A stretch of DNA of 64,000 bases from Clostridia bacterium. GTDB taxonomy: Bacteria > Bacillota > Clostridia > Christensenellales > CAG-314. Positions 1-64,000 of the stretch are shown here, one piece after another (the stretch's first letter is position 1; each line of letters begins with the position of its first letter). Location of the stretch: contig JAVVRZ010000001.1 in assembly GCA_036654455.1 (NCBI GenBank), positions 193,345 to 257,344 on the forward strand. The letters are read 5' to 3'. Under the pieces are notes generated by a model, which did not search any database, was not told where the DNA came from, and saw only the letters and a program-made list of their open reading frames with translations. Made by a program: the position numbers and the translations under genes.

Positions 1-187
1 TATGTAATTTAGTAATATCTTCAATCGGTTTGATACCTTTGCTTTGTAAGTCTTGTACAACCCTATTATTATGCACAAGCTCGCCAAAAGTGTAGGTATT
101 AGGTTGATTGATGTATTTGTTAGCCCTTGCTACGGCGCTAGCTACGCCCTTACAAAAGCCTTTGTCTTTGCCTAAATAAATTATCAT
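1..187 (-). CDS. ispH: IspH/LytB 4-hydroxy-3-methylbut-2-enyl diphosphate reductase, N-terminal fragment running off the window edge
   Basis: Not in the ORF track because it is truncated. Manual translation from the ATG at 187 gives MIIYLGKDKGFCKGVASAVARANKYINQPNTYTFGELVHNNRVVQDLQSKGIKPIEDITKLH. The GFCxGV and VHNxxVV motifs are typical of the IspH N-terminus. Confidence 0.6.
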   Translation of the reverse strand, partial: MIIYLGKDKGFCKGVASAVARANKYINQPNTYTFGELVHNNRVVQDLQSKGIKPIEDITKLH

Positions 188-206
188 ATTTTACGCTCTA
201 ACAAAT

Positions 207-1019
207 TTAATTATTGTTATCTTGGGTATCGGCTTGATTTTTGTCAACTTTGTCGTTGCAGATAAGTTCATATTCCTTCGCAAGCTCTTTTACGGCTTGA
301 TGTTGAATAACTTCTCTTACCGTCTTTTCTTTATTTATGCCTTCTTTATTTATAATAAACTGTTCTCGTTGAATAATTTCATTTCTACGTCTTTTGCGGT
401 GAGTTATTCCTTTTTCTTTAAGTAGGTTAATTAATTCTTGGCGTGTTTTATCCATATAATAGGCTACTTTTGTAGTGGCTTCGGCAAGAACTTGTTTTGT
501 AAGTTGTTTGCCATAATATTCGTCAAGAGTAAATTCGTCGCCAACGAGAAAATAATTTTTACAAAAGGCTTTTGTACGGTCAAAAATATAGATAGGTCTA
601 ATTGGCGATTTTGTTTTGATAGCAAGCATAGCCGTACCAACTTTAATTTCTTGCAAACGGTCAATTTCTTTATTGCGAGTTCCCTCGGGAAACACACCAA
701 AAATTTTATCGTCTTGAAGCAAAGACATACATTTTTTTATAGCTACAAGGTCGACTTCGCCCCTATTAATAGGAACGTATTCTAAGGCTTTAAAAATAAA
801 TTTTAAAAAGGGGTTGCGGTCAAATTGAGATTTATAAAGAAATCTTGCACGAGAAGACGTCCAAATCGTCCAAACCAGTGGGTCCCAGCCCGATACGTGG
901 TTGAAGGCTAATATTGCCTTTTTCTGTTCAAAATTAGTTGACCCAAATATTTTTGTAGGAAAAACAAGCTTGAATGGCTGTTTAAGCACAGCGATTAGAT
1001 TATATAAAAATTTACCCAA
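207..1019 (-). CDS. plsC: 1-acyl-sn-glycerol-3-phosphate acyltransferase
   Basis: 270 aa. Acyltransferase motifs NHVSGWDP (HX4D) and FPEGTR are present. It has an unusual charged C-terminal extension of about 60 aa. Confidence 0.8.
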   Translation of the reverse strand: MGKFLYNLIAVLKQPFKLVFPTKIFGSTNFEQKKAILAFNHVSGWDPLVWTIWTSSRARFLYKSQFDRNPFLKFIFKALEYVPINRGEVDLVAIKKCMSLLQDDKIFGVFPEGTRNKEIDRLQEIKVGTAMLAIKTKSPIRPIYIFDRTKAFCKNYFLVGDEFTLDEYYGKQLTKQVLAEATTKVAYYMDKTRQELINLLKEKGITHRKRRRNEIIQREQFIINKEGINKEKTVREVIQHQAVKELAKEYELICNDKVDKNQADTQDNNN

Positions 1020-1683
1020 ATATTTTCTCCTTAATTATTAAATATATCTTGTCGACTGTTTGTTGTAAGGTTAATTCGGTAGTATCAACTTCAATGGCGT
1101 CAGCTACTTTTATCAAGGGCGCAAAAGAACGACTCGAATCATTATAGTCTCTTTGAGTCAAAGAATCAAGTACTTTTTTAAAGGTAGTGTCTACGCCTTG
1201 CTCTTGTAATTGCATATATCTACGTTTTGCTCTAATTTCTTTGCTTGCGGTAAGAAATATTTTAATTTGAGCGTTTGGCAATACATAAGAGCCTATCTCT
1301 CGCCCGTCTAAAATACAGCTTTGCTTGATTGCAATTTGACGTTGAATATTTGCCATAGCTATTCTAACAATAGGCAAAGCCGATATGTCGCTTGCTGATT
1401 TACCGACAATTTCTGTTCTAATTAGATTAGTGACTTCTTCTCCGTCAAGAAAAATTCTATTGTTATCTTGACTTATCTTTATATCTACTTTTGTGTTGTC
1501 AAGCATAGTTTGTACGCTAGCAATGTCAGCAAGAACAAGTTGCTCCCTTAACGCTTTAAGTCCTAAGCATCGATACATAGCGCCGGTATCTAAATATACA
1601 ATATTTAATTTTTTAGCGAGCATTTTTGCGATTGTGCTTTTGCCTGCGCCCGATGGTCCGTCAATGGCTACGTTATAGTTCAT
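1012..1683 (-). CDS. cmk: cytidylate kinase
   Basis: 223 aa with P-loop IAIDGPSGAGKST. Overlaps plsC by 8 nt. Confidence 0.9.
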   Translation of the reverse strand: MNYNVAIDGPSGAGKSTIAKMLAKKLNIVYLDTGAMYRCLGLKALREQLVLADIASVQTMLDNTKVDIKISQDNNRIFLDGEEVTNLIRTEIVGKSASDISALPIVRIAMANIQRQIAIKQSCILDGREIGSYVLPNAQIKIFLTASKEIRAKRRYMQLQEQGVDTTFKKVLDSLTQRDYNDSSRSFAPLIKVADAIEVDTTELTLQQTVDKIYLIIKEKIFG

Positions 1684-2027
1684 TGTAAGTCCTCCCTTAG
1701 TATATTTGCGCCTTTAAGATAACAAAATTTAATGGTATCTATATTTTCGGCAAGAATTAATATACGAAGGCACAATTTTAAAGAATTTTTGACAGATTGC
1801 TCTTGCAAGCACATATAGGCAAGGTCTTTATATTCTTCAATTTGTCTAATAGAGTATGCGGGATAAGCCTCTGTAATGTCGGCAGTTGAAGAAAAGATAA
1901 CGGCGACAATATTGTTTGGCAATAAATTATTAGCCTTAACGCAAGCTAAGAACAATTCTTGCGCGCAAGAATAAATATTTTGCTTAGTATTATTATCTAC
2001 TGTTATAGCTCCTCGTATTCCTTTCAT
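1680..2027 (-). CDS. aroH: monofunctional chorismate mutase, AroH class
   Basis: 115 aa. The N-terminus MKGIRGAITV and the size fit the AroH family. Confidence 0.65.
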   Translation of the reverse strand: MKGIRGAITVDNNTKQNIYSCAQELFLACVKANNLLPNNIVAVIFSSTADITEAYPAYSIRQIEEYKDLAYMCLQEQSVKNSLKLCLRILILAENIDTIKFCYLKGANILREDLQ

Positions 2028-2107
2028 TTGTTCCTCTTATATTGTTTTATTTATAAAAATAAGTTTTATCTTCTTTTGTTCTTTTGGCTAAATTATGTTT
2101 AATATAG

Positions 2108-3325
2108 TTAGCTTTGCTTTTGTTGTCCGGCAAGATAGCCTGTCGCAAAAGCGATTTGTAAATTAAAACCGCCCGTTAGAGCGTCAACGTCGATTATTTC
2201 GCCTGCAAAATAAAGGTTTGGAATTAATTTGCTTTGCATTGTTTGGGGAACAATTTCTTTTACGGCGACGCCTCCGCTAGTTACGATTGCTTGGTCTATA
2301 CTAGCAAGTCCTAAGCAGTCAAAAGAAAGGTTTTGTAGAGTATTTACCAGCCTATCTCGCTCGGCTACCGTTAAAGAATTTGCTATTGTTTGGGATATTT
2401 CACTTTGTTTTTCTACGACTTTTACAAGTCTTTCGGGTAGCAAGGTTAGCAAAATATTCTTAATTTCTTTTTTCGGCGCAAGCAAAATCTCACGCTTGAT
2501 TCGTTCGGTTAATTGATTTATGCTTAATGCTGGTTTTAGATTTATTACTAATTTATAATTTTTAAGGTCAAGTCTATTTGCGTAAGCCGACAACGTCAAC
2601 GCTATTGGTCCAGAAATACCATTAGAGGTAAACAGCATTTCGCCAAAGTCGCTTTTTATAATTTTACCGTTTGGCGCAATTAGAGAGAGTGTGACATTTT
2701 TAAGCGACAATCCTTCAAGCTCGCAACAACCGTTTGCATTAAAACTAACAAGGCTAGGTTTAGGCTCGATTATTGTGTGTCCTAACATCTTTGCAATTTT
2801 GTAGCCTATGCCGTTACTGCCGGTAGCTTTGTAGCTTACGCCTCCGCAAGCTAGAATAACGCTGTCGCATAATACTATTCCTGTCGTAGTATTTAATGAA
2901 ACCACCTTATTTGAGAATACTTTACAGCTTGTAACCTCAGTATTGTATAAAATTTTGACATTTAATCTATTAAGCTCATTTGAAAGCGCTTTGGTAACGT
3001 CGCTAGATTTGTTGGATAATGGAAAAACTCTTTCGCCCCTTTCTACTATTGTTTCTAGACCCAAATCTTTAAAATACTCAATAGTTCTTTGCGGTGGAAA
3101 AGCATAGATAGCGCTATACAAGAATTTACTGTTAGTCACAACGTTAGAAAGAAAGTCTGCTGGGCTACATAAATTTGTAAGATTACATCTACCTTTACCC
3201 GTTATGTATATTTTTTTACCTAATTTATCGTTATGTTCAATCAGCGTAACAATATTACCGTTTTTTGCTGCTTCAATAGCGGATATCATTCCACTTGCGC
3301 CTCCGCCAACTACGACTACTTGCAT
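2108..3325 (-). CDS. NAD(P)/FAD-dependent oxidoreductase, HI0933/BaiN-like flavoprotein
   Basis: 405 aa. Dinucleotide-binding motif VVVVGGGASG at the N-terminus and a C-terminal GEIIDVDALTGGFNLQ motif. Confidence 0.75.
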   Translation of the reverse strand: MQVVVVGGGASGMISAIEAAKNGNIVTLIEHNDKLGKKIYITGKGRCNLTNLCSPADFLSNVVTNSKFLYSAIYAFPPQRTIEYFKDLGLETIVERGERVFPLSNKSSDVTKALSNELNRLNVKILYNTEVTSCKVFSNKVVSLNTTTGIVLCDSVILACGGVSYKATGSNGIGYKIAKMLGHTIIEPKPSLVSFNANGCCELEGLSLKNVTLSLIAPNGKIIKSDFGEMLFTSNGISGPIALTLSAYANRLDLKNYKLVINLKPALSINQLTERIKREILLAPKKEIKNILLTLLPERLVKVVEKQSEISQTIANSLTVAERDRLVNTLQNLSFDCLGLASIDQAIVTSGGVAVKEIVPQTMQSKLIPNLYFAGEIIDVDALTGGFNLQIAFATGYLAGQQKQS

Positions 3326-4080
3326 AAGAGTTCCTTAGCTTGCGATATTGCCGAATAATCTGTGCGGTCTAAGTGTAGCGGAGTAATAGAAATATAGCCT
3401 AAATGTACGGCGTTTACGTCGGTAAATTCGGTTGAATCTAGGTCGGGGCAATCAACTATTTCGTGAGGCGTGCCTTCAAGGGAATAGCCTATTTTGCCGT
3501 CAATTTCTATTTCGGCATAATAATCGCTATATGGTCTATGTCCTTGACGTGCCACGATTACTCCCCTAATTTCTTCCTCGCAAAGATTGGGAACATTGAT
3601 ATTTAATAAATTTTCTTTAAATTCGAATTTTAAAAGGGTTTCTAAATTGTTGTAGATAAATTGGCAACAAGTGTCAAAATGATTGTCTTTATATGAACAG
3701 CTAGAAAGGGCTATCGACTTTAAACCTAGTATTACCGCCTCTTGGCTTGCGCCAACTGTGCCCGAATATATAATGTCGGTAGCAAGGTTAGCCCCTCTAT
3801 TTGGACCCGAAATGACTACGTCGGGGGTTATTTTTAGGTGTCTTGCGGCAAACATAACGCAATCGGCGGGAGTACCGCTAATTGCATAAGAATTTGTCGC
3901 GCCTTCAACTTCGACTTGTTTAAAATAAATAGGTCTATGGAAATTTATGTAATGCGAATACGCCGAACGCTCGCCGTCAGGAGCGCATACATAAACTTCG
4001 TGTTTTTGCGACAACGTTTTTGCAAGTAATAACAGCCCTACGCTTTGTATTCCGTCGTCGTTTGTGAGTAATATTTTCAT
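3316..4080 (-). CDS. surE: 5'/3'-nucleotidase SurE
   Basis: 254 aa with the MKILLTNDDGI signature N-terminus. Confidence 0.85.
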   Translation of the reverse strand: MKILLTNDDGIQSVGLLLLAKTLSQKHEVYVCAPDGERSAYSHYINFHRPIYFKQVEVEGATNSYAISGTPADCVMFAARHLKITPDVVISGPNRGANLATDIIYSGTVGASQEAVILGLKSIALSSCSYKDNHFDTCCQFIYNNLETLLKFEFKENLLNINVPNLCEEEIRGVIVARQGHRPYSDYYAEIEIDGKIGYSLEGTPHEIVDCPDLDSTEFTDVNAVHLGYISITPLHLDRTDYSAISQAKELLCK

Positions 4081-4122
4081 AACTTTACCTTTATATTAAA
4101 TTTAACGCAACAGCTTGACATT

Positions 4123-4827
4123 TTATAGCAAACTTTTAAGATAGGCTATTTCCTTTGCGTTAAGGTCACGGTATGTACCTCTTGTAAGTCCGCCTAGCCT
4201 AATTTCGCCGATAGAGGTTCTCTTTAAAAACTCAACTTCTTTGCCCATAACGGCAAACATATTTTTTATTTGGTGATTTCTGCCTTCAAAAATTGTTACT
4301 TCAAGTTTTGTCTTATGAGCGTCGCCTTCAATAATATGAACAATAGCCGGCGAAGTCGGTTTGCCCTCTATAACAACGCCTTCTTGCAAAGTTTTGCGTT
4401 CCTCTTCGCTAAGCTTGCCCGAAATTCTAAGCAAATACGTCTTGGGAATTTTATTTTTAGGGTGTGTAAGAACGTTAGCTATTGAACCATCGTTAGTAAG
4501 TATAAGTAGCCCTTCCGTGTCGTAATCTAGCCTACCTACGGGGAAAAGTCTGGCTTTGATATCTATTAAGTCCATAACTGTTTTGCGGTCTAGGTCGTCT
4601 TTTACCGTTGTAACATAGCCTTTTGGCTTGTGCAACATAATATAATATTGCTTTTTTGTCGGTCTAATTGGCGACCCTTCAACGGTTACGCTGTCAGTTT
4701 CGCTTATTTGAGCGCTTAGCGTGGTTACAACTTTGCCGTTGACTTTGACCTTGCCCGAAGAAATAAGTTCTTCGCTTGCTCTACGGCTAGCAACTCCGCT
4801 ATCAGCTAGATATTTGTTAATTCTCAT
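4123..4827 (-). CDS. rluB: rRNA pseudouridine synthase, RsuA/RluB family with S4 domain
   Basis: 234 aa. S4-like N-terminus MRINKYLADSGVASRR and catalytic GRLDYDTEGL motif. Synteny with dacB and scpAB matches Bacillus. Confidence 0.8.
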   Translation of the reverse strand: MRINKYLADSGVASRRASEELISSGKVKVNGKVVTTLSAQISETDSVTVEGSPIRPTKKQYYIMLHKPKGYVTTVKDDLDRKTVMDLIDIKARLFPVGRLDYDTEGLLILTNDGSIANVLTHPKNKIPKTYLLRISGKLSEEERKTLQEGVVIEGKPTSPAIVHIIEGDAHKTKLEVTIFEGRNHQIKNMFAVMGKEVEFLKRTSIGEIRLGGLTRGTYRDLNAKEIAYLKSLL

Positions 4828-4851
4828 TTATTATCTTCCTTTTATTTATAT

Positions 4852-5895
4852 TTAAATAGTACTTAATTTTTGCGAAAAAATCAACTGTTTAGCAATATAA
4901 ATACTAATATTGCCACTTTCGCCCTTTTTGGAAGGTAAATTGACGACTTTTTTTATTTCAACGTGTTCGCCATTTCTTAAAGGATATTTAAATTCTTGCG
5001 GACAATAATAATATGTTGGTTCTTTGTCAAAAAATTTAATTCCTACAACTTTATCTTTTGAAATAATAGTTTTTAAAGAATAATTTTCAAAGCCGTAGCA
5101 AAGCATATTTTTACTTTCTTCAAACATAGGCGAACAATTAAGTACGACGGCTATAAGTTGCATACCATTTTTAACTGCGCTACCAACAAAACAGCGACCG
5201 GCTCGCTTGGTAAATCCCGTTTTTACGCCATTTGCAAATTCGTAATTTTTAAGCAGTTTATTTTTATTTAATATCAAACGAGAATTTTCTTCAATACCTA
5301 TTTTTTGGCTCTTGCTACTTACTATTTTTTTAAAATTTTCATTTTTAAGCCCTTCGCAAGTAATTTTTGCAAGGTCATAAGCGGTTGTATAATGTAAATC
5401 ATTGTGAAGTCCGTGAGGATTTACAAAGTTACTGTTATTTGCGCCTAAACTCTTAGCGGTTTTTGTCATTAGTTTAGCAAATTCCTCTACGCTACCCGAA
5501 ACATATAAGGCAAGGGCAGTAGCCGAATCGTTACCGCTTTGTAACATTAAACCATAAAGAAGGTCGGCTACGCTTATCTTTTCCCCGACTTTAAGATAAA
5601 TTGACGAACCTTCTATTCCTACCGCCTCTTTTGGAATGCTTACAATATCATTTAAATTTGCGTTCTTAATTACCGTCAATGCCGTTACAACCTTAGTCGT
5701 GCTTGCCATTGGCAATTTTTTATCCATATTTTTGCCATAAAGAACTCTACCGCTAATTTCCATTAAACAAGCCCCTTCGGCGCAAGTTAAGTTTTGAGCG
5801 TGAGCGGAATTAAAATTTATACCAATATATAGGCTTATAGCAAGCAAACTTAACGCTAGGACAAAAGAGGTAAAACTTAATATTCTTATTTTCAT
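4852..5895 (-). CDS. dacB: D-alanyl-D-alanine carboxypeptidase (sporulation-type PBP5*-like)
   Basis: SxxK motif ASTTKV and SGN motif are present. Start moved to the ATG at 5895 (MKIRILSFTSFVLALSLL, a signal peptide), because the track start at 5943 is a TTG overlapping ytfJ. The scpAB-dacB-rluB synteny is as in B. subtilis. Confidence 0.75.
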   Translation of the reverse strand: MKIRILSFTSFVLALSLLAISLYIGINFNSAHAQNLTCAEGACLMEISGRVLYGKNMDKKLPMASTTKVVTALTVIKNANLNDIVSIPKEAVGIEGSSIYLKVGEKISVADLLYGLMLQSGNDSATALALYVSGSVEEFAKLMTKTAKSLGANNSNFVNPHGLHNDLHYTTAYDLAKITCEGLKNENFKKIVSSKSQKIGIEENSRLILNKNKLLKNYEFANGVKTGFTKRAGRCFVGSAVKNGMQLIAVVLNCSPMFEESKNMLCYGFENYSLKTIISKDKVVGIKFFDKEPTYYYCPQEFKYPLRNGEHVEIKKVVNLPSKKGESGNISIYIAKQLIFSQKLSTI

Positions 5896-5899
5896 ATTT

Positions 5900-6262
5900 T
5901 TAAGACTTTTTAAAGTCGTCGTAGATAGTTTTTGCCGTATCAATAATTTTTGTAAAAGCGCTTTCTTCTTGCGCTTTAATTATTTTTACGCCGTCTTTGT
6001 TGACTACGAGAAACCCTACCGGAGTAACTGATGCGCCCCCACCCGAACCGCCTGCAAATTGATTGTCGTTTAGTTGCTTAAAGCCTTTTTTGCCGTATTC
6101 TCCCCCGCCTGCAACAAAAGCAAACGTTAGCTCGGACACCGGAAGAATTACGCTACCATCGCTTGTTACTATTGGTTGACCTACTATTGTGTTAACTTCG
6201 GCAAGATGCTTTATATTTGTAACGGCAGTATCAACTATTTGTTGTATTTGGTCGTTTTGCAT
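5900..6262 (-). CDS. ytfJ: sporulation protein YtfJ/GerW family
   Basis: 120 aa. GSVILPVS...AGGGEYG...GGSGGGASVTPVGFLVV matches the YtfJ pattern closely. Confidence 0.8.
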   Translation of the reverse strand: MQNDQIQQIVDTAVTNIKHLAEVNTIVGQPIVTSDGSVILPVSELTFAFVAGGGEYGKKGFKQLNDNQFAGGSGGGASVTPVGFLVVNKDGVKIIKAQEESAFTKIIDTAKTIYDDFKKS

Positions 6263-6761
6263 AAGTTTTCTCCTTGTTTTTAAATATTTCTATTAGTATC
6301 TTTAAAATACTTGTATTTATACTTAACCTAATTTGAGTTAAATTTTGGTTTATCGTATACACGCAAGCATATTTTAATTTGGAATTTGTATTATTGCTAA
6401 TTAAAATTGCGATTGAACTTGCAACAATATCTACGCTTTGCTCGATTAATAATTTCTTAGGTTTATCTAAACGAATATATCTTATGAGCGATATTTCATT
6501 AAGTTTAATTGCTTTTACTAAGAACATTTTACTTTTTCCTCCGCCTTTAACTAAATCTATATACTTTTTAGTAAATTTAAATGTCCCTTTACAATTAAAT
6601 CTATCGCTGAAAAACTCTAATATAATTGAGATTACTCTAATAAAAGAATATAAAAATATTTTTAGGTCTACAAAATTGCCTGCAACCTTAACTTTTACAA
6701 GTATATTGATTGGGCAAACTAAAATAATAATTAAGATAAGTAAAATGATTAAATATATCAT
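6231..6761 (-). CDS. YtfI-like membrane protein (DUF2953-like)
   Basis: 176 aa with an N-terminal TM. Its position immediately upstream of ytfJ matches the ytfI-ytfJ pair of Bacillus. The assignment rests mainly on context. Confidence 0.45.
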   Translation of the reverse strand: MIYLIILLILIIILVCPINILVKVKVAGNFVDLKIFLYSFIRVISIILEFFSDRFNCKGTFKFTKKYIDLVKGGGKSKMFLVKAIKLNEISLIRYIRLDKPKKLLIEQSVDIVASSIAILISNNTNSKLKYACVYTINQNLTQIRLSINTSILKILIEIFKNKEKTYAKRPNTTNS

Positions 6762-6810
6762 ATAGTTAGTTTCAATTTAAAATATGAAAAATATGCGTAA
6801 AATTTACTCA

Positions 6811-6845
6811 CAATAAAAATATGCGTTGAGCAGTACTCAACGCAT
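6811..6845 (-). terminator. rho-independent terminator after scpB
   Basis: Minus strand: ATGCGTTGAG-tactg-CTCAACGCAT followed by ATTTTTATTG. Confidence 0.7.
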
Positions 6846-6854
6846 AAGGTAAAA

Positions 6855-7493
6855 CTAATCGATTATATCAAACTTTTCGCCGATAAGGAAATCGGGAATT
6901 GATTCTTCATTTTTGTAATCAACATCTCGATTACTATTATATAAGTCAGTTTTTGGAACAAAGCCATTTGATATCGTTTGTATTCTTTCAAGCAAAGCTT
7001 CGTAGTCGGGTAGTTGAGAAATGCTAGACAAAGAAAACCTCTTTAAAAATTCGTCGGTAGTGCCAAAAAGCAAGGGCTTGCCGATAGCGTCTTTTCTACC
7101 TAAAATTTTAATCATTGACAATTTTGCTAAATTTTGAAGGGCGTATGCGCAATCGACAGTACGAACTTCTTCCACTTCTAGCTTGGTAACGGGTTGTTTG
7201 TACGCTACAATAGCCAGCGTTTCAAGCATAGCCTTAGTAAGTTCTTTCTCTCTAATTGGATTAAGAACGGTTGAAACAGCGTCTACATAGCAAGAATTGC
7301 TTGCAAGTTGAAGTTTATCGTTAAATTGCATAAGAATAATACCATTTTCACCGCTGTAATGTTCTTTAAGCGTAGCAACTTCCTGTAATATTTCTTTTTC
7401 GGTAACTTTTAATTTATCGGCAATATCTTTAATTGATATTTCTTTGCCAGCTACAAAGAGAATTGACTCAATTATATTAGATAGATTCTTCAT
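6855..7493 (-). CDS. scpB: segregation and condensation protein B
   Basis: 212 aa. The N-terminal ESILFVAG motif and its position after scpA support the call. Confidence 0.85.
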   Translation of the reverse strand: MKNLSNIIESILFVAGKEISIKDIADKLKVTEKEILQEVATLKEHYSGENGIILMQFNDKLQLASNSCYVDAVSTVLNPIREKELTKAMLETLAIVAYKQPVTKLEVEEVRTVDCAYALQNLAKLSMIKILGRKDAIGKPLLFGTTDEFLKRFSLSSISQLPDYEALLERIQTISNGFVPKTDLYNSNRDVDYKNEESIPDFLIGEKFDIID

Positions 7494-8232
7494 ATTTTAT
7501 ATCTCCATTGAAATTCTTATTTTTGTAAATGTAGATTTCGTCAAAAAGTTTATTTTGTTCTACGCTAATTACTTGATTTTTAAGTAATTCTAAGAGCGCA
7601 ATAAACGTCACGGCAATTTCTAATTTTTCGCAACCTTGCTCAAATATTTGAGAAAAAATTAAGCTGTCGTTTTCTTCAAGTAATTGTTTAATGAAGATTA
7701 TTCGTTCTGTAACTGAAAATTCGTCTTTTTTAATCTCTCTTGGCGTCTTTTTGTTTATTCGGTCGACTTCAAATTTGTGCATTATATTAGCGAATGCATC
7801 AAGAAGGTTATTTAGCGAAATATCTTTTATTGAGAATCTTACGGTTTCGGCTTCGGGACTAGGGTCTTTGAATAAGTGGTTGACGTCCTCTTTGGTTTTT
7901 AATTTTTCGCTCGCCTCTTTAAAAAGATTGTATTCTTGAAGCTGTCTAATTAATATTTTTTCGGGAGCGTCAAAAGGCTCTTCGTAACCCGGCATTTTGG
8001 GAAGCAAAGCTCGTGACTTAATTTCTAGTAGCGTCGCAGCCATATCCATATATTCGCTAGCTTTGTCTACGTCAAGAGTGTCAAGTTGTGACATAAAAAA
8101 TAAAAACTGCGAAGTAACTTGGGATACAAATATATCTTTTATTTCTATTTTTTCTTCTTTAACTAAGTGTAACAATAAGTCAAGCGGTCCGTTAAATATA
8201 GAAAGTTGTAGTTGTAAAATTGCTTCTTCCAT
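7477..8232 (-). CDS. scpA: segregation and condensation protein A
   Basis: Start moved to the ATG at 8232, which is preceded by AGGAGAAAAA. The product begins MEEAILQLQLSIFNGPLDLLLHLV, typical of ScpA. Confidence 0.85.
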   Translation of the reverse strand: MEEAILQLQLSIFNGPLDLLLHLVKEEKIEIKDIFVSQVTSQFLFFMSQLDTLDVDKASEYMDMAATLLEIKSRALLPKMPGYEEPFDAPEKILIRQLQEYNLFKEASEKLKTKEDVNHLFKDPSPEAETVRFSIKDISLNNLLDAFANIMHKFEVDRINKKTPREIKKDEFSVTERIIFIKQLLEENDSLIFSQIFEQGCEKLEIAVTFIALLELLKNQVISVEQNKLFDEIYIYKNKNFNGDIKYEESI

Positions 8233-8240
8233 TTTTTCTC

Positions 8241-8993
8241 CTAAGTAATTGCCGCAAATAGTCCGGATAAATCGGGAAGACCAAACAAGGACCAAAATTT
8301 GCTAAATAACCACGTTATGCCTTTGAGGGAGTAATTTAAATATAACGATAACGGAGAATAATCAGCAATTTTGCCCGCATTGCCCCATAATACAAAAAAT
8401 ATTAAAACGTAAAAACTATATTTGCGTAGAAAAATCATAAATTTATTGTTGTCAGGCACAAAAGTATTAAGTAATCTGTAACCGTCCAAAGGATATAACG
8501 GTAAAATATTAAATAACGCAAAGTTAATGTTTAGCACGGTCGCCCACGTAAAGTACATAAACATAAACTGATAGATATAAGCTAAAAAACTATTGTTAAT
8601 TGAAACTTTATTTGTAACTAATATAAATATTGAGAATAATAGAATAAGAATAAAAGAAAGTAGCAAATTTGTAAGCACGCCTGCGATTGAAACTTGAATG
8701 TTTCCCTTTCTCTCATTTTTAAAATTGTTTGGATTGACAGGAACGGGGTTAGCGTAACCAAAGCCGACTAAAATCATCATCATAAAGCCGATTAAATTAA
8801 AGTGTTTTATTGGATTAAGCGAAAGTCTGCCTAAAAGTTTTGCAGTATTGTCGCCATTTATCAAAGCGGCTATACCGTGCGAAACTTCGTGTAGAACTAG
8901 CGCCGTACAAACTGCAAGTAAAAAGGAAAAAACATTGACTAAGGCTAGAACTAAATCGCCTTGCGCAGATTCTATCAAATGATAAATTAACAT
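8241..8993 (-). CDS. site-2 protease family (peptidase M50) membrane metalloprotease
   Basis: 250 aa, polytopic. HEVSHG (HExxH) lies in TM1 and a downstream LPLYPLDG motif is present. Confidence 0.7.
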   Translation of the reverse strand: MLIYHLIESAQGDLVLALVNVFSFLLAVCTALVLHEVSHGIAALINGDNTAKLLGRLSLNPIKHFNLIGFMMMILVGFGYANPVPVNPNNFKNERKGNIQVSIAGVLTNLLLSFILILLFSIFILVTNKVSINNSFLAYIYQFMFMYFTWATVLNINFALFNILPLYPLDGYRLLNTFVPDNNKFMIFLRKYSFYVLIFFVLWGNAGKIADYSPLSLYLNYSLKGITWLFSKFWSLFGLPDLSGLFAAIT

Positions 8994-9012
8994 AACCTCT
9001 CCTTTTTGTTAG

Positions 9013-9041
9013 ATTGTAACAACCTTTTGGTTTTTTGTCAA
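9013..9041 (-). promoter_or_regulatory. sigma-A type promoter for the M50-scpAB operon
   Basis: Minus strand: TTGACA (9041-9036), 17-nt spacer, TACAAT (9018-9013). SD AAAGGAGAGG follows before the ATG at 8993. Confidence 0.6.
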
Positions 9042-9061
9042 TTAATACCGATAAACCCAAT

Positions 9062-9099
9062 AAATAAATATCTCGATAGTTTTACCGAGATATTTATTT
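9062..9099 (-). terminator. AT-rich hairpin, possible terminator after the dacF-like gene
   Basis: 14-bp inverted repeat AAATAAATATCTCG / CGAGATATTTATTT with a 10-nt loop. The U-tail is weak and interrupted. Confidence 0.4.
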
Positions 9100-9176
9100 G
9101 CATACAAATATTAATTAGGCTGTTTGTAGTTACGATTACAATTAATCACATATAGTTTTAAGCAAATTATAATGTT

Positions 9177-10391
9177 TTACCAATTCTTGATTAATTCCCT
9201 CACACAGTCAAAATAACTTTTAGAAGATATGTCGCAACTTGCAATCAATTCTGTTTTGTCTATCACGCTACCATTTTCTTGTAAAATTGCGTACCCGATA
9301 ATGTCGCCACGTTTAACCGGGCTGCAAACTTTTGTGGGTAGATCAATTACTATTTCGCCCTTAGTTTGACCCTTTTTTCCAAATAACGCTAGATTTTTTT
9401 GAGGAAATAAAGACAATTTATCGACTTTTCCGCCCGAAACATCAACATTAATTTCTTGTGTTTTGTTTAGATAGATATAACTTTCATAATTTGCAAAGGC
9501 ATAATCAAACATCTTACTAATTTCGGCAAAGCGAGATTTACTATCTTCTGCGCCAATTACTACTGCAATAAATCTACTGTCTTGTCGCTTAGCGGTTGCG
9601 CATAAGCAGTGCATAGCCTCTGCGGTATAACCTGTTTTACCGCCGTCGCAACCCGAATAAAATCTTACGAGCTTGTTAGTGTTTGTCATACCCGTTGTTC
9701 TTCCGTCTGGGTGAAGATAATCTTTCATCCAAATTTTTGAACACTCAAAGAAATTTTCGTTAGTTATAAGCTCCCTCATCATTGTCGCAACGTCAATACT
9801 ACACGAGAATTGTTCGGTAGTAGGCAAACCCGTACAATTAGTAAAGTGAGTGTTTACTAATTTAAGTTTATTTGCCTTGTCGTTCATTAATTTAACAAAA
9901 CTTTCTACGCTACCGCTAATATGCTCGGCAAGAGCAACGCAAGAATCGTTTGCCGAACAAATTATTATCGATTGAATTAAATTTTGTACTTTATGAACGC
10001 TATTTGCCGACAAAAATACTTGTGAACCGCCCATAGATGCAGCGTAAGGCGATACAATAATTTCAGTATCTAGGGTTATTTTGCCTTGTGAAATTGCATC
10101 GTAGATGCAGAGTAAGGTCATAATTTTAACCATACTTGCAATAGGTCTAGCTTGTTTTGAATTTTTTTCAAATATAACCTTGCCGGTATTGAAGTCCATT
10201 AGCAAGCTTTGCTTAGAATTATATTTGTCAAAAGTTGTGTTAGTTTCTTGTTTTTCTAAATTTTTAGTCGGCTTACTTTGCGCTTGACACTCTAAGAGTT
10301 GATTTGATTCGCCATACACAATAATAGCGGGTATGCCTATTGAGCTAACAAACAGTAATAAAGCTAAAAACAGTAATACTAATTTTTTCAT
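9177..10391 (-). CDS. dacF: D-alanyl-D-alanine carboxypeptidase (DacF/DacA-like, with PBP5 C-terminal domain)
   Basis: SxxK motif ASMVKIM and SAN motif are present. Start moved to the ATG at 10391 (MKKLVLLFLALLLF, a signal peptide; SD GGAGAAAAGG upstream). Proximity to deoB mirrors the Bacillus dacF region. Confidence 0.7.
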   Translation of the reverse strand: MKKLVLLFLALLLFVSSIGIPAIIVYGESNQLLECQAQSKPTKNLEKQETNTTFDKYNSKQSLLMDFNTGKVIFEKNSKQARPIASMVKIMTLLCIYDAISQGKITLDTEIIVSPYAASMGGSQVFLSANSVHKVQNLIQSIIICSANDSCVALAEHISGSVESFVKLMNDKANKLKLVNTHFTNCTGLPTTEQFSCSIDVATMMRELITNENFFECSKIWMKDYLHPDGRTTGMTNTNKLVRFYSGCDGGKTGYTAEAMHCLCATAKRQDSRFIAVVIGAEDSKSRFAEISKMFDYAFANYESYIYLNKTQEINVDVSGGKVDKLSLFPQKNLALFGKKGQTKGEIVIDLPTKVCSPVKRGDIIGYAILQENGSVIDKTELIASCDISSKSYFDCVRELIKNW

Positions 10392-10530
10392 ATTTCCTTT
10401 TCTCCGTTTTCTATTAGTGTTTGTTTCAAATATGTTTTTATGTAAAAATATAGTAATTACCAAAAATATAAATAACTATTTAGATAAATTGAAAGGAAAA
10501 TATAACTAGCAAATTAATAATGGAATACAT

Positions 10531-10561
10531 AATATAAAAAACCTTCTTAAAAAAGAAGGTT
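10531..10561 (-). terminator. rho-independent terminator after deoB
   Basis: Minus strand: AACCTTCTT-tttt-AAGAAGGTT followed by TTTTATATT. Confidence 0.7.
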
Positions 10562-10573
10562 TAAAAACATATA

Positions 10574-11722
10574 TTATTTAGTTAACTTATCCCAAAGCGA
10601 TTTAGAATTAAAATTAAGCCCAAGCTGTTCTCGTATAGTATCGGCGATTGCGTCAAAACCCTTGATTGTGCCTAAATTAGTAGGAATAATCTTGTCGCCA
10701 AACACAAGTAAAGGCGTATATTCTCTTGTGTGGTCTGTATGTTCTTTGTGACAAGGGTCATTTCCGTGATCGGCTGTTACATATAAAACATCGTCGGGCT
10801 TTAAGTATATCATAAGTTCGGCTAGCTTAATATCGATTTTTTCTAACGCCTGAGCGTAACCAAAAACATCACGACGGTGACCGTAAAGCATATCGGTATC
10901 AATTAAATTGACAAAGACAAGTCCGTCAAAGTCTTTCTTGGCAAGTTCGATTGTTTTGTCAAGCGATTCGGCATTATTGTGAGTGTGATAACTCTCGGTT
11001 AAACCCGAAAAATTAAATATATCTTCAATTTTGCCAACGCCAACGCTAGCAAGTCCGGCATTTGAAACATTGTTAAGTAAGGTGTCGCTAGGCGGAGAAA
11101 CAGAATAATCTTTGCGGTCGTCCGTTCTAACAAAAGGAAATTCTCCGGTAAAAGGACGAGCGATTATTCTACCTACGTTATATTTGCCAACGCAAAGCTT
11201 TCTTGCGATAGAACAAAACTCATATAACTTGGCAAGAGGAATAACATCGGTATGGACGGCTATTTGTAGTACGCTGTCGCCTGAGGTATAAACTATCGGG
11301 CAACCTGTCTTGATATGTTCTGCGCCGTAGTCTTTAAGCGCTTCCGTACCGCTATACGGCTTGTTAAGCAAAACTTTTACGCCAAAAGCGTCTTCGAGCT
11401 GTTGAATAAATTCGGGCGGAAAACCATCTGGAAAAGTTGGAAATGGCTGAGTAGTTACTACGCCTGCAATTTCCCAATGCCCTACCGTTGTATCTTTGGC
11501 TTTACTTAATTCTTCCATTCTTGCATAAGCGCCACGAATATTTTTGGTATCACAGTAAGTATTGTCAATGCTATATAGTCCAAGAGAAATAAGCGTTGGT
11601 ATATCCATATCATAGGAATTATAAATATTTTTAAGCGTGTTAGAACCACGATCGCCATAAAGACGCGCATCTGGCATCTCACCAATGCCAAGTCCATCAA
11701 TAACTAAAATAAAAGCTCTCAA
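10574..11722 (-). CDS. deoB: phosphopentomutase
   Basis: Start moved to the TTG at 11722, 9 nt after AGGAGG. This gives MRAFILVIDGLGIG, the typical DeoB N-terminus. The track start adds an implausible 19 aa. Confidence 0.85.
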   Translation of the reverse strand: MRAFILVIDGLGIGEMPDARLYGDRGSNTLKNIYNSYDMDIPTLISLGLYSIDNTYCDTKNIRGAYARMEELSKAKDTTVGHWEIAGVVTTQPFPTFPDGFPPEFIQQLEDAFGVKVLLNKPYSGTEALKDYGAEHIKTGCPIVYTSGDSVLQIAVHTDVIPLAKLYEFCSIARKLCVGKYNVGRIIARPFTGEFPFVRTDDRKDYSVSPPSDTLLNNVSNAGLASVGVGKIEDIFNFSGLTESYHTHNNAESLDKTIELAKKDFDGLVFVNLIDTDMLYGHRRDVFGYAQALEKIDIKLAELMIYLKPDDVLYVTADHGNDPCHKEHTDHTREYTPLLVFGDKIIPTNLGTIKGFDAIADTIREQLGLNFNSKSLWDKLTK

Positions 11723-11799
11723 TATTGCATACCTCCTATTGCTAAAATTATATAATAAAAAGCAAAAAATGACAATCAAATTGATGTGGTTACTGTCAA

Positions 11800-12369
11800 T
11801 TAAAAATATGTAAACGGTCTAATTAGTATAAAAACTATGATAGTTTGAGCAATCGAGATAATTAAACACAAAAGAACAAGCAGAACAAACTTATAGCAAA
11901 GGGCGCTTATATTTGCACAACTTAACCTACAATCATAGACGTGATTTACCGAATATAATACAATGGCTAAAATTACAACCGCTTGAATTATAAACAAAAA
12001 GACTATATACGGCAAAGCCATTAAACCTATGCTAGCTATACAAGACTTAATTGCAAATGCAGTTGTAAAAGCTTTTAACCAAGCTACGACGCAGCCAAAT
12101 CTTAGTAGCGGTCGATATAGAGCTAAAACAAAGAAAACGATTATAATTGCAAGGTATAACCATAAATTTTTAAATAAAACAGGAAAGAAACCTCCTTGTA
12201 TATAGACCGTAATATTTGTATATGAAATAGAATATAATTCGTATTCGCCATTTGCCTTAATAAATATTAGCCCCAAAACTAAACAAACAAGATAAATAGC
12301 AAGTACGAATATATTATATTTTTTATGCGCAAATAAACTTGCGTAAACATCCTTTAACAAATACCTCAT
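11800..12369 (-). CDS. polytopic membrane protein, possibly SpoIIM-like
   Basis: 189 aa with about 5 TM segments. Size, topology and neighbourhood (deoB, dacF-like, spoIVB) resemble SpoIIM, but no diagnostic motif was recognised. Confidence 0.3.
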   Translation of the reverse strand: MRYLLKDVYASLFAHKKYNIFVLAIYLVCLVLGLIFIKANGEYELYSISYTNITVYIQGGFFPVLFKNLWLYLAIIIVFFVLALYRPLLRFGCVVAWLKAFTTAFAIKSCIASIGLMALPYIVFLFIIQAVVILAIVLYSVNHVYDCRLSCANISALCYKFVLLVLLCLIISIAQTIIVFILIRPFTYF

Positions 12370-12410
12370 AATAAAAAATATGAGGTATATTGAATATATA
12401 TGTTAATTAT

Positions 12411-13472
12411 TTAGTTTTCGAGCATCCATTCGGCAAGAATACCATAACCTTTTGTAGGGTCGTTGATAAATACGTGTGTGAGCGCTCCTGCAAATGCGCC
12501 GTCTTGAATAATTGGGCTACCGCTCATTCCTTGCACAATTCCGCCGGTTAGTTCAAGTAAAGTTGGGTCAACAATTCTTACAACTAGCCCCTTGTCGCTC
12601 TTGGAAGTTTGTTGAACTACTTTTATTATTTCAATATCATATTCCCTAGGCGTATCGCCTATTACCGTTGAAATAACTTTCGCATTGCCCGGTTTGACTT
12701 GCGTGCTAGATAAAACCGGATATAATTTTTGTTCAAAGTCATCTGGTAAAGAAAAAACATTGCCGTAAGCGCCATATTTATTGTTTACATATAGCGTGCC
12801 TAAGGTGTCGCTAAGCGAAAAATTCCCTTTAAGTTCGCCTGCTTTACCTTTTTCGCCTTTAACTGCGCCGTTTATTTTACAGTTATAAATTCCGCCTTTT
12901 GTAATTTTTAAAATTTCGTTAGTATCGTGATTTAATATAGGGTGACCAAGGCTACCAAATTGAAGATTGTTTCTTATATAAGTCAACGTACCTATTCCCG
13001 TGGCGTTGTCTCTTGCCCAAATACCTAGCTTATATGTCTTAGACAGAACGTCTTTTCTAGGAGTAATCTTTGAAGATATAAGTTTATCGCCTCTAATAAA
13101 ACTTATATCGCAAGGCTTGCCTTGACTTGCGTTAGCAATATGAGTAAGCGTAGCTACGTTATTGATTTTAGTGCGGTCTAACTCGGTAATAATATCGCCG
13201 ATATTAATGCCTGCCTCTATTGCCGGAGAAACAACGCCCTCGCTTGAAACAAATTCGTTAAGCCCTATTACTGTTATGCCGTTGCCGTCAAGAGAAATAC
13301 CGATAGGTTTTCCGGATAAATAAACTTTTTCTCTAATAACTTTTTGCACTTGCGGAAAGAACAAATTATTTAATTCTTCTAAGGTTGGCGACGTAGTCTC
13401 TGCGTAAGCAAATTGCGGAAAAGCAAATAGACAAACAAAAAACAAAGCTACAAATATAAATATTTTTTTCAT
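12411..13472 (-). CDS. spoIVB: SpoIVB signalling serine peptidase (S55)
   Basis: 353 aa with signal peptide, PDZ-like region and GMSGSPI catalytic serine motif. It lies downstream of recN as in Bacillus. Confidence 0.85.
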   Translation of the reverse strand: MKKIFIFVALFFVCLFAFPQFAYAETTSPTLEELNNLFFPQVQKVIREKVYLSGKPIGISLDGNGITVIGLNEFVSSEGVVSPAIEAGINIGDIITELDRTKINNVATLTHIANASQGKPCDISFIRGDKLISSKITPRKDVLSKTYKLGIWARDNATGIGTLTYIRNNLQFGSLGHPILNHDTNEILKITKGGIYNCKINGAVKGEKGKAGELKGNFSLSDTLGTLYVNNKYGAYGNVFSLPDDFEQKLYPVLSSTQVKPGNAKVISTVIGDTPREYDIEIIKVVQQTSKSDKGLVVRIVDPTLLELTGGIVQGMSGSPIIQDGAFAGALTHVFINDPTKGYGILAEWMLEN

Positions 13473-13483
13473 AATTACTCCCT

Positions 13484-13514
13484 TATTGTTGTTTTAAGTA
13501 GTTTGTGAATATGC
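13484..13514 (-). promoter_or_regulatory. candidate forespore (sigma-F/G-like) promoter of spoIVB
   Basis: Minus strand: GCATA (13514-13510), 18-nt spacer, CAACAATA (13491-13484). This loosely resembles the recalled GCATA / CATAnnTA forespore consensus. Confidence 0.3.
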
Positions 13515-13523
13515 TTAGAAAAA

Positions 13524-13552
13524 TATTAAAAAAAAGAGCCTATTTAGGCTCT
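13524..13552 (-). terminator. rho-independent terminator after recN
   Basis: Minus strand: AGAGCC-taaata-GGCTCT followed by TTTTTTTT. Confidence 0.75.
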
Positions 13553-13628
13553 AAAAATTAAAAATATTAAAAAAGTAGTTTAGTTTATAAAAATAAATAT
13601 AAAAAAACTATAAAACTTAACAAAAGCG

Positions 13629-15329
13629 TTAGTTTACCTTTGATTTAGCGCTATTTGCCCACTCAATCATTTGCTCGGCATAGACAAGCGAAACCGAACT
13701 AATGTTTTCGCCCCCTGTAAGGCGAGCTATTTCGCTTATTTTTTGTTTTTGGTCAAGAACGGTTACATTTGTGCTTGTTTTATCGTCTATTGTCGACTTA
13801 GTTATTAGTAAATTGTAGTCGCCTATCGCAGCAACTTGCGGAAGGTGAGTGATTACTATGCATTGATAGTCTTTACTGACATTTGCAAGTTTTATCGCCA
13901 TTTTTTGAGCGATATTGCCGGAAATACCAAGGTCAATCTCGTCAAAAATCATTGTTGGTATTTGTTCGATTCTTGCGGTAATGTTCTTAATCGCCAACAT
14001 AAATCTTGACATTTCGCCACCGCTAATTACCTTTGCAAGCTGTTTAGTTGGTTCGCCCAAATTTGCGCTAAGCATAAATTCGACTTTGTCAAATCCGTTA
14101 GAGGAAATATGCTGAGAATATTCTTCTAAGGTAGGCGTTTGCGAAAAGAAAACGTCAAATGTAGCCGACTGCATACCTAAATCGGCAAGCTGTTGTTCGA
14201 TATCCTTTTTAAATAACTTTGCCGATTGTTTGCGATGAAGGGACAATTTGCAAGAAAGGTCGTACATTTTTGCGACTATTGCATCTTTTTGAGTTTGAAG
14301 TTTAGCGATTTGCTCGGTAGCGTTAGAAAGCATATCAAACTGTTTGATTGCATCTTGTAAAAAGTTATTAATCTCGTCAACATTTTGACCGTATTTGCGT
14401 TTAAGCGTTTTGTAAAGCTCAATACGTTGCTCTAAGATATCTATTTGATTAGGTTCGTATTCTATTTGAGAGAGTATATTAGAAAGCTCTTCGCATACGT
14501 CGTCAAGCTCAATCATACTAGCTTTTATTCTTTTTTGAAGCTCAAAGCATTGACTGTCAAGGTTTGAACAACAATTTAAACTTGAATTTGCCATTGAAAG
14601 TAGGTTTATAGCGTTTTCTTGATTTTGAGAAAGACTATCAAGCGCAACCGAAACGCCCTCTACAATTTTTTCGGCGTTAGCTATGCGAGCTTTTTGAGCA
14701 AGCAAATCGTCTTCTTCTTTGCTAGAAAGTTCTGCCTTGGTAATTTCGTCAATTTGATAATTTAATATGTCAAGCAAACGCTGTCTTTGACTATTATCTC
14801 CGCCAAAAACAAGTAGTTTAGAGTTAATATCCTTGTAATCTTTAAATAAAGCTGATAATTTGTCGGTTTGCTGACTTGGCATATAAGCGTCTAATACTTT
14901 AATATGGTTATCTACTTTAAATAAATTTTGATGTTGAGATTGTCCAAAAATATCTACCAAACAGCTTGTAAGCTCTTTTAGCATAGCCGTAGTTACTTGC
15001 CTGCCGTTTATGCGACATTCGTTTTTGCCCGAAGTAGTAAGAGTACGAGAAATAATTAAGGTTGTATCTTGTTCAAAACCTAATTCGTCTAGCTTAAAAT
15101 AAGCGTTAGAATTTTGCTCAATTTGAAACACAACCTCTACCCTTGCCTGCTCTTGACCGAATTTAATCATTGTTTTGTCGGCTCTTTCGCCCAAAACAAA
15201 GGCTAGCGAATCAATAATAATCGATTTGCCTGCGCCCGTTTCTCCGCTTAAAACGTTAAGACCATTTGAAAGGGCGATATCTAATTTGCCAATTAACGCA
15301 ATATTTCTAATATTTAAATTTGTAATCAT
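13629..15329 (-). CDS. recN: DNA repair protein RecN
   Basis: 566 aa. N-terminal Walker A GETGAGKS, coiled-coil middle and C-terminal signature ISGGEMSR. Confidence 0.9.
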   Translation of the reverse strand: MITNLNIRNIALIGKLDIALSNGLNVLSGETGAGKSIIIDSLAFVLGERADKTMIKFGQEQARVEVVFQIEQNSNAYFKLDELGFEQDTTLIISRTLTTSGKNECRINGRQVTTAMLKELTSCLVDIFGQSQHQNLFKVDNHIKVLDAYMPSQQTDKLSALFKDYKDINSKLLVFGGDNSQRQRLLDILNYQIDEITKAELSSKEEDDLLAQKARIANAEKIVEGVSVALDSLSQNQENAINLLSMANSSLNCCSNLDSQCFELQKRIKASMIELDDVCEELSNILSQIEYEPNQIDILEQRIELYKTLKRKYGQNVDEINNFLQDAIKQFDMLSNATEQIAKLQTQKDAIVAKMYDLSCKLSLHRKQSAKLFKKDIEQQLADLGMQSATFDVFFSQTPTLEEYSQHISSNGFDKVEFMLSANLGEPTKQLAKVISGGEMSRFMLAIKNITARIEQIPTMIFDEIDLGISGNIAQKMAIKLANVSKDYQCIVITHLPQVAAIGDYNLLITKSTIDDKTSTNVTVLDQKQKISEIARLTGGENISSVSLVYAEQMIEWANSAKSKVN

Positions 15330-15350
15330 AGTGTTTGACTAATTATGTAA

Positions 15351-15803
15351 TTATTTAAGTATGTTTTCAAGTCTGTTTGTAATATAAATAGCGTCTTGCG
15401 AAGTTGCCGAAACAAGTAAAACACAATCATTTCCTTCAATTCTACCTAAAATTTCAGTTATTGAAAGCTGTTTTATTATGTTGCTAACTATGTTACCACT
15501 ATTCTCTAAGGTTGTGACCGATACAAAATTGTTTACGGCAATTATTGAAATAACCGTTTCTCTTAAAATATTAAGTAATTTTGAGGATATTTTGGTATCT
15601 ATCCCACTGATTGTAATGTAACGAGAAACGTTTGCTTCCGAGGTCGTTTTTATCAGCCCTAATTCCTTAATATCCCTAGAAATTGTAGCTTGCGTCACGG
15701 GATAACCCGATTCTATTAGCAATTTTGCCAGTTCTTCTTGCGTTTCGATATCTCGTGAGGCAATTAAACTAAGTATTTTTGACTGTCGTGTAGCTCTTAT
15801 CAC
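15351..15803 (-). CDS. argR: arginine repressor
   Basis: 150 aa. Winged-helix N-terminus TRQSKILSLI...TQATISRDIKEL and position between nadK and recN. Confidence 0.85.
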   Translation of the reverse strand: MIRATRQSKILSLIASRDIETQEELAKLLIESGYPVTQATISRDIKELGLIKTTSEANVSRYITISGIDTKISSKLLNILRETVISIIAVNNFVSVTTLENSGNIVSNIIKQLSITEILGRIEGNDCVLLVSATSQDAIYITNRLENILK

Positions 15804-16564
15804 TATTCTACCCTACCTATTTTTCTTAATTTTTCAAAAAAGTCATTTTTTAGTGTAATAAGTTGCAAAGTTTGAGGTAATTTAACTATCTCAACTTTGT
15901 TATCTATAAACGTAACGTCTTGTAAGATGCCGTCGGCATAAAGGCAAGCGTTATTGCTTAATTCTAATTTAAGAGTGTCGCTATCTTTGTAGACAATTTG
16001 ATTAGATGCGCCTATTGTGGATATTGGATTTAGATAGAAGCAATTTGTATCGGCAAGTAAAACGCTACCATTACAACTCAAAGAATATGCAGTTGAACCT
16101 ACGGGCGTACTTATAATAAGACCGTCGCCGGTATGTTTGCATAAAAATTGGTCATTTAAATATGCCGAAACCGTAACCGTATTGCCTCTATACGCATTAC
16201 AAATAAACATTTCATTGACGGCTACTACGTCGGTATCTTTAACTTGAAGTAGCGAACAGTTTTTAATCTTATAGTCAAGGTTTTGCAATCGAGTCAGCGC
16301 ATTTAAAAAGTCTGCTCTTTTAGGCAAAATTTGAGATAAGAAGCCTACTGTACCGGCATTGACGGTTATTATTGGAACAACGCCGGCATATCTACGACCA
16401 TAATAGAGCGTAGTGCCATCTCCGCCGAAACAAACTAAAATATCAAAGTCTTGACTTTGACTTTGATAACAGTAAGGAATATTAAGTTCTTGCAAACAAG
16501 TAACAAATTCTTCGACAAGTCGTTGCTTATTCTTTTTAAGATTAAGAGCAATACCGATACGCAT
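15803..16564 (-). CDS. nadK: NAD kinase
   Basis: GGDGT motif present. Start moved to the ATG at 16564 (MRIGIALN), because the track GTG start lies inside the SD GGAAGGTG. Confidence 0.85.
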   Translation of the reverse strand: MRIGIALNLKKNKQRLVEEFVTCLQELNIPYCYQSQSQDFDILVCFGGDGTTLYYGRRYAGVVPIITVNAGTVGFLSQILPKRADFLNALTRLQNLDYKIKNCSLLQVKDTDVVAVNEMFICNAYRGNTVTVSAYLNDQFLCKHTGDGLIISTPVGSTAYSLSCNGSVLLADTNCFYLNPISTIGASNQIVYKDSDTLKLELSNNACLYADGILQDVTFIDNKVEIVKLPQTLQLITLKNDFFEKLRKIGRVE

Positions 16565-16595
16565 ACAAACAGTCACCTTCCGTATAATTATTATA

Positions 16596-16624
16596 ATTAT
16601 ACATTAGGCTAAATAAATATTCAA
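16596..16624 (-). promoter_or_regulatory. possible internal sigma-A promoter for nadK-argR-recN
   Basis: Minus strand: TTGAAT (16624-16619), 17-nt spacer, TATAAT (16601-16596). Confidence 0.4.
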
Positions 16625-16626
16625 GT

Positions 16627-18438
16627 CTATTTGTGTAAAAAGTTAATAATAAGTTTTGATAAATATTCTTTGGTAAAATTTGCCTCGACAAGTTGCTGTT
16701 CAACTTCGCCTTGCTCGACAAATTTGTCGCTTTGAGCAAGACAAACGACCGATACATTTTTTGTAGCAAAAAATTGAGTTACGGCAGAACCAAACCCACC
16801 TTGCAATACATTTTCTTCTAGCGTAATAACTAGCGAATTATTTAGAGTTGACAAAAATTTGTTATCTAGCGGTTTAATCACGCAGGCATTAGTAATATTT
16901 ATAGAAATTGCATATTTTTTTAGTTCTTGCGCTGTTTGCAATGCTAAATTTATCATTCGATTGCCTACGCAAAGCAGTTCGACTTTGCTTTCGCCGTTTA
17001 AAATTCTATTCCAAGATAATCTATCAAAATGTTGGTCGAAAGATACGTCAATATCTTTGGAATATCTAATAGCAAGTGGCGAATTGAAATTTGCCGACCA
17101 CAAAAGCATATCTTCAAGTTGAGTTTCGTCGGCTGGGGCAAGAATTGTTAAATTTGGAATAAGCGACAAGTAGGATAAATCAAATAATCCTTGATGCGTT
17201 TTACCGTCTGCCCCGACAAAACCAGCTCGGTCTATACAAAATACAACAGGCAAATTTTGTAAACAAGTATCGTGTATAATTTGGTCAAAACCACGTTGCA
17301 AAAAAGTAGAATAAACGCAAAAATATGGTTTAACGCCACAACTAGCTAGGCTAGACGCAAAGGTTACGGCGTGCTGTTCGGCTATACCACAGTCAAAAAA
17401 TTTATCGGGGTAATTGCTTGCGAACGCATCTAAGCCCGTTCCGGACGTCATTGCAGCGGTTATAGCTACAATATTGCTACCTTCTTTGGCAAGTTTAGTA
17501 AGAGTTGCGCCTACAACATTTGACATTGATATTTTTGTGACGTTTGATTGTTTAGAAACGCCGTGAAAAAGTTCGGGATTTAGCTCGGCTGGGGCATAAC
17601 CTTTACCCTTAGTTGTTTTAATATGCAAAATAGTAGGTTGCTCTACGTTCTTTTTAATTTTTTGAAGTAGGCTTATCAATTTTGCAACGTTGTGACCATC
17701 GACTGAACCAATATATTTGATGTCAAAGCTATTAAAATAAAGATTGTTTTTAATAAAGCCGTATTTTATTACACGCTTACAAAAACTACAAATTTTGTAG
17801 GTAAGCTTACCTAAAAGAGGAATTTTTAATATAAACTTTTTGAAACTTTCTTTTCTCTTGTCGTATTTGCCAACTCTTAGGTTTGCAAGCCCCGAAGCGG
17901 TGTTGCCTACAACTTTATTTATTGCTAAGCCATTGTCATTTACAATAATTAGCATTTTACTTAAAGCTATATTATTAAGCGCTTCAAAAGACATTCCGCC
18001 CCCTAACGCCCCGTCGCCGATTATTGCGATTACGTTATAATCAAGTTTATTAACATCTCTTGCCGTTGCAAGACCTAACGCAACCGATATCGAGGTGCTT
18101 GCGTGTCCGGTATTAAAAGTATCAAACTGACTTTGAGCCGTGTCGGGAAACCCACTTAGCCCGCCTTTTTGCCTAAGAGTATTAAATTCTTCTCGTCTGC
18201 CTGACAAAATTTTGTAAACGTAGCTTTGGTGTCCTACGTCCCAAACAAATTTATCGTTTTGGTCAAATACATAAGCAAGGGCTACGGTAAGCTCGACTAC
18301 TCCTAAGTTACTTGAAAGATGTCCTCCGTTTTCTAGCACAATCGGCACTAAAAAATCCCGTATTTCTTGACATAATACGGGTAAATCTTTAATAGAAATT
18401 TTTTTGACATCGTCAAAACTAAAAATATTTTCTAACAT
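16627..18438 (-). CDS. dxs: 1-deoxy-D-xylulose-5-phosphate synthase
   Basis: 603 aa. Contains GGHLSSNLGVVELT and the GDGALGGGMSFEALN thiamine-diphosphate motif. Its ATG overlaps the stop of the upstream membrane protein (TAATG). Confidence 0.95.
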   Translation of the reverse strand: MLENIFSFDDVKKISIKDLPVLCQEIRDFLVPIVLENGGHLSSNLGVVELTVALAYVFDQNDKFVWDVGHQSYVYKILSGRREEFNTLRQKGGLSGFPDTAQSQFDTFNTGHASTSISVALGLATARDVNKLDYNVIAIIGDGALGGGMSFEALNNIALSKMLIIVNDNGLAINKVVGNTASGLANLRVGKYDKRKESFKKFILKIPLLGKLTYKICSFCKRVIKYGFIKNNLYFNSFDIKYIGSVDGHNVAKLISLLQKIKKNVEQPTILHIKTTKGKGYAPAELNPELFHGVSKQSNVTKISMSNVVGATLTKLAKEGSNIVAITAAMTSGTGLDAFASNYPDKFFDCGIAEQHAVTFASSLASCGVKPYFCVYSTFLQRGFDQIIHDTCLQNLPVVFCIDRAGFVGADGKTHQGLFDLSYLSLIPNLTILAPADETQLEDMLLWSANFNSPLAIRYSKDIDVSFDQHFDRLSWNRILNGESKVELLCVGNRMINLALQTAQELKKYAISINITNACVIKPLDNKFLSTLNNSLVITLEENVLQGGFGSAVTQFFATKNVSVVCLAQSDKFVEQGEVEQQLVEANFTKEYLSKLIINFLHK

Positions 18439-19139
18439 TATTTATCAAAAACTGACAGTAGTTTTGCAAGGCTAAATATAATGTTATTTGCCTTAGAAAC
18501 GGCTATTTTTTTGCAAATTGCTTTGCCGGTAATTGTAACCGCTGCGATTACCGCTGAAACTAGGGCACTAGTTACGATTATTGGAATAGGGTCGGTTAAG
18601 CCTAGTTGTATTTGTATTACTACGGCAATAGTAGCTCCCGAAGCGCCGGAAATAATGCTACATACGTCGCCTATAATATCGCCAAAAATTGACGATACCT
18701 TATCGGCATTTTTACATAGCCAAACGGCTCTCTTTGCGCCCTTAACCTTGCGTGAAGCCATTGATAAATACGGCTCAACATCGCAAGAGGTTGCCGCTAC
18801 GCTTACCATATCGGCTGTAATTGCAATTATTACAATAAGAAGTACAAGAATAACGGCAATTATCATTTTAACGAAGTCAACTTGAATTGCGTTATATACT
18901 ATTTCTGTAATAATACTAAAAAATAAAGATAAGAATACAGCAATTACTAAGACTTTAATTAACCACTTAATAACGCCTTTTTTTATCTTATCTTTGGGCT
19001 TAATATTATTACTATCTTCTTCTACTTTTGAAGAAGATAGCTCTTTTTTTGAAACAACAAAATTTCTTTTGTCTTTTGATTTTTCAGCAAAGACTTCTAC
19101 GACATCGCTGTCGTTTTTGGAGTCTTTTTTTGTTGACAT
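18438..19139 (-). CDS. oapA: OapA-like four-TM membrane protein (OLE-associated protein A candidate)
   Basis: 233 aa. A Lys/Ser/Glu/Asp-rich N-terminal region of about 65 aa is followed by four predicted TM helices. It lies directly downstream of the large structured RNA and upstream of dxs, the position described for oapA. SD GGAGA precedes the ATG at 19139. Confidence 0.6.
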   Translation of the reverse strand: MSTKKDSKNDSDVVEVFAEKSKDKRNFVVSKKELSSSKVEEDSNNIKPKDKIKKGVIKWLIKVLVIAVFLSLFFSIITEIVYNAIQVDFVKMIIAVILVLLIVIIAITADMVSVAATSCDVEPYLSMASRKVKGAKRAVWLCKNADKVSSIFGDIIGDVCSIISGASGATIAVVIQIQLGLTDPIPIIVTSALVSAVIAAVTITGKAICKKIAVSKANNIIFSLAKLLSVFDK

Positions 19140-19159
19140 ATTTTTCTCCGTTATTATAA

Positions 19160-19746
19160 AAATAAGGTGGTGATAACACAGATAAACCTTACGGCATAGG
19201 TTCAGTAGGATTTCCCCATCGTTCGCTCATCGTCGCCGAATAAGCAGTTTCCTTTTAAGAACGACAACGTAATGTTGCCAATCACGCAACTGAATCGCCA
19301 CTTAGTCCGTACTATAATCTCCGCATTACCTTCTGTAAAGCAGTCTAGAAGATTTCCTTGGCAAAAAACAAATACATTTATCTTCTTTTGCAGAGTTGAT
19401 TTCATAGAGCAGTCATATTTTACAGTTGGCCAACCTTAGATATGTTCACTAATCCCACAAACCCCGCTCAAAGCAGGCTACTCTGTACACAGCTTAACGG
19501 CCGCATAGCAGGTTCATACTCGAAGAGTAAGGTACTTTATTCGCTTACCCTTTCGGGTCTCCACGACTACTGGGAATATAACTCAGCCGTATGCCATTAC
19601 GACATACCCAATAGTCTTAACTTCCAGCACCAACCCATGTTTGGGCAACATACGCCAGCACCAGAAACTTCATAGTTGTGCCCTTTGACGATCTTTTAGC
19701 CCCGTCTTGAATGTATCGTATTTTGACTAGAATACTGCACCACCTG
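19160..19746 (-). ncRNA. ole: large structured ncRNA, OLE (ornate, large, extremophilic) RNA candidate
   Basis: A 680-nt non-coding gap in an otherwise tightly packed operon, with its own near-consensus promoter. 5' GGUGGUG (19744-19738) pairs with 3' CACCACC (19172-19166) and encloses about 570 nt. Many internal hairpins, including ACCC-GAAA-GGGU (19547-19558), GUUGC-N7-GCAAC (19274-19290) and AACCU-N7-AGGUU (19185-19202). The context ispA-RNA-membrane protein-dxs-nadK-argR-recN matches the published OLE locus. Ends are approximate. Confidence 0.7.
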
Positions 19747-19752
19747 TTTAGT

Positions 19753-19781
19753 ATTATAGCATAATAGTATGCAAAATGCAA
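19753..19781 (-). promoter_or_regulatory. strong sigma-A promoter driving the OLE-like RNA
   Basis: Minus strand: TTGCAT (19781-19776), 17-nt spacer, TATAAT (19758-19753) with an upstream TATGc extended -10/-16 element. Confidence 0.65.
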
Positions 19782-19818
19782 ATATGTTAATACATATTAG
19801 GCTTTTTTTAATTAAATT

Positions 19819-20577
19819 TCATTTAATTTTCAACTGATTTAGGTTGTCAAATAGGTATCCGCTATAAATATTTAAATTTTTGAGCGCAAAATAAGCGTTT
19901 GTAAGATATTTTTCAAGTAGTTGAGCGTCCTCGCCGTTTTTAACTTCATTGTCGGCAAGGTCGTCTGCGAGTTGAAAAGCTAGCCCGTAAAAGTTAGCGT
20001 AATCAATAAAATATTGTTGAATTTGTTGACTAGCGCAAGCATATTTTGCTATGCTTAGGACGCTAGCGACAAACATCTTAGAAGTTTTTAACAAAGAAAT
20101 TTGATAATTTGGACAAGCAGACTGCAAATCAAAACTTTGACCTAGTATCATACCGTTTACGCCCGAACATTCGAAGATTGAATTTATAGCTTCGGCATAA
20201 CCAAAAGATAAGTCGTTATTTTGTAGCAATATTGATATCGCTGTATTTAGTAGTCCGTCGCCTGCAAGTAACGCCGTCGCTACGTCAAACTCCTTGTGAC
20301 AGCTAGGTTTGCCTCGACGAAAATCGTCGTCGTCCATACAAGGCAAATCGTCGTGAATAAGCGAATACGTATGTATCATTTCAATAGCCGATGCAATCGC
20401 TCTAACTTGGTTGTTGTCTAGTAGAAAATAATCAGCAACGGCAAGACAAGTGAAAAATCGTTTGCGTTTACCGCCCGAAAGCAAACTATACTCCATAGCT
20501 TTATATAGTCTGTCGTCCCCTTTTGGCAAAAAACTTAGCAGTACAGAATTTGCGTCTACGCTATTCGTCAAGTCCAT
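19819..20577 (-). CDS. ispA: farnesyl diphosphate synthase / polyprenyl synthetase
   Basis: 252 aa. First DDxxD motif LIHDDLPCMDDDDFRRGK and second motif FQLADDLAD. Somewhat short at the N-terminus and overlaps xseB by 17 nt. Confidence 0.85.
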   Translation of the reverse strand: MDLTNSVDANSVLLSFLPKGDDRLYKAMEYSLLSGGKRKRFFTCLAVADYFLLDNNQVRAIASAIEMIHTYSLIHDDLPCMDDDDFRRGKPSCHKEFDVATALLAGDGLLNTAISILLQNNDLSFGYAEAINSIFECSGVNGMILGQSFDLQSACPNYQISLLKTSKMFVASVLSIAKYACASQQIQQYFIDYANFYGLAFQLADDLADNEVKNGEDAQLLEKYLTNAYFALKNLNIYSGYLFDNLNQLKIK

Positions 20578-20755
20578 CTAGGCTCTCCTTTAAAATAATT
20601 AACTTACCTTTATAAGAATTTAGCGCTGAAAAACATTGTTTAGTAAGTTTGACCCCTTGTTCAAGCAACTCTAAACTATAATTTAAGGTAATATCTTTGT
20701 CTTCCATTTTCTCAATAATATTCTCTAATTCAATCAATAATTTTTCAATATCCAT
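20561..20755 (-). CDS. xseB: exodeoxyribonuclease VII small subunit
   Basis: 64 aa, helical, directly downstream of xseA. Confidence 0.8.
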   Translation of the reverse strand: MDIEKLLIELENIIEKMEDKDITLNYSLELLEQGVKLTKQCFSALNSYKGKLIILKESLDGLDE

Positions 20756-20764
20756 ATATACCTT

Positions 20765-21880
20765 CTATTTTTGTGTTTTTATTTCGACAATTTTTGTTTT
20801 TAGTTGCCCGTCTTGCATAGTTAAATCGATTATATCGTCAACCTTAACTTGACTGACGCTACCTATTAATTTAGTTTGCTTAGATACTTGCGCAAAACCA
20901 TTTGAAAACTTTTTGAGAGGGCTAAGCGAATCAAGTTTAATTGAAAGATTACTTAGTCTACCTTCTTGACTAGCTAAATTTGTAGCCGTTTGATAATATA
21001 CTTTATTTACGCTTAGCCTAGTTTTTTGAATTTGACTGTTTAGTTTTGCATCAACCGAAGAATAAATATGCCTAAGAAGTTGAATACATCTTTGTCTGTA
21101 TTTTATCAAATCTATCGTAAGTAGTTCGCCAGCTTCGGTTGGCGTAACCGCTCGAATATCTGCTGTAAAGTCGCACAGCGTAAAGTCTATGCCGTGTCCT
21201 ATTGCCGAAACTGTGGGTTTTTTACAATTATATAAACACCTAACCACTGTTTCGTTGTTAAATACTGATAAATCTTCCTTGCTACCGCCACCACGTGCAA
21301 GTATAACGGCGTCAACTTGACTAGAAGAAAAATAATTTAGTGCCTCGCATATATCGTTTATAGCAAGTTCGCCAGAAACTCTTACTGGATAAAGAACTGT
21401 GTCCGCAGTATTATTACGACGTTTAACCACTTCTAGAATATCGGTAATTACAGCGCCTTTATTTGAAGTGATTATGCCTATTGTTTGGCAGTTTGTAGGT
21501 ACGATTTTTTTGTTTGCAAGGTCAAAAATACCTTCTTTTTCAAGCTTTTCTTTGAGCAAAATATACGCTAGATAGTCTTGACCTAAATTTTTGGTTAATT
21601 CGACTTTTGTAACCGTAAAATTAAACCTTGCATTTTTTGTAAAAAAGTTGATATTACCGCTAGCTACAATTTCTAGACCATTTTTTAATAAGGAATCAAA
21701 TTTACCTTTATAGATAAAACAATCAAGTGTGCTTGCTAAGTCTTTAAGAGTAAAATAAACGCCGGAATAGCTATCTTTTAGGTTGCATACTTCGCCCTTG
21801 ATTGATAAAGTATTGAGCATACTCTCGCTGTCAAGTATGCCCTTAATATAAGTATTAAATTGAGTTACCGAAATTATCAT
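20765..21880 (-). CDS. xseA: exodeoxyribonuclease VII large subunit
   Basis: 371 aa. N-terminal OB fold (VCNLKDSYSGVYFTLKD) and catalytic core ARGGGS. Confidence 0.9.
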   Translation of the reverse strand: MIISVTQFNTYIKGILDSESMLNTLSIKGEVCNLKDSYSGVYFTLKDLASTLDCFIYKGKFDSLLKNGLEIVASGNINFFTKNARFNFTVTKVELTKNLGQDYLAYILLKEKLEKEGIFDLANKKIVPTNCQTIGIITSNKGAVITDILEVVKRRNNTADTVLYPVRVSGELAINDICEALNYFSSSQVDAVILARGGGSKEDLSVFNNETVVRCLYNCKKPTVSAIGHGIDFTLCDFTADIRAVTPTEAGELLTIDLIKYRQRCIQLLRHIYSSVDAKLNSQIQKTRLSVNKVYYQTATNLASQEGRLSNLSIKLDSLSPLKKFSNGFAQVSKQTKLIGSVSQVKVDDIIDLTMQDGQLKTKIVEIKTQK

Positions 21881-21886
21881 TAAAAA

Positions 21887-22300
21887 TTAAGCGTTGGTTG
21901 GTCTAGGATTAGCTCGTACAAATTCGGCTAATATGCCGTTAACATAAGAAAGGCTTTTGTCGGTAGAATATTTTTTTGCAAGGTCAACCGCTTCGTTAAT
22001 GCAAACCGCTATTGGCGTATCGAAGTGTTCAAGCTCATACATAGTAAGCGCTAGTATAGCTAAGTCAATCTTATAAATACGGTCTAATTTAAAGCCCTTA
22101 GAATAAGTAGCGACTTTATTTTTGTATTCGTCAATATGAACGGACACACCTCTATACAGTTGCAAGACAAAATCTTTGTCTTCGGGGGCAAGTTTTTCAG
22201 CGTCAAACATTTCAAAACATTCGTCGTCTTCTTTGATTGACTGATTAAACATATATTCAAATGTTAAACAAAATGCGACTTCACGCGCGTATCTTCTCAT
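21887..22300 (-). CDS. nusB: transcription antitermination factor NusB
   Basis: 137 aa. N-terminal RRYAREVAF pattern and ...VNGIL C-terminal pattern. Confidence 0.9.
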   Translation of the reverse strand: MRRYAREVAFCLTFEYMFNQSIKEDDECFEMFDAEKLAPEDKDFVLQLYRGVSVHIDEYKNKVATYSKGFKLDRIYKIDLAILALTMYELEHFDTPIAVCINEAVDLAKKYSTDKSLSYVNGILAEFVRANPRPTNA

Positions 22301-22319
22301 ATTCCTCCAAATATATTTT

Positions 22320-22342
22320 AACCCCTTAGGTTTTAAGGGGTT
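22320..22342 (-). other. GC-rich hairpin between asp23 and nusB without a U-tract
   Basis: Minus strand: AACCCCUUA-aaacc-UAAGGGGUU, located 5 nt after the asp23 stop and 19 nt before the nusB ATG. It is followed by AAAAUAUAUUU, not a U-run. Confidence 0.4.
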
Positions 22343-22347
22343 AAAGA

Positions 22348-22683
22348 TTATTTATCAAAAATTACGTCTACTATATGAACATTAATTTCTTTTACACGAA
22401 ATTCGGTCATAGTTTCTAAGGCGTTTTTAATCGTGCTTTGTATTTTGCTAGCTACTTCGGAAACTTTGGAAGTATAGATTAAACTTACGAATACATCGAC
22501 AAAAAGCATATTGTCCACGTAATCTACTCGTATATTTTTAGGTACTTGTTTACTATTTTTACCTGAAATAGAAGGTTTGATGACTTCTTTAATCTCGCCG
22601 AGAGCGCAATCGATTAGCCCTACAACTATCTCGCTACTATACTCAACTTTGCCGATATTATCGTGATTAGATACTACTTTCAT
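22348..22683 (-). CDS. Asp23/Gls24 family alkaline shock protein (YqhY-like)
   Basis: 111 aa. Asp23 family pattern and the conserved position upstream of nusB. Confidence 0.8.
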   Translation of the reverse strand: MKVVSNHDNIGKVEYSSEIVVGLIDCALGEIKEVIKPSISGKNSKQVPKNIRVDYVDNMLFVDVFVSLIYTSKVSEVASKIQSTIKNALETMTEFRVKEINVHIVDVIFDK

Positions 22684-22709
22684 AACAATCTCCTAAATAT
22701 TATGTTAGT

Positions 22710-22738
22710 AGTATAGCATAATAGCAAAAAAAATACAA
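22710..22738 (-). promoter_or_regulatory. sigma-A promoter for the asp23-nusB-xseAB-ispA unit
   Basis: Minus strand: TTGTAT (22738-22733), 17-nt spacer, TATACT (22715-22710) preceded by TATGc. It shares the 13-mer CTATTATGCTATA with the OLE-like RNA promoter. Confidence 0.5.
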
Positions 22739-22768
22739 ATAAATTAAGATTATTTGCATTTTTTTAAC
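22727..22768 (-). terminator. AU-rich terminator-like hairpin after spoIIIAH
   Basis: Minus strand: AAAUGCAAAUAA / UUAUUUGUAUUU stem (one G-U pair) followed by a U-run. Overlaps the -35 of the next promoter. Confidence 0.45.
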
Positions 22769-22779
22769 CTATAAATATT

Positions 22780-23268
22780 TTAAACGCTTTGGATAGTTAT
22801 ATAATCAGTTGTAGTATTAGTTTCGCCAATAATTATGTTGTAGATTACCCCCGTATCTTCCTTTGTCAAATCTGAGTCAGAAACCACAACGTTGATGCGG
22901 TCGGTAGCCGCCGCAATACTTACTACCGCATCGGCAAAGCCCTGAGCTTTAAGCAAGGTTTCTAAATACAGTTCAAGTTCGGCAACCTCAATAAGTTTAA
23001 GCTTTTGCGCCATAGCGTCGGCTCTTGCTTGTTTAAATTCGTCGCCTTCGGTTTTGATAATTTCGTCAAGCTGTGATACCTCATAGCTACGCAAGCTCTG
23101 TTTGTTTAGTCGATAAGCCGAGAAAAACGTTACAGTTTGGCTTGTTCCTCCGTCCTTATCGGTTTGAGCGTCGTCGTTATTGGATAATAAAGCGATGTTT
23201 ACATAGGCGGCAAGCGCTAATATAAGCACCATTGATACCAACAACACAATTTTCTTTTTCTTAGACAT
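22780..23268 (-). CDS. spoIIIAH: stage III sporulation protein AH
   Basis: 162 aa with an N-terminal TM anchor (MSKKKKIVLLVSMVLILALAAYV). It is the last gene of the spoIIIA cluster. Confidence 0.6.
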   Translation of the reverse strand: MSKKKKIVLLVSMVLILALAAYVNIALLSNNDDAQTDKDGGTSQTVTFFSAYRLNKQSLRSYEVSQLDEIIKTEGDEFKQARADAMAQKLKLIEVAELELYLETLLKAQGFADAVVSIAAATDRINVVVSDSDLTKEDTGVIYNIIIGETNTTTDYITIQSV

Positions 23269-23283
23269 TTTGTTTCCCCTCCA

Positions 23284-23697
23284 TTATTTTTTATATGAAA
23301 AAATTTCAATTAGATAGTCTTCTATTCCCAGTAGCGTGGTTATCGCTTGCGTTACCTTTACCCTATTTATAGCGTTTTCAGCTCCGCTAAATACCACTAC
23401 AACGCCTAATATATTAGGCATTATTTCTTCGATTAGTACAGGTTTACCGCCGATTAGAACAATTTTCGAGTTTTGATTTTTGTCGTTTTCATAAGCATAT
23501 ACTTGTTTAATGTTGCCTTTATAGGTAATCGCTACCGAAACGTTGTCTACCCCGTCAATTTTTGACAAAATATCGTTTAACTTATCCTCTAAGGTATAAT
23601 TGTATTTTTCTAGCTGAGTTTTATCATCTAAATTAGTTTGAACTATTTTAGGTTTTGCAGAGCTACTAAAAAATACTATCAAAACCAAAACGCACAA
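23284..23697 (-). CDS. spoIIIAG: stage III sporulation protein AG (start uncertain)
   Basis: Assigned by position in the spoIIIA cluster and by its C-terminal ring-domain-like region. The reading frame stays open upstream to 23769 and encodes the expected basic N-terminus plus the rest of the TM helix, but no ATG/GTG/TTG lies there. Confidence 0.6.
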   Translation of the reverse strand: MCVLVLIVFFSSSAKPKIVQTNLDDKTQLEKYNYTLEDKLNDILSKIDGVDNVSVAITYKGNIKQVYAYENDKNQNSKIVLIGGKPVLIEEIMPNILGVVVVFSGAENAINRVKVTQAITTLLGIEDYLIEIFSYKK

Positions 23698-23761
23698 GAT
23701 ACAAGCGACAATTACCTCAATGTTTTTAATATTCTTAATTTTTGCAAAAAAACTTAACTTT

Positions 23762-24253
23762 TCAATATATCATCACCTGCCCTTTTTCAATCGATAAAAA
23801 TTTAGCGGTAATATCTATTATCTTTTCTTTAATATTTATATGAGAAATATTTTTATCTATAACCAAATTATTTAAATTAAGTAACACTTTTTCTACCAAA
23901 CGAATATTGTTAGAGTTGGCGTAAACAATTTGACATTCAACCTTTTTATAACCCTTGCTTTCTAAATAGATAATTAATGAGTTCTCTCGTTCTTGTGCGC
24001 TTAGATTATTGACAAACTCAATAAAATTAGTATCAATAGTGATAGGATCTTGATTATCGCTTGTAGTTAAATCGGCAAGATTGCTATTAAATATAATCGG
24101 CAAAGGTTGTATTATTACAAAAATTACAATAATAGCCATTATGCCCTTAATATATTTATTTGTTTGTCCGTCAGGAATTATAATGTCAACCAGTACGGTT
24201 AATATTACTACCCCTATTACGGCTATTGCCCAAACTGATAACTTTGCAAGCAT
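23762..24253 (-). CDS. spoIIIAF: stage III sporulation protein AF
   Basis: 163 aa with two N-terminal TM helices containing the LVDIIIPDGQTNKYIKG pattern typical of SpoIIIAF. Confidence 0.65.
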   Translation of the reverse strand: MLAKLSVWAIAVIGVVILTVLVDIIIPDGQTNKYIKGIMAIIVIFVIIQPLPIIFNSNLADLTTSDNQDPITIDTNFIEFVNNLSAQERENSLIIYLESKGYKKVECQIVYANSNNIRLVEKVLLNLNNLVIDKNISHINIKEKIIDITAKFLSIEKGQVMIY

Positions 24254-24262
24254 ATTTTTCTC

Positions 24263-25438
24263 CTACACAAAAGCGTTTACCGAACAAATTAGTAGCAATA
24301 TCACAACAAAGAGCATAAAAGCCACTGCAAGAACGGTTAAATATAGAACGGTTAACGATTTAGAAATACTTGAAAGAAAGCTAACTACTCTTTTATCGGT
24401 TACGGGTTCGGTAACGGCTGAGGCTAGTTGAAGGGATAAACTATACGCAATAATTTCAATAATCGGCGAAGTAATAATTGTAAGAAGGGCAAATAGCCCG
24501 ACAATTCCAAAAGCGTTTTTTATCAGCACGCTACTAGCTAAAATTAAGTCAAAACCTTCGGCAAGATAACCGCCTAATATAGGCACGTAATTTTTGGTAG
24601 CAAACTTTGCCGCCCTTATTGAAACGCTATCTATTGTGCCTGCGCTTACTCCTTTAATTGTCAAAAAAGCAGTAAATACAGTGAACACAATACCTAGTAT
24701 TATAGTTGCGCTACTATGAAAAAATTTGGCTAGTTTTTCTAATTTAATATTGCTAGAAAGGTTAGAAATAACAGTAAAAACTATGCTCATAATTGCAAGA
24801 GGCAAAATTGCGATTGTAACAATTTCTATTATTGTTCCGCAAAAAATTGCCACTGAGGGCTGAAAAACCGATAAAGTAACTTTACCGCCTATTGCCGAAA
24901 TCAGCGTCAAAAGTATAGGCAAAGCTAAATTTGATAATTTTTTAATATCTTGAATTGTACGCCTTGTATGTTCGATTAATTTCCAAACTGCAATTAAAGT
25001 AACTATTACAATTACTGCGTAACATACAAAATAAACAACCTCGCTTGTCCCTCTTATAAAGGAATTATCTTTTTTAACTAGCACTCCTAGCAATAGAGAA
25101 ATGACTACAATAGTTAGAACGCTAGGTAATAAGTCAATAATTTTACCAAAAAATATTTGTATAAGAAATTGAAAATAATCAATTTCCTGAACGTCCATTT
25201 CGCCTTTAATAATCTTTTTAACTGCGTCTACTACTCCGCTATTGATTAAAGAATTATCAAGAGTAGAAAGAAAATTTTCAAGTTCCTTCCAATTTAGTTG
25301 TTCAATTTGTTTATCAGTATTTTCTTGAATATTGTCTATAACTTCGCTTTCTTTGTCTGCATAGGCAAAATTACCACTAAGTATTATAAAAATAGTCAAT
25401 ATTAATAATACTATGACACAAATAGTATTCTTTTTCAC
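24263..25438 (-). CDS. spoIIIAE: stage III sporulation protein AE
   Basis: 391 aa, signal peptide plus polytopic membrane protein. Size and position are typical. Confidence 0.8.
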   Translation of the reverse strand: MKKNTICVIVLLILTIFIILSGNFAYADKESEVIDNIQENTDKQIEQLNWKELENFLSTLDNSLINSGVVDAVKKIIKGEMDVQEIDYFQFLIQIFFGKIIDLLPSVLTIVVISLLLGVLVKKDNSFIRGTSEVVYFVCYAVIVIVTLIAVWKLIEHTRRTIQDIKKLSNLALPILLTLISAIGGKVTLSVFQPSVAIFCGTIIEIVTIAILPLAIMSIVFTVISNLSSNIKLEKLAKFFHSSATIILGIVFTVFTAFLTIKGVSAGTIDSVSIRAAKFATKNYVPILGGYLAEGFDLILASSVLIKNAFGIVGLFALLTIITSPIIEIIAYSLSLQLASAVTEPVTDKRVVSFLSSISKSLTVLYLTVLAVAFMLFVVILLLICSVNAFV

Positions 25439-25821
25439 GGTAATAGTTTTATTACAACCTCCACAAGACTAGTAATTAAGGGCAAAGCTACTATCATAAT
25501 ACAAATTTTTCCGGCAAAAAATATCTTATCGCCTATGCTACGACTATCGGCGTCAATACACATATTACCTGCAAACTCAGTTAAATATCCAATACCGATT
25601 ACTTTAATTACAGTTGCGAAAAGTCCGCTATTTATACCTGTCTTTTCGGCTAGATTATAGAAAGTATAAGCTACGTCAAATAGCCCGTCTAGTACGGAAA
25701 TAATGATGATTATACCGCTACCAATTCCCAGTAGCAAGGCTGTTTCCTTGCTATATGGCCTTAGATAAATTACCATAAAAGTTGCAACTATGCCAAAAGC
25801 TACAATTTGCAAAATGTTCAT
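25435..25821 (-). CDS. spoIIIAD: stage III sporulation protein AD
   Basis: 128 aa with 4 TM. Assigned by cluster order. Confidence 0.75.
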   Translation of the reverse strand: MNILQIVAFGIVATFMVIYLRPYSKETALLLGIGSGIIIIISVLDGLFDVAYTFYNLAEKTGINSGLFATVIKVIGIGYLTEFAGNMCIDADSRSIGDKIFFAGKICIMIVALPLITSLVEVVIKLLP

Positions 25822-25823
25822 AG

Positions 25824-26018
25824 CTAAAATTTAAATAATGATTCAATCGAACTAAATAATTGAAAAACCATATCTAACACAATTAAAAGCCCAAGTATAA
25901 GCCCTGCGATTGTTACCAAAGTAGCTATTTCGTCTTTATTAGCTTTTTTTAACAAAGCTGATATTACTGCGGTAAGCAAACCTATTACGGCTATTTTATA
26001 AATTAAACTTATATCCAT
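25824..26018 (-). CDS. spoIIIAC: stage III sporulation protein AC
   Basis: 64 aa with 2 TM. Assigned by cluster order. Confidence 0.75.
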   Translation of the reverse strand: MDISLIYKIAVIGLLTAVISALLKKANKDEIATLVTIAGLILGLLIVLDMVFQLFSSIESLFKF

Positions 26019-26019
26019 A

Positions 26020-26472
26020 TTAAATTATTATGATACACAATAACACACCCACAAAAACCCCTAATTTTAACACCAATAACGCTTTACTTTTACTTTCGCT
26101 AGATACTTCTTCATATTTTTTATTAAAATATTTGCTGAAAAATTCTACTTCTTTTATTTGTGTTCTTGCATCATTTTTTCCTAAAAGATTAAAGAAATCT
26201 TTAATGTAGTTGGCTTCTTGTTGTGTTAAATACTTTAAACTTATATCTTTTCCCGAGTAATAAGCGTCTTTAATAGTTATAAATTCACTGCTATAACTAG
26301 GACTACTAAACAACGCTGACAATTTATCCAATTTGTACTCTAAGTTTGCCGTATAACTAGCGCAAAAAGAAACAAAGCTATAATAAAGTTTCTCTTTAAT
26401 TTTATATTTTTGAGATAACTTATAACCGATATATGTACAACTGACAACTAAGACAATACAAGCTAATTGCAT
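26020..26472 (-). CDS. spoIIIAB: stage III sporulation protein AB
   Basis: 150 aa with N- and C-terminal TM helices flanking a soluble domain. Assigned by cluster order. Confidence 0.6.
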   Translation of the reverse strand: MQLACIVLVVSCTYIGYKLSQKYKIKEKLYYSFVSFCASYTANLEYKLDKLSALFSSPSYSSEFITIKDAYYSGKDISLKYLTQQEANYIKDFFNLLGKNDARTQIKEVEFFSKYFNKKYEEVSSESKSKALLVLKLGVFVGVLLCIIII

Positions 26473-27317
26473 AGGTTACCTAAGTTGTCGTAAACGGCTT
26501 CGACCTGCCCTATTTGAGTTTTTTTATTGAGTAAAACTATATAGTCAAACATTTGTAAATTATCTTTCAACCTTGTTTTTATTGCTTTAAAGCTGTCGGC
26601 GTGAATTGAAGCGTATAATTTTATACCGCAACTTGTTATACTTTCAAGTTTTGTTATTTCTTCGTCGCTTAGTTCGTCGCAAATAATTACGTCGGGGTTT
26701 ACCGTTCTTATGCCAATTTGCATAGCGTAGACTTTTTCGCCTAAATAGACATCGCAATTTGTCATAGTTTCTAAGGCTATTTCTCGTCTTTCGTCAGCGA
26801 TTAAAACGTTATAATTATGTTTGCCTATAAATCTAGCAATATCTCTAAGCAAAGTAGTCTTACCACAACCCGGAGCGGAAGCTACAAGGACGTTACAAGG
26901 TGGAAAAATATATTGTTTTAGCTTGTCGCAACAACCAACAATATTATGCGGTAATCTTATTATTAGACTTGTGACGTCTTTGATTGTTCTTACTATGTTT
27001 GATTCTTTAACTAACGTTCCAACTACGCCAATGCGAATTCCATTAGAAATTGTGAGAAAACCTTGAACAATTTCCTGCGAATAAGCGTAAACCGAATGCT
27101 CGCAAGCAATAAATAAAATATCTTCTAATTGTTTGCCTGTTGTTACAAAACATTTATAGTCGCTGTTTACAAGTCCTCTATCGCTTAAATAGTTCCATTT
27201 GCCAAAAGCTAACACTCTAATTGGTTGATTTGCTCGTAGCCTCATCTCGCAAATATTGTTTATGCCAACAGCGTCTAAGACTTGTCCATATTCGGGTAAA
27301 AGACTCATCAAGTTCAT
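26463..27317 (-). CDS. spoIIIAA: stage III sporulation protein AA (secretion-type ATPase)
   Basis: 284 aa with Walker A SAPGCGKTTLLRD and Walker B-like VIICDEL. No recognisable SD lies upstream of either ATG candidate. Confidence 0.8.
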   Translation of the reverse strand: MNLMSLLPEYGQVLDAVGINNICEMRLRANQPIRVLAFGKWNYLSDRGLVNSDYKCFVTTGKQLEDILFIACEHSVYAYSQEIVQGFLTISNGIRIGVVGTLVKESNIVRTIKDVTSLIIRLPHNIVGCCDKLKQYIFPPCNVLVASAPGCGKTTLLRDIARFIGKHNYNVLIADERREIALETMTNCDVYLGEKVYAMQIGIRTVNPDVIICDELSDEEITKLESITSCGIKLYASIHADSFKAIKTRLKDNLQMFDYIVLLNKKTQIGQVEAVYDNLGNLCN

Positions 27318-27389
27318 AGTTTAATTTATGGTTTAAATCAAAGTAGTAGAACAAAAAAGAAAAATGATATTATATTAAGTAAGCATAAA

Positions 27390-27426
27390 AAATATAAAAA
27401 AATAATAGCGCCATAAAGACGCTATT
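27390..27426 (-). terminator. rho-independent terminator after efp
   Basis: Minus strand: AATAGCGUC-uuuau-GGCGCUAUU (one G-U pair) followed by AUUUUUUUAUAUUUUUU. Confidence 0.6.
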
Positions 27427-27458
27427 AAAAGTATGTAAATTTGATTAAATTAAAGATA

Positions 27459-28022
27459 TTACTTCTTAACTCTTTCCATATATTCGCCTGTGCGAGTGTC
27501 AATTCTAACGATATCGCCTTCGTTTACAAACATAGGAACAGGTACTTCATAACCCGTTTCAAGAGTTGCGGGTTTAGTAACGTTTGTAGCCGTATTGCCT
27601 ACTGCGCCGGGTTCGCAAACGGTAATTTTAAGTTCAACAAAGTTTGGAGGCTCAACTGAAAATGCCGCGCCCTTATAAAACTTAATTGTAGCTTGCATAT
27701 TCTCGGTAATGTACATTAAGGCGTCTTCGACTTGACTCTTGTTAAGAGGAACTAAGTCGTAAGATTCGTTGTCCATAAAGTAGTATAATTCGCCATCGGA
27801 ATAAGAATAGGTCATTTCTTTATTCTCAATTCTTGCTGATTCAAATTTTTCAGAAGGGTTGAAAGTTTTTTCTAAAACTGCGCCGGTAACAACGTTTTTT
27901 AATTTAGTGCGAACAAACGCCGACCCCTTACCTGGTTTAACGTGTTGGAAATCAACAACAACAAAAATGTTATTGTCGAATACGAAAGTAATGCCTTTTC
28001 TAAAATCTCCTGCTGTAATCAT
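27459..28022 (-). CDS. efp: elongation factor P
   Basis: 187 aa. Contains [19 protein letters not shown], with the conserved modified-Lys loop. Confidence 0.95.
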
Positions 28023-28042
28023 ATACTATCCTCCTAGATACT

Positions 28043-29113
28043 TTATAATATTATAATATCTTTTTGTGAATTTGTCAAATTGATTATTTTATCTTTTTTA
28101 ACAATTACCATATCTTCTATTCTAACTCCGCCTAAATCTGCAACATATATGCCGGGTTCGACGGTGGTAATCATATTATCTTCTAAAATATCGGTAGAAA
28201 CAGCGTTGCTAGTAGGTCTTTCGTGAATATCGATACCTACGCTATGACCTAGACCGTGATTAAAGTTGTTTGCAAAACCTGCCGAAACAATTACCTGACG
28301 AGCGAGAGCGTCAATTTCTTTGCCCATCATACCGCATTTAATGTTGGATAGACAAGCTTGTTGAGCTTGTAAAACTACATTGTAAATATTTCTCATTTCA
28401 GCGCTAGGCTTGCCAAAAAATACCGTTCTTGTCATATCCGAGCAATAACCATTGTATCTTGCGCCAAAGTCCATTGTAATTGCGTCGCCATTTTTAATTA
28501 ATTTGTCGGTAGGGTGAGCGTGAGGCTTGCTACCATTTGCTCCCGAAGCTATAATTGTTTCAAACGCTAAACCGTCTGCGCCAAATTTACGCATATAATA
28601 TTCGAGCTCTACGGCTATTTCGTGTTCGGTTACGCTTGAAGAAATAAATGATAAAATTTTAGTAAAAGCTTTGTCAGTAATTTGCTGAGCCTTAGTCATA
28701 TTGTCAATTTCAATTTGAGTTTTTGTCTTTCTTGCTTCAAGTATGCTTTCGCCTACCGGAACAAACTTATATTCGGGCAATTTTTCAAAAAGATTAACTG
28801 ACTCGGCTACTGTAATTTCGGTATCTTCATAACCTACGACTTTTGCGTTAATGTTATGTAAGAGTTCGTTTGCGCATTTGTAAGCGGCGGTTGCGTTATC
28901 GGCAAGAAATACGTCAATGCCTTTGCCAGCCATAGCTTCTTTTGCCATTTGAAAATAGCGAAAATCTGTAATATAATTTGCGCTTTCTCTTGTTAAAACA
29001 AGAATTCCAAATGAACCCGAAAACTCCGTGAAGTACAAACGGTTGTTATGCGAAGTAACAACTACGGCGTCCACATTAGGAATATAACTAAACATTCTGT
29101 CTTTTTTAAGCAT
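28043..29113 (-). CDS. pepP: Xaa-Pro aminopeptidase/dipeptidase, M24B family (YqhT-like)
   Basis: 356 aa. Metal-ligand motifs DFGARYNGYCSDMTRT, HGLGHSVG and VEPGIY. Located upstream of efp as in Bacillus. Confidence 0.85.
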   Translation of the reverse strand: MLKKDRMFSYIPNVDAVVVTSHNNRLYFTEFSGSFGILVLTRESANYITDFRYFQMAKEAMAGKGIDVFLADNATAAYKCANELLHNINAKVVGYEDTEITVAESVNLFEKLPEYKFVPVGESILEARKTKTQIEIDNMTKAQQITDKAFTKILSFISSSVTEHEIAVELEYYMRKFGADGLAFETIIASGANGSKPHAHPTDKLIKNGDAITMDFGARYNGYCSDMTRTVFFGKPSAEMRNIYNVVLQAQQACLSNIKCGMMGKEIDALARQVIVSAGFANNFNHGLGHSVGIDIHERPTSNAVSTDILEDNMITTVEPGIYVADLGGVRIEDMVIVKKDKIINLTNSQKDIIIL

Positions 29114-29128
29114 AATTAATCTCCTCTA

Positions 29129-29980
29129 TTATATATTATTATATATTTTTTTCATTGTACAAGCGTCAATATCTTGCGTGCCTGCCGATTCGCACATAAT
29201 TGTCGGGGATAAGTCAAGACATTTCAAGGCTTTCGCTAAGGGTTCAAATTCCGGGCCATAAGTCGAATTATCAAATGTAAGGTGACGTATCTCGCCAAAT
29301 TTACCAAACTCAATTTTAGAAAAATGTATATGAAGTCGTTTAGAACGTTCCCCGAGTTTTGTCAACATATTTTCTAAAATTTTGACATAATCGTCATAAG
29401 TATTAAGTTTACCTAAACTTCTCGCATAAATATGTCCAAAATCTAAGGTAGGAATATAAATGTTGTCGATTGAACAAAGTTCAATCACTTCTTCGGCTGT
29501 GCCTATTTGACTACTTTTGCCCATTGTTTCTAAGCAAATAAGGTTATTCTGCAAAGAATTGTCATAAATTAGTTGTGTTAATACTTTTAAACGTTGTTTA
29601 ACTAATTCAAAAGCATTTGCGTAAGACATTTTACCTTGCGTTCCGCTGTGGACGACAACTCTATTTCCGCCTAAGAGGTTTACCTTTTTGCAACAATTTA
29701 TGATATACATAAAAGATTTATCTATCATATCTTGACTAGGATTTGCTAGATTAATGTAATACGGCGCATGAACTGACACATCAATATTATTTTTTTTACA
29801 TTCTTGACTAATTTCTATGGCTTTGTCGTCGCCTAATGTAATACCCCTACCAAAAGAAATTTCGTAAGCGTCAAGCCCTAGTTTATTTAAATAGCTTGGA
29901 GCTTCAATTGTGTGTTTTAAACCGCTTTCAAAAAATTTTAAGCTGTTTCCACTGACGCCAAATTTAATATTTTGTTGCAT
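29129..29980 (-). CDS. TIM-barrel AP endonuclease family 2 protein (endonuclease IV-like)
   Basis: 283 aa. VHAPYYINLANP resembles the Nfo HAPYLINLA motif. VVHSG and LETMG motifs are also present. Confidence 0.55.
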   Translation of the reverse strand: MQQNIKFGVSGNSLKFFESGLKHTIEAPSYLNKLGLDAYEISFGRGITLGDDKAIEISQECKKNNIDVSVHAPYYINLANPSQDMIDKSFMYIINCCKKVNLLGGNRVVVHSGTQGKMSYANAFELVKQRLKVLTQLIYDNSLQNNLICLETMGKSSQIGTAEEVIELCSIDNIYIPTLDFGHIYARSLGKLNTYDDYVKILENMLTKLGERSKRLHIHFSKIEFGKFGEIRHLTFDNSTYGPEFEPLAKALKCLDLSPTIMCESAGTQDIDACTMKKIYNNI

Positions 29981-30854
29981 ATTCGCTGTCCGCCATAAGT
30001 TGAGCTTTTAGCTCGTTAGGATTTTTGTATATTTTGGTTTCTCTAATAAATTTAAGCAAAGTAACTGCTAATGTTTTTTGGTACAAATCACCATTAAAGC
30101 CAATAATATGAACTTCTACCAAATTTGTATAAACATTAAACGTAGGCGCTGCGCCTATATTGACTATACAGCGATATGTTTTGTCATTTAGCACGCTTTC
30201 GCCTATAAAAACGCCTTGTGGAAGAATTTTGTCATTGTCAACGGATAAATTTGCCGTAGGAAAACCTAACTTTTTGCCTTGTCCTCTACCTGCGACGACT
30301 TGTCCGCTTATAAAGAAGTCGCTACCTAATAATTTATTAGCTTCTTCGATATTACAAGAAGAAATAAGTTGTTTTATTCTTGTTGTGCTAACTTTTATAT
30401 TGTCAACGCTATATTGTTCTATTACAAAAAGCTTAATATTAGCTTTATCGCAAAGTTGTTGAAGAACTTGAACGTTTGCCTTTTGACAAGAAAAAGTATA
30501 ATCAAAACCGCAAACAAGGGCTACGATATTATGCTTAATTAATTTATCAAAAAAAGTTTGAGCGTCAAGCGAGGCAAAAGCTCGGTCAAACTCGCAATAT
30601 AGCTCTACGTCTATGTTTGTTTGTTCAAGAAGTTGAGTGCGTTCTTCAAAAGTGTATATCAACTTGTTTGAAACGCCCAAAACATTTAAAAAATTGTTAG
30701 TAAAAGTAAATAACGCCGACTTTGCATTGCAAAGGTTGGCTACTTTTTTCACATTTAAAACTATTTCTCTATGTCCTAAGTGAAGGGAATCAAAAAATCC
30801 TAAGCCTAAGACAATTTTATCTTGTTTTGGAAAGTAGAAGTCTATTCTATCCAT
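29964..30854 (-). CDS. ribF: bifunctional riboflavin kinase / FMN adenylyltransferase
   Basis: 296 aa. N-terminal GFFDSLHLGH nucleotidyltransferase motif and C-terminal GFPTANL riboflavin kinase motif. Confidence 0.9.
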   Translation of the reverse strand: MDRIDFYFPKQDKIVLGLGFFDSLHLGHREIVLNVKKVANLCNAKSALFTFTNNFLNVLGVSNKLIYTFEERTQLLEQTNIDVELYCEFDRAFASLDAQTFFDKLIKHNIVALVCGFDYTFSCQKANVQVLQQLCDKANIKLFVIEQYSVDNIKVSTTRIKQLISSCNIEEANKLLGSDFFISGQVVAGRGQGKKLGFPTANLSVDNDKILPQGVFIGESVLNDKTYRCIVNIGAAPTFNVYTNLVEVHIIGFNGDLYQKTLAVTLLKFIRETKIYKNPNELKAQLMADSEYATKY

Positions 30855-31707
30855 TATATAGGTTATACTCCATTTGCAAGGTATCGTTATTGTTTACAGC
30901 TATGCCAAACAAAGTTCCATTGCAATAAACAACAAATTTACCGTCAATTTGTTGGTTAAAAGGAATCTTTACTCCATTTGAAAGTTGACGATAAAATTCG
31001 CTGTCGATGTCTATTCGTGGTAAATCGGTAAGAGCGTAATCAATCGGCAGTAAATACTCGTCTATTTGCCCGCTTTCTTTAAGAGTATCGAGTAAAACAG
31101 AATTTTTAAGAGTAAAGCAACCGCTCTGCGTCCTTCTAAGTTTGCTCATAATAGCTAGACTACCAGTCACATTACCTAAGTCACGAGCAAGCGACCTTAT
31201 ATAAGTACCGCCACCGCAAAGAATCTCAAAAGTATATTTATTTGGTTCGGTTTGTTCAAGCAGTTGATAATTATATATCATAACCTTACGAGGCGCAAGA
31301 TTAAATTCAGCACCGCTTCGAGCTAATTTGTAAGCTCGTACGCCACCTATCGAAAGCGCCGAGTAATTGGGAGGGAGCTGTTCTATCTCGCCTATAAAGC
31401 CAGATAAAGCCCTTAAAACCATATCTTTTGTAGGAATTATCGCCGTCGTGTCAGTTACGACTCCGCTAGCGTCAAGCGTATCGGTTGAAACACCAAAAGT
31501 ATATTCGGCAATATATTTCTTTTGCTTAAAGGTTAAATAGTCAAATAGCTTAGTTGCCTTGCCTATTGCAACGGGCAATACACCGGTAGCGTCAGGGTCT
31601 AGCGTGCCTAAATGCCCGACTTTTGCCTTAGTCAATCTTTTTACAACCGCTACTGCCTTAGCCGAACTTATACCTTGTAATTTATCTATAATTATAAAAC
31701 CGTCCAC
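30847..31707 (-). CDS. truB: tRNA pseudouridine(55) synthase
   Basis: 286 aa with catalytic motif GHLGTLDPDATGVL. Confidence 0.9.
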   Translation of the reverse strand: MDGFIIIDKLQGISSAKAVAVVKRLTKAKVGHLGTLDPDATGVLPVAIGKATKLFDYLTFKQKKYIAEYTFGVSTDTLDASGVVTDTTAIIPTKDMVLRALSGFIGEIEQLPPNYSALSIGGVRAYKLARSGAEFNLAPRKVMIYNYQLLEQTEPNKYTFEILCGGGTYIRSLARDLGNVTGSLAIMSKLRRTQSGCFTLKNSVLLDTLKESGQIDEYLLPIDYALTDLPRIDIDSEFYRQLSNGVKIPFNQQIDGKFVVYCNGTLFGIAVNNNDTLQMEYNLYNG

Positions 31708-31801
31708 TTGTTTATCCTTTAAGTATACTAAATAATTTAAAAAATAAGTAAAAATTCTACTAAATTAAAGAACCTTTACAATACTTTAAGTAAAATTGTT
31801 G

Positions 31802-32779
31802 CTAAATTAAGTTAAGGCGAGATAGCGTATCTTCGACTTCTCTTTTAATTTTTTCGAGAACGTCTTCAAAAAATCCGCTAATTTGACAACCCGAAGCAAA
31901 TTGATGTCCCCCGCCACCGAAAAATTCGCAAATTTCTCTTATTGATACATCTTTACCACGCATACTGACTTTATAAACATTTTCAGCGTATTCAAAAACT
32001 GATACTGCAATTTTTGCCGTGTTGATGTTGATAGCGTAATTTACTACGTCGCTTGCGTCCTCGGCCGTACAATTATAGTCTGCAAGGTCTTTTTTCATAA
32101 TATATACAAGACAATACAAGCCGTCGTAATAAGAACGGACACGTTCAAGCATACGACCTAGCAGTTTTGTGCGGTTAAAACTAATTTCTTTAAAAAAAGT
32201 GCGATTGACTTTGGTAATACTTACATTGTGTCTAGCTAGATAACTTGCGTTTGCAAGCGTATCAGCCGTTGTATTTGCGTGTGAGAAGTTACCTGTATCC
32301 GTGCTAATTGCAAGATAAAGTAAATTTGCAAGCGTTGAATCGATATTAACATTTAATACTTTAATTATATCTAGAATAATTTCTGCTGTTGAAGAAGTGT
32401 TGAATAAACAGTTATAAACCGCATAAGGCAAACCATTGTGGTGGTCGATAGAGAGAGTATTTAAAGATTGGCTAAATTCGCCTGAAAGCTCCCCTAGTCT
32501 AAACACATCTCCGCAATCAATAGCTACTATAAGGTCAAATTTTTCTTCAATTTTAGAATATATTTGAAAATTTTCGGGAATAAAACGAGATATTTTTTCG
32601 TTAGGTTGCTCGTCGCAAAAGACTTTGCAGGTCTTATTTAGTTGGGAAAGGGATAGACTTAGCCCGATGGCGCTACCAATAGTATCTCCATCGGGATTAG
32701 AATGACATATTAAAGCAATTTTATTAAACTTAATTAATAAATCTGCTGTTTCTTGTGTTGAAAGTAAAATTTTTTTCAT
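31802..32779 (-). CDS. nrnA: DHH/DHHA1 phosphoesterase (NrnA-type nanoRNase / pAp phosphatase)
   Basis: 325 aa with HSNPDGDTIGS, DHH (SIDHHN) and GGGH motifs. Confidence 0.8.
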   Translation of the reverse strand: MKKILLSTQETADLLIKFNKIALICHSNPDGDTIGSAIGLSLSLSQLNKTCKVFCDEQPNEKISRFIPENFQIYSKIEEKFDLIVAIDCGDVFRLGELSGEFSQSLNTLSIDHHNGLPYAVYNCLFNTSSTAEIILDIIKVLNVNIDSTLANLLYLAISTDTGNFSHANTTADTLANASYLARHNVSITKVNRTFFKEISFNRTKLLGRMLERVRSYYDGLYCLVYIMKKDLADYNCTAEDASDVVNYAININTAKIAVSVFEYAENVYKVSMRGKDVSIREICEFFGGGGHQFASGCQISGFFEDVLEKIKREVEDTLSRLNLI

Positions 32780-32787
32780 TTTTCTCG

Positions 32788-33186
32788 CTATTTTTTGTCG
32801 CCATTATTCTCGCCATTGTCAAGAACGTCTTGTTGAAGCGGTTCTTCTTTGATTTCAGCTAACAATTCGTTTATTTTGTTAGAATGTTCGTAACTGTGGT
32901 CTAACTCAAAAAAAAGTTGTGGCACTGCTCTAATTCGCATAGTTTTAAGTAAACAATTGCGAATAAAACCCGCCGAAGACTGCAAACCTTCAAATGTGCG
33001 TTTAGACGCTTCGCTTGAAGTAGAGTAAATACTTACATATACCTTAGCAAAAGTCAACTCGGTATCGCAAGTAACCTCAGTAATGGTAAACATCTCGGTA
33101 ATATTTGGATTTTTTACTTTTTTATTGATAATTTCAGTGATATTTTTTCTAAATTCACTATTTAACTTTTCAATTCTGTCGCTCAT
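32788..33186 (-). CDS. rbfA: ribosome-binding factor A
   Basis: 132 aa. RbfA pattern (VTCDTELTFAKVYVS...IRAVPQLFF) and position after infB. Confidence 0.85.
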   Translation of the reverse strand: MSDRIEKLNSEFRKNITEIINKKVKNPNITEMFTITEVTCDTELTFAKVYVSIYSTSSEASKRTFEGLQSSAGFIRNCLLKTMRIRAVPQLFFELDHSYEHSNKINELLAEIKEEPLQQDVLDNGENNGDKK

Positions 33187-33234
33187 AAATTTCCTATAAT
33201 TACAAAACTGTAATTTAATGTTTAATAGTTTTAA

Positions 33235-35961
33235 TTATTGTTTAATTTGTTCGATAATATACGCTTCGATAACGTCGTCTTCTTTAATGTCGTTATAATT
33301 TTCAATAGTTATACCGCATTCGTAATCGCTAGCGACTTCTTTTACATCGTCCTTAAAGCGTTTGAGCGTATCGATTACGCCCTCGAATATTAAAACGTCG
33401 TTTCTATATAATCTAACCTTGGCGATTCTGGTGATTTTACCGTTTGTAACGTAGCAACCGGCAATTGTACCGACGCTACTAGCCTTATAAATTTTACGAA
33501 CCGATGCCGAACCAATAACCACTTCTTTAAATTTAGGCGAAAGCATACCGTGAATTGCTGCGTCAATGTCGTTAACTGCATCATAAATAATACGATAAAG
33601 TCTAATATCGACGTGTTCTGCCTCTGCGCTAATCTTCGCCGCATTGTCAGCTCTTACGTTAAAACCAATTATAATGGCGTTACTTGACTTAGCCAAACTT
33701 ACGTCGGTTTCATTAATTGCGCCTACGCCACCGTGAATGGACTCGACTCTAACTTCTTCGTTGCCAACCTTAGACAGAGCCATTTTAATAGCGTCTAGAC
33801 TACCTTGCACGTCGGTTTTGATTATTAGATTGAGAACTTTCATATTATCTTGGTCAATTTTACCAAAGAAATCGTCAAGCGTAACAGGAGCGGTTGAAGT
33901 CTTGCTTTCTTCTCTTATCTTAGTCGTTCTTTCGTCGGCAACCTTACGAATAAGTTTTTCATCGGCTACATATAAGAAGTCGCCTGCATTAGGCACTTCG
34001 GAAAAACCTACTACTTCGGCTGGCCACGAAGGTAACGCCTTAGTAATTTTTCTTCCCTTGTCGTCGGTCATAGCTCTAATTTTGCCTGTCGCAGTGCCTG
34101 CGATTACATAGTCGCCAACTCTTAAAGTACCATTGCTTACAAGAACGGTTGCTACAACGCCACGACCCTTATCAAGTCTTGACTCAATTACCGTGCCTGC
34201 GCCTTTTTTGTCGGGGTTAGCTCTAAGCTCTTTAACTTCGGCAACTGTAAGAATAGCTTCTAGTAATTCGTCAATACCTTGACCTGTCTTTGCTGAAACG
34301 GGTACCATAATCGTATCGCCACCCCATTCTTCTGTTACAAGGTTAAATTCGGTTAATTGTTGTTTGATACGCTCGATATTTGCTTCGGGTTTGTCTACTT
34401 TGTTAATAGCTACTATAATAGAAACTCCCGCAGCCTTAGCGTGAGAAATTGCCTCGATTGTTTGTGGCATAACGCCGTCGTCGGCTGCTACAACAATTAT
34501 CGCAACGTCGGTAACTTGCGCTCCCCTTGCTCTCATCTTAGTAAATGCTGCGTGACCCGGGGTATCGATAAAAGTAATTTGCTCGCCGTTAATCGAAGCG
34601 ATATAAGCGCCTATATGTTGAGTAATTCCGCCGGCTTCTCCCGTTGCTACCTTAGTCTTACGAATTGCGTCAAGCAGAGAAGTTTTGCCGTGGTCTACGT
34701 GTCCCATTACGGTTACAATAGGCGGTCGTTTAGCATTATCGGGAAGATTGTCTTCAAATCCGTTATCCGTCATCATTTCTTCGGCGGTCTTATCAAGTTT
34801 TAATTCAAGTTCGACGCCAAAGCCATTTGCGATGTACGCTGCGTATTCAAAGTCAACAGAATCGTTAATATTTTTAAGTATGCCTTCTTTAAATAATTGC
34901 TTAATTATTTCAGTTGCAGGTTTACCTATCTTATCGCTCAAAACCTTAATTGGAACGTCTTGGGTTGAAATTATAGCTTTGTCGATTTTTTTCATTGGGG
35001 CAATAATAATTTGTTGCTTTTTGCCTCTTGGCTTACTGCGAATTCTACCTTCCTCGTCCTCTGGCGAATAAGTGCGTGTGACAAGGGTGCGTTTATTGAT
35101 TTGTTTCTTGTCGTCTGGCTTATCGTGAGTTTTATTTTTATTGCCAAAAGTCTTTGCAACGCCGGTATTTACTATTGGCGCAGTCGTCGGGTGGAGAGGT
35201 TTTTTAACTATTGGTCTAGTCGCACTAGTGTCTTGGTCTTTATTTTGTATAAATTTACCGCCAAAAGGAGCTTTTGCGCCGTTACTGGTATTATTATTGT
35301 AAGGCGGTCTAGTCGTACTAGCGTTAGGATTTCTTGGATATCTTTCGCCAACGTTTGCGGGTTTTTTGGGATAAGTTGGTGGTGGCGTAGGCTGTAAGAA
35401 CCTTCTTACAGTAACGTTGCCTTTTTCGTCAGTATTTGTTTTAGTTGAAATATTAGGATTTGCTAGCGTAGGTTGCGCTGCGCTACTTGTAGCGTTAGAA
35501 TTTTGAGAAATTCTCTTTTCTTTTTTAGGCTCGACCTTTTGGCTAACTTCGGTAGGCTTAATTGGTTCGACTTTTTCTTTAACTTCGATAGGTTTGCTAT
35601 CTTTGTTAACTTGCGGTTTTACTTCAACACTTTCGGGCGTTGCTTCAACTTCGTTATTTGCTTTTGGCTCGGTTGGTTTGACCTCAACTTGCTGTTTTGC
35701 CTCGCTGATAACTTGCGGTACTACTTCTTCGATAATTTGCTGTTCTTGCGAAAAAATAGCATCGTTAACACTCTTGGCAAATTCGTTTTTCTTCATAGAG
35801 ATAGAAACGTCAATCTCATCTAATTGAAGTTTAGCAGACCTTATAAGTTGTGATAGCTTAGTAGCCTTAGCTTTTGTACTCTTGATATTTCTAAGGTTGT
35901 CAAAACTTTGTGTGTTTTCAGTTGTAGTCTTAATTTCGGTTGTCAAACCCATTACCTCCAA
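33235..35961 (-). CDS. infB: translation initiation factor IF-2
   Basis: 908 aa. GTPase motifs [17 protein letters not shown] and NKVD. The N-terminal region is long, low-complexity and Lys/Pro/Glu/Val-rich. Confidence 0.95.
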
Positions 35962-35965
35962 ATGT

Positions 35966-36226
35966 TTAGCCTAGAAGTTCTTCTTCTAATTGTTTATATA
36001 CGTCTTTGCTAATTTCACAGCTAAGACTTCTACTTATTGCTTTGCTCTTGATACACTTATTTAAGCACGCTGTATCTTTACAAATATAAACGCCCCTACC
36101 ATTAAGTTTACCAGATTTATCGATTACGATTTGCCCTTCGGGTGTGTGGACTATTCGCAATAATAAATTTTTATCTTTTTGCTGTTTGCAACCAACACAG
36201 GTGCGTTGAGGAATTTTTTTGTTCAT
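35966..36226 (-). CDS. ylxR: YlxR family RNA-binding protein (DUF448)
   Basis: 86 aa. Contains RTCVGCKQ...GRGVYIC and lies between nusA and infB. Confidence 0.8.
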   Translation of the reverse strand: MNKKIPQRTCVGCKQQKDKNLLLRIVHTPEGQIVIDKSGKLNGRGVYICKDTACLNKCIKSKAISRSLSCEISKDVYKQLEEELLG

Positions 36227-36291
36227 AGTTTTGTTAATTAAACACCATTTATTATTATATCATAAATATAGAAACTTGCGTTAAATATCTA

Positions 36292-37485
36292 TTAATTATT
36301 ATCAGGTTTTGTATCTATATCAAGATTTTCGTCTAAAATTTTTGCTATAATAGGATTTACTTCTTGACTTTGGATATTTTCTTCATTTAAGGTAGGCTCA
36401 TCTTCTTGAACGGTATCGTTAGCGTCAAATAGACCGCTTGCAAGAGCAACGCTATAAGATTTAACGTCAATTTTCCAACCTGTAAGACGAGCGGCCAAAC
36501 GGGCATTTTGTCCGTCTTTGCCAATAGCCAATGATAGTTTATCATCGGGAACAATTACCTTAGCTTCTTTAAGATTTTCATCGGCTTGAACCATAAGAAC
36601 TTTTGCAGGAGAAAGCGAACGAGCGATAAAATCGATAATATCTGCGCTCCACGGAATAATGTCAATTTTTTCTCCGCCTATTTCGCCTACGATTGCATTT
36701 ACTCTTGTGCCGTGATTGCCTACGCAAGAGCCAACTGCGTCAATTTCGGGGTCAAGCGAAGTAACGGCAATTTTTGTGCGGAAACCCGCTTCTCTAACTA
36801 TGCTTTTAATTTGTATAATACCCGAACGAATTTCTGGAACTTCATTTTCAAACAACCTTTTGATAAAACCAAAAGTTGTTCTTGAAAGCATAACCTGCGT
36901 ACCTTTAAGACCTTCTTTAACTTTTTTGACAAAAACTTTAATTTTATCCCCGGGCGCAAATTTTTCGCCGGGAATTTGGTCAGAGCGTAGCAAAATACCT
37001 TCCATTTGATTTTTGCCTATTTCTACAAAAATTGTGCCGTCTTCTTTAATTCTAGACACTACGCCGATTAAAAGTTCATTTTCTTTTTCGATATATTGAC
37101 TGTAAGTAATATCTTTTTCAGCTTGTTGAAGAAGATTTAAAATAGTATTTTTTGCTGTTTGAGCGGCAATTCTACCAAAGTCTTTGGGAGAAATTTCATT
37201 AATAACTTGGTCGCCGATATTATATGTCTTTTTAAATTCACGAGCTTCTTCAAGCGACAGTTCTTTTTCGGGTTCAACGACTTCTTCAACTACATTTTTA
37301 TAGGTAAATACTCTTATCGTTGACTTTTCGGGATTAAGCTTAACTGTAACATTAAGCGCTTCGCCATAAGATTTTTTGCAAGCGTACGTCAACGCCGATT
37401 CGAGCGCCTTAATAAATACGTCTTGGTCAATACCTTTCTCTTTTTGCAAATCTTCCAAAGCAATAAAAAATTCTTTGCTTATCAT
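36292..37485 (-). CDS. nusA: transcription termination/antitermination factor NusA
   Basis: 397 aa with an N-terminal domain, S1 and two KH domains (GxxGxNARLAARLTGWKIDV). Confidence 0.95.
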   Translation of the reverse strand: MISKEFFIALEDLQKEKGIDQDVFIKALESALTYACKKSYGEALNVTVKLNPEKSTIRVFTYKNVVEEVVEPEKELSLEEAREFKKTYNIGDQVINEISPKDFGRIAAQTAKNTILNLLQQAEKDITYSQYIEKENELLIGVVSRIKEDGTIFVEIGKNQMEGILLRSDQIPGEKFAPGDKIKVFVKKVKEGLKGTQVMLSRTTFGFIKRLFENEVPEIRSGIIQIKSIVREAGFRTKIAVTSLDPEIDAVGSCVGNHGTRVNAIVGEIGGEKIDIIPWSADIIDFIARSLSPAKVLMVQADENLKEAKVIVPDDKLSLAIGKDGQNARLAARLTGWKIDVKSYSVALASGLFDANDTVQEDEPTLNEENIQSQEVNPIIAKILDENLDIDTKPDNN

Positions 37486-37507
37486 CTTTATATCCTCCGA
37501 TTAATTG

Positions 37508-37966
37508 TTAAAACTCTATATACGGCGTTATTTTTGCCGTAAGTGACTTCTTAAATGTGATTGGTTTATTATCTACTAATATTGTAACGTCTTCGTCAGT
37601 TTGAGATACCAACAAGCCGACATATTGCTTATGACCTAGGTAAGGAGCGTACAGCTTGACTACAACTTGTTTGCCACTGTTTTTTTGAAAATCCCATTCG
37701 GTTACAATAGCACGGTCTAAACCGGGAGAAGAAACGTTTAGAATATAGGACTGGTCGTCAGTAGGGTTAAGGTCGTCTAAGGGCTGGTCAATAGCTCTAT
37801 GCAAGGCTTCGCAATCGACAATTCCAACGCCCTCTTTCTTGTCGATAACGACAATTAAGTGCATTCCGTCAAATTGCTTAACATAATTAACTTCTACTAA
37901 ATATAGTCCTAAACTTTCGGCTATTGGCCTTACAAGTTGTTCGACATATTGACTAATTTTACTCAT
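37508..37966 (-). CDS. rimP: ribosome maturation factor RimP
   Basis: 152 aa, first gene of the rimP-nusA-infB operon, with the SSPGLDR motif. Confidence 0.85.
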   Translation of the reverse strand: MSKISQYVEQLVRPIAESLGLYLVEVNYVKQFDGMHLIVVIDKKEGVGIVDCEALHRAIDQPLDDLNPTDDQSYILNVSSPGLDRAIVTEWDFQKNSGKQVVVKLYAPYLGHKQYVGLLVSQTDEDVTILVDNKPITFKKSLTAKITPYIEF

Positions 37967-37988
37967 AAAAACATCCTTACATAAATAT

Positions 37989-38010
37989 GAGAGCGGGCAA
38001 ACCCACTCTC
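37989..38010 (-). promoter_or_regulatory. leader hairpin (weak intrinsic terminator/attenuator candidate) in the rimP-nusA 5' UTR
   Basis: Minus strand: GAGAGUGGG-uuug-CCCGCUCUC (one G-U pair) followed by the interrupted U-tract AUAUUUAUGUAAGGAUG. It sits between the predicted promoter and the rimP SD. Confidence 0.45.
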
Positions 38011-38030
38011 GCTAAGACTTCTTCATAGGT

Positions 38031-38059
38031 ATTCTATCATAATAGGTTAAAATAATCAA
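38031..38059 (-). promoter_or_regulatory. sigma-A promoter of the rimP-nusA-infB operon
   Basis: Minus strand: TTGATT (38059-38054), 17-nt spacer, TAGAAT (38036-38031) preceded by TATGa. Confidence 0.55.
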
Positions 38060-38159
38060 GTGTTTTATAATAGATAGTTTTGTGTTGCAAAGCAATTTTT
38101 ATAGTTTTATTGCTTAAATAGTAGTAAAAATAGTTAAAATATAGAAAGTTTTGACACCT

Positions 38160-39683
38160 TTATAGCAAATTGTTGTCTTTTACAAACATTTCAAGCAAAC
38201 AAACTGCCATACTCAGCGAAGTGTCAAGATATTCTTCTTGTATTAACGTTTGAAAAATTTCGCTAAGCGTTGAGTAATTTACCTTCTTTTTCTTTTTATC
38301 GCTTAGTCTTCTACCTAATAGATAGTTTTGCGAAAGTTGAATAAAGTCAAAATTTATGTTGTTAAAATAGTAACCGTAACCCGTTGCGTAGTATTTAATA
38401 AATGACATAGCGACTTCTATATTTAGCCCAACCACAACAGAATTAGCGCAAAACTTAAATAAATCTGGAATAATATCGGTAATAGTAGGCGACTCAATCA
38501 ATTTTGCATTGTCAACCCCTTCTATATCAAGAATTATTTCGGGGTTAATTAAAGTCGAAAAGCCAGAAGTAATCTTACCATTTTCAATTTTTGTACAATT
38601 AATCGAATAAACCTTGTCTTCTAACACTTTTTGACCGCTAGATTTTAAATCTAAGGTAACAATTACATTATTTTGTAAATATTCGCAAGTTTTTTCACCG
38701 CCAATTTTTATTTGTTCGGGAACGGCAACTTTTGTTGGCTTAATCAATAAATATTTCTCGGGCATAGGTTTTGTCGTATTAACATTTTCTTCCATTGGTA
38801 GAATATTACAAAGAGAAATGTCATAAACTTTTAATTCTAATTGTTTACTGTAATTTGAAAAACTTACTGCGCCACAAACAAGCGCATCAAGGTCATTTCT
38901 CAAAGTCGATAATTTAAGGGCAACGTCGTTACGCCCAAAAGCTACGGCTTGTATGCTACCGCTATAATCGGTTAGAGTAAATTTATAGATAATCGCCGTT
39001 GTTTTTTTAGATTCCAGTATATTGAAATTAGATATTTTACCGCAAACGACGCAAGATTTTTGCGTATCGACTAGGTCAATAATATATCGTGGTTGACTAA
39101 GTATCTTTTTGCCGACAAAACGTTCGACGTTTACAACTTTATTAAATCGTTTAGGCTTAGAAAGCTCGGCGTTAAGACTAATTTGTTGGTAAACTTTAAC
39201 CTGTTCTTTTAGAGTGTCAATTTTAGTATCGCTACTGTGAACCATTATAGAAATATTAAAAGTTAAAGCAGATATATTTGTAAAAGTTGACTGTAATTGT
39301 TGCTTAATTTGAGCATTTTCAAATATTTGAAAAGTCAGCTTATCTAAATCGAAAGCAATATCGCACTTGCCATCATTAAGTAAAATTGAAGGTTGAGTAG
39401 TTAGACGATGCTTAATTGATGGGTGGTCGTCCATAAATTGTTGGATAATTTCCTCAACTTCTTCATTCGTGAAAGTATCAAGCATAAATTTAATGTAACA
39501 TTCGTAAGAATTATCGTTAAATTTATAGGTAAGAGCCCTAATTTGTTTTTTTTGCTCCTCGCTTAAAGAATTTTTAGTACAAAAAGTATAAGTTACGTCT
39601 TGTCTATTCGTATCAATGACAGTTTTGCGTAACCTTAAATCTTCATATTTGCCTGTAACTTCTCTTATTTTTTGAGCTAACAT
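38160..39683 (-). CDS. PolC-like N-terminal/OB-fold protein with a degenerate DnaQ-like exonuclease domain and no PHP or polymerase domains
   Basis: 507 aa in the canonical polC slot (ispG-X-rimP). Residues ~205-292 (CVVCGKISNF...FTLTDYSGSIQAVAF...) resemble the PolC OB domain. Residues ~338-500 resemble the PolC exonuclease domain, but the catalytic positions read D-L-K (ExoI), N-I-E-V-A (ExoII) and Q-x4-D (ExoIII). Confidence 0.5.
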   Translation of the reverse strand: MLAQKIREVTGKYEDLRLRKTVIDTNRQDVTYTFCTKNSLSEEQKKQIRALTYKFNDNSYECYIKFMLDTFTNEEVEEIIQQFMDDHPSIKHRLTTQPSILLNDGKCDIAFDLDKLTFQIFENAQIKQQLQSTFTNISALTFNISIMVHSSDTKIDTLKEQVKVYQQISLNAELSKPKRFNKVVNVERFVGKKILSQPRYIIDLVDTQKSCVVCGKISNFNILESKKTTAIIYKFTLTDYSGSIQAVAFGRNDVALKLSTLRNDLDALVCGAVSFSNYSKQLELKVYDISLCNILPMEENVNTTKPMPEKYLLIKPTKVAVPEQIKIGGEKTCEYLQNNVIVTLDLKSSGQKVLEDKVYSINCTKIENGKITSGFSTLINPEIILDIEGVDNAKLIESPTITDIIPDLFKFCANSVVVGLNIEVAMSFIKYYATGYGYYFNNINFDFIQLSQNYLLGRRLSDKKKKKVNYSTLSEIFQTLIQEEYLDTSLSMAVCLLEMFVKDNNLL

Positions 39684-39764
39684 TTTTACCTTTTGTACCT
39701 TTAAGTTGAGTTAGAATATATTAAAACGAATAATTATCACAAATATACTTATATTTTTAGTGGT

Positions 39765-40841
39765 TTATTTAGAATTTAATTGTTTTTCAATCACAAGTTT
39801 GTCAATCTCTTGTAAAAAAAGCTTTACTGCGTCTTTTTTATCAACTTTTTTGTAAATAACGCCTTTTTTAAAAAATGAAATTTGTCTACCGCCGGCAAGA
39901 CCTAGTTCGGCACTTGCGCATTCGCCCGGTCCGTTGACTTCGCAACCCATAACGGCTATTTTTAGTTGAACATTAATATTTTTTACATAATCGTATACTT
40001 GTTTTGCAACCGAAACTAAGTCAATTTGGCATCTTCCACACATTGGGCAAGACACAAGGTCAACTTTTTGCTGTGGATAACCACATTCTTGAAGAATATT
40101 TCTAGCTACGATTACTTCTTCGATTGGATTTTCGGTAAGCGAAACTCTAATGGTATCCCCTATGCCTTGACTGAGCAAAGTAGAAATTGCCAAAGTGTTT
40201 TTAACTATTCCGTATTGCATAACGCCGGCTTCGGTAAGCCCGATATGTAACGGATAATCAAATTTTTGAGAAAGAGCGCAATTTACAGCTATTGTTTGAC
40301 TAACTGAGGTGCTTTTTGCCGACAAAACAAGTTTTGTAAATTTGCGTTGCTCAAACATATCTATGTATTGAGAAATGCCCGATAAAAAAACTTCTTGCTG
40401 GCTTAACCCTTTTGAAAGTAGGTCTTTGTCGAGAGAACCGCTATTTACGCCTATTCTTATAGCTGTATTGTGTTCTTTTGCCGAATCTATAATATAATTT
40501 AAAGACTCTTTTGGAAAATTACCGGGATTTATACGAATTTTTGCCACACCGCTTTCGATAGACTTTAAAGCAAACTGAGCGTTAAAATGTATATCGGCGA
40601 CAATGGGCAAAGAGCAAGAGCTTACAATTTTAGACAAGGCATTTGCGTCTTCTTGACAAAAAACAGCAAGCCTAACTATATCGCAGTTGACTCTTTTAAG
40701 CTGTTCAATTTGTAGAAGTGTAGCGTCTATATCTCTTGTCTTAGTGTTTGTCATAGACTGAACGGCTATTTTGTTGTTTCCGCCTATTACAACGCTCCCG
40801 ATATTAATTTCTTTGGTAATCCTTCTCATAGCTAAAACCAT
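39765..40841 (-). CDS. ispG: 4-hydroxy-3-methylbut-2-en-1-yl diphosphate synthase
   Basis: 358 aa with C-terminal Fe-S cysteines (CPMCGRC...GCEVNGPGE). The start could be the ATG at 40841 or the one at 40829. Confidence 0.9.
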   Translation of the reverse strand: MVLAMRRITKEINIGSVVIGGNNKIAVQSMTNTKTRDIDATLLQIEQLKRVNCDIVRLAVFCQEDANALSKIVSSCSLPIVADIHFNAQFALKSIESGVAKIRINPGNFPKESLNYIIDSAKEHNTAIRIGVNSGSLDKDLLSKGLSQQEVFLSGISQYIDMFEQRKFTKLVLSAKSTSVSQTIAVNCALSQKFDYPLHIGLTEAGVMQYGIVKNTLAISTLLSQGIGDTIRVSLTENPIEEVIVARNILQECGYPQQKVDLVSCPMCGRCQIDLVSVAKQVYDYVKNINVQLKIAVMGCEVNGPGECASAELGLAGGRQISFFKKGVIYKKVDKKDAVKLFLQEIDKLVIEKQLNSK

Positions 40842-41959
40842 TTAAATACGTCAATAAATATTACAAAGGCAAGCAAAAGAATTATACCGACAGCGTGTAT
40901 CCACGACTCAACTTTGCGATTAATGGGTTTGCCCCTTATCCATTCGATTAGCACAAATATCATTCTACACCCGTCAAGAGCGGGTAGAGGCAATAAATTA
41001 AATACCGCAAGGTTGACCGAAATAAGGACTATTAAGAAAAGAATGCTGGTAAAGTCTACTGCGACTATGCTAGCTATCATATCAATCGTAGTTATTGGCC
41101 CGCCTACGCTCTCTATCCCGATTACGCCGGTAATTAGTTGACCTAATGTTTTGAGAACAACCGTTCCTACTTTACCGCAAAAGACAAAGCCCCTGCCAAA
41201 CGATTGGAAAAATGGCGTAACAATACGTTCGGCGCTACTCTTTACTCGTATTCCAAAGTCGTTATAGGTCTTTTCCTTGCCGTCTTCGCCGATAATCTTA
41301 TAGGTATAGATTTTAACGTTTAAAAGGGTGAGAATTTCGCCTTGTTTATCGCTTATTTTGGTAACGGGCGCAGTTTTATCAGTAGGTCTAAATACCGTTA
41401 CGCTTGCAGAATCGCCAGATTCTTGAATTAATTCGGTATAGTCGGCAGGAAAATATATATCTTTGCCATTAATACCTAAGATAATATCGCCTAATTGAAT
41501 TGTGTTATTGTCGTAGTTAGGCGAAGTTTCATAAATAGTGTAAGTTGTAAGTCTATATTCGCCAAAACAAGAAAAAGCTATAATTGCAATTAAAATTGCA
41601 GAAACAAAGTTAAACAAAACTCCGCCAAAAAGAACAATCAGTCTTTTCCAAGGTTTTTGATTATTAAAAGCGTCGGGACTATTTAATTTTTCTTCGTCTT
41701 CGCCGTCAAAAGAACAATATCCGCCAAGAGGAATTGCCCTAATTGAAAACTTTTCATCGGTTGTTTTATGTTTTTTTTGAAATATTTTGGGCCCCATACC
41801 AATAGAAAACTCGGTAATTTTAAATTTTAAAAGTTTTCCAAAAGTATAATGTCCAAGTTCGTGTATAGTAATCATAAACATCAATACTAATAAGGCAATT
41901 AAAATATAGCCTATTTTAGCAAAGACTTGACCAACCGTAACGCTTAAAAGAAATGTCAT
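40832..41959 (-). CDS. rseP: RIP metalloprotease RseP/RasP (M50 with PDZ)
   Basis: 375 aa with HELGHY in TM1 and the downstream NLLPLPALDG motif. Confidence 0.85.
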   Translation of the reverse strand: MTFLLSVTVGQVFAKIGYILIALLVLMFMITIHELGHYTFGKLLKFKITEFSIGMGPKIFQKKHKTTDEKFSIRAIPLGGYCSFDGEDEEKLNSPDAFNNQKPWKRLIVLFGGVLFNFVSAILIAIIAFSCFGEYRLTTYTIYETSPNYDNNTIQLGDIILGINGKDIYFPADYTELIQESGDSASVTVFRPTDKTAPVTKISDKQGEILTLLNVKIYTYKIIGEDGKEKTYNDFGIRVKSSAERIVTPFFQSFGRGFVFCGKVGTVVLKTLGQLITGVIGIESVGGPITTIDMIASIVAVDFTSILFLIVLISVNLAVFNLLPLPALDGCRMIFVLIEWIRGKPINRKVESWIHAVGIILLLAFVIFIDVFKWF

Positions 41960-43057
41960 TTATTTCTCCTCATAATAATCCATAAGAAATTTGTAAGCCA
42001 AACTATAAACTTTAAAAATATTGTCTTTTGTTACTTCCATTGACTTTAAACTCGGGTAAAAAGAATCGGCAACAAAAAGAATATTTTTATAAAAGTCGGT
42101 AAAATGTATCTTCTTCTTTTCAAATAATTTTCTTAGAGCAAGGCAACTTGCGACCATAACAGTAGGCATTATGCCACTGTTACATTGTTGATTGTAACAT
42201 AAAACCGAACAAGGGAATTTTTCCTTGTCAAGAGGCAAAAAGTTTAGCTCTCTAAGTTCGGTAAGTTTAAGGTCTTGCGCTTGCGATTTAATTCTTGTCG
42301 GGTAAGTTAATGCGTATTGTATCGGCAATCTCATATCGGGTTGGGCAAGTTGCGCTAGCGTTGAACCGTCAACAAATTGAACAAAAGAATGAACTATACA
42401 TTGTGGGTGTACTACAATATCAATGTTTGAAATAGGAACGTCAAATAAAAAATGCGCTTCGAGAACTTCCATAGTCTTATTAAACATTGTATTTGAGTCT
42501 ATTGTTATATCTGCGCCCATATTCCACTTTGGGTGTTTTTTAGCTTGGTCGTAAGTGATAAATTCAAGTCTACTTGAAAGTTCGTTATAAAAACTACCAC
42601 CGCTAGCTGTGATTGTAATTTTTTGTATAGGTTTTCCGTCGGCGCATTGCCATATCGCCGAATGTTCGCTGTCTATGGGAAAAACTTTGCTAAGACTATT
42701 TTTCCTCATTCTGGCGATTAGGTCGCCCCCGCAAACTATAATTTCCTTGTTTGCGACAGCTATGTCAATGTTGTGAAGCAAACAATAAATAAAAGCGTCA
42801 AGAGAGTCGATTCCGCTTGTCGCAAATATTGCAAGGTCAATATTTTGTTCAACCGCCTTAGTCAAACATTCCTTGCCGTCACTAGCAACTAACCCCAAAT
42901 ATGTAGGCAAAAATTTAAGAGCTTGCTCCTGCAATAACTCGGCGTTAGAGTAAGCCGTAAGCGAAATAACACGAAAATCTTGTTTATGTGACGCCACAAC
43001 TTCTAATACTTGTTTTCCAATAGAGCCTGTGCTACCTAAAATTGCAATTCTTCTCAT
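41960..43057 (-). CDS. dxr: 1-deoxy-D-xylulose 5-phosphate reductoisomerase
   Basis: 365 aa with N-terminal ILGSTGSIG, and PIDSEHSAI. Confidence 0.9.
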   Translation of the reverse strand: MRRIAILGSTGSIGKQVLEVVASHKQDFRVISLTAYSNAELLQEQALKFLPTYLGLVASDGKECLTKAVEQNIDLAIFATSGIDSLDAFIYCLLHNIDIAVANKEIIVCGGDLIARMRKNSLSKVFPIDSEHSAIWQCADGKPIQKITITASGGSFYNELSSRLEFITYDQAKKHPKWNMGADITIDSNTMFNKTMEVLEAHFLFDVPISNIDIVVHPQCIVHSFVQFVDGSTLAQLAQPDMRLPIQYALTYPTRIKSQAQDLKLTELRELNFLPLDKEKFPCSVLCYNQQCNSGIMPTVMVASCLALRKLFEKKKIHFTDFYKNILFVADSFYPSLKSMEVTKDNIFKVYSLAYKFLMDYYEEK

Positions 43058-43069
43058 ATTTGTATTGTA

Positions 43070-43999
43070 TTATAGGATAAACGTCCATATTACCGCAACA
43101 AACACGCTGTTGAGCATTATGCCGTCAAACCTATCCATAAATCCTCCGTGAGAGCCTAAAAGGTGGCTGTAATCTTTAATACCGCAATGCCGTTTTACAT
43201 AGCTAGCAAGCAGGTCGCCTATTTGAGTGCAAATCGAGCCAAATATACCCATTAAAAGATAACATATTATTTTCATAGGCATACTAAGCGGTATACCTGC
43301 TTTAAACCAATGAACATTCATAAGCGGTAAGGCTTCAAATAAGAAAAACACAAGTCCGGCGCCAACAATACCGCCAAACACTCCGCCAATAGCGCCCTCG
43401 ACTGTTTTGTTAGGCGATATAACGGGAGCAAGCTTGTGTTTGCCAAACAATACGCCAAAGATTAAAGCGCATACGTCCGACATACAAGAAATAGCGAATA
43501 CTAACGCAAGTCCTACTGTATTTAAAGGTAAAAGTTGTTCGCCTCTTAACGAATCTACAATATAACCGTTATCAAACATAGGATTACCCGGCCCTATTTC
43601 TACCGAACTTGCTGATTTGTTGATATAAAACAATGTTGAAAGAAGTAATGCAGGATAAATCAATACAAAAGCAAAATTTTGTAGCGAACCCTCAGGTAAA
43701 TTTTTAAATATGGTAATAGCGCAACCGATAATAAATATAAGTAAGCTAAATAAAACAATACCGGTATAACCAAACCAAAAGTAAGGTATGCCAAAGACGA
43801 TTGCGTACGACCAAACTAGCCAACTAAGTTCGTCGGGTATCTTTGGACCGAGCGCTTTTCTAGTTTCTAGTATGCAGATGCCTATGACTGCGCACAAGAA
43901 AAATGAAACATAATATCTATCGACAAATTCTCCTAGTAGTATCATACCAACAAATACAATCATAATGAGCGTCGACATAAAAATTCTCTTTTGTATCAT
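43070..43999 (-). CDS. cdsA: phosphatidate cytidylyltransferase
   Basis: 309 aa, polytopic. C-terminal signature SYVKRHCGIKDYSHLLGSHGGFMDRFD. Confidence 0.85.
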   Translation of the reverse strand: MIQKRIFMSTLIMIVFVGMILLGEFVDRYYVSFFLCAVIGICILETRKALGPKIPDELSWLVWSYAIVFGIPYFWFGYTGIVLFSLLIFIIGCAITIFKNLPEGSLQNFAFVLIYPALLLSTLFYINKSASSVEIGPGNPMFDNGYIVDSLRGEQLLPLNTVGLALVFAISCMSDVCALIFGVLFGKHKLAPVISPNKTVEGAIGGVFGGIVGAGLVFFLFEALPLMNVHWFKAGIPLSMPMKIICYLLMGIFGSICTQIGDLLASYVKRHCGIKDYSHLLGSHGGFMDRFDGIMLNSVFVAVIWTFIL

Positions 44000-44671
44000 T
44001 TATTCTTTTACCCCTCCAAAATTACGTATCCTCTTACGATATATTTCTAATGCCGTACAAAGTTGTTGTTTGTCAAAGTCTGGCCAAAGGCAATCTGTAA
44101 AGTATAATTCGGCGTATGCGCACGAATATAACATAAAATTGCTTAGCCTCATTTGTCCGCCCGTACGGACAACAAAGTCTATTTCGGGAAGTTCATTTAA
44201 TATAGTTTGAGTAAATTGTTTCTCGCTTACTCTTTTGCCTAGTTGAATAAATTTATTTGCAGTTTCAACAATTTCCGCCCTACCGCCATAATTTAAACAC
44301 AAGTTAACTGTAATATCATTGTTATTGCAAGTATTCTCAACTGTTTTGTTAATTTTGTTTACTAATGTTTGCGGTAAAGAATTGTAACTACCAGTAAAAA
44401 TAATGCGAATTTTGCCCGATTCGTCGTTAAAGCTGTCGAGATAACGACAAGCCAAACTAAACAGCCCGTCAACTTCGGTTTTCGGGCGTTTCCAATTTTC
44501 GGTCGAAAACACAAATAGACTTACATATTTTATGCCAAATTCTAGGCAATTATCAATAACTTTATGAACAGTTTCAAGTCCTTCTTTGTGACCTTCTTTG
44601 CGTGGTAGACCTCTTAATTTTGCCCACCTACCATTACCGTCCATAATAAAAGCTATGTGACTAGGCGTCAT
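44000..44671 (-). CDS. uppS: isoprenyl transferase (undecaprenyl diphosphate synthase)
   Basis: 223 aa with HIAFIMDGNGRWA and FSTENWKRP motifs. Confidence 0.9.
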   Translation of the reverse strand: MTPSHIAFIMDGNGRWAKLRGLPRKEGHKEGLETVHKVIDNCLEFGIKYVSLFVFSTENWKRPKTEVDGLFSLACRYLDSFNDESGKIRIIFTGSYNSLPQTLVNKINKTVENTCNNNDITVNLCLNYGGRAEIVETANKFIQLGKRVSEKQFTQTILNELPEIDFVVRTGGQMRLSNFMLYSCAYAELYFTDCLWPDFDKQQLCTALEIYRKRIRNFGGVKE

Positions 44672-44691
44672 ATATACCTCGATATTTTAAA

Positions 44692-44718
44692 TAATGCCGT
44701 GTTTCTTTGACACGGCAT
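44692..44718 (-). other. hairpin between frr and uppS (weak terminator or attenuator)
   Basis: Minus strand: AAUGCCGUGU-caaagaa-ACACGGCAUU followed by AUUUAAAAU, a poor U-tract. Confidence 0.4.
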
Positions 44719-44751
44719 TGACCAATAAACTAAGTATGCGTTGTCAAAGAG

Positions 44752-45327
44752 TTAAACTACTAAACAATCCGCCTCTTTGTTCTTGCCAAGAAGTTCAATC
44801 GCTTCGATTTGTTTAGCCACGATTTTGTCAATCTCGTCTTCGTAAGATTCAATTAAGTCTTCGGATATAGTCTTTTCATTTTTAATCTTTTTTAGACTTT
44901 CCATAGCGTCTCTGCGAACATTTCTAACTGCAACTTTGGCTTCTTCGGTAAGTTTTTTAACAGATTTAACTAATTCAAGCCTACGTTCTTGGTTAAGCTC
45001 AGGAAAAACAAGTCTAATTACTATGCCGTCGTTTTGAGGCGTGACGCCGATATTTGCAGCAAAAATAGCTTTTTCGACCTTGCTTAACATAGATTTGTCC
45101 CACACGGAAATGACTAGAAGTCTTGCTTCTGGGTTAGAAATGTTTGCCATTTGCGAAATAGGAGTTGGAGCGCCATAGTAGTCGACAAGAATTTTTTCAA
45201 CTAGCTTAGGGTTAGCCCTGCCTGCTCGCATAAGGGAAAATTCACTCTTCATATAGTCTATGGACTTGGCAATTCTTTCATCAACGTCCATAAAGATTAA
45301 TTCAATTGTTTCGTTAGCGTAAACCAT
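44752..45327 (-). CDS. frr: ribosome recycling factor
   Basis: 191 aa with the MRAGRANP and VAVRNVRRDA motifs. GAGGAG SD lies 7 nt upstream. Confidence 0.95.
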   Translation of the reverse strand: MVYANETIELIFMDVDERIAKSIDYMKSEFSLMRAGRANPKLVEKILVDYYGAPTPISQMANISNPEARLLVISVWDKSMLSKVEKAIFAANIGVTPQNDGIVIRLVFPELNQERRLELVKSVKKLTEEAKVAVRNVRRDAMESLKKIKNEKTISEDLIESYEDEIDKIVAKQIEAIELLGKNKEADCLVV

Positions 45328-45387
45328 AATAATTCTCCTCTACTAATATACTTATATTATACTCAATAAAATTGTAAATTTCAATAG

Positions 45388-46089
45388 TTATTCAATAATT
45401 GTGCCAATATTTTTACCTTCCACCGCATTAATTATGCTATTTTTGTCGGCAAGAGCAAAAACAAGAATAGGAATTTTGTTTTCCATACACATTGAGATAG
45501 CTGTGGTGTCAAGAGCGTGTAAATTTTTGCTTATAACGTCCATATAACTTATTGTGGAATATTTTTTTGCTGTTATATCAATCTTGGGATCGCTAGAATA
45601 CACGCCGTCTACCGCCTTAGCGCAAAGCAAACAATCTGCGTGAAGTTCCGCCGAGCGTAACGCAGCCGCCGTATCGGTAGTAAAGTAAGGGCTACCTGTT
45701 CCGCAAGCAAATATTACTATGCGACCTTTTTGTAGGTGACTAAGGGCTTTACGCAAAATATATGGTTCGGCTACTTGTTTAATTTCTAGGGAAGTTTGCA
45801 CTCTTACGGGAATAAGTTTAGCTTCAAGAGCGTCTTGAATAGCTAAGGCGTTTATAACGGTTGCAAGCATACCCATGTGGTCGGCTACCGCCCTATCCAT
45901 TTGTTCGCCTTGCCTACCACGCCAAAAGTTACCTCCGCCGACAACAAGACCAATTTGCAAACCTTGCTCGTAAAGAGTTTTAAGCTGTTCGACTATTGAG
46001 TCTACGGCATTATTGTCGATACCAAAGCCTTTACCGCCCGCAAGCGCTTCACCGCTAATTTTTAAAACAATTCTCTTATATTTTAGCAT
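45388..46089 (-). CDS. pyrH: UMP kinase
   Basis: 233 aa with RIVLKISGEAL and VVGGGNFWRG motifs. Confidence 0.95.
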   Translation of the reverse strand: MLKYKRIVLKISGEALAGGKGFGIDNNAVDSIVEQLKTLYEQGLQIGLVVGGGNFWRGRQGEQMDRAVADHMGMLATVINALAIQDALEAKLIPVRVQTSLEIKQVAEPYILRKALSHLQKGRIVIFACGTGSPYFTTDTAAALRSAELHADCLLCAKAVDGVYSSDPKIDITAKKYSTISYMDVISKNLHALDTTAISMCMENKIPILVFALADKNSIINAVEGKNIGTIIE

Positions 46090-46103
46090 TATTGCTCCTT
46101 ATC

Positions 46104-46133
46104 AAAAGGGGACAAAATTGCTTGTCCCCTTTT
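46104..46133 (-). terminator. rho-independent terminator/attenuator between tsf and pyrH
   Basis: AAAAGGGGACAA-gcaauu-UUGUCCCCUUUU, a perfect 12-bp stem that includes the flanking A/U runs. Confidence 0.7.
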
Positions 46134-46141
46134 ATAAATTG

Positions 46142-46810
46142 TTATTTGTTGATAGATTCTAATTGTTCGGCAATTTCTTTTGCAAAGTCTGTTGACCTCT
46201 TTTCAAGTCCCTCGCCCATCTGGTAACAAGTAAATCTTCTAATTGATATTTTCTCGCCTACGGCGGCTATTGTTTGATTAATTAACTCTTTAATAGTAAT
46301 TTCATCATTCTTTACATAAGGTTGTTCGAGTAAACAAACTTCGGTGTAATATTTTTTAATACGACCATCAACCATTTTTTGAATAATAGCTTCGGGCTTA
46401 GGCTTAGGCTCGTTTTTAGCCTGCGCAATAAGAATTTCTTTTTCGCTTTCAATTTTTTCTTGGGAAACGTCTTCGATTGAAACAACTTCGGGTCTTGTCG
46501 CTGCAATTTGCATACATAGGTTGTGAACAAGGTCGGTAAATTGTTCGCTACGAGCGACAAAATCTGTTTCGCAGTTGACTTCAAGCAACACGCCTATTTT
46601 GCCACCCATGTGGATATAACTGCCTACAACGCCTTCTGCTGCGATACGGCTTGCTTTTTTAGCTGCTGAGGCTATGCCTTTTTCTCTTAAATATTTAATT
46701 GCTTCGTCAAAATTGCCGGCTGTGGCAACAAGAGCCTTCTTGCAATCCATCATACCTACGCCGGTAGTTTCACGTAATTTCATTATATCTTGATTGGTAA
46801 ATTCTGCCAT
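46142..46810 (-). CDS. tsf: elongation factor Ts (short form)
   Basis: 222 aa with N-terminal UBA-like [16 protein letters not shown]. Confidence 0.9.
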
Positions 46811-46830
46811 TTATTTAAACTCCTTAATAA

Positions 46831-47724
46831 TTATTCTGCCTTTGGCTCTTCGACAACAACTTCGACTGCTTTTGCTCTTGCTTTTTTAACGGGTTTTTCT
46901 TCTACAACTTCTTCTGCCGTTTGGGCTACAACAACTGTTTCGGTAACAATTTGTTCAATCTCTTGATCTTTGATAATAGGCGTTTCAACTATTTTTGCTT
47001 TAACTTCTTCTCTTGCAACTTCGTCTTCTACTTGATATATTACGCCTTCTTTGGCTTCGATTACAGCGTTTGCAATTACAGCGGCTACAATCTTAATTGC
47101 GCCTATTGCGTCGTCGTTACCGGGTATTACGCAGTCAACTTCGTCGGGGTCGCAGTTAGTATCTACTATTGCTACGATAGGAATATTAAGGGTATGAGCT
47201 TCGGCGATTGCAATAGCTTCTTTTTTGCAGTCTACTACAAATAAGCAACCGGGCATACCGGGCATATCTTTGATGCCGCCGATATTTGCTTGTAATTTAT
47301 CTCTTTCGCTTCTAAGTTTAGCAACTTCTTTTTTGGGAAGAAGGTCAAATTCGCCCATAAGTTCTCTTTGATTGATACTGTTAAGTTTGTCAATACGAGT
47401 GCGAATTGTCTTAAAATTGGTAAGCGTACCGCCTAACCAACGATTATTGATGTAGAACATACCGCAACGCTCTGCCTCAGCTTGAATAGCTGTTTGAGCT
47501 TGTTTTTTTGTGCCTACAAATAGAATTGACTTACCCTCTTTGGCTATGTCACGAACAAAGTTATAAGCTTGCTCGGCAAGTAGTACGGTCTGTTGAAGGT
47601 CAATAATATGAATATCATTTCTCTCCGAATAGATGTACTTCTTCATTTTAGGGTTCCATCTTCTTGTTTGGTGTCCAAAGTGGACGCCTGCTTCTAATAG
47701 TTGTTTCATTGAAACTACTGCCAT
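46831..47724 (-). CDS. rpsB: 30S ribosomal protein S2
   Basis: 297 aa. Contains [19 protein letters not shown]. It carries an acidic Glu/Val-rich C-terminal extension of about 55 aa. Confidence 0.95.
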
Positions 47725-47839
47725 TTTGTGTTACACTCCTTTACTTTTATTGTTTTACCTCCTTGCATCATTTACTACGGCAAACCTTTTTACAAGGCAC
47801 AAAAGCCGAATTGATACAAGTGCGTACTAAACCTTGTAA

Positions 47840-47868
47840 ATTATAACATAGCTTGTTACTTTTAGCAA
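47840..47868 (-). promoter_or_regulatory. sigma-A promoter of rpsB-tsf
   Basis: Minus strand: TTGCTA (47868-47863), 17-nt spacer, TATAAT (47845-47840) preceded by TATGt. It predicts a leader of about 109 nt. Confidence 0.55.
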
Positions 47869-47954
47869 TTATTTTTGAACTCATTTTAGGCGTTATTAGT
47901 AAGAATAACTTGTAAATATAAGTAAAATGATTGATGTTAATGTAAAATTACTTA

Positions 47955-48004
47955 ACAAAAGCGATATACAAATTATAACCTACTTATGTTTGCATATCGC
48001 TTGT
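47955..48004 (-). terminator. long hairpin terminator after the DUF1292 gene
   Basis: Minus strand: ACAAGCGAUAUGCAAA / UUUGUAUAUCGCUU stem (one G-U pair) with a 16-nt loop, followed by UUGUUAAGUAAUUUU. Confidence 0.5.
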
Positions 48005-48045
48005 TATTAGATAAATTAAATTGATAACTTAATAGTTAAGAAATA

Positions 48046-48480
48046 TTATTTCTTATTGCAATCGCACTTTTCGGCTGAGTGTTTGTGTTCGTCACAACCG
48101 CAATCGCACTCGTCGTCACAATCGCATTCGTCGTCGCAATCGCATTCGTCGCCACAACCGCAACCACAACCACATTCTTCGCCTTCAAATTCCTCAGCCA
48201 TCTTGTCATATAGTTCAAACAAAGTGTCTTGTAACGCTTCGTCTTCTACCGGTAAGAGGTTGAATATCTCTGGGTCATTCTCGTCTTCGCTTATTTCAAA
48301 TACAATAACGCAATCGTCGTCAAGATCGTCGGTTTCTTCCATTGGTTGTAAGAAAGCGTAGCTCTTACCTTCGTGCTCGATTGTAGCGGAGTGATAACAC
48401 TCTAATTCCTTGCCGTCCTCGTCTGTTAGAGTTATAACTCTGTCTTCGTCAACTGGTATTTGCTCGGTCTTATCCTTCAT
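48046..48480 (-). CDS. DUF1292 (YrzB-like) protein with a Cys/Asp/Glu-rich C-terminal tail
   Basis: 144 aa. The N-terminal ~100 aa fit the DUF1292 pattern (ITLTDEDGKE...YAFLQP...VIVFEI). It lies downstream of ruvX as in Bacillus yrrK-yrzB. The C-terminal 43 aa, EECGCGCGCGDECDCDDECDCDDECDCGCDEHKHSAEKCDCNKK, contain 13 Cys. Confidence 0.7.
   Translation of the reverse strand: MKDKTEQIPVDEDRVITLTDEDGKELECYHSATIEHEGKSYAFLQPMEETDDLDDDCVIVFEISEDENDPEIFNLLPVEDEALQDTLFELYDKMAEEFEGEECGCGCGCGDECDCDDECDCDDECDCGCDEHKHSAEKCDCNKK
48101..48172 (-). repeat. in-frame 18-nt tandem repeat (about 4 units) encoding the Cys-rich tail
   Basis: Plus-strand units: caatcgcactcgtcgtca / caatcgcattcgtcgtcg / caatcgcattcgtcgcca / caaccgcaaccacaacca. 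Confidence 0.8.
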
Positions 48481-48498
48481 TGTAGTTCCTCCAAAAAT

Positions 48499-48915
48499 TT
48501 ATTTTTTATAATAATCAAGATAACTTTGTAGTATTATGGTCGCCGCTACCTTGTCTATAACGCCTTTGCGTTTATCCCTAGATACATTACCCTCTATCAA
48601 AACACGTTCCGCCGAAACAGTGGTCAATCGTTCGTCAATAAACTTAACTTCAAGACCCGTTTTTGCGCTAAGTTGAGAGGCAAATTCCCTAGTCTTAATA
48701 GTTTGGGCATTTTCATTGCCGTTCATACTAATTGGTAACCCCGACACAATTACGGTTACGTCTTGCGCAAAACAAACAGAAGCAAAATATGCAAGGTCAC
48801 GTTCGATTGTAGTTCGTTCGTAGGTGCAAAACGGGTTTGCAATTATTTGCATTTTGTCGGAAAGCGCAACGCCTATGCGTCTGTCGCCGATATCTAAGCT
48901 CATTATTCTACTCAT
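48499..48915 (-). CDS. ruvX: Holliday junction resolvase-like nuclease RuvX/YqgF
   Basis: 138 aa with N-terminal IMSLDIGDRRIGVALSD. Confidence 0.85.
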   Translation of the reverse strand: MSRIMSLDIGDRRIGVALSDKMQIIANPFCTYERTTIERDLAYFASVCFAQDVTVIVSGLPISMNGNENAQTIKTREFASQLSAKTGLEVKFIDERLTTVSAERVLIEGNVSRDKRKGVIDKVAATIILQSYLDYYKK

Positions 48916-49009
48916 TTCTTTATATTAACATATTCGCAAAAAAATTGATAGTCTTTTATTAAAGTTATTTTAATTGAAATTACCTATGATATACTATTAC
49001 AGAAATAGT

Positions 49010-49038
49010 ATTATATATTTTGTTTAGATATGTGTAAA
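49010..49038 (-). promoter_or_regulatory. sigma-A promoter upstream of ruvX
   Basis: Minus strand: TTTACA (49038-49033), 17-nt spacer, TATAAT (49015-49010). An inverted repeat ATACTATT-N5-AATAGTAT (48991-49011) overlaps the -10 and start site. Confidence 0.45.
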
Positions 49039-49067
49039 ATAAAGAAAACAGGGTAGCTTTCGCTACC
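49035..49067 (-). terminator. rho-independent terminator after the 44-aa ORF
   Basis: Minus strand: GGUAGC-GAAA-GCUACC followed by CUGUUUUCUUUAUUUU. Confidence 0.7.
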
Positions 49068-49070
49068 TTG

Positions 49071-49205
49071 TTAGTCGTTATTCATTAGTTTGAGTAACTT
49101 TTTCTTACCAGTTACAAACATTTGCTTAACTTGCGGAATTTGCGCAAGCGCAAGACCCGCTGTTATTCCTACGGTTAGACCTATAATTAAACCTTTAATT
49201 TGCAT
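49071..49205 (-). CDS. small membrane/amphipathic protein, 44 aa (below the ORF-track cut-off)
   Basis: Manual translation: MQIKGLIIGLTVGITAGLALAQIPQVKQMFVTGKKKLLKLMNND. A strong SD AAGGGGGTG lies 6 nt before the ATG, and a dedicated terminator lies directly downstream. Confidence 0.45.
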   Translation of the reverse strand: MQIKGLIIGLTVGITAGLALAQIPQVKQMFVTGKKKLLKLMNND

Positions 49206-49324
49206 TAAATTCACCCCCTTTGCCTTAGTGTGAGTAAAAGCAATGGGTAAAATGCGTGAAATATAGATAAAATTAGTAGGTAAAATTATTAAATTTATTT
49301 TTACTCGGTTAAACTAACAATAGT

Positions 49325-49702
49325 TTATTTCGCAGTAGAGTTTTTTTCTCTATATTGAGCGATAGCCGTTTTAATAGCTTCTTCCGCAAGCACCGAGCAG
49401 TGTATTTTTTGAGGCGGAAGCCCCTCTAAATATTCGACTATTGAGGCGTTTTTAAGGTCTAAGGCTTGGTCTAAGGTCATTCCCTTTACCATCTCGGTAG
49501 CAACCGAACTGGTAGCTATTGCAGCTGTACAGCCATAAGTTTGAAATTTTGCGTCGGTAATAATGTCGTTATCGATTTTTAGAGAAATACTCATAATATC
49601 GCCACAAGTAGCGTTGCCTACTGTGCCGATAGCGTCGGCGTTATCAATTACGCCTACATTTTTAGGGTGAGCAAAGACCTCTAATACTTTATCGTTATAC
49701 AT
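49325..49702 (-). CDS. nifU: Fe-S cluster assembly scaffold, NifU N-terminal/IscU-like
   Basis: 125 aa with three conserved Cys contexts (ATCGD, YGCTAAIA, HCSVL). Confidence 0.85.
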   Translation of the reverse strand: MYNDKVLEVFAHPKNVGVIDNADAIGTVGNATCGDIMSISLKIDNDIITDAKFQTYGCTAAIATSSVATEMVKGMTLDQALDLKNASIVEYLEGLPPQKIHCSVLAEEAIKTAIAQYREKNSTAK

Positions 49703-50882
49703 TTATCTTTTCTCCTTGTGATAATTTAAATAATGGTGAAATGTTGCGTAATTTTTCTACGCTTTCGGCAAGAACTTCTACGCAGTAATCAACTTCTTGC
49801 ATTGTGTTGTGTTTGCCAAAGGAAAATCTAATCGAACCGTGAGCGTCAACAATATCTACCCCCATAGCAAGTAAAACGTGCGAAGGTAGCAAGCTTTGCG
49901 ACGAACAAGCCGAACCGCTAGAAACTGCAATTCCGGCAAAATCAAGCAATGTAAGCAAACCGTCGCCTTCAATATATCTAAAACAAAAGTTTGCATTGCT
50001 CGGTAGTCTAACGGCTGTGTTTGCTGTTCCATTAAAACGAATAAACGGAATTTTTTCTTGAACTAGGGATACAAAATAATCTCTTATACTTGCTATATAT
50101 TTAGCGTTTTCTTGTAGGGTCGAGGTCGCTATTTCAATAGCTCTACCCATTCCAACGATAGCTGGCGTATTGCTCGTGCCTCCTCTTTGCGCTCTTTCTT
50201 GTCCTCCGCCTATGATTAGTTTGTCGATAATTAAACCGTTGCGAATATAGAGAGCGCCAACACCCTTAGGTCCGTAGAATTTATGAGCCGAAATGGTAGC
50301 TAGGTCAACGCCAAGTTTGTGAACGTCAACTGGGATAGAGCCCATAGCTTGAACGCAGTCGGCGTGCATTAATATACCCTTAGAGTGAGCCAAAGCCGAA
50401 ATTTGTTCGATAGGTTGAATAGACCCAACTTCATTGTTAGCGTACATTATTGAAATTAATACGGTATCGGGACGAATTAATTTAGTAAGTTCGTCTACTT
50501 TGACAAAGCCAAATTCGTCTACGGGAGCATAACTAGCCTCAAAACCATTTTTCGCAAGCCATTCTACGCAATTTAAAATAGAATGGTGTTCGATTGTAGA
50601 TATTATTATATGTTTGCCTTTGTTTGCCCTAGCGTACATTGTTCCTTTAATAGCCCAGTTGTTAGCCTCGCTACCCGAACCGGTAAAATACACTTCGTTG
50701 GGCATTGCGTTAATTGCTTTCGCTACGCTTAATCTTGCTTTGTCGATTGCAATAGAACAAACTTTACCAAAAGAATGTAGGCTGTCGGCGTTGCCGAAAT
50801 TATCGCAAAAATATGGTTTCATAGCCTCGAAAACTTGGCTATCTAATTGTGTTGTTGCCGAATTATCAAAATAAACTTTCAT
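49695..50882 (-). CDS. nifS: cysteine desulfurase NifS/IscS type
   Basis: 395 aa with the PLP-Lys motif SAHKFYGPKG and the active-site loop SSGSACSS. Confidence 0.9.
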   Translation of the reverse strand: MKVYFDNSATTQLDSQVFEAMKPYFCDNFGNADSLHSFGKVCSIAIDKARLSVAKAINAMPNEVYFTGSGSEANNWAIKGTMYARANKGKHIIISTIEHHSILNCVEWLAKNGFEASYAPVDEFGFVKVDELTKLIRPDTVLISIMYANNEVGSIQPIEQISALAHSKGILMHADCVQAMGSIPVDVHKLGVDLATISAHKFYGPKGVGALYIRNGLIIDKLIIGGGQERAQRGGTSNTPAIVGMGRAIEIATSTLQENAKYIASIRDYFVSLVQEKIPFIRFNGTANTAVRLPSNANFCFRYIEGDGLLTLLDFAGIAVSSGSACSSQSLLPSHVLLAMGVDIVDAHGSIRFSFGKHNTMQEVDYCVEVLAESVEKLRNISPLFKLSQGEKINV

Positions 50883-51283
50883 TTATCTTCCTCCAAAAGT
50901 TGTAAAAGCGAAATATTATCTAAAAATGCGTTAATATGCGAATAAAGTTTGTTAAATAGCTTAAAGGGAATACAGTCGTGTTTGCCGTTACATTTGCCTT
51001 CGATACAATCAACTATAAGTAAGTTATCTTCGCACGCCCTTAAAACTCTACCTACCGAAATATCTTGCGGTGGTTTAGAAAGCAGGTAACCGCCATAAGC
51101 GCCCCTAGTCGCAACAATAATACCATCTTTTTTAAGTAGAGAAAGAACTTGTTCGAGGTATTTATCCCCTACGTGAATAGTATTTGCAAGCTCGGTTGAG
51201 GTAATTAGTTTGGCTTGACTGTAATTTTGAGAAAGAATGACCGAAACATACAGTCCATAGCGAGATTTTGCCGACATTTTCAT
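50879..51283 (-). CDS. Rrf2 family transcriptional regulator (IscR/CymR-like)
   Basis: 134 aa. Rrf2 N-terminal wHTH (SAKSRYGLYV...) and three C-terminal Cys (CIEGKCNGKHDC). First gene of the nifS-nifU operon. Confidence 0.8.
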   Translation of the reverse strand: MKMSAKSRYGLYVSVILSQNYSQAKLITSTELANTIHVGDKYLEQVLSLLKKDGIIVATRGAYGGYLLSKPPQDISVGRVLRACEDNLLIVDCIEGKCNGKHDCIPFKLFNKLYSHINAFLDNISLLQLLEEDK

Positions 51284-51314
51284 AATTTTTAATTCCTACC
51301 TTTTTACTAGGAAT

Positions 51315-51343
51315 AGTATAACAATAGTGCTGACAAATGTCAA
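51315..51343 (-). promoter_or_regulatory. sigma-A promoter of the rrf2-nifS-nifU operon with operator-like inverted repeats
   Basis: Minus strand: TTGACA (51343-51338), 17-nt spacer, TATACT (51320-51315). IR TGACA-aa-TGTCA (51331-51342) overlaps the -35. IR ATTCCTA-N9-TAGGAAT (51292-51314) covers the start site to the SD. Confidence 0.55.
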
Positions 51344-51390
51344 ATAAAAATAAATAAAAAAGACAAAAATAAATAAATATTTCTGTCTTT
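51344..51390 (-). terminator. terminator after glyA
   Basis: Minus strand: AAAGACAGAAAUA / UAUUUUUGUCUUU (13 bp, one G-U pair) followed by UUUAUUUAUUUUUAUUU. Confidence 0.55.
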
Positions 51391-51428
51391 GTTTATAGGT
51401 AATTAAGATAAGTTTTCTAAGTCTATGA

Positions 51429-52682
51429 TTAGTCTAAAATATCATTTGCATAAAGCGGGTATTTTTGAGTTAGTTCAAGCACTTTTGCAAGATTTTTTTC
51501 AAGACAAGCTTCGCCGTTTGCAACTACGTCGCCGATAATATCGCCGATTAGTTTCATCTCGGGACTGCCCATACCACGTGTTGTTACGCTTGGAGTACCA
51601 ATTCTTATACCGCTTGTAATTTTTGGAGGAAGGGTATCGAAAGGTATTGCGTTAGCGTTAACCGTAATATGTATGCGGTCAAGCATAACAGTTAAGTCTT
51701 TGCCGGTAAAGCCTGTATTTGATAGGTCAATCAAAATTAAGTGATTGTCAGTACCGCCAGAAACAAGCCTAAGCCCCTTTTCTTTAAGGGTATTTGCAAG
51801 AGTTTGAGCGTTATCAAGAACTTTTTGTTGATAAATCTTAAATTCGGGTTGCAATGCTTCGGCAAAACATACTGCCTTAGCGCCTATAATGTGCATAAGA
51901 GGTCCGCCCTGCGTTCCGGGGAAAACTCCGCTATCAATTTTTTTAGCCCACTTTTCTTTGCAAAGGATAAGTCCGCCACGAGGACCTCTAAGCGTCTTAT
52001 GAGTAGTTGTTGTAACTACGTCGGCATAAGGAACGGGACTTGGGTGTAAACCTGCCGCAACTAAACCGGCAACGTGCGCCATATCTACCATAAAGATTGC
52101 GTCAACCTTGTCGGCAATTTCACGGAAACGTTTGTAATCAATAAAACGAGCGTAAGCTGACGCTCCCGCAACAATAATCTTAGGGTGACTTTCTAAGGCT
52201 ATGCGTTCTAGTTCGTCATAGTCGATTGTTTCGGTTTCTTTGGTTACTCCATAAGGCACAATGTTAAAATATTTACCCGAAATATTTACTTTGCTACCGT
52301 GTGAAAGGTGTCCGCCGTGATTGAGGTTCATTGCCATTATTGTATCGCCGGGCTTTAAAAACGCTATGTATACAGCGGTGTTTGCATTTGCTCCGCAGTG
52401 AGGTTGAACGTTTGCGTGTTCTGCTCCAAAAAGTTGTTTAGCACGGTCACGAGCGATATCTTCTACGATATCAATACATTCACAACCGCCATAATAACGA
52501 TTATTAGGGTAACCTTCGGCATATTTATTTGTAAGGTGAGAACCCATAGCGGCAAGAACGGCGGGAGAAGCAAAGTTTTCGCTTGCGATAAGTTCGATAT
52601 TCTGTCTTTGTCTAGTCAGTTCTTTAACATACGCCTCGTAAATTGCGGGGTCGTTTTGCTTTAAAATCTTTAAATCTATCAT
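51429..52682 (-). CDS. glyA: serine hydroxymethyltransferase
   Basis: 417 aa with the PLP site [14 protein letters not shown]. Confidence 0.95.
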
Positions 52683-52693
52683 TTTGTAAGCTC

Positions 52694-53020
52694 CTATAAA
52701 TATTGTTTAATCTTTTCGAGTATTTCAGCTTGCGGAATAGCGCCTACTATGCGGTCAACTAATTTTCCGTCTTTGTATATGCACATATTTGGAATAGCCG
52801 AAACTTCGGCTAACGTAGCAAGCTCTCGATTGTTATCAACATCGACTTTGCCTATCTTAGCCTTACCGTCAAGTAGCTTAGCTACTTCTTCAAGAATTGG
52901 CGCTACCATTCTGCAAGGACCGCACCAGGTCGCCCAGTAATCTACTAGACAAACGCCTGTGGCTATAAAATCGTCAAATGTTTGCTTATCAAGATTGGTT
53001 ATTAATTCGTTCATTGTCAT
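52694..53020 (-). CDS. trxA: thioredoxin
   Basis: 108 aa with the WCGPC active site. The start overlaps the upstream RseC-like gene. Confidence 0.9.
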
Positions 53021-53423
53021 TCTCCTCTATTTTCAACATTCTTGGTATTAATTTTAGCTTACTTGCATACCGTTTGTCAATACATCTTACAAAAATAAAC
53101 CCTATTGCCAACCCAAAAACAAAAATTAACACAAGCGCCCAGTCGGGCAAAGGAAATATGCTTGCAAGAAGCATAACTAAAAATGCAAATACAAGCGGTA
53201 TAACGTAGACAATTAGAGATGTTGCGGTCGCCGAAACACCGGTGATATCAAGTTCTACGGTTTGGTCGACAGTTGCGTTTAAGGTGTTTGGAACAGTTAA
53301 ATCTACAAATTTATCTTTTTGAGAAATGTTACACATATTGCAGTTGCCACAAGCCGAAGTACGCATAATACGCACAACGGCTAAATCTTTTTTAACGCTA
53401 ATTATTTTGCCGTGTTCAATCAT
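52989..53423 (-). CDS. RseC/MucC-family (SoxR-reducing system-like) small membrane protein
   Basis: 144 aa. N-terminal GKIISVKKDLAVVRIMRTSACGNCNMC cysteine cluster followed by two TM helices. Confidence 0.5.
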   Translation of the reverse strand: MIEHGKIISVKKDLAVVRIMRTSACGNCNMCNISQKDKFVDLTVPNTLNATVDQTVELDITGVSATATSLIVYVIPLVFAFLVMLLASIFPLPDWALVLIFVFGLAIGFIFVRCIDKRYASKLKLIPRMLKIEENDNERINNQS

Positions 53424-55210
53424 TCTTTAATCACTTCTATGCCTAGCTCGGCAAGTTGAGGTTTATCTACTACGTTTGGCGCTTGCGACATCATACAAGT
53501 TGCGGTTTGAGTCTTAGGAAAAGCTATTACCTCTCTAATATTGTCAATTTTGCCTAGCACCATAGTAAGCCTGTCAAGTCCAAAAGCCATACCTCCGTGA
53601 GGCGGAGTGCCATATTTTAAAGCGTCTACAAAATATCCAAAGCGGTTTTTTATCTGTTCTTCGGGAATACCTAAAACATTAAACATTCTCTCTTGCATTT
53701 CAGTATCGCATATTCTTATGCTACCGCCACCCATCTCGTCGCCGTTAATTACAATATCGTAAGCTTTTGCGCGCACTAAACCCGGTTTAGAGTCAAGTAA
53801 TGGTAGGTCCTCTACCATTGGACTGGTAAACGGGTGGTGACGGGCTACAAAACGACCTTCGTCCTCGCTATATTCAAGCAAAGGAAATTCGGTTATCCAA
53901 AGTAGCTTATAGTCATTTTTGTCAATTAAATTAAATTTACTTGCAAGTTCGCAACGTAAAGCCCCTAGCGCAGTTTGAGCTTTTTCGGCAACTTTGTCAC
54001 AAATTACAAAGGCGATATCACCGACGGCTAAATTAAGCTTTTGTTCAAAGTCCTTAGTAGCTTGCGGAGTTAAATTCTTAGCAAAGCTACTACGAATCGA
54101 ACCTTCTTCAACTGCAAAATATCCTAGCCCTTTAACTTTATAACCCTTTACAAACTCAGTGTAACGGTCAAGAGTCTTGCGAGAAAGCTCGGCTTGTTTG
54201 CCACGAAGAACAACCGCTCCTATATAGCCATTATCATTAATAATATCTTGATAAATTGAAAAACCACAGTTATTTAACGTAGTCGTTATATCTTTAATCT
54301 CAACGTCATAACGAAGGTCGGGCTTATCCGTGCCAAACCTAGACATAGATTCGGCATAAGTCATACGCATAAAGTGAGGCGCAAGTTTAATGTTTAAAAG
54401 TCTATCAAACCAACGAATTATTAAACCCTCAACAAGATTGATAATCGAATCGGGTTGGTCGATAAACGACATCTCCATATCGATTTGAGTAAATTCGGGT
54501 TGACGATTTGCTCGCAAGTCTTCATCTCTAAAACAACGAGCAATTTGATAATATCTGTCCATACCGCCCATCATAAGTAGTTGTTTATAAAGTTGGGGCG
54601 CTTGCGGAAGAGCGTAAAAAGAACCGTGTTTAATACGACTTGGAACAAGATAGTCCCTTGCTCCTTCGGGCGTACTCTTGCCTAAAATAGGCGTTTCTAT
54701 CTCGCAAAAACCACATTCGTCGAAATAGTTGCGGGCAATATTGCATATTTTACTGCGTAAAATTAAGTTTTGCTGTAATTTTGAACGACGCAAGTCTAAG
54801 TAGCGGTACTGTAAACGCAACATCTCGCCCGCCGTGTCGTCGCCGATTGAAAACGGTGGAGTTAAGGCGGTAGATAAAATTCTAAGTTCGGTTGCGCATA
54901 CTTCAATTTCGCCGGTTGTCATATTAGAATTAGTATTGCCCTCTTTTCTTAGGCGAACAAAACCGCAAACGGCTATTACATATTCGAGTTTGATTTCGCT
55001 AGCCTTTTGAAGCAAAGATTGGTCGCAGATATCGGTGTCAAATACTATTTGCGCAATGCCTGTAATATCCCTAAGTTGTAGAAACATTAAACTGCCTAAG
55101 TCACGCCTGCGATGTACCCAGCCCATTAAGACGACCTTTTTATCGACGTCTTTTGCCGATAACTTTCCGCACATATCTGTTCTTGTTAATCCGTTAAGAA
55201 ACTCTTGCAT
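53420..55210 (-). CDS. aspS: aspartate--tRNA ligase
   Basis: 596 aa with class II motifs (FRDEDLRANRQPEFTQIDME, GGGSIR, GLDRL). Confidence 0.95.
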   Translation of the reverse strand: MQEFLNGLTRTDMCGKLSAKDVDKKVVLMGWVHRRRDLGSLMFLQLRDITGIAQIVFDTDICDQSLLQKASEIKLEYVIAVCGFVRLRKEGNTNSNMTTGEIEVCATELRILSTALTPPFSIGDDTAGEMLRLQYRYLDLRRSKLQQNLILRSKICNIARNYFDECGFCEIETPILGKSTPEGARDYLVPSRIKHGSFYALPQAPQLYKQLLMMGGMDRYYQIARCFRDEDLRANRQPEFTQIDMEMSFIDQPDSIINLVEGLIIRWFDRLLNIKLAPHFMRMTYAESMSRFGTDKPDLRYDVEIKDITTTLNNCGFSIYQDIINDNGYIGAVVLRGKQAELSRKTLDRYTEFVKGYKVKGLGYFAVEEGSIRSSFAKNLTPQATKDFEQKLNLAVGDIAFVICDKVAEKAQTALGALRCELASKFNLIDKNDYKLLWITEFPLLEYSEDEGRFVARHHPFTSPMVEDLPLLDSKPGLVRAKAYDIVINGDEMGGGSIRICDTEMQERMFNVLGIPEEQIKNRFGYFVDALKYGTPPHGGMAFGLDRLTMVLGKIDNIREVIAFPKTQTATCMMSQAPNVVDKPQLAELGIEVIKE

Positions 55211-55230
55211 ATATGAAAATTCTCCTTGGT

Positions 55231-56520
55231 TTACAAAATGTATTTTTTAAGATTAAGACTTTTAGCCTCGCTAGAATAATAAGCCGTAACAAATTTTTTG
55301 TCAATTATTATTGTTTGAGATTTATTTTCTTCTTCGACTTCGTAAGAAATATCTTCGGTAATGTGTTCAAGAATACTTTGAAGTCGCCTTGCGCCTATAT
55401 CTTCAAAGGTATTGTTAAAGTCTACCGCAAAGTCGGCAATCGCCTCGATACCATCTTCGGTAAATTGTAGATTAATGTTATCGACCGAGAGTAATTTAGT
55501 GTATTGCGAGGTAATAGCATTTTCGGGTTCGGTTAAAATTTTAACAAAGTCGGCTTTGTTTAAGCTTGATAGCTCGACTAAAATAGGAAATCTACCTTGT
55601 AATTCGGGAATTAAATCCGAAACACTGCTAACGTGGAAAGCTCCGCTTGCAATAAATAAGATGTGGTCTGTACGAATATTGCCATATTTTGTGTTAACCG
55701 AACAGCCCTCGATTATGGGTAGAATATCTCTTTGCACGCCTTCACGAGAAACGTCAGGACCATTAGAACTGCCTTTGCCGGCAATTTTATCTAATTCGTC
55801 AATAAATATTAGCCCTTCGTTTTCGGCACGAGAGATTGCTTCTGCGTTGACCGAATCGCTGTCAATTAGTTTCTCTGCGTTATCGGCTATTAATATTCGC
55901 ATAGCTTCGCCAACGGTTAAGCGCCTTTTTTTAGTTTTATTTGGCATTAAATTGCCGAAAATACTGCCTAAATTTAGTTCGTTACCACTACCGGGAACAA
56001 GCTCGATTGATTGAGGTTTTTCGGTAATATTTATTTCGATTGGAAGGTGGTCAAGATGTCCCGAACTTACTTCGTCACGAATTGTAGTTTTATTAATATT
56101 TTCGGGGAAGTTCTTGTCGGCAAGGAGAATTTCACAAATTTTGGTTATCGCCATTTCTCGTGCTTTTTGTTCGACGTCTTTACAACGTTCGTCGTTTACT
56201 AAACGAATGGCTACTTCTACAAGGTCACGAACCATTGATTCTACATCTCTACCGACGTAACCTACTTCGGTATATTTAGTAGCTTCAACTTTTAGAAAAG
56301 GCGCTTTTACAAGTTTAGCGAGCCTACGAGCAATTTCGGTCTTGCCTACGCCGGTAGGACCTTTAAGAATTATATTTTTAGGCGTAATTTCTTCTCTATC
56401 TTTGGGCGAAAGTTGACTTCTACGATAACGGTTGCGTAGAGCAATCGCTACGGCTTTTTTTGCATTATCCTGCCCTATTATATATTTATCAAGTTCGGCA
56501 ACAATTTGTTTTGGCGTCAT
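55231..56520 (-). CDS. hslU: ATP-dependent protease ATPase subunit HslU
   Basis: 429 aa with the MTPKQIVAELDKYIIGQ N-terminus and Walker A GPTGVGKTEIARRLA. Confidence 0.9.
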   Translation of the reverse strand: MTPKQIVAELDKYIIGQDNAKKAVAIALRNRYRRSQLSPKDREEITPKNIILKGPTGVGKTEIARRLAKLVKAPFLKVEATKYTEVGYVGRDVESMVRDLVEVAIRLVNDERCKDVEQKAREMAITKICEILLADKNFPENINKTTIRDEVSSGHLDHLPIEINITEKPQSIELVPGSGNELNLGSIFGNLMPNKTKKRRLTVGEAMRILIADNAEKLIDSDSVNAEAISRAENEGLIFIDELDKIAGKGSSNGPDVSREGVQRDILPIIEGCSVNTKYGNIRTDHILFIASGAFHVSSVSDLIPELQGRFPILVELSSLNKADFVKILTEPENAITSQYTKLLSVDNINLQFTEDGIEAIADFAVDFNNTFEDIGARRLQSILEHITEDISYEVEEENKSQTIIIDKKFVTAYYSSEAKSLNLKKYIL

Positions 56521-56521
56521 T

Positions 56522-57070
56522 TTATAGTTCCTCCACAGTTATATTAGAATTTGTATAAACACAAATATCGCTTGCAATTTTAAGAGCTTGATACGCTATT
56601 TCTTTTGCCGAAAGTTCGGTAAAACCGTATAAAGCTCGTGCAGCCGAAAGAGCAAAATTTCCTCCGCTACCTATTGCGCAAATACCATTTTCGGGTTCGA
56701 TAACATCGCCTGCGCCCGATAAAATTAAAAAGTTTGTTTTGTCGGCTACAATCATCATTGCGTCAAGTTTACGAAGCATTTTATCAGTACGCCATAGTTG
56801 AGCAAGCTCAACTGCGCTACGCATAAGGTTGCCCGTATATTTTTGAAGCATAGCCTCAAATTTTTCAGTTAAAGTAAATGCGTCGGCAACAGAACCTGCA
56901 AAACCGACAGCTACCGACCCGTTATAAATACGACGAACTTTTACAGCGTTACCTTTGAGAATAACGTTTTCGCCTTGTGTGACTTGACCATCGCCGGCTA
57001 TTGCAATTCTGCCAAACCTAGATACTGCGCAAATTGTTGTGCCTCGTATAGTATCCGAATAAATTGTCAT
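56522..57070 (-). CDS. hslV: ATP-dependent protease subunit HslV
   Basis: 182 aa with the N-terminal GTTI motif (RGTTICAV) and a GDGQVT motif. Confidence 0.9.
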
Positions 57071-58380
57071 AGTAAATCTCCTTTGATTGTTTGAGCAATC
57101 TTACTTATATTATTAATTGAACGCTCGGCATACGCCATTTTTTTAGCTTTTTTGTCCTTTATAATTTGGTCAAGAGGGCTAAGTATGCCAAAATTTGCAT
57201 TCATAGGTTGAAAATTAGAATTTTTATTACTTATATAATTAGATAATGCGCCTAAAATAGTAGAATTGTCAAGTGTTAAAAGAGGCAATTTTTTAATAAA
57301 TCGCGCGATATTTATACCGCAAAGGAGTCCGCTTGCGATTGATTCGCAGTAGCCTTCTACTCCGCTAATTTGTCCGGCAAAAAACAAATTTGGGTATTGT
57401 TTCGATTGAAAAAAGTTGTTAAGCAAATCGGGCGAATTGATAAAAATATTCTTGTGCATTACTCCGTAACGGACAAATTCGGCATTAGCAAGCGCCGGAA
57501 TTAATCCAAAAACACGCTTTTGTTCGCCAAATAGAAGATTGGTTTGACAACCTACTAAGTTATATAGGCTACCCTCGACATTCTCTTTGCGAAGTTGAAG
57601 TACGGCGTACGGACGTAAATTTTCGGCTGGGTTAAATAGCCCTACCGGCTTAAACATACCGTAACGAATAGTCTCTATGCCTCGACTTGCCATAACTTCA
57701 ATAGGCATACAGCCTTCAAAAACATTCTTTTCGTAGTCTTTAAGGGTTGCTCTTTGGGCGGAAATTAGCTCGTGCCAAAAAATTTCGAATTGTTGCTTAG
57801 TCAAAGGGCAATTAATATAATCTTTTTCGCCCCTATCATAACGGCTTGCGATAAAGTAATTAGACTTATCAAGGCTTTCGGCTGTGACTATTGGGGCGAC
57901 TGCGTCGTAAAAATGTAAAAACTCGCCCGAAAAGGCTTGTAGCGAGGGCAAAAGTTTTTGACTTGTTAGCGGACCTGTGGCGACTACTACAATTTCGTCG
58001 TTTGAAGGTAAAATACTATCTTCTTCCCTATTAATTATTTCAATATTGGGCATAGCTTGCAAACGGCTTGTAACTAACCGAGAAAATTCCTCTCGGTCTA
58101 CTGCAAGCGCCGACCCCGCAGGTACGGTTGTTTTGTCGGCAGAATTAATAAGCAAACTATCAAGCAAACGAAGTTCTTGCTTGATTAGTCCGCCCGCAGT
58201 AGAAATGTCGTTACTTTTAAGCGAATTAGAACAAACTAACTCGGCATAAGTATCTAATTTATGTACGGGAGAATGAGCGAGAGGCTTACTCTCAATTAAT
58301 GTCACCGCAATACCGCATTTAGCTATTTGATATGCGCATTCGCAACCGGCAAGCCCTGCGCCTATAATTTTAATTTTCAA
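57067..58380 (-). CDS. trmFO: methylenetetrahydrofolate--tRNA-(uracil-5-)-methyltransferase TrmFO
   Basis: 437 aa. FAD motif [10 protein letters not shown] and position topA-trmFO-hslVU as in Bacillus. Confidence 0.9.
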
Positions 58381-58448
58381 CTGTTGTCCTCTATTCTGTT
58401 GATATGATTTTAATAGTTAAATTTTTACTATTTAAATAATTGAGTATA

Positions 58449-60650
58449 CTATTCTTCTATTTTCTTTTTATAATCGCATTCTTTGTTGGGACAAGAATAG
58501 AATTTACCCTTTTGAAGTTCTTTTATAACAAGGTTGGTTTGACAATTTGGACATTTGATGTCTGTTGGCATATCCCAACTAACATAGTCGCAGGTAGGGT
58601 AAGCCGAACAACCGTAAAACGCCTTAGATTTGCCTAAGCGCTTAATAATGTTGTTGCCACACTTAGGACATTTTGCAATATATTCCTGCAAAGAAATAGT
58701 GTTTTTACACTTTGGATACGCCGAACAAGCAAGAAATTTGCCCATTCTTCCCTCACGAATTAGCATTGGAGCGCCACATTTATCGCAAACTTTATCGCTA
58801 ACTTCGGGTGGCTTTTTATTTAAATTTTTAAGTGATTTGTTCGCTCCGCAAGTTTCGCAATGGTAATATCTGCCAAAACGCCCAACTTTTATCGCCATAG
58901 TATTTTTACCGCCACAGCTTTCGCAGTCGATAAATTCTTGTTCGCCTTCAATCGGCGCAATATCGCTTGTTGAAGCCTTGCTTATCATTTGAGCAAGCGG
59001 TTTGTAGTATTCCCCTACTATTTCTTGCCACGAAACCGTAGCGTCTTCTTCGATAGTATCGAGTTTATCTTCCATTTGAGCCGTAAATTTAATGTTAATT
59101 ATATCGGCGAAGTTTTTCTCTAAATATTCGATAACAGTAATGCCTAGCGAAGTGGGAATTAGCGATTTAGTGTCTTTATCTAAGTATTTTCTTGCAAAAA
59201 GAGTAGATAAAGTGCTTGTATAAGTGCTGGGTCTGCCTATTCCGTTATCTTCCATTGTCTTGATTATACTAGCTTCGGTATAGCGTGGCAAAGGTTTAGT
59301 AAATTTTTGCTCGTGTTGAAGTTCAACCAGTTTAAGAACTTCGCCCTCGCTCAAATTAGGTAAGGTAGCGTCGTCGTCTTCTTCGCTCTTAGAATAATTG
59401 TAAAGCTTGGTATAACCATCAAAGATTACAGTTTTGCCACTTGCCTTAAAACCATAACCGTTGCAATCAATTACAACTGAAAGACTGTCGTAACTAGCTT
59501 TGCTAGCGCAACTTGCCAAAAATCTATCGTAAATTAATTTGTAAAGTTGATATTGGTCTTTGGTCATTTTGTTTTTAACTAGCTCGGGTGTAACTTCGGG
59601 ATTTATTGGTCTTATAGCTTCGTGAGCGTCTTGGGCTGACTTTTTCGAAGAATAAAAGTTTGGCTTTTCGGGAATATAATCTTTGCCATAGGTCAAGGCA
59701 ATATATTCTCGGGCTTGATTAGTCGCATCGGCAGAAACTCTAACCGAGTCGGTACGAATATAGGTAACGTAGGCGGTATGCTCGCCGTTGACGTCAATAC
59801 CTTCATAAAGTTGTTGAGCGGTTTGCATACATTTCTTGCTACTCATTTTTAATTTATTGACTGCGTCTTGTTGCATTGAGCTAGTGGTAAAAGGCGCAAA
59901 AGGCGAAGAAGTTGTTATAGAACGCTTAACCGACTGTGTAACAAAGGGTTTGCCCGACATCTGGCTTAGAGCTTGTTGGCACTCAATACTACTAGCAATT
60001 CTAAGTTTCTGTTGGTTGTAGGTGGTAAGGAGAGCCTTAAAAGTGGTCTTTTGATTTAATTTTTGTAGATTAGCCGAAACCGTCCAAAATTCTTCGGGTA
60101 TAAACGAATTAATTTCTCGTTCCCTATCTACTACGATTTTTAAAGTTGCCGATTGAACTCTGCCGGCTGAAAGTTTAGGTTGTATCTTTTTACATAGTAC
60201 GGGCGAAAGTTTATAGCCTACAAGTCTATCAAGCACTCGCCTTGCTTGTTGAGCGTTAACTAAATTTATGTTGACAAAGTCAGGATTTTTAATTGAATTT
60301 TCTACGGCTTTTTTGCTAATTTCATTAAATGTAATGCGGTTTTTTAACTTAGGCGAAAGTTTTAGCACGTGTTGAAGGTGCCAGGAAATAGCCTCGCCTT
60401 CTCGGTCCGGGTCAGTTGCAAGCAAGACTTCATCGCATTTTTTTGCTTTGCTAACTAGCCTAGCTATGACTTCTTTTTTGTCGGGATATACTTCATAAAT
60501 TGGCTCAAAATTGTTTGCAATATCTACCGCAAGTTTTTTTTCGGGCAAATCTCTTATGTGACCTCCCGATGCGTCTACTATATAATCGTTTGATAAATAT
60601 TTAGCTACTGTTTTTGCCTTTGACGGCGATTCAACTATTACTAATTTCAC
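58449..60650 (-). CDS. topA: DNA topoisomerase I
   Basis: 733 aa. Toprim N-terminus LVIVESPSKAKT and four C-terminal CxxC...CxxC zinc ribbons. Confidence 0.95.
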   Translation of the reverse strand: MKLVIVESPSKAKTVAKYLSNDYIVDASGGHIRDLPEKKLAVDIANNFEPIYEVYPDKKEVIARLVSKAKKCDEVLLATDPDREGEAISWHLQHVLKLSPKLKNRITFNEISKKAVENSIKNPDFVNINLVNAQQARRVLDRLVGYKLSPVLCKKIQPKLSAGRVQSATLKIVVDREREINSFIPEEFWTVSANLQKLNQKTTFKALLTTYNQQKLRIASSIECQQALSQMSGKPFVTQSVKRSITTSSPFAPFTTSSMQQDAVNKLKMSSKKCMQTAQQLYEGIDVNGEHTAYVTYIRTDSVRVSADATNQAREYIALTYGKDYIPEKPNFYSSKKSAQDAHEAIRPINPEVTPELVKNKMTKDQYQLYKLIYDRFLASCASKASYDSLSVVIDCNGYGFKASGKTVIFDGYTKLYNYSKSEEDDDATLPNLSEGEVLKLVELQHEQKFTKPLPRYTEASIIKTMEDNGIGRPSTYTSTLSTLFARKYLDKDTKSLIPTSLGITVIEYLEKNFADIINIKFTAQMEDKLDTIEEDATVSWQEIVGEYYKPLAQMISKASTSDIAPIEGEQEFIDCESCGGKNTMAIKVGRFGRYYHCETCGANKSLKNLNKKPPEVSDKVCDKCGAPMLIREGRMGKFLACSAYPKCKNTISLQEYIAKCPKCGNNIIKRLGKSKAFYGCSAYPTCDYVSWDMPTDIKCPNCQTNLVIKELQKGKFYSCPNKECDYKKKIEE

Positions 60651-60652
60651 TA

Positions 60653-61744
60653 TTATTCCTCCGTATTAAGATATTGATAAAAGTTCCCGACGAGCTTGCA
60701 AATTATACCTTTAAGTTCTAGGTTTGCAAGAATAAAATTTAATGTAGAACTTTTTAACTTGGTTCTATTGACAATATCATCAAAGTGTAACTTACCTTGT
60801 ATCAATTCGTCAACTACTATTTGCTCCTCCATATTTAATTGTATAGGCGGTTTTGGAATTGCAACTGATAAGTCGCAATTAAGTATGTCTTGCGGACTAA
60901 GCGTCATAGCGCCTTGCAAAGATTTAAGAATTTGATTACTTCCCTTAAAATTAGTGTCAAATATATCTCCCGGAACAACATAAATATCTTTGCCTTGTTC
61001 AAGCGCATATTCGTAAGTCGACATAACGCCACTTTTTAACGGAGCTTCTACTATTAAAATGCCTTTGCTTAGCCCTGAGATTAAACGGTTACGCATTGGA
61101 AAATTATATTGATTTGGCGAGTCGTAAGCTTGATATTCGCTTATAAGTAGTCCGCCGTTATCAACAATAGACTGCGAAAGAGCTTGATTTTCAACAGGAT
61201 AAACATTTAGTAATCCGCTACCTAATACTGCGACAGTTTTTCCTAAACAATTTAAAGTGGTTTGGTGAGCTACCGTATCAATTCCGTATGCAAGACCGCT
61301 AACTATTGTATAACGTTTAGCGAGTTCGGCAACATATATGCTTGCGACTTTTTTGCCATAGAGCGAAGCTTTTCTTGTGCCAACAACTGCAAAACAAGCA
61401 GAATTAAGTAAGTCTAAATTTCCTTTACAATAAATAGCTAGTGGCGGGTCGGGCATTTGTTTAAATAATTTAGGATAGTTTGAACAATAATAAGTAACTG
61501 GAATAATGCCCTTAGAAAGTAAATCTAGATATAGGCTATCACAAAATGCCTCATTTGCCGAATATTTAAGTCTAACATAGGCGGTTTGTCCTATTAAATC
61601 GATTATTTCTTGCGAGTGTGACTCAATATTCATAAAAAGTTCTTCTGCGCCCCCAAACAAATTAAGTAATTGGTAACGTTTCAAAGGAGTGCCAAAACCT
61701 AATGTTGACAGAAGAAGGCAAACTTTTTGCTTTATTTTAAACAT
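60653..61744 (-). CDS. dprA: DNA processing protein DprA/Smf
   Basis: 363 aa. Rossmann-like core VVGTRKAS...SGLAYGIDT and a C-terminal wHTH. Confidence 0.85.
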   Translation of the reverse strand: MFKIKQKVCLLLSTLGFGTPLKRYQLLNLFGGAEELFMNIESHSQEIIDLIGQTAYVRLKYSANEAFCDSLYLDLLSKGIIPVTYYCSNYPKLFKQMPDPPLAIYCKGNLDLLNSACFAVVGTRKASLYGKKVASIYVAELAKRYTIVSGLAYGIDTVAHQTTLNCLGKTVAVLGSGLLNVYPVENQALSQSIVDNGGLLISEYQAYDSPNQYNFPMRNRLISGLSKGILIVEAPLKSGVMSTYEYALEQGKDIYVVPGDIFDTNFKGSNQILKSLQGAMTLSPQDILNCDLSVAIPKPPIQLNMEEQIVVDELIQGKLHFDDIVNRTKLKSSTLNFILANLELKGIICKLVGNFYQYLNTEE

Positions 61745-61750
61745 TTTTGT

Positions 61751-63277
61751 TTACATTACCCCAAATTTACGGTCAAGCGACCTATATTGTATGGCTTCGG
61801 CAATATGAGAAGGTAAAATATCGTTGGAATTATCAAGGTCAGCGATTGTTCGAGCCACTTTTAAAATACGATTATACGCTCTTGCCGACAATTTAAGCCT
61901 TTCAAAAGCTTGTCTAAGTAAATTATCGCTTTCTTGGTCAAGCTTACAATACTTTTTAATTTCTGCCGAAGTAAGTTGAGCGTTACAATGGTGAGTAGAA
62001 TTAATAAATCTTGTCGCTTGTATTTTACGCGCCGAATTTACCCTTAATTTTACGCTTGAAGAAGATTCTTCTTCGTTTTGGCTTACAAGTTGAGAGTATT
62101 CGATGTTGTCAACTTCAATATGTATATCAATACGGTCAAGCAAGGGCGCAGAAAGTTTACGCATATATTTAACAATTTGCGAAGCGGTGCAAGTGCAAAC
62201 TTGATTTGCGCTACCAAAATTACCGCAAGGACAAGGGTTCATACTGGCTATTAAAATAAAGTTAGACGGATATGTAATAGTTCCTTGCGCTCGGGAAATA
62301 GTAATAACGCCGTCTTCTAAGGGTTGACGCAATGTTTCTAGACTTTGTCTAGTATATTCAGGCAATTCGTCAAGAAAAAGCACGCCATAATGCGCTAAGG
62401 ATATTTCGCCGGGTTTAATTTTTGCCCCTCCGCCAACAAGGGCGACGGTAGTAGCGGTATGGTGAGGCGAACGGAAAGGACGAACTCTAATCATTCCGTC
62501 GTCGAGTAGTCCTGCGACGCTATAAATTTTAGCAATCTCTAAGGCTTCGTCAAAAGTCAAATCGGGCATAATTGAAGGAACTGCCCTAGCTAACATAGTT
62601 TTGCCTGCGCCGGGAGGGCCTATCAACAAAATATTATGTCCCCCGCTTACGGCAATTTCCATAGCTCGTTTTGCCGAATATTGACCTTTAATGTATTTAA
62701 TGTCGTTGTCGTAAGTTATTGAAGTGTCGTTCTTCCAACCGTCAGTTTCAATAGGCGTAAGCTCGGTTTGATTAGTTAAAAATTCTATGGTTTCTCTAAG
62801 ACTATCTACCGCAAAGACCTTTAAACCTTGCGTAAAACTTGCTTCTTTGCTGTTTTCTTTGGGAACAATAACATTTTTATACCCTAATTGTTTTGCCGAA
62901 ATTAACATTGGAAGTATGCCGTTTACGTGTTTAACGTCGCCGTTTAAAGATAATTCGCCTAAAATAATGTATTCGTTAATTTTGTCGCAAACTATGGTTG
63001 AACAAGATTGTAAAATTCCAAGCGCTATTGGAAGGTCATACATACTACCTTCTTTTTTGATATCGGCAGGGGCAAGGTTGACTATAACCGAAGCTATTGG
63101 ATATTTATAACCGCTATTTTTTATAGCCGAACGAACACGCTCTTTTGACTCTTTAACCGCAGTGTCTGCAAGACCAACAATATCCACCCCGGGAAGACCG
63201 GTTTGAATATCAACTTCGATAGTTAAAGGTATGCCTTCTAGTCCGTTTAGAGCAAAACTGTAAACTCTGCTAAGCAT
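61751..63277 (-). CDS. comM: YifB/ComM family Mg-chelatase-like AAA+ ATPase
   Basis: 508 aa. Lon-like N-terminal domain, Walker A GPPGAGKTMLA and a CPCG zinc motif. Confidence 0.85.
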   Translation of the reverse strand: MLSRVYSFALNGLEGIPLTIEVDIQTGLPGVDIVGLADTAVKESKERVRSAIKNSGYKYPIASVIVNLAPADIKKEGSMYDLPIALGILQSCSTIVCDKINEYIILGELSLNGDVKHVNGILPMLISAKQLGYKNVIVPKENSKEASFTQGLKVFAVDSLRETIEFLTNQTELTPIETDGWKNDTSITYDNDIKYIKGQYSAKRAMEIAVSGGHNILLIGPPGAGKTMLARAVPSIMPDLTFDEALEIAKIYSVAGLLDDGMIRVRPFRSPHHTATTVALVGGGAKIKPGEISLAHYGVLFLDELPEYTRQSLETLRQPLEDGVITISRAQGTITYPSNFILIASMNPCPCGNFGSANQVCTCTASQIVKYMRKLSAPLLDRIDIHIEVDNIEYSQLVSQNEEESSSSVKLRVNSARKIQATRFINSTHHCNAQLTSAEIKKYCKLDQESDNLLRQAFERLKLSARAYNRILKVARTIADLDNSNDILPSHIAEAIQYRSLDRKFGVM

Positions 63278-63309
63278 AATTTAATTCTCCTAGTAGAAAA
63301 TATGTTTTT

Positions 63310-63338
63310 AGTATAGAGTGAATAATAAATAATTACAA
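63310..63338 (-). promoter_or_regulatory. possible sigma-A promoter of the comM-dprA-topA unit
   Basis: Minus strand: TTGTAA (63338-63333), 17-nt spacer, TATACT (63315-63310). Confidence 0.4.
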
Positions 63339-63387
63339 GCCTTTTTGACTTATTTATACAAAAACGCCATAATTATGTATTTAATAT

Positions 63388-63414
63388 ACAAAAAGGCAAC
63401 ACGTAAGTGTTGCC
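63388..63414 (-). terminator. rho-independent terminator after rplS
   Basis: Minus strand: GGCAACAC-uuac-GUGUUGCC followed by UUUUUGUAU. Confidence 0.75.
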
Positions 63415-63431
63415 AAAAAGAAAATTCGCTA

Positions 63432-63773
63432 TTAAACTTTTTCCTTAATCTTTGCAGCTTTGCCCGTCCTATCACGTAGATAGTAAAGTTTTGCTCTCCT
63501 AACCGAACCTTTGCGTAAAATCTCGACTCTTTCAATCTTGGGGCTGTGTAGTGGGAAAGTCCTCTCTACGCCGATACCCGAAGAAATTCTTCTTACTGTG
63601 AAACTTTCTCTTAGTCCGCCGTGTTTGCGAGCGATAACAATGCCTTCATAGGCTTGTAGCCTTTCTTTGTTACCTTCAATAACTTTAAAGAACACTCTAA
63701 CTGTGTCGCTGACGTTAAATTGAGGAACATTTGGATTAAGACTATCTTTTTCGATTGCTGTGATAATGTCCAT
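63432..63773 (-). CDS. rplS: 50S ribosomal protein L19
   Basis: 113 aa. Contains [11 protein letters not shown]...[16 protein letters not shown], the classic L19 pattern. Confidence 0.95.
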
Positions 63774-63890
63774 AATTCTTACTTTTTCTCCTTATTAAAT
63801 TTAAGTTTACTAAGTGTTCATTCACATATAGATGTCAGCGGAACACCCGAAGTACCTAGTTATACTAGCACAATTTGCCTAACTTGGCAA
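63774..63890 (-). promoter_or_regulatory. rplS promoter plus a structured 5' leader of about 82 nt (possible L19 autoregulatory leader)
   Basis: Minus strand: TTGCCA (63890-63885), 17-nt spacer, TAGTAT (63867-63862) preceded by TGTGc. The leader contains the extended hairpin GUGUUC-cgcug-ACAU-cuau-AUGU-gaau-GAACAC ahead of SD AAGGAGA. Confidence 0.4.
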
Positions 63891-64000
63891 ATGTTTTAAG
63901 TCAATTTTTAGCTTATTTTATAAGCATTATTAACTATAATCTTAGCTTTTAAGTAGATTATCTTGTAAAAGCCGAGATAATATGATTAATTTGTTTATCA

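Follow-up and report, generated by a model that had tools for sequence, protein, structure and literature searches.

OLE, the ornate, large, extremophilic RNA, is a structured non-coding RNA whose family was reportedly described in 2006. It is present in 2,822 Bacillota genomes, in which full-length OLE can be distinguished from two shorter variants by whether P7, P8, P9 and the binding site for the protein OapB are present (PMC11332333). In variant 1, P7-P9 are shortened and the OapB site is often missing; variant 2 is without P7 and P8. In Halalkalibacterium halodurans, ole has an active proximal promoter of its own with 5′ ends close by, and its RNA has a half-life of ~3 h and is associated with alcohol and cold phenotypes (PMC3413148). 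OLE RNA forms a dimer in which the palindromic loop L9.3 of each of two RNAs makes a symmetric kissing contact in the cryo-EM structure, and this loop covaries as GGCC/GAUC/AGCU (PMC12286853). The RNA also binds proteins: OapB recognizes a GNRA loop together with a single-nucleotide bulge, with a weak secondary site at the P14.1-type hairpin (PMC7936274), and OapC binds the OLE kink turn (PMC9723947). The membrane partner, OapA, is a membrane domain of the CNNM/MpfA type that lacks the cytosolic regulatory parts (PMC11332333, PMC12265935), and it has a conserved basic cluster in the loop between its helices 2 and 3 (PMC12265935).

We analysed a 64 kb stretch of DNA from a Clostridia metagenome-assembled genome (MAG), hereafter the window, in which the initial annotation had taken the gap between ispA and the next coding sequence to be an OLE RNA gene. 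A covariance-model match, covariation, synteny and an OapA homologue all support that assignment, and we put at about 96% the probability that the locus is an ole gene encoding a full-length OLE RNA of ~580 nt, followed by oapA, the gene for its membrane-protein partner. It is an ordinary full-length OLE. The family was already known, any Rfam scan would detect the element, and nothing in the knowledge of the family is changed by it. What the locus adds is one more pair of full-length OLE and OapA, from an as yet uncultured lineage of Clostridia.

Identity and neighbourhood of the locus

The whole 64 kb window was scanned against Rfam 15 at gathering thresholds, and OLE (RF01071) was the sole match. 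The covariance-model comparison that the initial annotation had proposed for its assignment was decisive: the match is end to end, at 19759-19151 on the minus strand, with a score of 425.9 bits (gathering score 50; E = 1e-121). When the RF01071 structure is mapped onto the window, 138 of its 156 model pairs are Watson-Crick or G-U, and the window is identical to the consensus at 218 of the 249 upper-case (highly conserved) positions. Across the family, close to one position in four is near-invariant. Seven related loci score 419-492 bits with the OLE model, so the window copy is typical of OLE. GOLLD, ROOL, the raiA motif, group II introns and RNase P RNA are likewise large, highly structured non-coding RNAs, but none of these has a match in the window, only OLE. 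The other large gaps, 47725-48045 and 48916-49324, gave no Rfam match at E <= 0.1.

Compared with the full-length OLE RNAs of RF01071 (H. halodurans, Clostridium acetobutylicum and C. botulinum), the window copy has the same length, conserved nucleotides and helices, the same bulged GNRA hairpins and GGCC loop, the same proximal promoter and the same position between ispA and oapA-dxs. The differences are small and lie at the level of lineage. The hairpin 19557-19519 is shorter than in the model by 5 nt, a loop that reads CUAAAAAU in the model reads CUAAAAGA in the window, and tlyA is missing after dxs, as it is in the nearest relatives. The variants belong to the same family and have many conserved nucleotides in common with the window. 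However, the window OLE is not a variant, because the helices 19557-19519 and 19511-19483 and the P13 hairpin 19287-19267 are all present; together with the helix 19474-19381, these correspond to P7, P8, P9 and the OapB site of full-length OLE.

The gap had stood out for its size and its G+C content, and both observations survive measurement. At 679 nt (19140-19818) it exceeds every other intergenic gap of the window, the runners-up being 409 and 321 nt, and the G+C content of the element is 0.38-0.43 vs 0.28-0.32 in the immediate flanks. The RNA (minus) strand of the element is G-rich, with a plus-strand GC skew of about -0.23. The window holds 74 non-overlapping ORFs, which lie on the minus strand almost throughout. 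Upstream of the element, the order on that strand is spoIIIAA-AH, an Asp23-family gene (yqhY-like), nusB, xseA, xseB and ispA; from the element on it is ole, a 233-aa ORF (oapA), dxs, nadK, argR, recN and spoIVB. IspA is short, yet it keeps both DDxxD motifs. Within this cluster tlyA is absent, and dxs and nadK are just 50 nt apart. Pfam- and NCBIfam-type matches agree with the identities first given to the flanking genes and with the missing tlyA. The arrangement had been recognized as OLE-type synteny, and this holds at the locus as well as in its relatives: among the matches listed, IspA lies upstream in 77 of 94 loci and Dxs downstream in 38 of 47.

The host fits the known range of the family. 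As a Clostridia MAG it falls within the Bacillota, whose OLE-carrying members are typically anaerobes or extremophiles, and with spoIIIA, spoIVB and ytfJ the window contains sporulation genes, placing the host, like those of other full-length OLE RNAs, among spore-forming Bacillota. An identical OapA sequence is encoded on contig JAVVVA010000001.1 of GCA_036652855.1, also a 'Clostridia bacterium' MAG. It is labelled a hypothetical protein there, and zero protein genes are called between ispA and oapA on that contig. The features of the window locus are collected in Table 1.

Table 1. Coordinates of the ole locus and its neighbours in the window
Feature	Position	Strand	Basis or remark
ispA (farnesyl diphosphate synthase, 252 aa), upstream neighbour	19819..20577	-	NF045485 E = 8.4e-55; PF00348
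-35-like hexamer TTGCAT	19776..19781	-	consensus match only
Extended -10 TGcTATAAT	19753..19761	-	ends 9 nt before GUGGUG
OLE RNA gene (ole)	19151..19759	-	Rfam RF01071, model 1-616 of 616, not truncated
Closing helix P1, 5′ strand AGGUGGU	19739..19745	-	helix 1 of covariation test
Central region, P3-type helix 19667-19621 through multi-stem region	19381..19667	-	Rfam structure mapped onto window
Hairpin loop UGGCCA with palindrome GGCC (19431-19428)	19427..19432	-	RF01071 alignment, long-hairpin loop
P13-type hairpin: GCGUG-A(bulge, 19282)-UUG, GNRA loop GCAA (19278-19275), then CAUUACGU	19267..19287	-	
Second GNRA hairpin, P14.1-type, loop GCGA 19236-19233	19225..19245	-	helix 24 in covariation test
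Closing helix P1, 3′ strand ACCACCU	19165..19171	-	sequence and alignment; 3′ strand conserved
U-rich tract UUAUUUUUAU, directly after P1 3′ strand	19156..19165	-	sequence
oapA Shine-Dalgarno GGAG	19146..19149	-	sequence
oapA, 233-aa membrane protein	18438..19139	-	stop overlaps dxs start
dxs, directly after oapA	16627..18438	-	TIGR00204, 623 bits

Fold, covariation and protein-binding hairpins

We retrieved relatives of the element by exact match to a conserved 20-mer near its 5′ end, GTGGTGCAGTATTCTAGTCA, which occurs in at least 120 metagenomic loci and was not found in any viral contig. The window and 80 distinct full-length metagenomic OLE relatives were aligned with MAFFT. The resulting alignment of 81 sequences has 137 invariant columns, with which the window agrees by construction. 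For the Rfam structure with the closing helix added, 85.3% of cells are paired in the 80 relatives vs 69.6% in column shuffles, the covariation score is 0.475 vs 0.204, and none of the 500 shuffles attains these values. Changes on both sides were seen at 132 pairs. As a control in the same alignment, partners slid by 1-3 columns left only 40-46% of cells paired. Helices 14-16 reach only 44-73% paired, and MAFFT aligns the most variable hairpins poorly. The single-sequence folding energy of the element is not significant (z = -1.42) and was therefore left out as evidence. As judged from aligned sequences, the conserved fold is the Rfam fold.

The Rfam structure line leaves the ends of the molecule unpaired. 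The initial annotation had proposed that they are joined by GGUGGUG (19744-19738) and CACCACC (19172-19166), and these strands are indeed complementary, with outer pairs that covary in the 80 relatives. In the window the helix has seven pairs, 19745-19739 with 19171-19165; a possible eighth, G19738-C19172, competes with the conserved Rfam helix closing the 3′ domain. In relatives the inner positions pair in 97-100% of cases, with the 5′ side fixed by the search pattern: because all relatives share the 5′ 20-mer, this side of the inner helix cannot vary. The pairs outside GUGG/CCAC do vary, and they covary (GC 65/AU 12; AU 34/GC 16/UA 14/CG 3; AU 26/UA 14/CG 11), and the length of the helix among relatives ranges from 4 to 19 pairs. 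The minimum-free-energy and centroid folds also close the molecule through this helix, which we believe to be P1 of the Breaker laboratory models.

The six internal helices of the initial annotation, a pseudoknot among them, can form in one sequence and are without comparative support. ACCC-GAAA-GGGU, GUUGC-N7-GCAAC, AACCU-N7-AGGUU, GUAAUG/CAUUAC, UCCCA/UGGGA and the pseudoknot CAAAA-GAAGAU/UUUUG/AUCUUC were all rejected, since across the 80 relatives they do no better than shuffles: 62.2% of cells are paired vs 62.7%, the covariation score is 0.094 vs 0.102, and 471-497 of 500 shuffles score at least as high. Several of them also exclude conserved Rfam helices. Forming ACCC-GAAA-GGGU would come at the expense of the long hairpin 19557-19519, and the P13 hairpin and the domain-closing helix have such rivals in GUUGC/GCAAC and GUAAUG/CAUUAC. 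Because this list of internal helices was wrong, the original observation is confirmed only in part.

Several landmarks of the Rfam fold coincide with functional sites described in other OLE RNAs. The multi-stem part of the central region is closed by GCUUU/GAAGA, 19474-19470 with 19385-19381, and the central helices, 4-16, covary in relatives; cryo-EM of OLE from other species resolved the corresponding part (PMC12286853, PMC12265935). The long-hairpin loop at 19427-19432 carries GGCC, one of the three palindromes (GGCC, GAUC or AGCU) associated with OLE dimerisation. The P13-type hairpin is helix 22 of the covariation test and covaries at 8 of its 8 pairs. With a GNRA loop and a single bulged nucleotide, it carries the features of the OapB binding site, and the second GNRA hairpin is of the P14.1 type, as is the weak secondary site. 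The conserved UUAAG and CGUGGAGA stretches are present around the kink-turn region.

OapA and the proposed OLE particle

The start codon of oapA lies 25 nt after the closing helix, on the same strand as ole. Its product had been described as an OapA-type protein with four transmembrane helices, and both structure prediction and genome context speak for this. In 68 of the 74 metagenomic loci with enough sequence, among the matches listed, the gene that follows OLE directly, in the same orientation, encodes a homologue. In the AlphaFold2 model (42 sequences; mean pLDDT 82.2, pTM 0.70), a charged, disordered N-terminus of ~55 aa is followed by four helices at 54-84, 88-118, 145-179 and 184-215, all with pLDDT above 86, and hydropathy windows agree with these positions. 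The best fold match in the PDB is the archaeal CNNM protein MtCorB (7m1t; probability 1.00), with a Foldseek E-value that is itself weak at 0.016. Further top matches are 7m1u (MtCorB) and the CorC transmembrane domain (7cff/7cfg, target TM-score 0.56-0.60); E-values are 0.016 at best, and the remaining matches are poor. On the predicted model, OapA is a four-transmembrane-helix protein of CNNM-type fold without cytosolic domains.

OapA was assigned to no family in Pfam and NCBIfam, with still no Pfam match at E <= 5, and it had no real match by sequence among solved structures. There are 447 homologues, the closest at 58% identity, and many of them carry PF01595, the CNNM membrane domain. The MpfA/CNNM/CorB/CorC Mg2+ transporters (PF01595) share the predicted membrane-domain fold with the window OapA, which differs from them in having no cytosolic CBS and CorC domains, in being encoded beside OLE and in falling, itself, below every Pfam threshold. 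In the GTDB species genomes there is only one, distant, OapA relative (43% identity, L001), and it too is encoded directly after an OLE. The basic loop between helices 2 and 3 of the window protein, SMASRKVKGAKRAVWLCKNADK (residues 126-147), is conserved around SMASRKVKGAKRA in 42 homologues, with M127, K131 and G134 invariant and S129, R130, A138 and N144 at least 90% conserved. No other protein in a large protein collection exceeds 58% identity to OapA. The pair could help, in a minor way, with comparative models of OLE function.

By analogy with the OLE RNAs of H. halodurans and Clostridium, the window RNA would be transcribed from its own promoter, accumulate as a stable and abundant molecule and dimerise through contacts such as the GGCC loop. 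OapA dimers would bind it and so hold it at the membrane, and OapB, at the bulged GNRA hairpin, and OapC, at the kink turn, would join it in a particle that may help the cell to withstand alcohols, cold and excess Mg2+ and to live on poor carbon sources. Our best guess, which follows a hypothesis in the literature, is that OLE serves as a regulatory scaffold on a transporter-like OapA dimer, where it would stand in for the cytosolic regulatory domains of MpfA/CNNM Mg2+ transporters. Read-through or co-transcription may supply oapA-dxs. A Pfam scan of the 20 small ORFs of the 64 kb window found neither oapB (YbzG, KOW motif) nor oapC (YbxF, L7Ae family) among them. Both genes are normally encoded away from the ole locus. 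Genomes with OLE are expected to carry oapB and oapC and to be without mpfA (PMC11332333).

Transcript ends and alternative readings

A near-consensus promoter had been placed at 19753-19781, and it is present there: TTGCAT is followed after a 17-nt spacer by TATAAT (19758-19753), with TG at 19761-19760. The promoter scan offers TTTGCA, an 18-nt spacer and TATAAT with TG as an alternative. The extended -10 is conserved, since 61 of 97 distinct related loci, among the matches listed, have an element of the TGnTATAAT type no more than 30 nt upstream of GUGGUG, and the same search in shuffles averaged 2.1 of 97 and never exceeded 8. Because the extended -10 ends 9 nt before GUGGUG, transcription probably starts at ~19746-19744. 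At the other end, P1 is followed in 35 of 81 OLE loci by a U-rich tract, with at least 6 U among 8 nt, compared with 7 of 81 in a control flank, and this tract probably sets the 3′ end of the RNA. OLE RNA therefore likely spans ~19746-19744 to ~19165-19156.

P1 and the U-rich tract, which occur together here and in about one-third of OLE loci, may act as an unusual intrinsic terminator in which the whole 560-nt RNA takes the part of the 'loop', although we consider this doubtful. If it were true, correct folding of OLE would decide read-through into oapA and dxs, and the assembly of OLE would be coupled to the availability of its partner OapA and of isoprenoid precursors. This terminator-like arrangement is the one mildly new thread, and it is unlikely to be a real regulatory device.

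The 3′ end also bears on whether the element is a free, stable RNA at all, or instead a long structured 5′ leader of an oapA-dxs mRNA that acts in cis. In favour of such a leader are the terminator scan of the minus strand, which found no hairpin terminator between ole and oapA, the mere 16 nt between P1 and the Shine-Dalgarno sequence of oapA, and the attenuator-like U-rich tract after P1 here and in the 35 of 81 relatives; some OLE of H. halodurans, moreover, is co-transcribed with its neighbours (PMC3413148, PMC12265935). We nevertheless regard a leader as very improbable. Elsewhere in the family OLE is discrete and abundant, has its long half-life and acts with proteins in trans (PMC3413148), and the size of the element and its conserved protein-binding sites are unlike those of a simple leader. 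In some relatives (for example L012 and L016) a classical terminator hairpin follows the U-rich tract after OLE, and for this reason OLE can be a separate transcript. That the element is a decaying OLE remnant without function is still less probable. The 18 of 156 model pairs that are non-standard, the 31 of 249 conserved positions that differ and a score near the low end of the range of the seven relatives could be read as signs of decay, but the element is full length with every helix present, its promoter is intact, and oapA is intact with its invariant residues. The differences are also common to the nearest relatives, as with the CUAAAAGA loop in L028, L068, L069 and L083.

Least probable of all, to the point of being negligible, is that the gap consists of small protein genes. 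Two ORFs do exist in it, a 67-aa sense ORF (19202-19405, minus strand) and a 77-aa antisense ORF (19442-19675, plus strand). Both had initially been dismissed as not protein-like and as lacking a Shine-Dalgarno sequence, and neither has one. In favour of coding, 45 of the 80 relatives have an antisense ORF of 50 aa or longer over the equivalent region, with a mean antisense ORF length of 77 aa vs 63 aa in shuffles. This excess is small, and the G-richness of the RNA strand makes antisense stop codons rarer. Conserved blocks in the 80 relatives are separated by 35 distinct lengths in one case, which divide 12/13/10 by their residue modulo 3, and 23 lengths (8/9/6) in another. As the spacings cover all residues, no reading frame is kept in the ORFs across these insertions and deletions, and the substitutions are compensatory across helices. 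We therefore rejected coding potential for both ORFs, which from the sequence comparison look like by-products of a conserved, G-rich RNA. For annotation, this matters in that a pipeline based on ORFs would pass over the stretch of some 680 nt or populate it with spurious small proteins, and antisense ORFs of at least 50 aa cover the region in over half of OLE loci.

3' boundary and antisense ORFs of OLE

At 35 of 81 OLE loci, a U-rich tract directly follows the 3' strand of the closing helix, the long-range pairing of the two RNA ends, compared with 7 of 81 in a control flank. The pattern is found in the window and at the related loci L012, L020-L022, L028, L031, L043, L045, L054, L065, L069, L083, L092, L095 and L114. 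The helix and tract together make a terminator-like layout with a stem that encloses the entire OLE RNA. Some loci (L012, L016) additionally have a classical hairpin terminator farther downstream.

ORFs of 50-170 aa run antisense across the equivalent OLE region in more than half of the related loci (45/80), with a greater mean length (77 aa) than in shuffled sequences (63 aa). Their reading frame is not conserved among the related OLE loci, and they are therefore likely sources of spurious "hypothetical protein" calls.

Coordinates of features within and around the OLE gene cluster
Feature	Position	Strand	Remark
189-aa ORF	11800-12369	-	directly 3' of spoIVB
dxs-nadK gap	16577-16626		50 nt
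oapA	18441-19139	-	
Closing-helix 3' strand and U-rich tract	19156-19171		
Antisense ORF over OLE	19442-19675	+	
ispA	19819-20577	-	start overlaps xseB by 17 nt
Ribosomal protein S2	46831-47724	-	297 residues
Third-largest intergenic gap	47725-48045		321 nt, upstream of rpsB
DUF1292 protein	48046-48480	-	
Second-largest intergenic gap	48916-49324		409 nt, nifU-like gene to ruvX
47-aa ORF	49071-49214	-	hydrophobic

Departures from the usual OLE neighbourhood

OLE clusters usually carry tlyA between dxs and nadK; in this cluster tlyA is absent, and the gap between the two genes is 50 nt. It also appears to be missing in the nearest relatives (L037, L074, L107); at these loci the nadK match starts ~3.4 kb past the OLE start, whereas at most other loci with both dxs and nadK it lies 3.7-4.7 kb away. 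In this conserved cluster spo0A usually follows spoIVB; the 189-aa ORF at this position has no Pfam or NCBIfam match.

The window IspA is short (252 aa versus about 290-300) and its alignment to family profiles stops at about residue 211, with both DDxxD motifs retained. OapA, the membrane-protein partner of OLE, begins with a low-confidence, highly charged extension of ~55 residues (1-55); its first 57 residues include 15 Lys/Arg and 11 Asp/Glu. Homologues do not conserve this extension, which is unlike the N-terminal signal sequence mentioned for C. botulinum OapA.

Other gaps, strand layout and proteins

For the two next-largest intergenic gaps, Rfam gave no match at E <= 0.1, and the larger of them contains a single ORF, the hydrophobic one of 47 aa. 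Every sizeable ORF in the window (1-64000) is on the minus strand, bar two small doubtful ones, and plus-strand GC skew is negative nearly everywhere, so the window forms part of a single long, co-oriented and presumably leading-strand block. Ribosomal protein S2 extends ~70 aa past its Pfam domain (residues 9-223) in a Glu/Val/Lys-rich C-terminus, and the DUF1292 protein has a striking, repetitive Cys/Asp/Glu-rich C-terminal tail (CGCGCGCGDECDCDDECDCDDECDCGCDEHKH...).

Follow-up and report, generated by a model that had tools for sequence, protein, structure and literature searches.

The polC locus and its short gene

PolC is regarded as a universal and essential hallmark of the Firmicutes. 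It is associated with the strand bias of their genomes, and a new class of antibiotics, to which ibezapolstat belongs, is directed against it. The locus described here raises the question of what a protein of only 507 residues is doing in the chromosomal slot of this polymerase. The locus lies within a 64,000 nucleotide stretch of DNA from a Clostridia bacterium, referred to below as the window, and comprises the following features.

39765..40841, minus strand: ispG (GcpE), the upstream neighbour, 81 nt from the short open reading frame (ORF)
38160..39683, minus strand: short PolC-relative ORF in the polC slot, 507 aa plus stop, of a family with an N-terminal domain (NTD), OB fold, linker motif and exonuclease domain (Exo)
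38031..38059, minus strand: promoter-like site (consensus match only) between the short ORF and rimP, TTGATT-17-TAGAAT with extended -10 TG
37989..38010, minus strand: GC-rich stem-loop GAGAGTGGG-TTTG-CCCGCTCTC just 5' of the rimP start, without an Rfam match
37508..37966, minus strand: rimP, the downstream neighbour, 193 nt from the short ORF, followed by nusA-ylxR-infB-rbfA

The order ispG, short ORF, rimP, nusA is that of the polC slot in B. subtilis and Clostridium, and a preliminary description of this DNA, which had placed a 507-residue ORF in that slot, is confirmed. The ORF begins with ATG, and an in-frame stop 27 nt 5' of its start (stop-to-stop frame 38163-39710) rules out an N-terminal extension. 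The same description had the gene followed by a promoter and a rimP leader; the sequence does contain a promoter-like site and a stem-loop, but the leader finds no support in Rfam, a search of which returned no family. The location beside rimP, nusA and infB is inherited from polC, and is silent on the present function of the gene. All genes across ∼84 kb of the host genome are co-oriented.

Two ideas about the gene were rejected. Horizontal acquisition finds no support in its base composition, since its GC content of 0.318 is unremarkable beside the mean of 0.364 for the window (z -1.25). Nor does the gene look like part of a defence system, given that PADLOC gives generic DEDDh-domain matches only (E 1e-9 to 1e-10) and that the setting is one of core housekeeping genes.

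Domain architecture of the short protein

The preliminary description read the protein as a PolC N-terminal domain, an OB fold and a DnaQ-like pseudo-exonuclease, and on this the profile, structure and alignment evidence agree. The parts are as follows.

39237..39683, minus strand: PolC-type N-terminal domain, residues 1-149 (hhalign to PolC N-termini; NCBIfam PRK00448; AF2 pLDDT ∼90)
39069..39236, minus strand: helix and connector between NTD and OB fold, residues 150-205
38802..39068, minus strand: PolC-type OB fold, residues 206-294 (Pfam PF01336, E 1.3e-6; Foldseek; hhalign)
38670..38801, minus strand: linker between OB fold and Exo, residues 295-338, replacing the N-terminal segment of the PolC PHP domain
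38175..38669, minus strand: DnaQ-like (RNase H-like) exonuclease fold with a predicted dead active site, residues 339-503

Positions 23-325 of the 1445 in the NCBIfam PolC model PRK00448 align to residues 11-293 (E 1e-16), the protein scoring 59.7 bits against a cut-off of 873, while NCBIfam models of DEDD exonucleases align to residues ∼335-480 (E 1e-13). Pfam matches the OB fold alone (residues 212-290). A profile of the NTD and OB fold of the family, compared by hhalign with PolC N-termini, gives 98.2% and E 4.8e-14 over 271 collinear columns. The AF2 model has three domains (pLDDT 85), of which the NTD is modelled as two repeated alpha/beta subdomains, and the folds proposed earlier are recovered from it by Foldseek: E. 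faecium PolC (9qpc_A, E 5e-12) ranks first among PDB entries, followed by the exonuclease domains of DnaQ, epsilon and DinG and the OB fold of G. kaustophilus PolC. The OB fold matches the last of these (3f2b) over 97-104 columns at 3.5 Å, and the exonuclease fold matches DnaQ, epsilon, DinG-exo and PolC-exo with a TM score of ∼0.7 (target-normalised) and an RMSD of 2.8-4 Å. RNase T and oligoribonuclease are also matched.

The earlier claim that no PHP or polymerase region is present was likewise upheld by the PolC HMM, Pfam and NCBIfam alike. None of the three finds a PHP domain in the 507-residue protein; the Pol3 core (palm, thumb and fingers), the (HhH)2 region and the C-terminal clamp motif are also absent, the protein stopping ∼5 residues past the ExoIII helix. 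When mapped onto an HMM of 15 full-length PolCs, the short proteins cover PolC positions 95-355 and 458-625 only, with no counterpart of positions 355-458 or of anything beyond 625. Because the N-terminal PHP segment that precedes Exo in PolC has gone as well, we conclude that the gene has been remodelled, not merely shortened.

A large family of short proteins in the polC slot

An exhaustive profile search recovered 433 matches with E<=1e-30. Among the best 150, none has an E-value above 1e-66 and almost every one is 500-550 aa long; cluster representatives in this size range number at least 150. The 507-residue protein is itself the top match of the family profile (E 1e-225), collinear over the whole of it. 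A second search with the family profile returned only four known members.

The short ORF is found in at least 59 GTDB species representatives, mostly labelled as Christensenellales-type Clostridia, and the survey of relatives that had been suggested for this locus shows the short form and its place in the polC slot to be conserved. The arrangement ispG/rseP, short gene, rimP, nusA is common to the window and to the loci L001, L002/3, L005, L006/7 and L090, and wherever gene content was examined, the position of polC is taken by the short gene, which makes it the positional ortholog of polC. Most of the carrier genomes are metagenome-assembled genomes (MAGs). From these results we conclude that a large, old family of 500-550-aa proteins occupies the polC slot of many Christensenellales-type Clostridia; in this abundant group of uncultured gut Clostridia, a short exonuclease-type protein replaces the polymerase at the ancestral polC locus.

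The family has apparently not been described so far. Neither short PolC-like proteins nor PolC-less Clostridia are mentioned in the surveys of C-family polymerases or in Saha 2014, and in the accessible part of the supplement to PMC12926913, Christensenella minuta appears in the genome table only, its polymerases not being given. Systematic surveys would have missed the short family because they discarded fragments lacking the polymerase active site (PMC3919608).

Most members retain the exonuclease site, which has been lost in one clade

In an alignment of 148 family sequences, the 507-residue protein keeps one of the five DEDDh residues, D345, the others being replaced (E by K347, D by A425, H by Y485 and D by M492). 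The preliminary description had likewise found four positions substituted or doubtful, with one error: its ExoIII reading, Q-E-E-Y-L-D, was out of register, the His position being Y485 and the Asp position M492. The DEDDh signature is intact in 124 of the 148 members, a share (∼84%) that is approximate because the seed of the family profile comprised three dead members but a single active one, such that the best 150 matches over-represent the dead clade. It is degenerate in ∼21 of the 148, and 20 of these form one clade without any active member, as assigned from a simple NJ tree of pairwise distances. Judging from these sequences, a catalytically intact DEDDh site, together with a clamp-binding-like motif, is both the ancestral and the majority state of the family, and the 507-residue protein is predicted to be a secondary, exo-dead derivative.

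The exo-dead clade is monophyletic, and has lost catalytic and substrate-contacting residues while keeping the fold, the NTD and the OB fold and gaining conserved residues of its own. The structural positions of the fold are kept, and R17, R19, D69, P177, Y431 and Y432 are conserved specifically within the clade. Identity across the connector (residues 150-205), in which P177 is invariant in the dead clade, is 0.34 in this clade versus 0.20 in the active one. Comparison of two dead-clade members with 41% identity gave pN 0.40 and pS 0.76, and for the Exo domain alone pN 0.42 and pS 0.77; the synonymous sites are saturated, so that only pN<pS can be stated and not a dN/dS ratio. We conclude that the exo-dead clade is still under purifying selection. 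The earlier suggestion of a domesticated PolC remnant is in keeping with this conservation and selection, but the protein is no lineage-specific leftover, belonging as it does to a large and old family.

A clamp-binding-like motif in the linker

The linker between OB fold and Exo includes the near-invariant residues Y311 and P316, and in nearly all members a short motif, of which the window has a divergent version.

38700..38714, minus strand: QIKIG, residues 324-328, an eroded copy of Q-x-[NDS]-[LFIM]-[FL]

The motif glutamine is present in 145 of 148 members, a hydrophobic residue at position 4 in 142 and F or L at position 5 in 123. A strict regular expression for the motif, applied to residues 301-360, matches 104 of the 148 members, against 2 of 148 shuffled sequences. 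The family motif sits in a linker of low pLDDT, and full-length PolCs carry a similar motif (QLSLF-D) at their extreme C-terminus. The family consensus Q-x-[NDS]-L-F resembles a beta-clamp-binding motif, the likeness being one of sequence alone. QIKIG deviates from the consensus at three of five positions, and because of this, clamp tethering may have been lost in the 507-residue protein.

Search for the missing polymerase

The PolC HMM found no match to the polymerase part in any frame of the window, and no polymerase gene was found in the window plus 10 kb on either side (84 kb of the host genome). Around ∼60 related loci, with 10 kb examined on each side, again none was found, and a PolC-HMM scan of all ORFs in the short-form loci was empty. 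The large ORFs adjoining the short gene in relatives encode PurL (FGAM synthase), InfB, a GGDEF/EAL protein and an InlB/BspA-repeat surface protein, with five more having no family match; these identities, together with the negative PolC HMM, led us to reject the idea of a polymerase gene beside the short gene.

A search for paralogous PolC using the family NTD and OB profile, by a word-index method of limited sensitivity, found short proteins only. Each of the 80 best GTDB loci belongs to a different assembly; among the matches were 21 full-length, Exo-containing PolCs, none of them from a short-form genome. Nor did the searches yield an Exo-less PolC belonging to any short-form genome.

A probable replisome accessory protein and its alternatives

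The explanation that we favour, with a probability of about 0.6, is that the gene product is a stand-alone, PolC-derived accessory protein of the replisome and not a polymerase. Most members would act as 3'-5' proofreading exonucleases in trans, much as epsilon does, with the linker motif perhaps providing a tether to the beta sliding clamp, a task that such a motif performs in E. coli epsilon. The NTD would hold the protein to the replisome through the clamp loader or tau, a contact with the clamp loader having been proposed for the PolC NTD (PMC3919608), and the OB fold would hold single-stranded template DNA. The 507-residue protein, with its weak clamp motif (QIKIG), is expected not to hydrolyse DNA, and has most likely been kept as a non-catalytic scaffold or ssDNA-binding subunit, acting through the NTD, the connector and the OB fold. 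The partner polymerase would be encoded elsewhere in the genome; since it was found neither in the 84 kb nor in the ∼60 loci, the case for a replisome role is built on ancestry and on the position of the gene. As a counterpoint, an enzyme combining DEDDh and OB domains could equally serve in repair or in RNA or DNA end processing.

A special case of this explanation, in which the partner is named, has PolC duplicated and subfunctionalised: the copy in the slot would have become NTD-OB-Exo, the detached proofreading subunit of a two-gene PolC, and the other copy an NTD-OB-PHP-Pol3-HhH polymerase without Exo. In the clade of the window the subunit could then be catalytically dead because the PHP domain proofreads. 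We consider this arrangement possible, at odds of roughly one in three. Exo-less PolCs are documented solely in Clostridia and Negativicutes, where they have the architecture just given, keep the PHP metal site intact (as in Acidaminococcus, 1191 aa), and make up 6% of all PolCs and 16% of those in genomes with both PolC and DnaE1 (PMC3919608). Consistent with such a split are the co-orientation of genes over ∼84 kb, which is typical of PolC-bearing Firmicutes, and the fact that 0 of the 21 Exo-containing PolCs came from short-form genomes. Against it, the Exo-less partner was retrieved from none of these genomes, the NTD and OB profile, within its limited sensitivity, yielded short proteins only, and a literature table, in its accessible part, places Exo-less PolC in Negativicutes only (Acidaminococcus) and not in the lineages with the short gene.

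Alternatively, the PolC polymerase may have been lost, replication resting on DnaE1 only, and what is left of PolC in its slot serving the DnaE1 replisome as an accessory exonuclease or scaffold. This we think unlikely. The positional orthology of the short gene with polC in every locus with gene content examined fits such a loss, as does the lack of any polymerase-part match in the ∼60 loci, with 10 kb on each side, and across 84 kb of the host genome; clostridial DnaE1 has a full, typical architecture in which the PHP site is conserved and a clamp motif is present (PMC3919608), and the short family has gained a clamp-binding-like motif of its own, as E. coli epsilon has. However, 20-84 kb per genome cannot prove absence in carriers that are mostly MAGs of unknown completeness, PolC is present in every Firmicute surveyed so far (PMC3919608; PMC12926913), and extreme gene co-orientation is a hallmark of PolC genomes. 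Equally unlikely in our view is the wider proposal that the whole Christensenellales-type branch, from gut and digester, is PolC-less and relies on DnaE1 alone, the PolC remnant being a clamp- and tau-tethered proofreading module that has become a catalytically dead replisome scaffold in the sub-clade of the window.

Less probable still is that a full-length polC has moved elsewhere, the second alternative of the preliminary description, and that the slot retains a decaying or neofunctionalised duplicate with a role outside replication, such as repair or end trimming. Proteins with DEDDh and OB domains do work in many repair and RNA-processing contexts, and Foldseek matches DinG-exo, RNase T and oligoribonuclease; but decay is excluded by an ORF that has stayed open while synonymous sites diverged to saturation, by a pN far lower than pS and by a family of hundreds of members. 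Conservation of the clamp-like motif and retention of the PolC NTD both suggest a place in the replisome, and the GTDB matches include no full-length PolC from a short-form genome. Finally, although the source is a MAG and an ORF about three times as long would be expected at a polC locus, we give almost no credence to an artefact, whether from misassembly, from a frameshift in polC, or from a missed second half of a split-intein or read-through gene. NCBI GCA_036652855.1 and a Logan assembly have the same sequence for the gene and its flanks (two assemblers agreeing over 19.5 kb, which bears out the earlier view that there is no assembly truncation). The start of rimP lies only 193 nt beyond the stop codon, and the polymerase part is matched in no frame of the window. 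The architecture recurs in at least 59 GTDB species and in 150 or more cluster representatives, and an end ∼5 residues past the last exonuclease helix leaves no space for an N-intein.

Comparison with known systems

The short family resembles PolC of B. subtilis, G. kaustophilus and E. faecium (PRK00448/TIGR01405) in chromosomal slot, in the NTD and OB fold (271 columns) and in having a DnaQ-type exonuclease domain. It differs in being about one third of the length and in lacking PHP (including the N-terminal strands before Exo), palm, thumb, fingers, HhH and the C-terminal clamp motif, to which the 507-residue protein adds the loss of four of the five exonuclease catalytic residues.

Like E. 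coli Pol III epsilon (DnaQ), the majority of the family are separate polypeptides with a DEDDh fold (RMSD ∼3.5 Å, ∼178 columns) and with a motif of the Q-x-x-L/M-x-F type beside the exonuclease domain in a flexible segment. The family motif, however, is N-terminal to the exonuclease domain whereas that of epsilon is C-terminal, and the short family lacks the C-terminal PHP-binding tail, carries the PolC NTD and OB fold in addition, and descends from PolC rather than from the dnaQ lineage. The 507-residue protein departs further from epsilon in its degenerate motif and in its predicted loss of catalysis.

Exo-less PolC (Clostridia and Negativicutes; Timinskas et al. 2014) is complementary to the short family, lacking exactly the domain that the latter keeps, and belongs to the same broad group, the Firmicutes with PolC and DnaE1. 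Unlike the short family it is a polymerase, and its retrievable examples are from Negativicutes. If the polymerase of the short-form genomes does prove to be an Exo-less PolC encoded elsewhere, they would contain a natural replicase split into polymerase and proofreader, converging on the alpha and epsilon of E. coli. If instead they have DnaE1 only, the rule that all Firmicutes use PolC would fall, these being the first such Firmicutes known, and a PolC-less branch would be intrinsically insensitive to antibiotics that target PolC, such as ibezapolstat.

The inactive DnaQ-like modules (3'-5' exo domains) of many Pol I orthologs, PolA2 and PolB2 (PMC12926913) are also DEDD folds that remain under selection after catalytic loss, but those sit within the chain of an active polymerase, whereas here the protein has no polymerase. 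The exo-dead clade may amount to a natural separation-of-function mutant, in which the NTD-OB-Exo module would have a role free of catalysis, and this bears on the question of what the PolC NTD does.

The ORF and its locus

No longer version of the 507-aa ORF (38160..39683, minus strand) is possible, since its reading frame (38163-39710) is closed by a stop codon 27 nt before the ATG. Upstream the gene order is frr, uppS, cdsA, dxr, rseP, ispG, with 81 nt between the end of ispG and the ORF, and downstream rimP follows at 193 nt, then nusA, ylxR, infB and rbfA. Firmicutes classically have polC at this place, and the gene calls bear out the preliminary description, which had placed the ORF in the polC slot between ispG and rimP-nusA. 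A B. subtilis-like backbone is kept across the wider window: one flank has yifB-dprA-topA-trmFO-hslVU, and the opposite flank has the spoIIIA operon, xseA, ispA, dxs, recN and spoIVB.

Domain make-up

Pfam recognises the OB fold alone (residues 212-290). Positions 23-325 of the 1445 in the NCBIfam PolC model match residues 11-293 (E 1e-16) and NCBIfam DEDD exonuclease models match residues ~335-480 (E 1e-13), both scoring far under the family cut-offs. A profile-profile comparison (hhalign) between 29 relatives, represented by their N-terminal 300 residues, and the N-termini of 12 full-length PolCs reached a probability of 98.2% (E 4.8e-14), with 271 collinear columns that span the N-terminal domain (NTD) as well as the OB. 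An AlphaFold2 model built from 35 sequences (mean pLDDT 85) contains three domains.

Domains of the 507-aa protein in the AlphaFold2 model
Residues 1-149: NTD, two-lobed alpha/beta, followed by a helix and a connector
Residues 206-294: OB barrel, followed by a partly disordered linker
Residues 339-503: RNase H-like domain (Exo)

Among PDB structures, Foldseek ranks full-length E. faecium PolC first (9qpc_A; 385 columns, E 5e-12), after which come DnaQ, epsilon and DinG exonuclease domains (RMSD 2.8-4 A, TM ~0.7 target-normalised) and also the OB of G. kaustophilus PolC. Together these results uphold the earlier reading of NTD, OB and DnaQ-like folds; the homology of the NTD to PolC rests on profiles only, because this domain is unresolved in the solved PolC structures (PMC12592400). 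Against an HMM built from 15 full-length PolCs, the short proteins align at positions ~95-355 and ~458-625 alone; they have no counterpart of the first PHP segment (355-458) or of any part beyond Exo. The protein is not PolC, since PHP, Pol3 core and HhH are all lacking, as the preliminary description had stated of the PHP and polymerase regions.

A widespread short family

A word-indexed search returned three short relatives of 520-548 aa. When 1.84 billion representatives were searched exhaustively with HMMER, 433 matched at E<=1e-30; each of the best 150 has E<=1e-66 and aligns over the full profile, and nearly every one is 500-550 aa long. Median pairwise identity among these best 150, which are 50%-cluster representatives, is 28%, so the family is old. 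In a GTDB scan with one genome per species, 59 species carried the short ORF among the 80 best loci, under the labels Christensenella sp., Christensenellaceae, Catabacter, Ca. Scatosoma, Ca. Coproplasma, Subdoligranulum sp. CAG:314 and Clostridia bacterium; the PolCs of Lachnospiraceae in the same scan are ordinary, at 1466-1555 aa. The short form recurs in relatives and is not unique to the window; wherever the gene content of a locus was inspected, it occupies the polC slot.

Gene order around the short gene (X) in relatives
L001, L005, L006/7, L088, L090: ispG-X-rimP-nusA-ylxR-infB
L002/3: rseP-X

The assembly of locus L001 (GCA_023665205.1, JAMPEJ010000005.1) bears the name of a myxobacterial genus ('Corallococcus sp.'); the rpsB-tsf-pyrH-frr-...-ispG-X-rimP-nusA synteny of the locus is typical of Firmicutes, so the label is almost certainly wrong and the source a Clostridia MAG. 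A MAG labelled 'Spirochaetales bacterium' (JBFXFT010000004.1) carries a 534-aa short-form gene with intact DEDDh; either a binning or labelling error or a range of the family beyond Clostridia could account for this.

Source annotations call family members only 'hypothetical protein' or 'exonuclease domain-containing protein', neither Pfam nor NCBIfam has a dedicated model, and full-text literature searches found no description of the family. A survey of C-family polymerases left out fragments without a polymerase active site (PMC3919608), and a survey of complete genomes took as proofreaders only PolC-embedded, DnaE1-fused and canonical DnaQ forms (PMC12926913). The domains are already known; their arrangement as a stand-alone protein that has a clamp-like motif of its own is undescribed, and so is the catalytically dead sub-clade that holds the window gene.

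Loss of the active site

The DEDDh positions were set by phmmer alignment to T. maritima PolC-exo (2p1j) and by a 148-member family alignment, which agree. The window protein reads D345, K347, A425, Y485 and M492 there, so that the first aspartate alone is kept. The substitutions previously read in ExoI and ExoII are confirmed; in ExoIII the register had been misplaced, and the conclusion that His and Asp are missing stands, Y485 and M492 being found there. On this alignment the protein is not expected to be a functional DEDDh exonuclease.

The full signature is present in 124 of the 148 members and degenerate in ~21, of which 20 form one clade without an active member in a neighbour-joining tree. 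Thus, catalysis was lost once. This dead clade has lost catalytic and substrate-contacting positions (D345, E347, E360, F424, D425, H485, R488, D492), retains structural positions of the fold (G350, K365, G369, P381, D407, F411, N442) and has gained clade-specific conserved residues (R17, R19, D69, P177, Y431, Y432). Identity within Exo is lower in the dead clade (0.30) than in the active one (0.46), and within the connector it is higher (0.34 and 0.20); relative conservation has moved from Exo to NTD, connector and OB. For two dead-clade genes with 41% protein identity, pN is 0.40 and pS a saturated 0.76 (0.42 and 0.77 for Exo alone). With pN below saturated pS, Exo included, the whole ORF is under purifying selection, and its product is a pseudo-enzyme, not a pseudogene.

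The 543-549-aa members of the dead clade, P0003, P0006 and P0009 among them, carry a ~30-residue insertion within the OB fold (IRLQTQDFEILRRESDKPDSEVHTLSKKRAVA in P0003) that is missing from the window protein and from active members.

The linker motif and a proposed role

The linker that replaces the first PHP segment is variable and of low confidence except for near-invariant Y311 and P316 and a motif, Q-x-[N/D/S]-[L/F/I/M]-[F/L], in which Q is found in 145/148 members, the hydrophobic fourth position in 142/148 and F/L at the fifth in 123/148. A strict regular expression finds it in 104/148 members (residues 301-360) and in 2/148 shuffled sequences. The linker motif has the form of the bacterial beta-clamp-binding motif, QL[SD]LF (the Dalrymple consensus), and the full-length PolCs that we fetched carry QLSLF-D at their extreme C-terminus. 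The dead clade often lacks the last position (QLALE, QMDFT, QLNFV), and the window protein has QIKIG.

The family is a widespread PolC-derived protein without a polymerase, positionally orthologous to polC, mostly DEDDh-intact and with a conserved short linear motif. Judging from these sequence features, active members would proofread in trans, tethered by the motif to the sliding clamp as is E. coli epsilon, with the OB holding template ssDNA and the NTD providing a tether to the clamp loader, a contact proposed for PolC itself (PMC3919608). The family would work most like the stand-alone epsilon subunit, from which it differs by its PolC descent, NTD and OB. With catalysis lost and the motif weak, the window protein most likely persists as a replisome scaffold or ssDNA-binding subunit that has no catalytic role and works through NTD, connector and OB.

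Which polymerase?

In ~60 short-form loci (+-10 kb), in the window (longest ORF <= 908 aa) and in 10 kb past each of its ends, nothing matched the polymerase part, and profile searches with the family NTD and OB, which were not confined to one genome, returned short proteins alone. There are three scenarios for the partner. An Exo-less PolC elsewhere in the genome, making with the short protein a split PolC, is a serious possibility that falls short of even odds; Exo-less PolCs (NTD-OB-PHP-Pol3-HhH, PHP site intact) are documented in Clostridia and Negativicutes only (PMC3919608). That DnaE1 is the only polymerase we consider unlikely. All called genes lie on one strand over ~84 kb (the window with its two 10-kb extensions), and since extreme co-orientation is linked to PolC-type replication in Firmicutes, this is weak evidence for a PolC-type genome. 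A full-length PolC elsewhere in the genome is improbable. The residual probability belongs to the case in which the short protein is indeed an accessory protein and its partner fits none of the three.

Other features of the window and related loci

The preliminary description had also placed a promoter and a rimP leader downstream of the ORF. A promoter-like site does precede rimP; Rfam gives the leader no support. Just before the rimP start codon, downstream of the promoter-like site, lies a GC-rich 9-bp stem-loop (37989-38010, minus strand), which matches no Rfam family, rimP-leader included, and may have a regulatory function.

The organism probably forms endospores, given three genes.

Sporulation genes in the window
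12411-13472, minus strand: spoIVB
24263-25438, minus strand: spoIIIAE
26463-27317, minus strand: spoIIIAA

GC content within the window is lowest, at 0.239 (mean 0.364), in a 176-aa ORF (6231-6761, minus strand), whose counterpart in L092, one of the 10-kb extensions, has no recorded Pfam family. In two relatives (L031:4964-8509 and L054:11495-15043) an 1182-aa surface protein with InlB B-repeat/BspA-type leucine-rich repeats starts immediately downstream of the short gene, and in a third (L043:11610-14939) the slot, conserved elsewhere, is broken right after the short gene by a 1110-aa EAL+GGDEF cyclic-di-GMP protein on the opposite strand.
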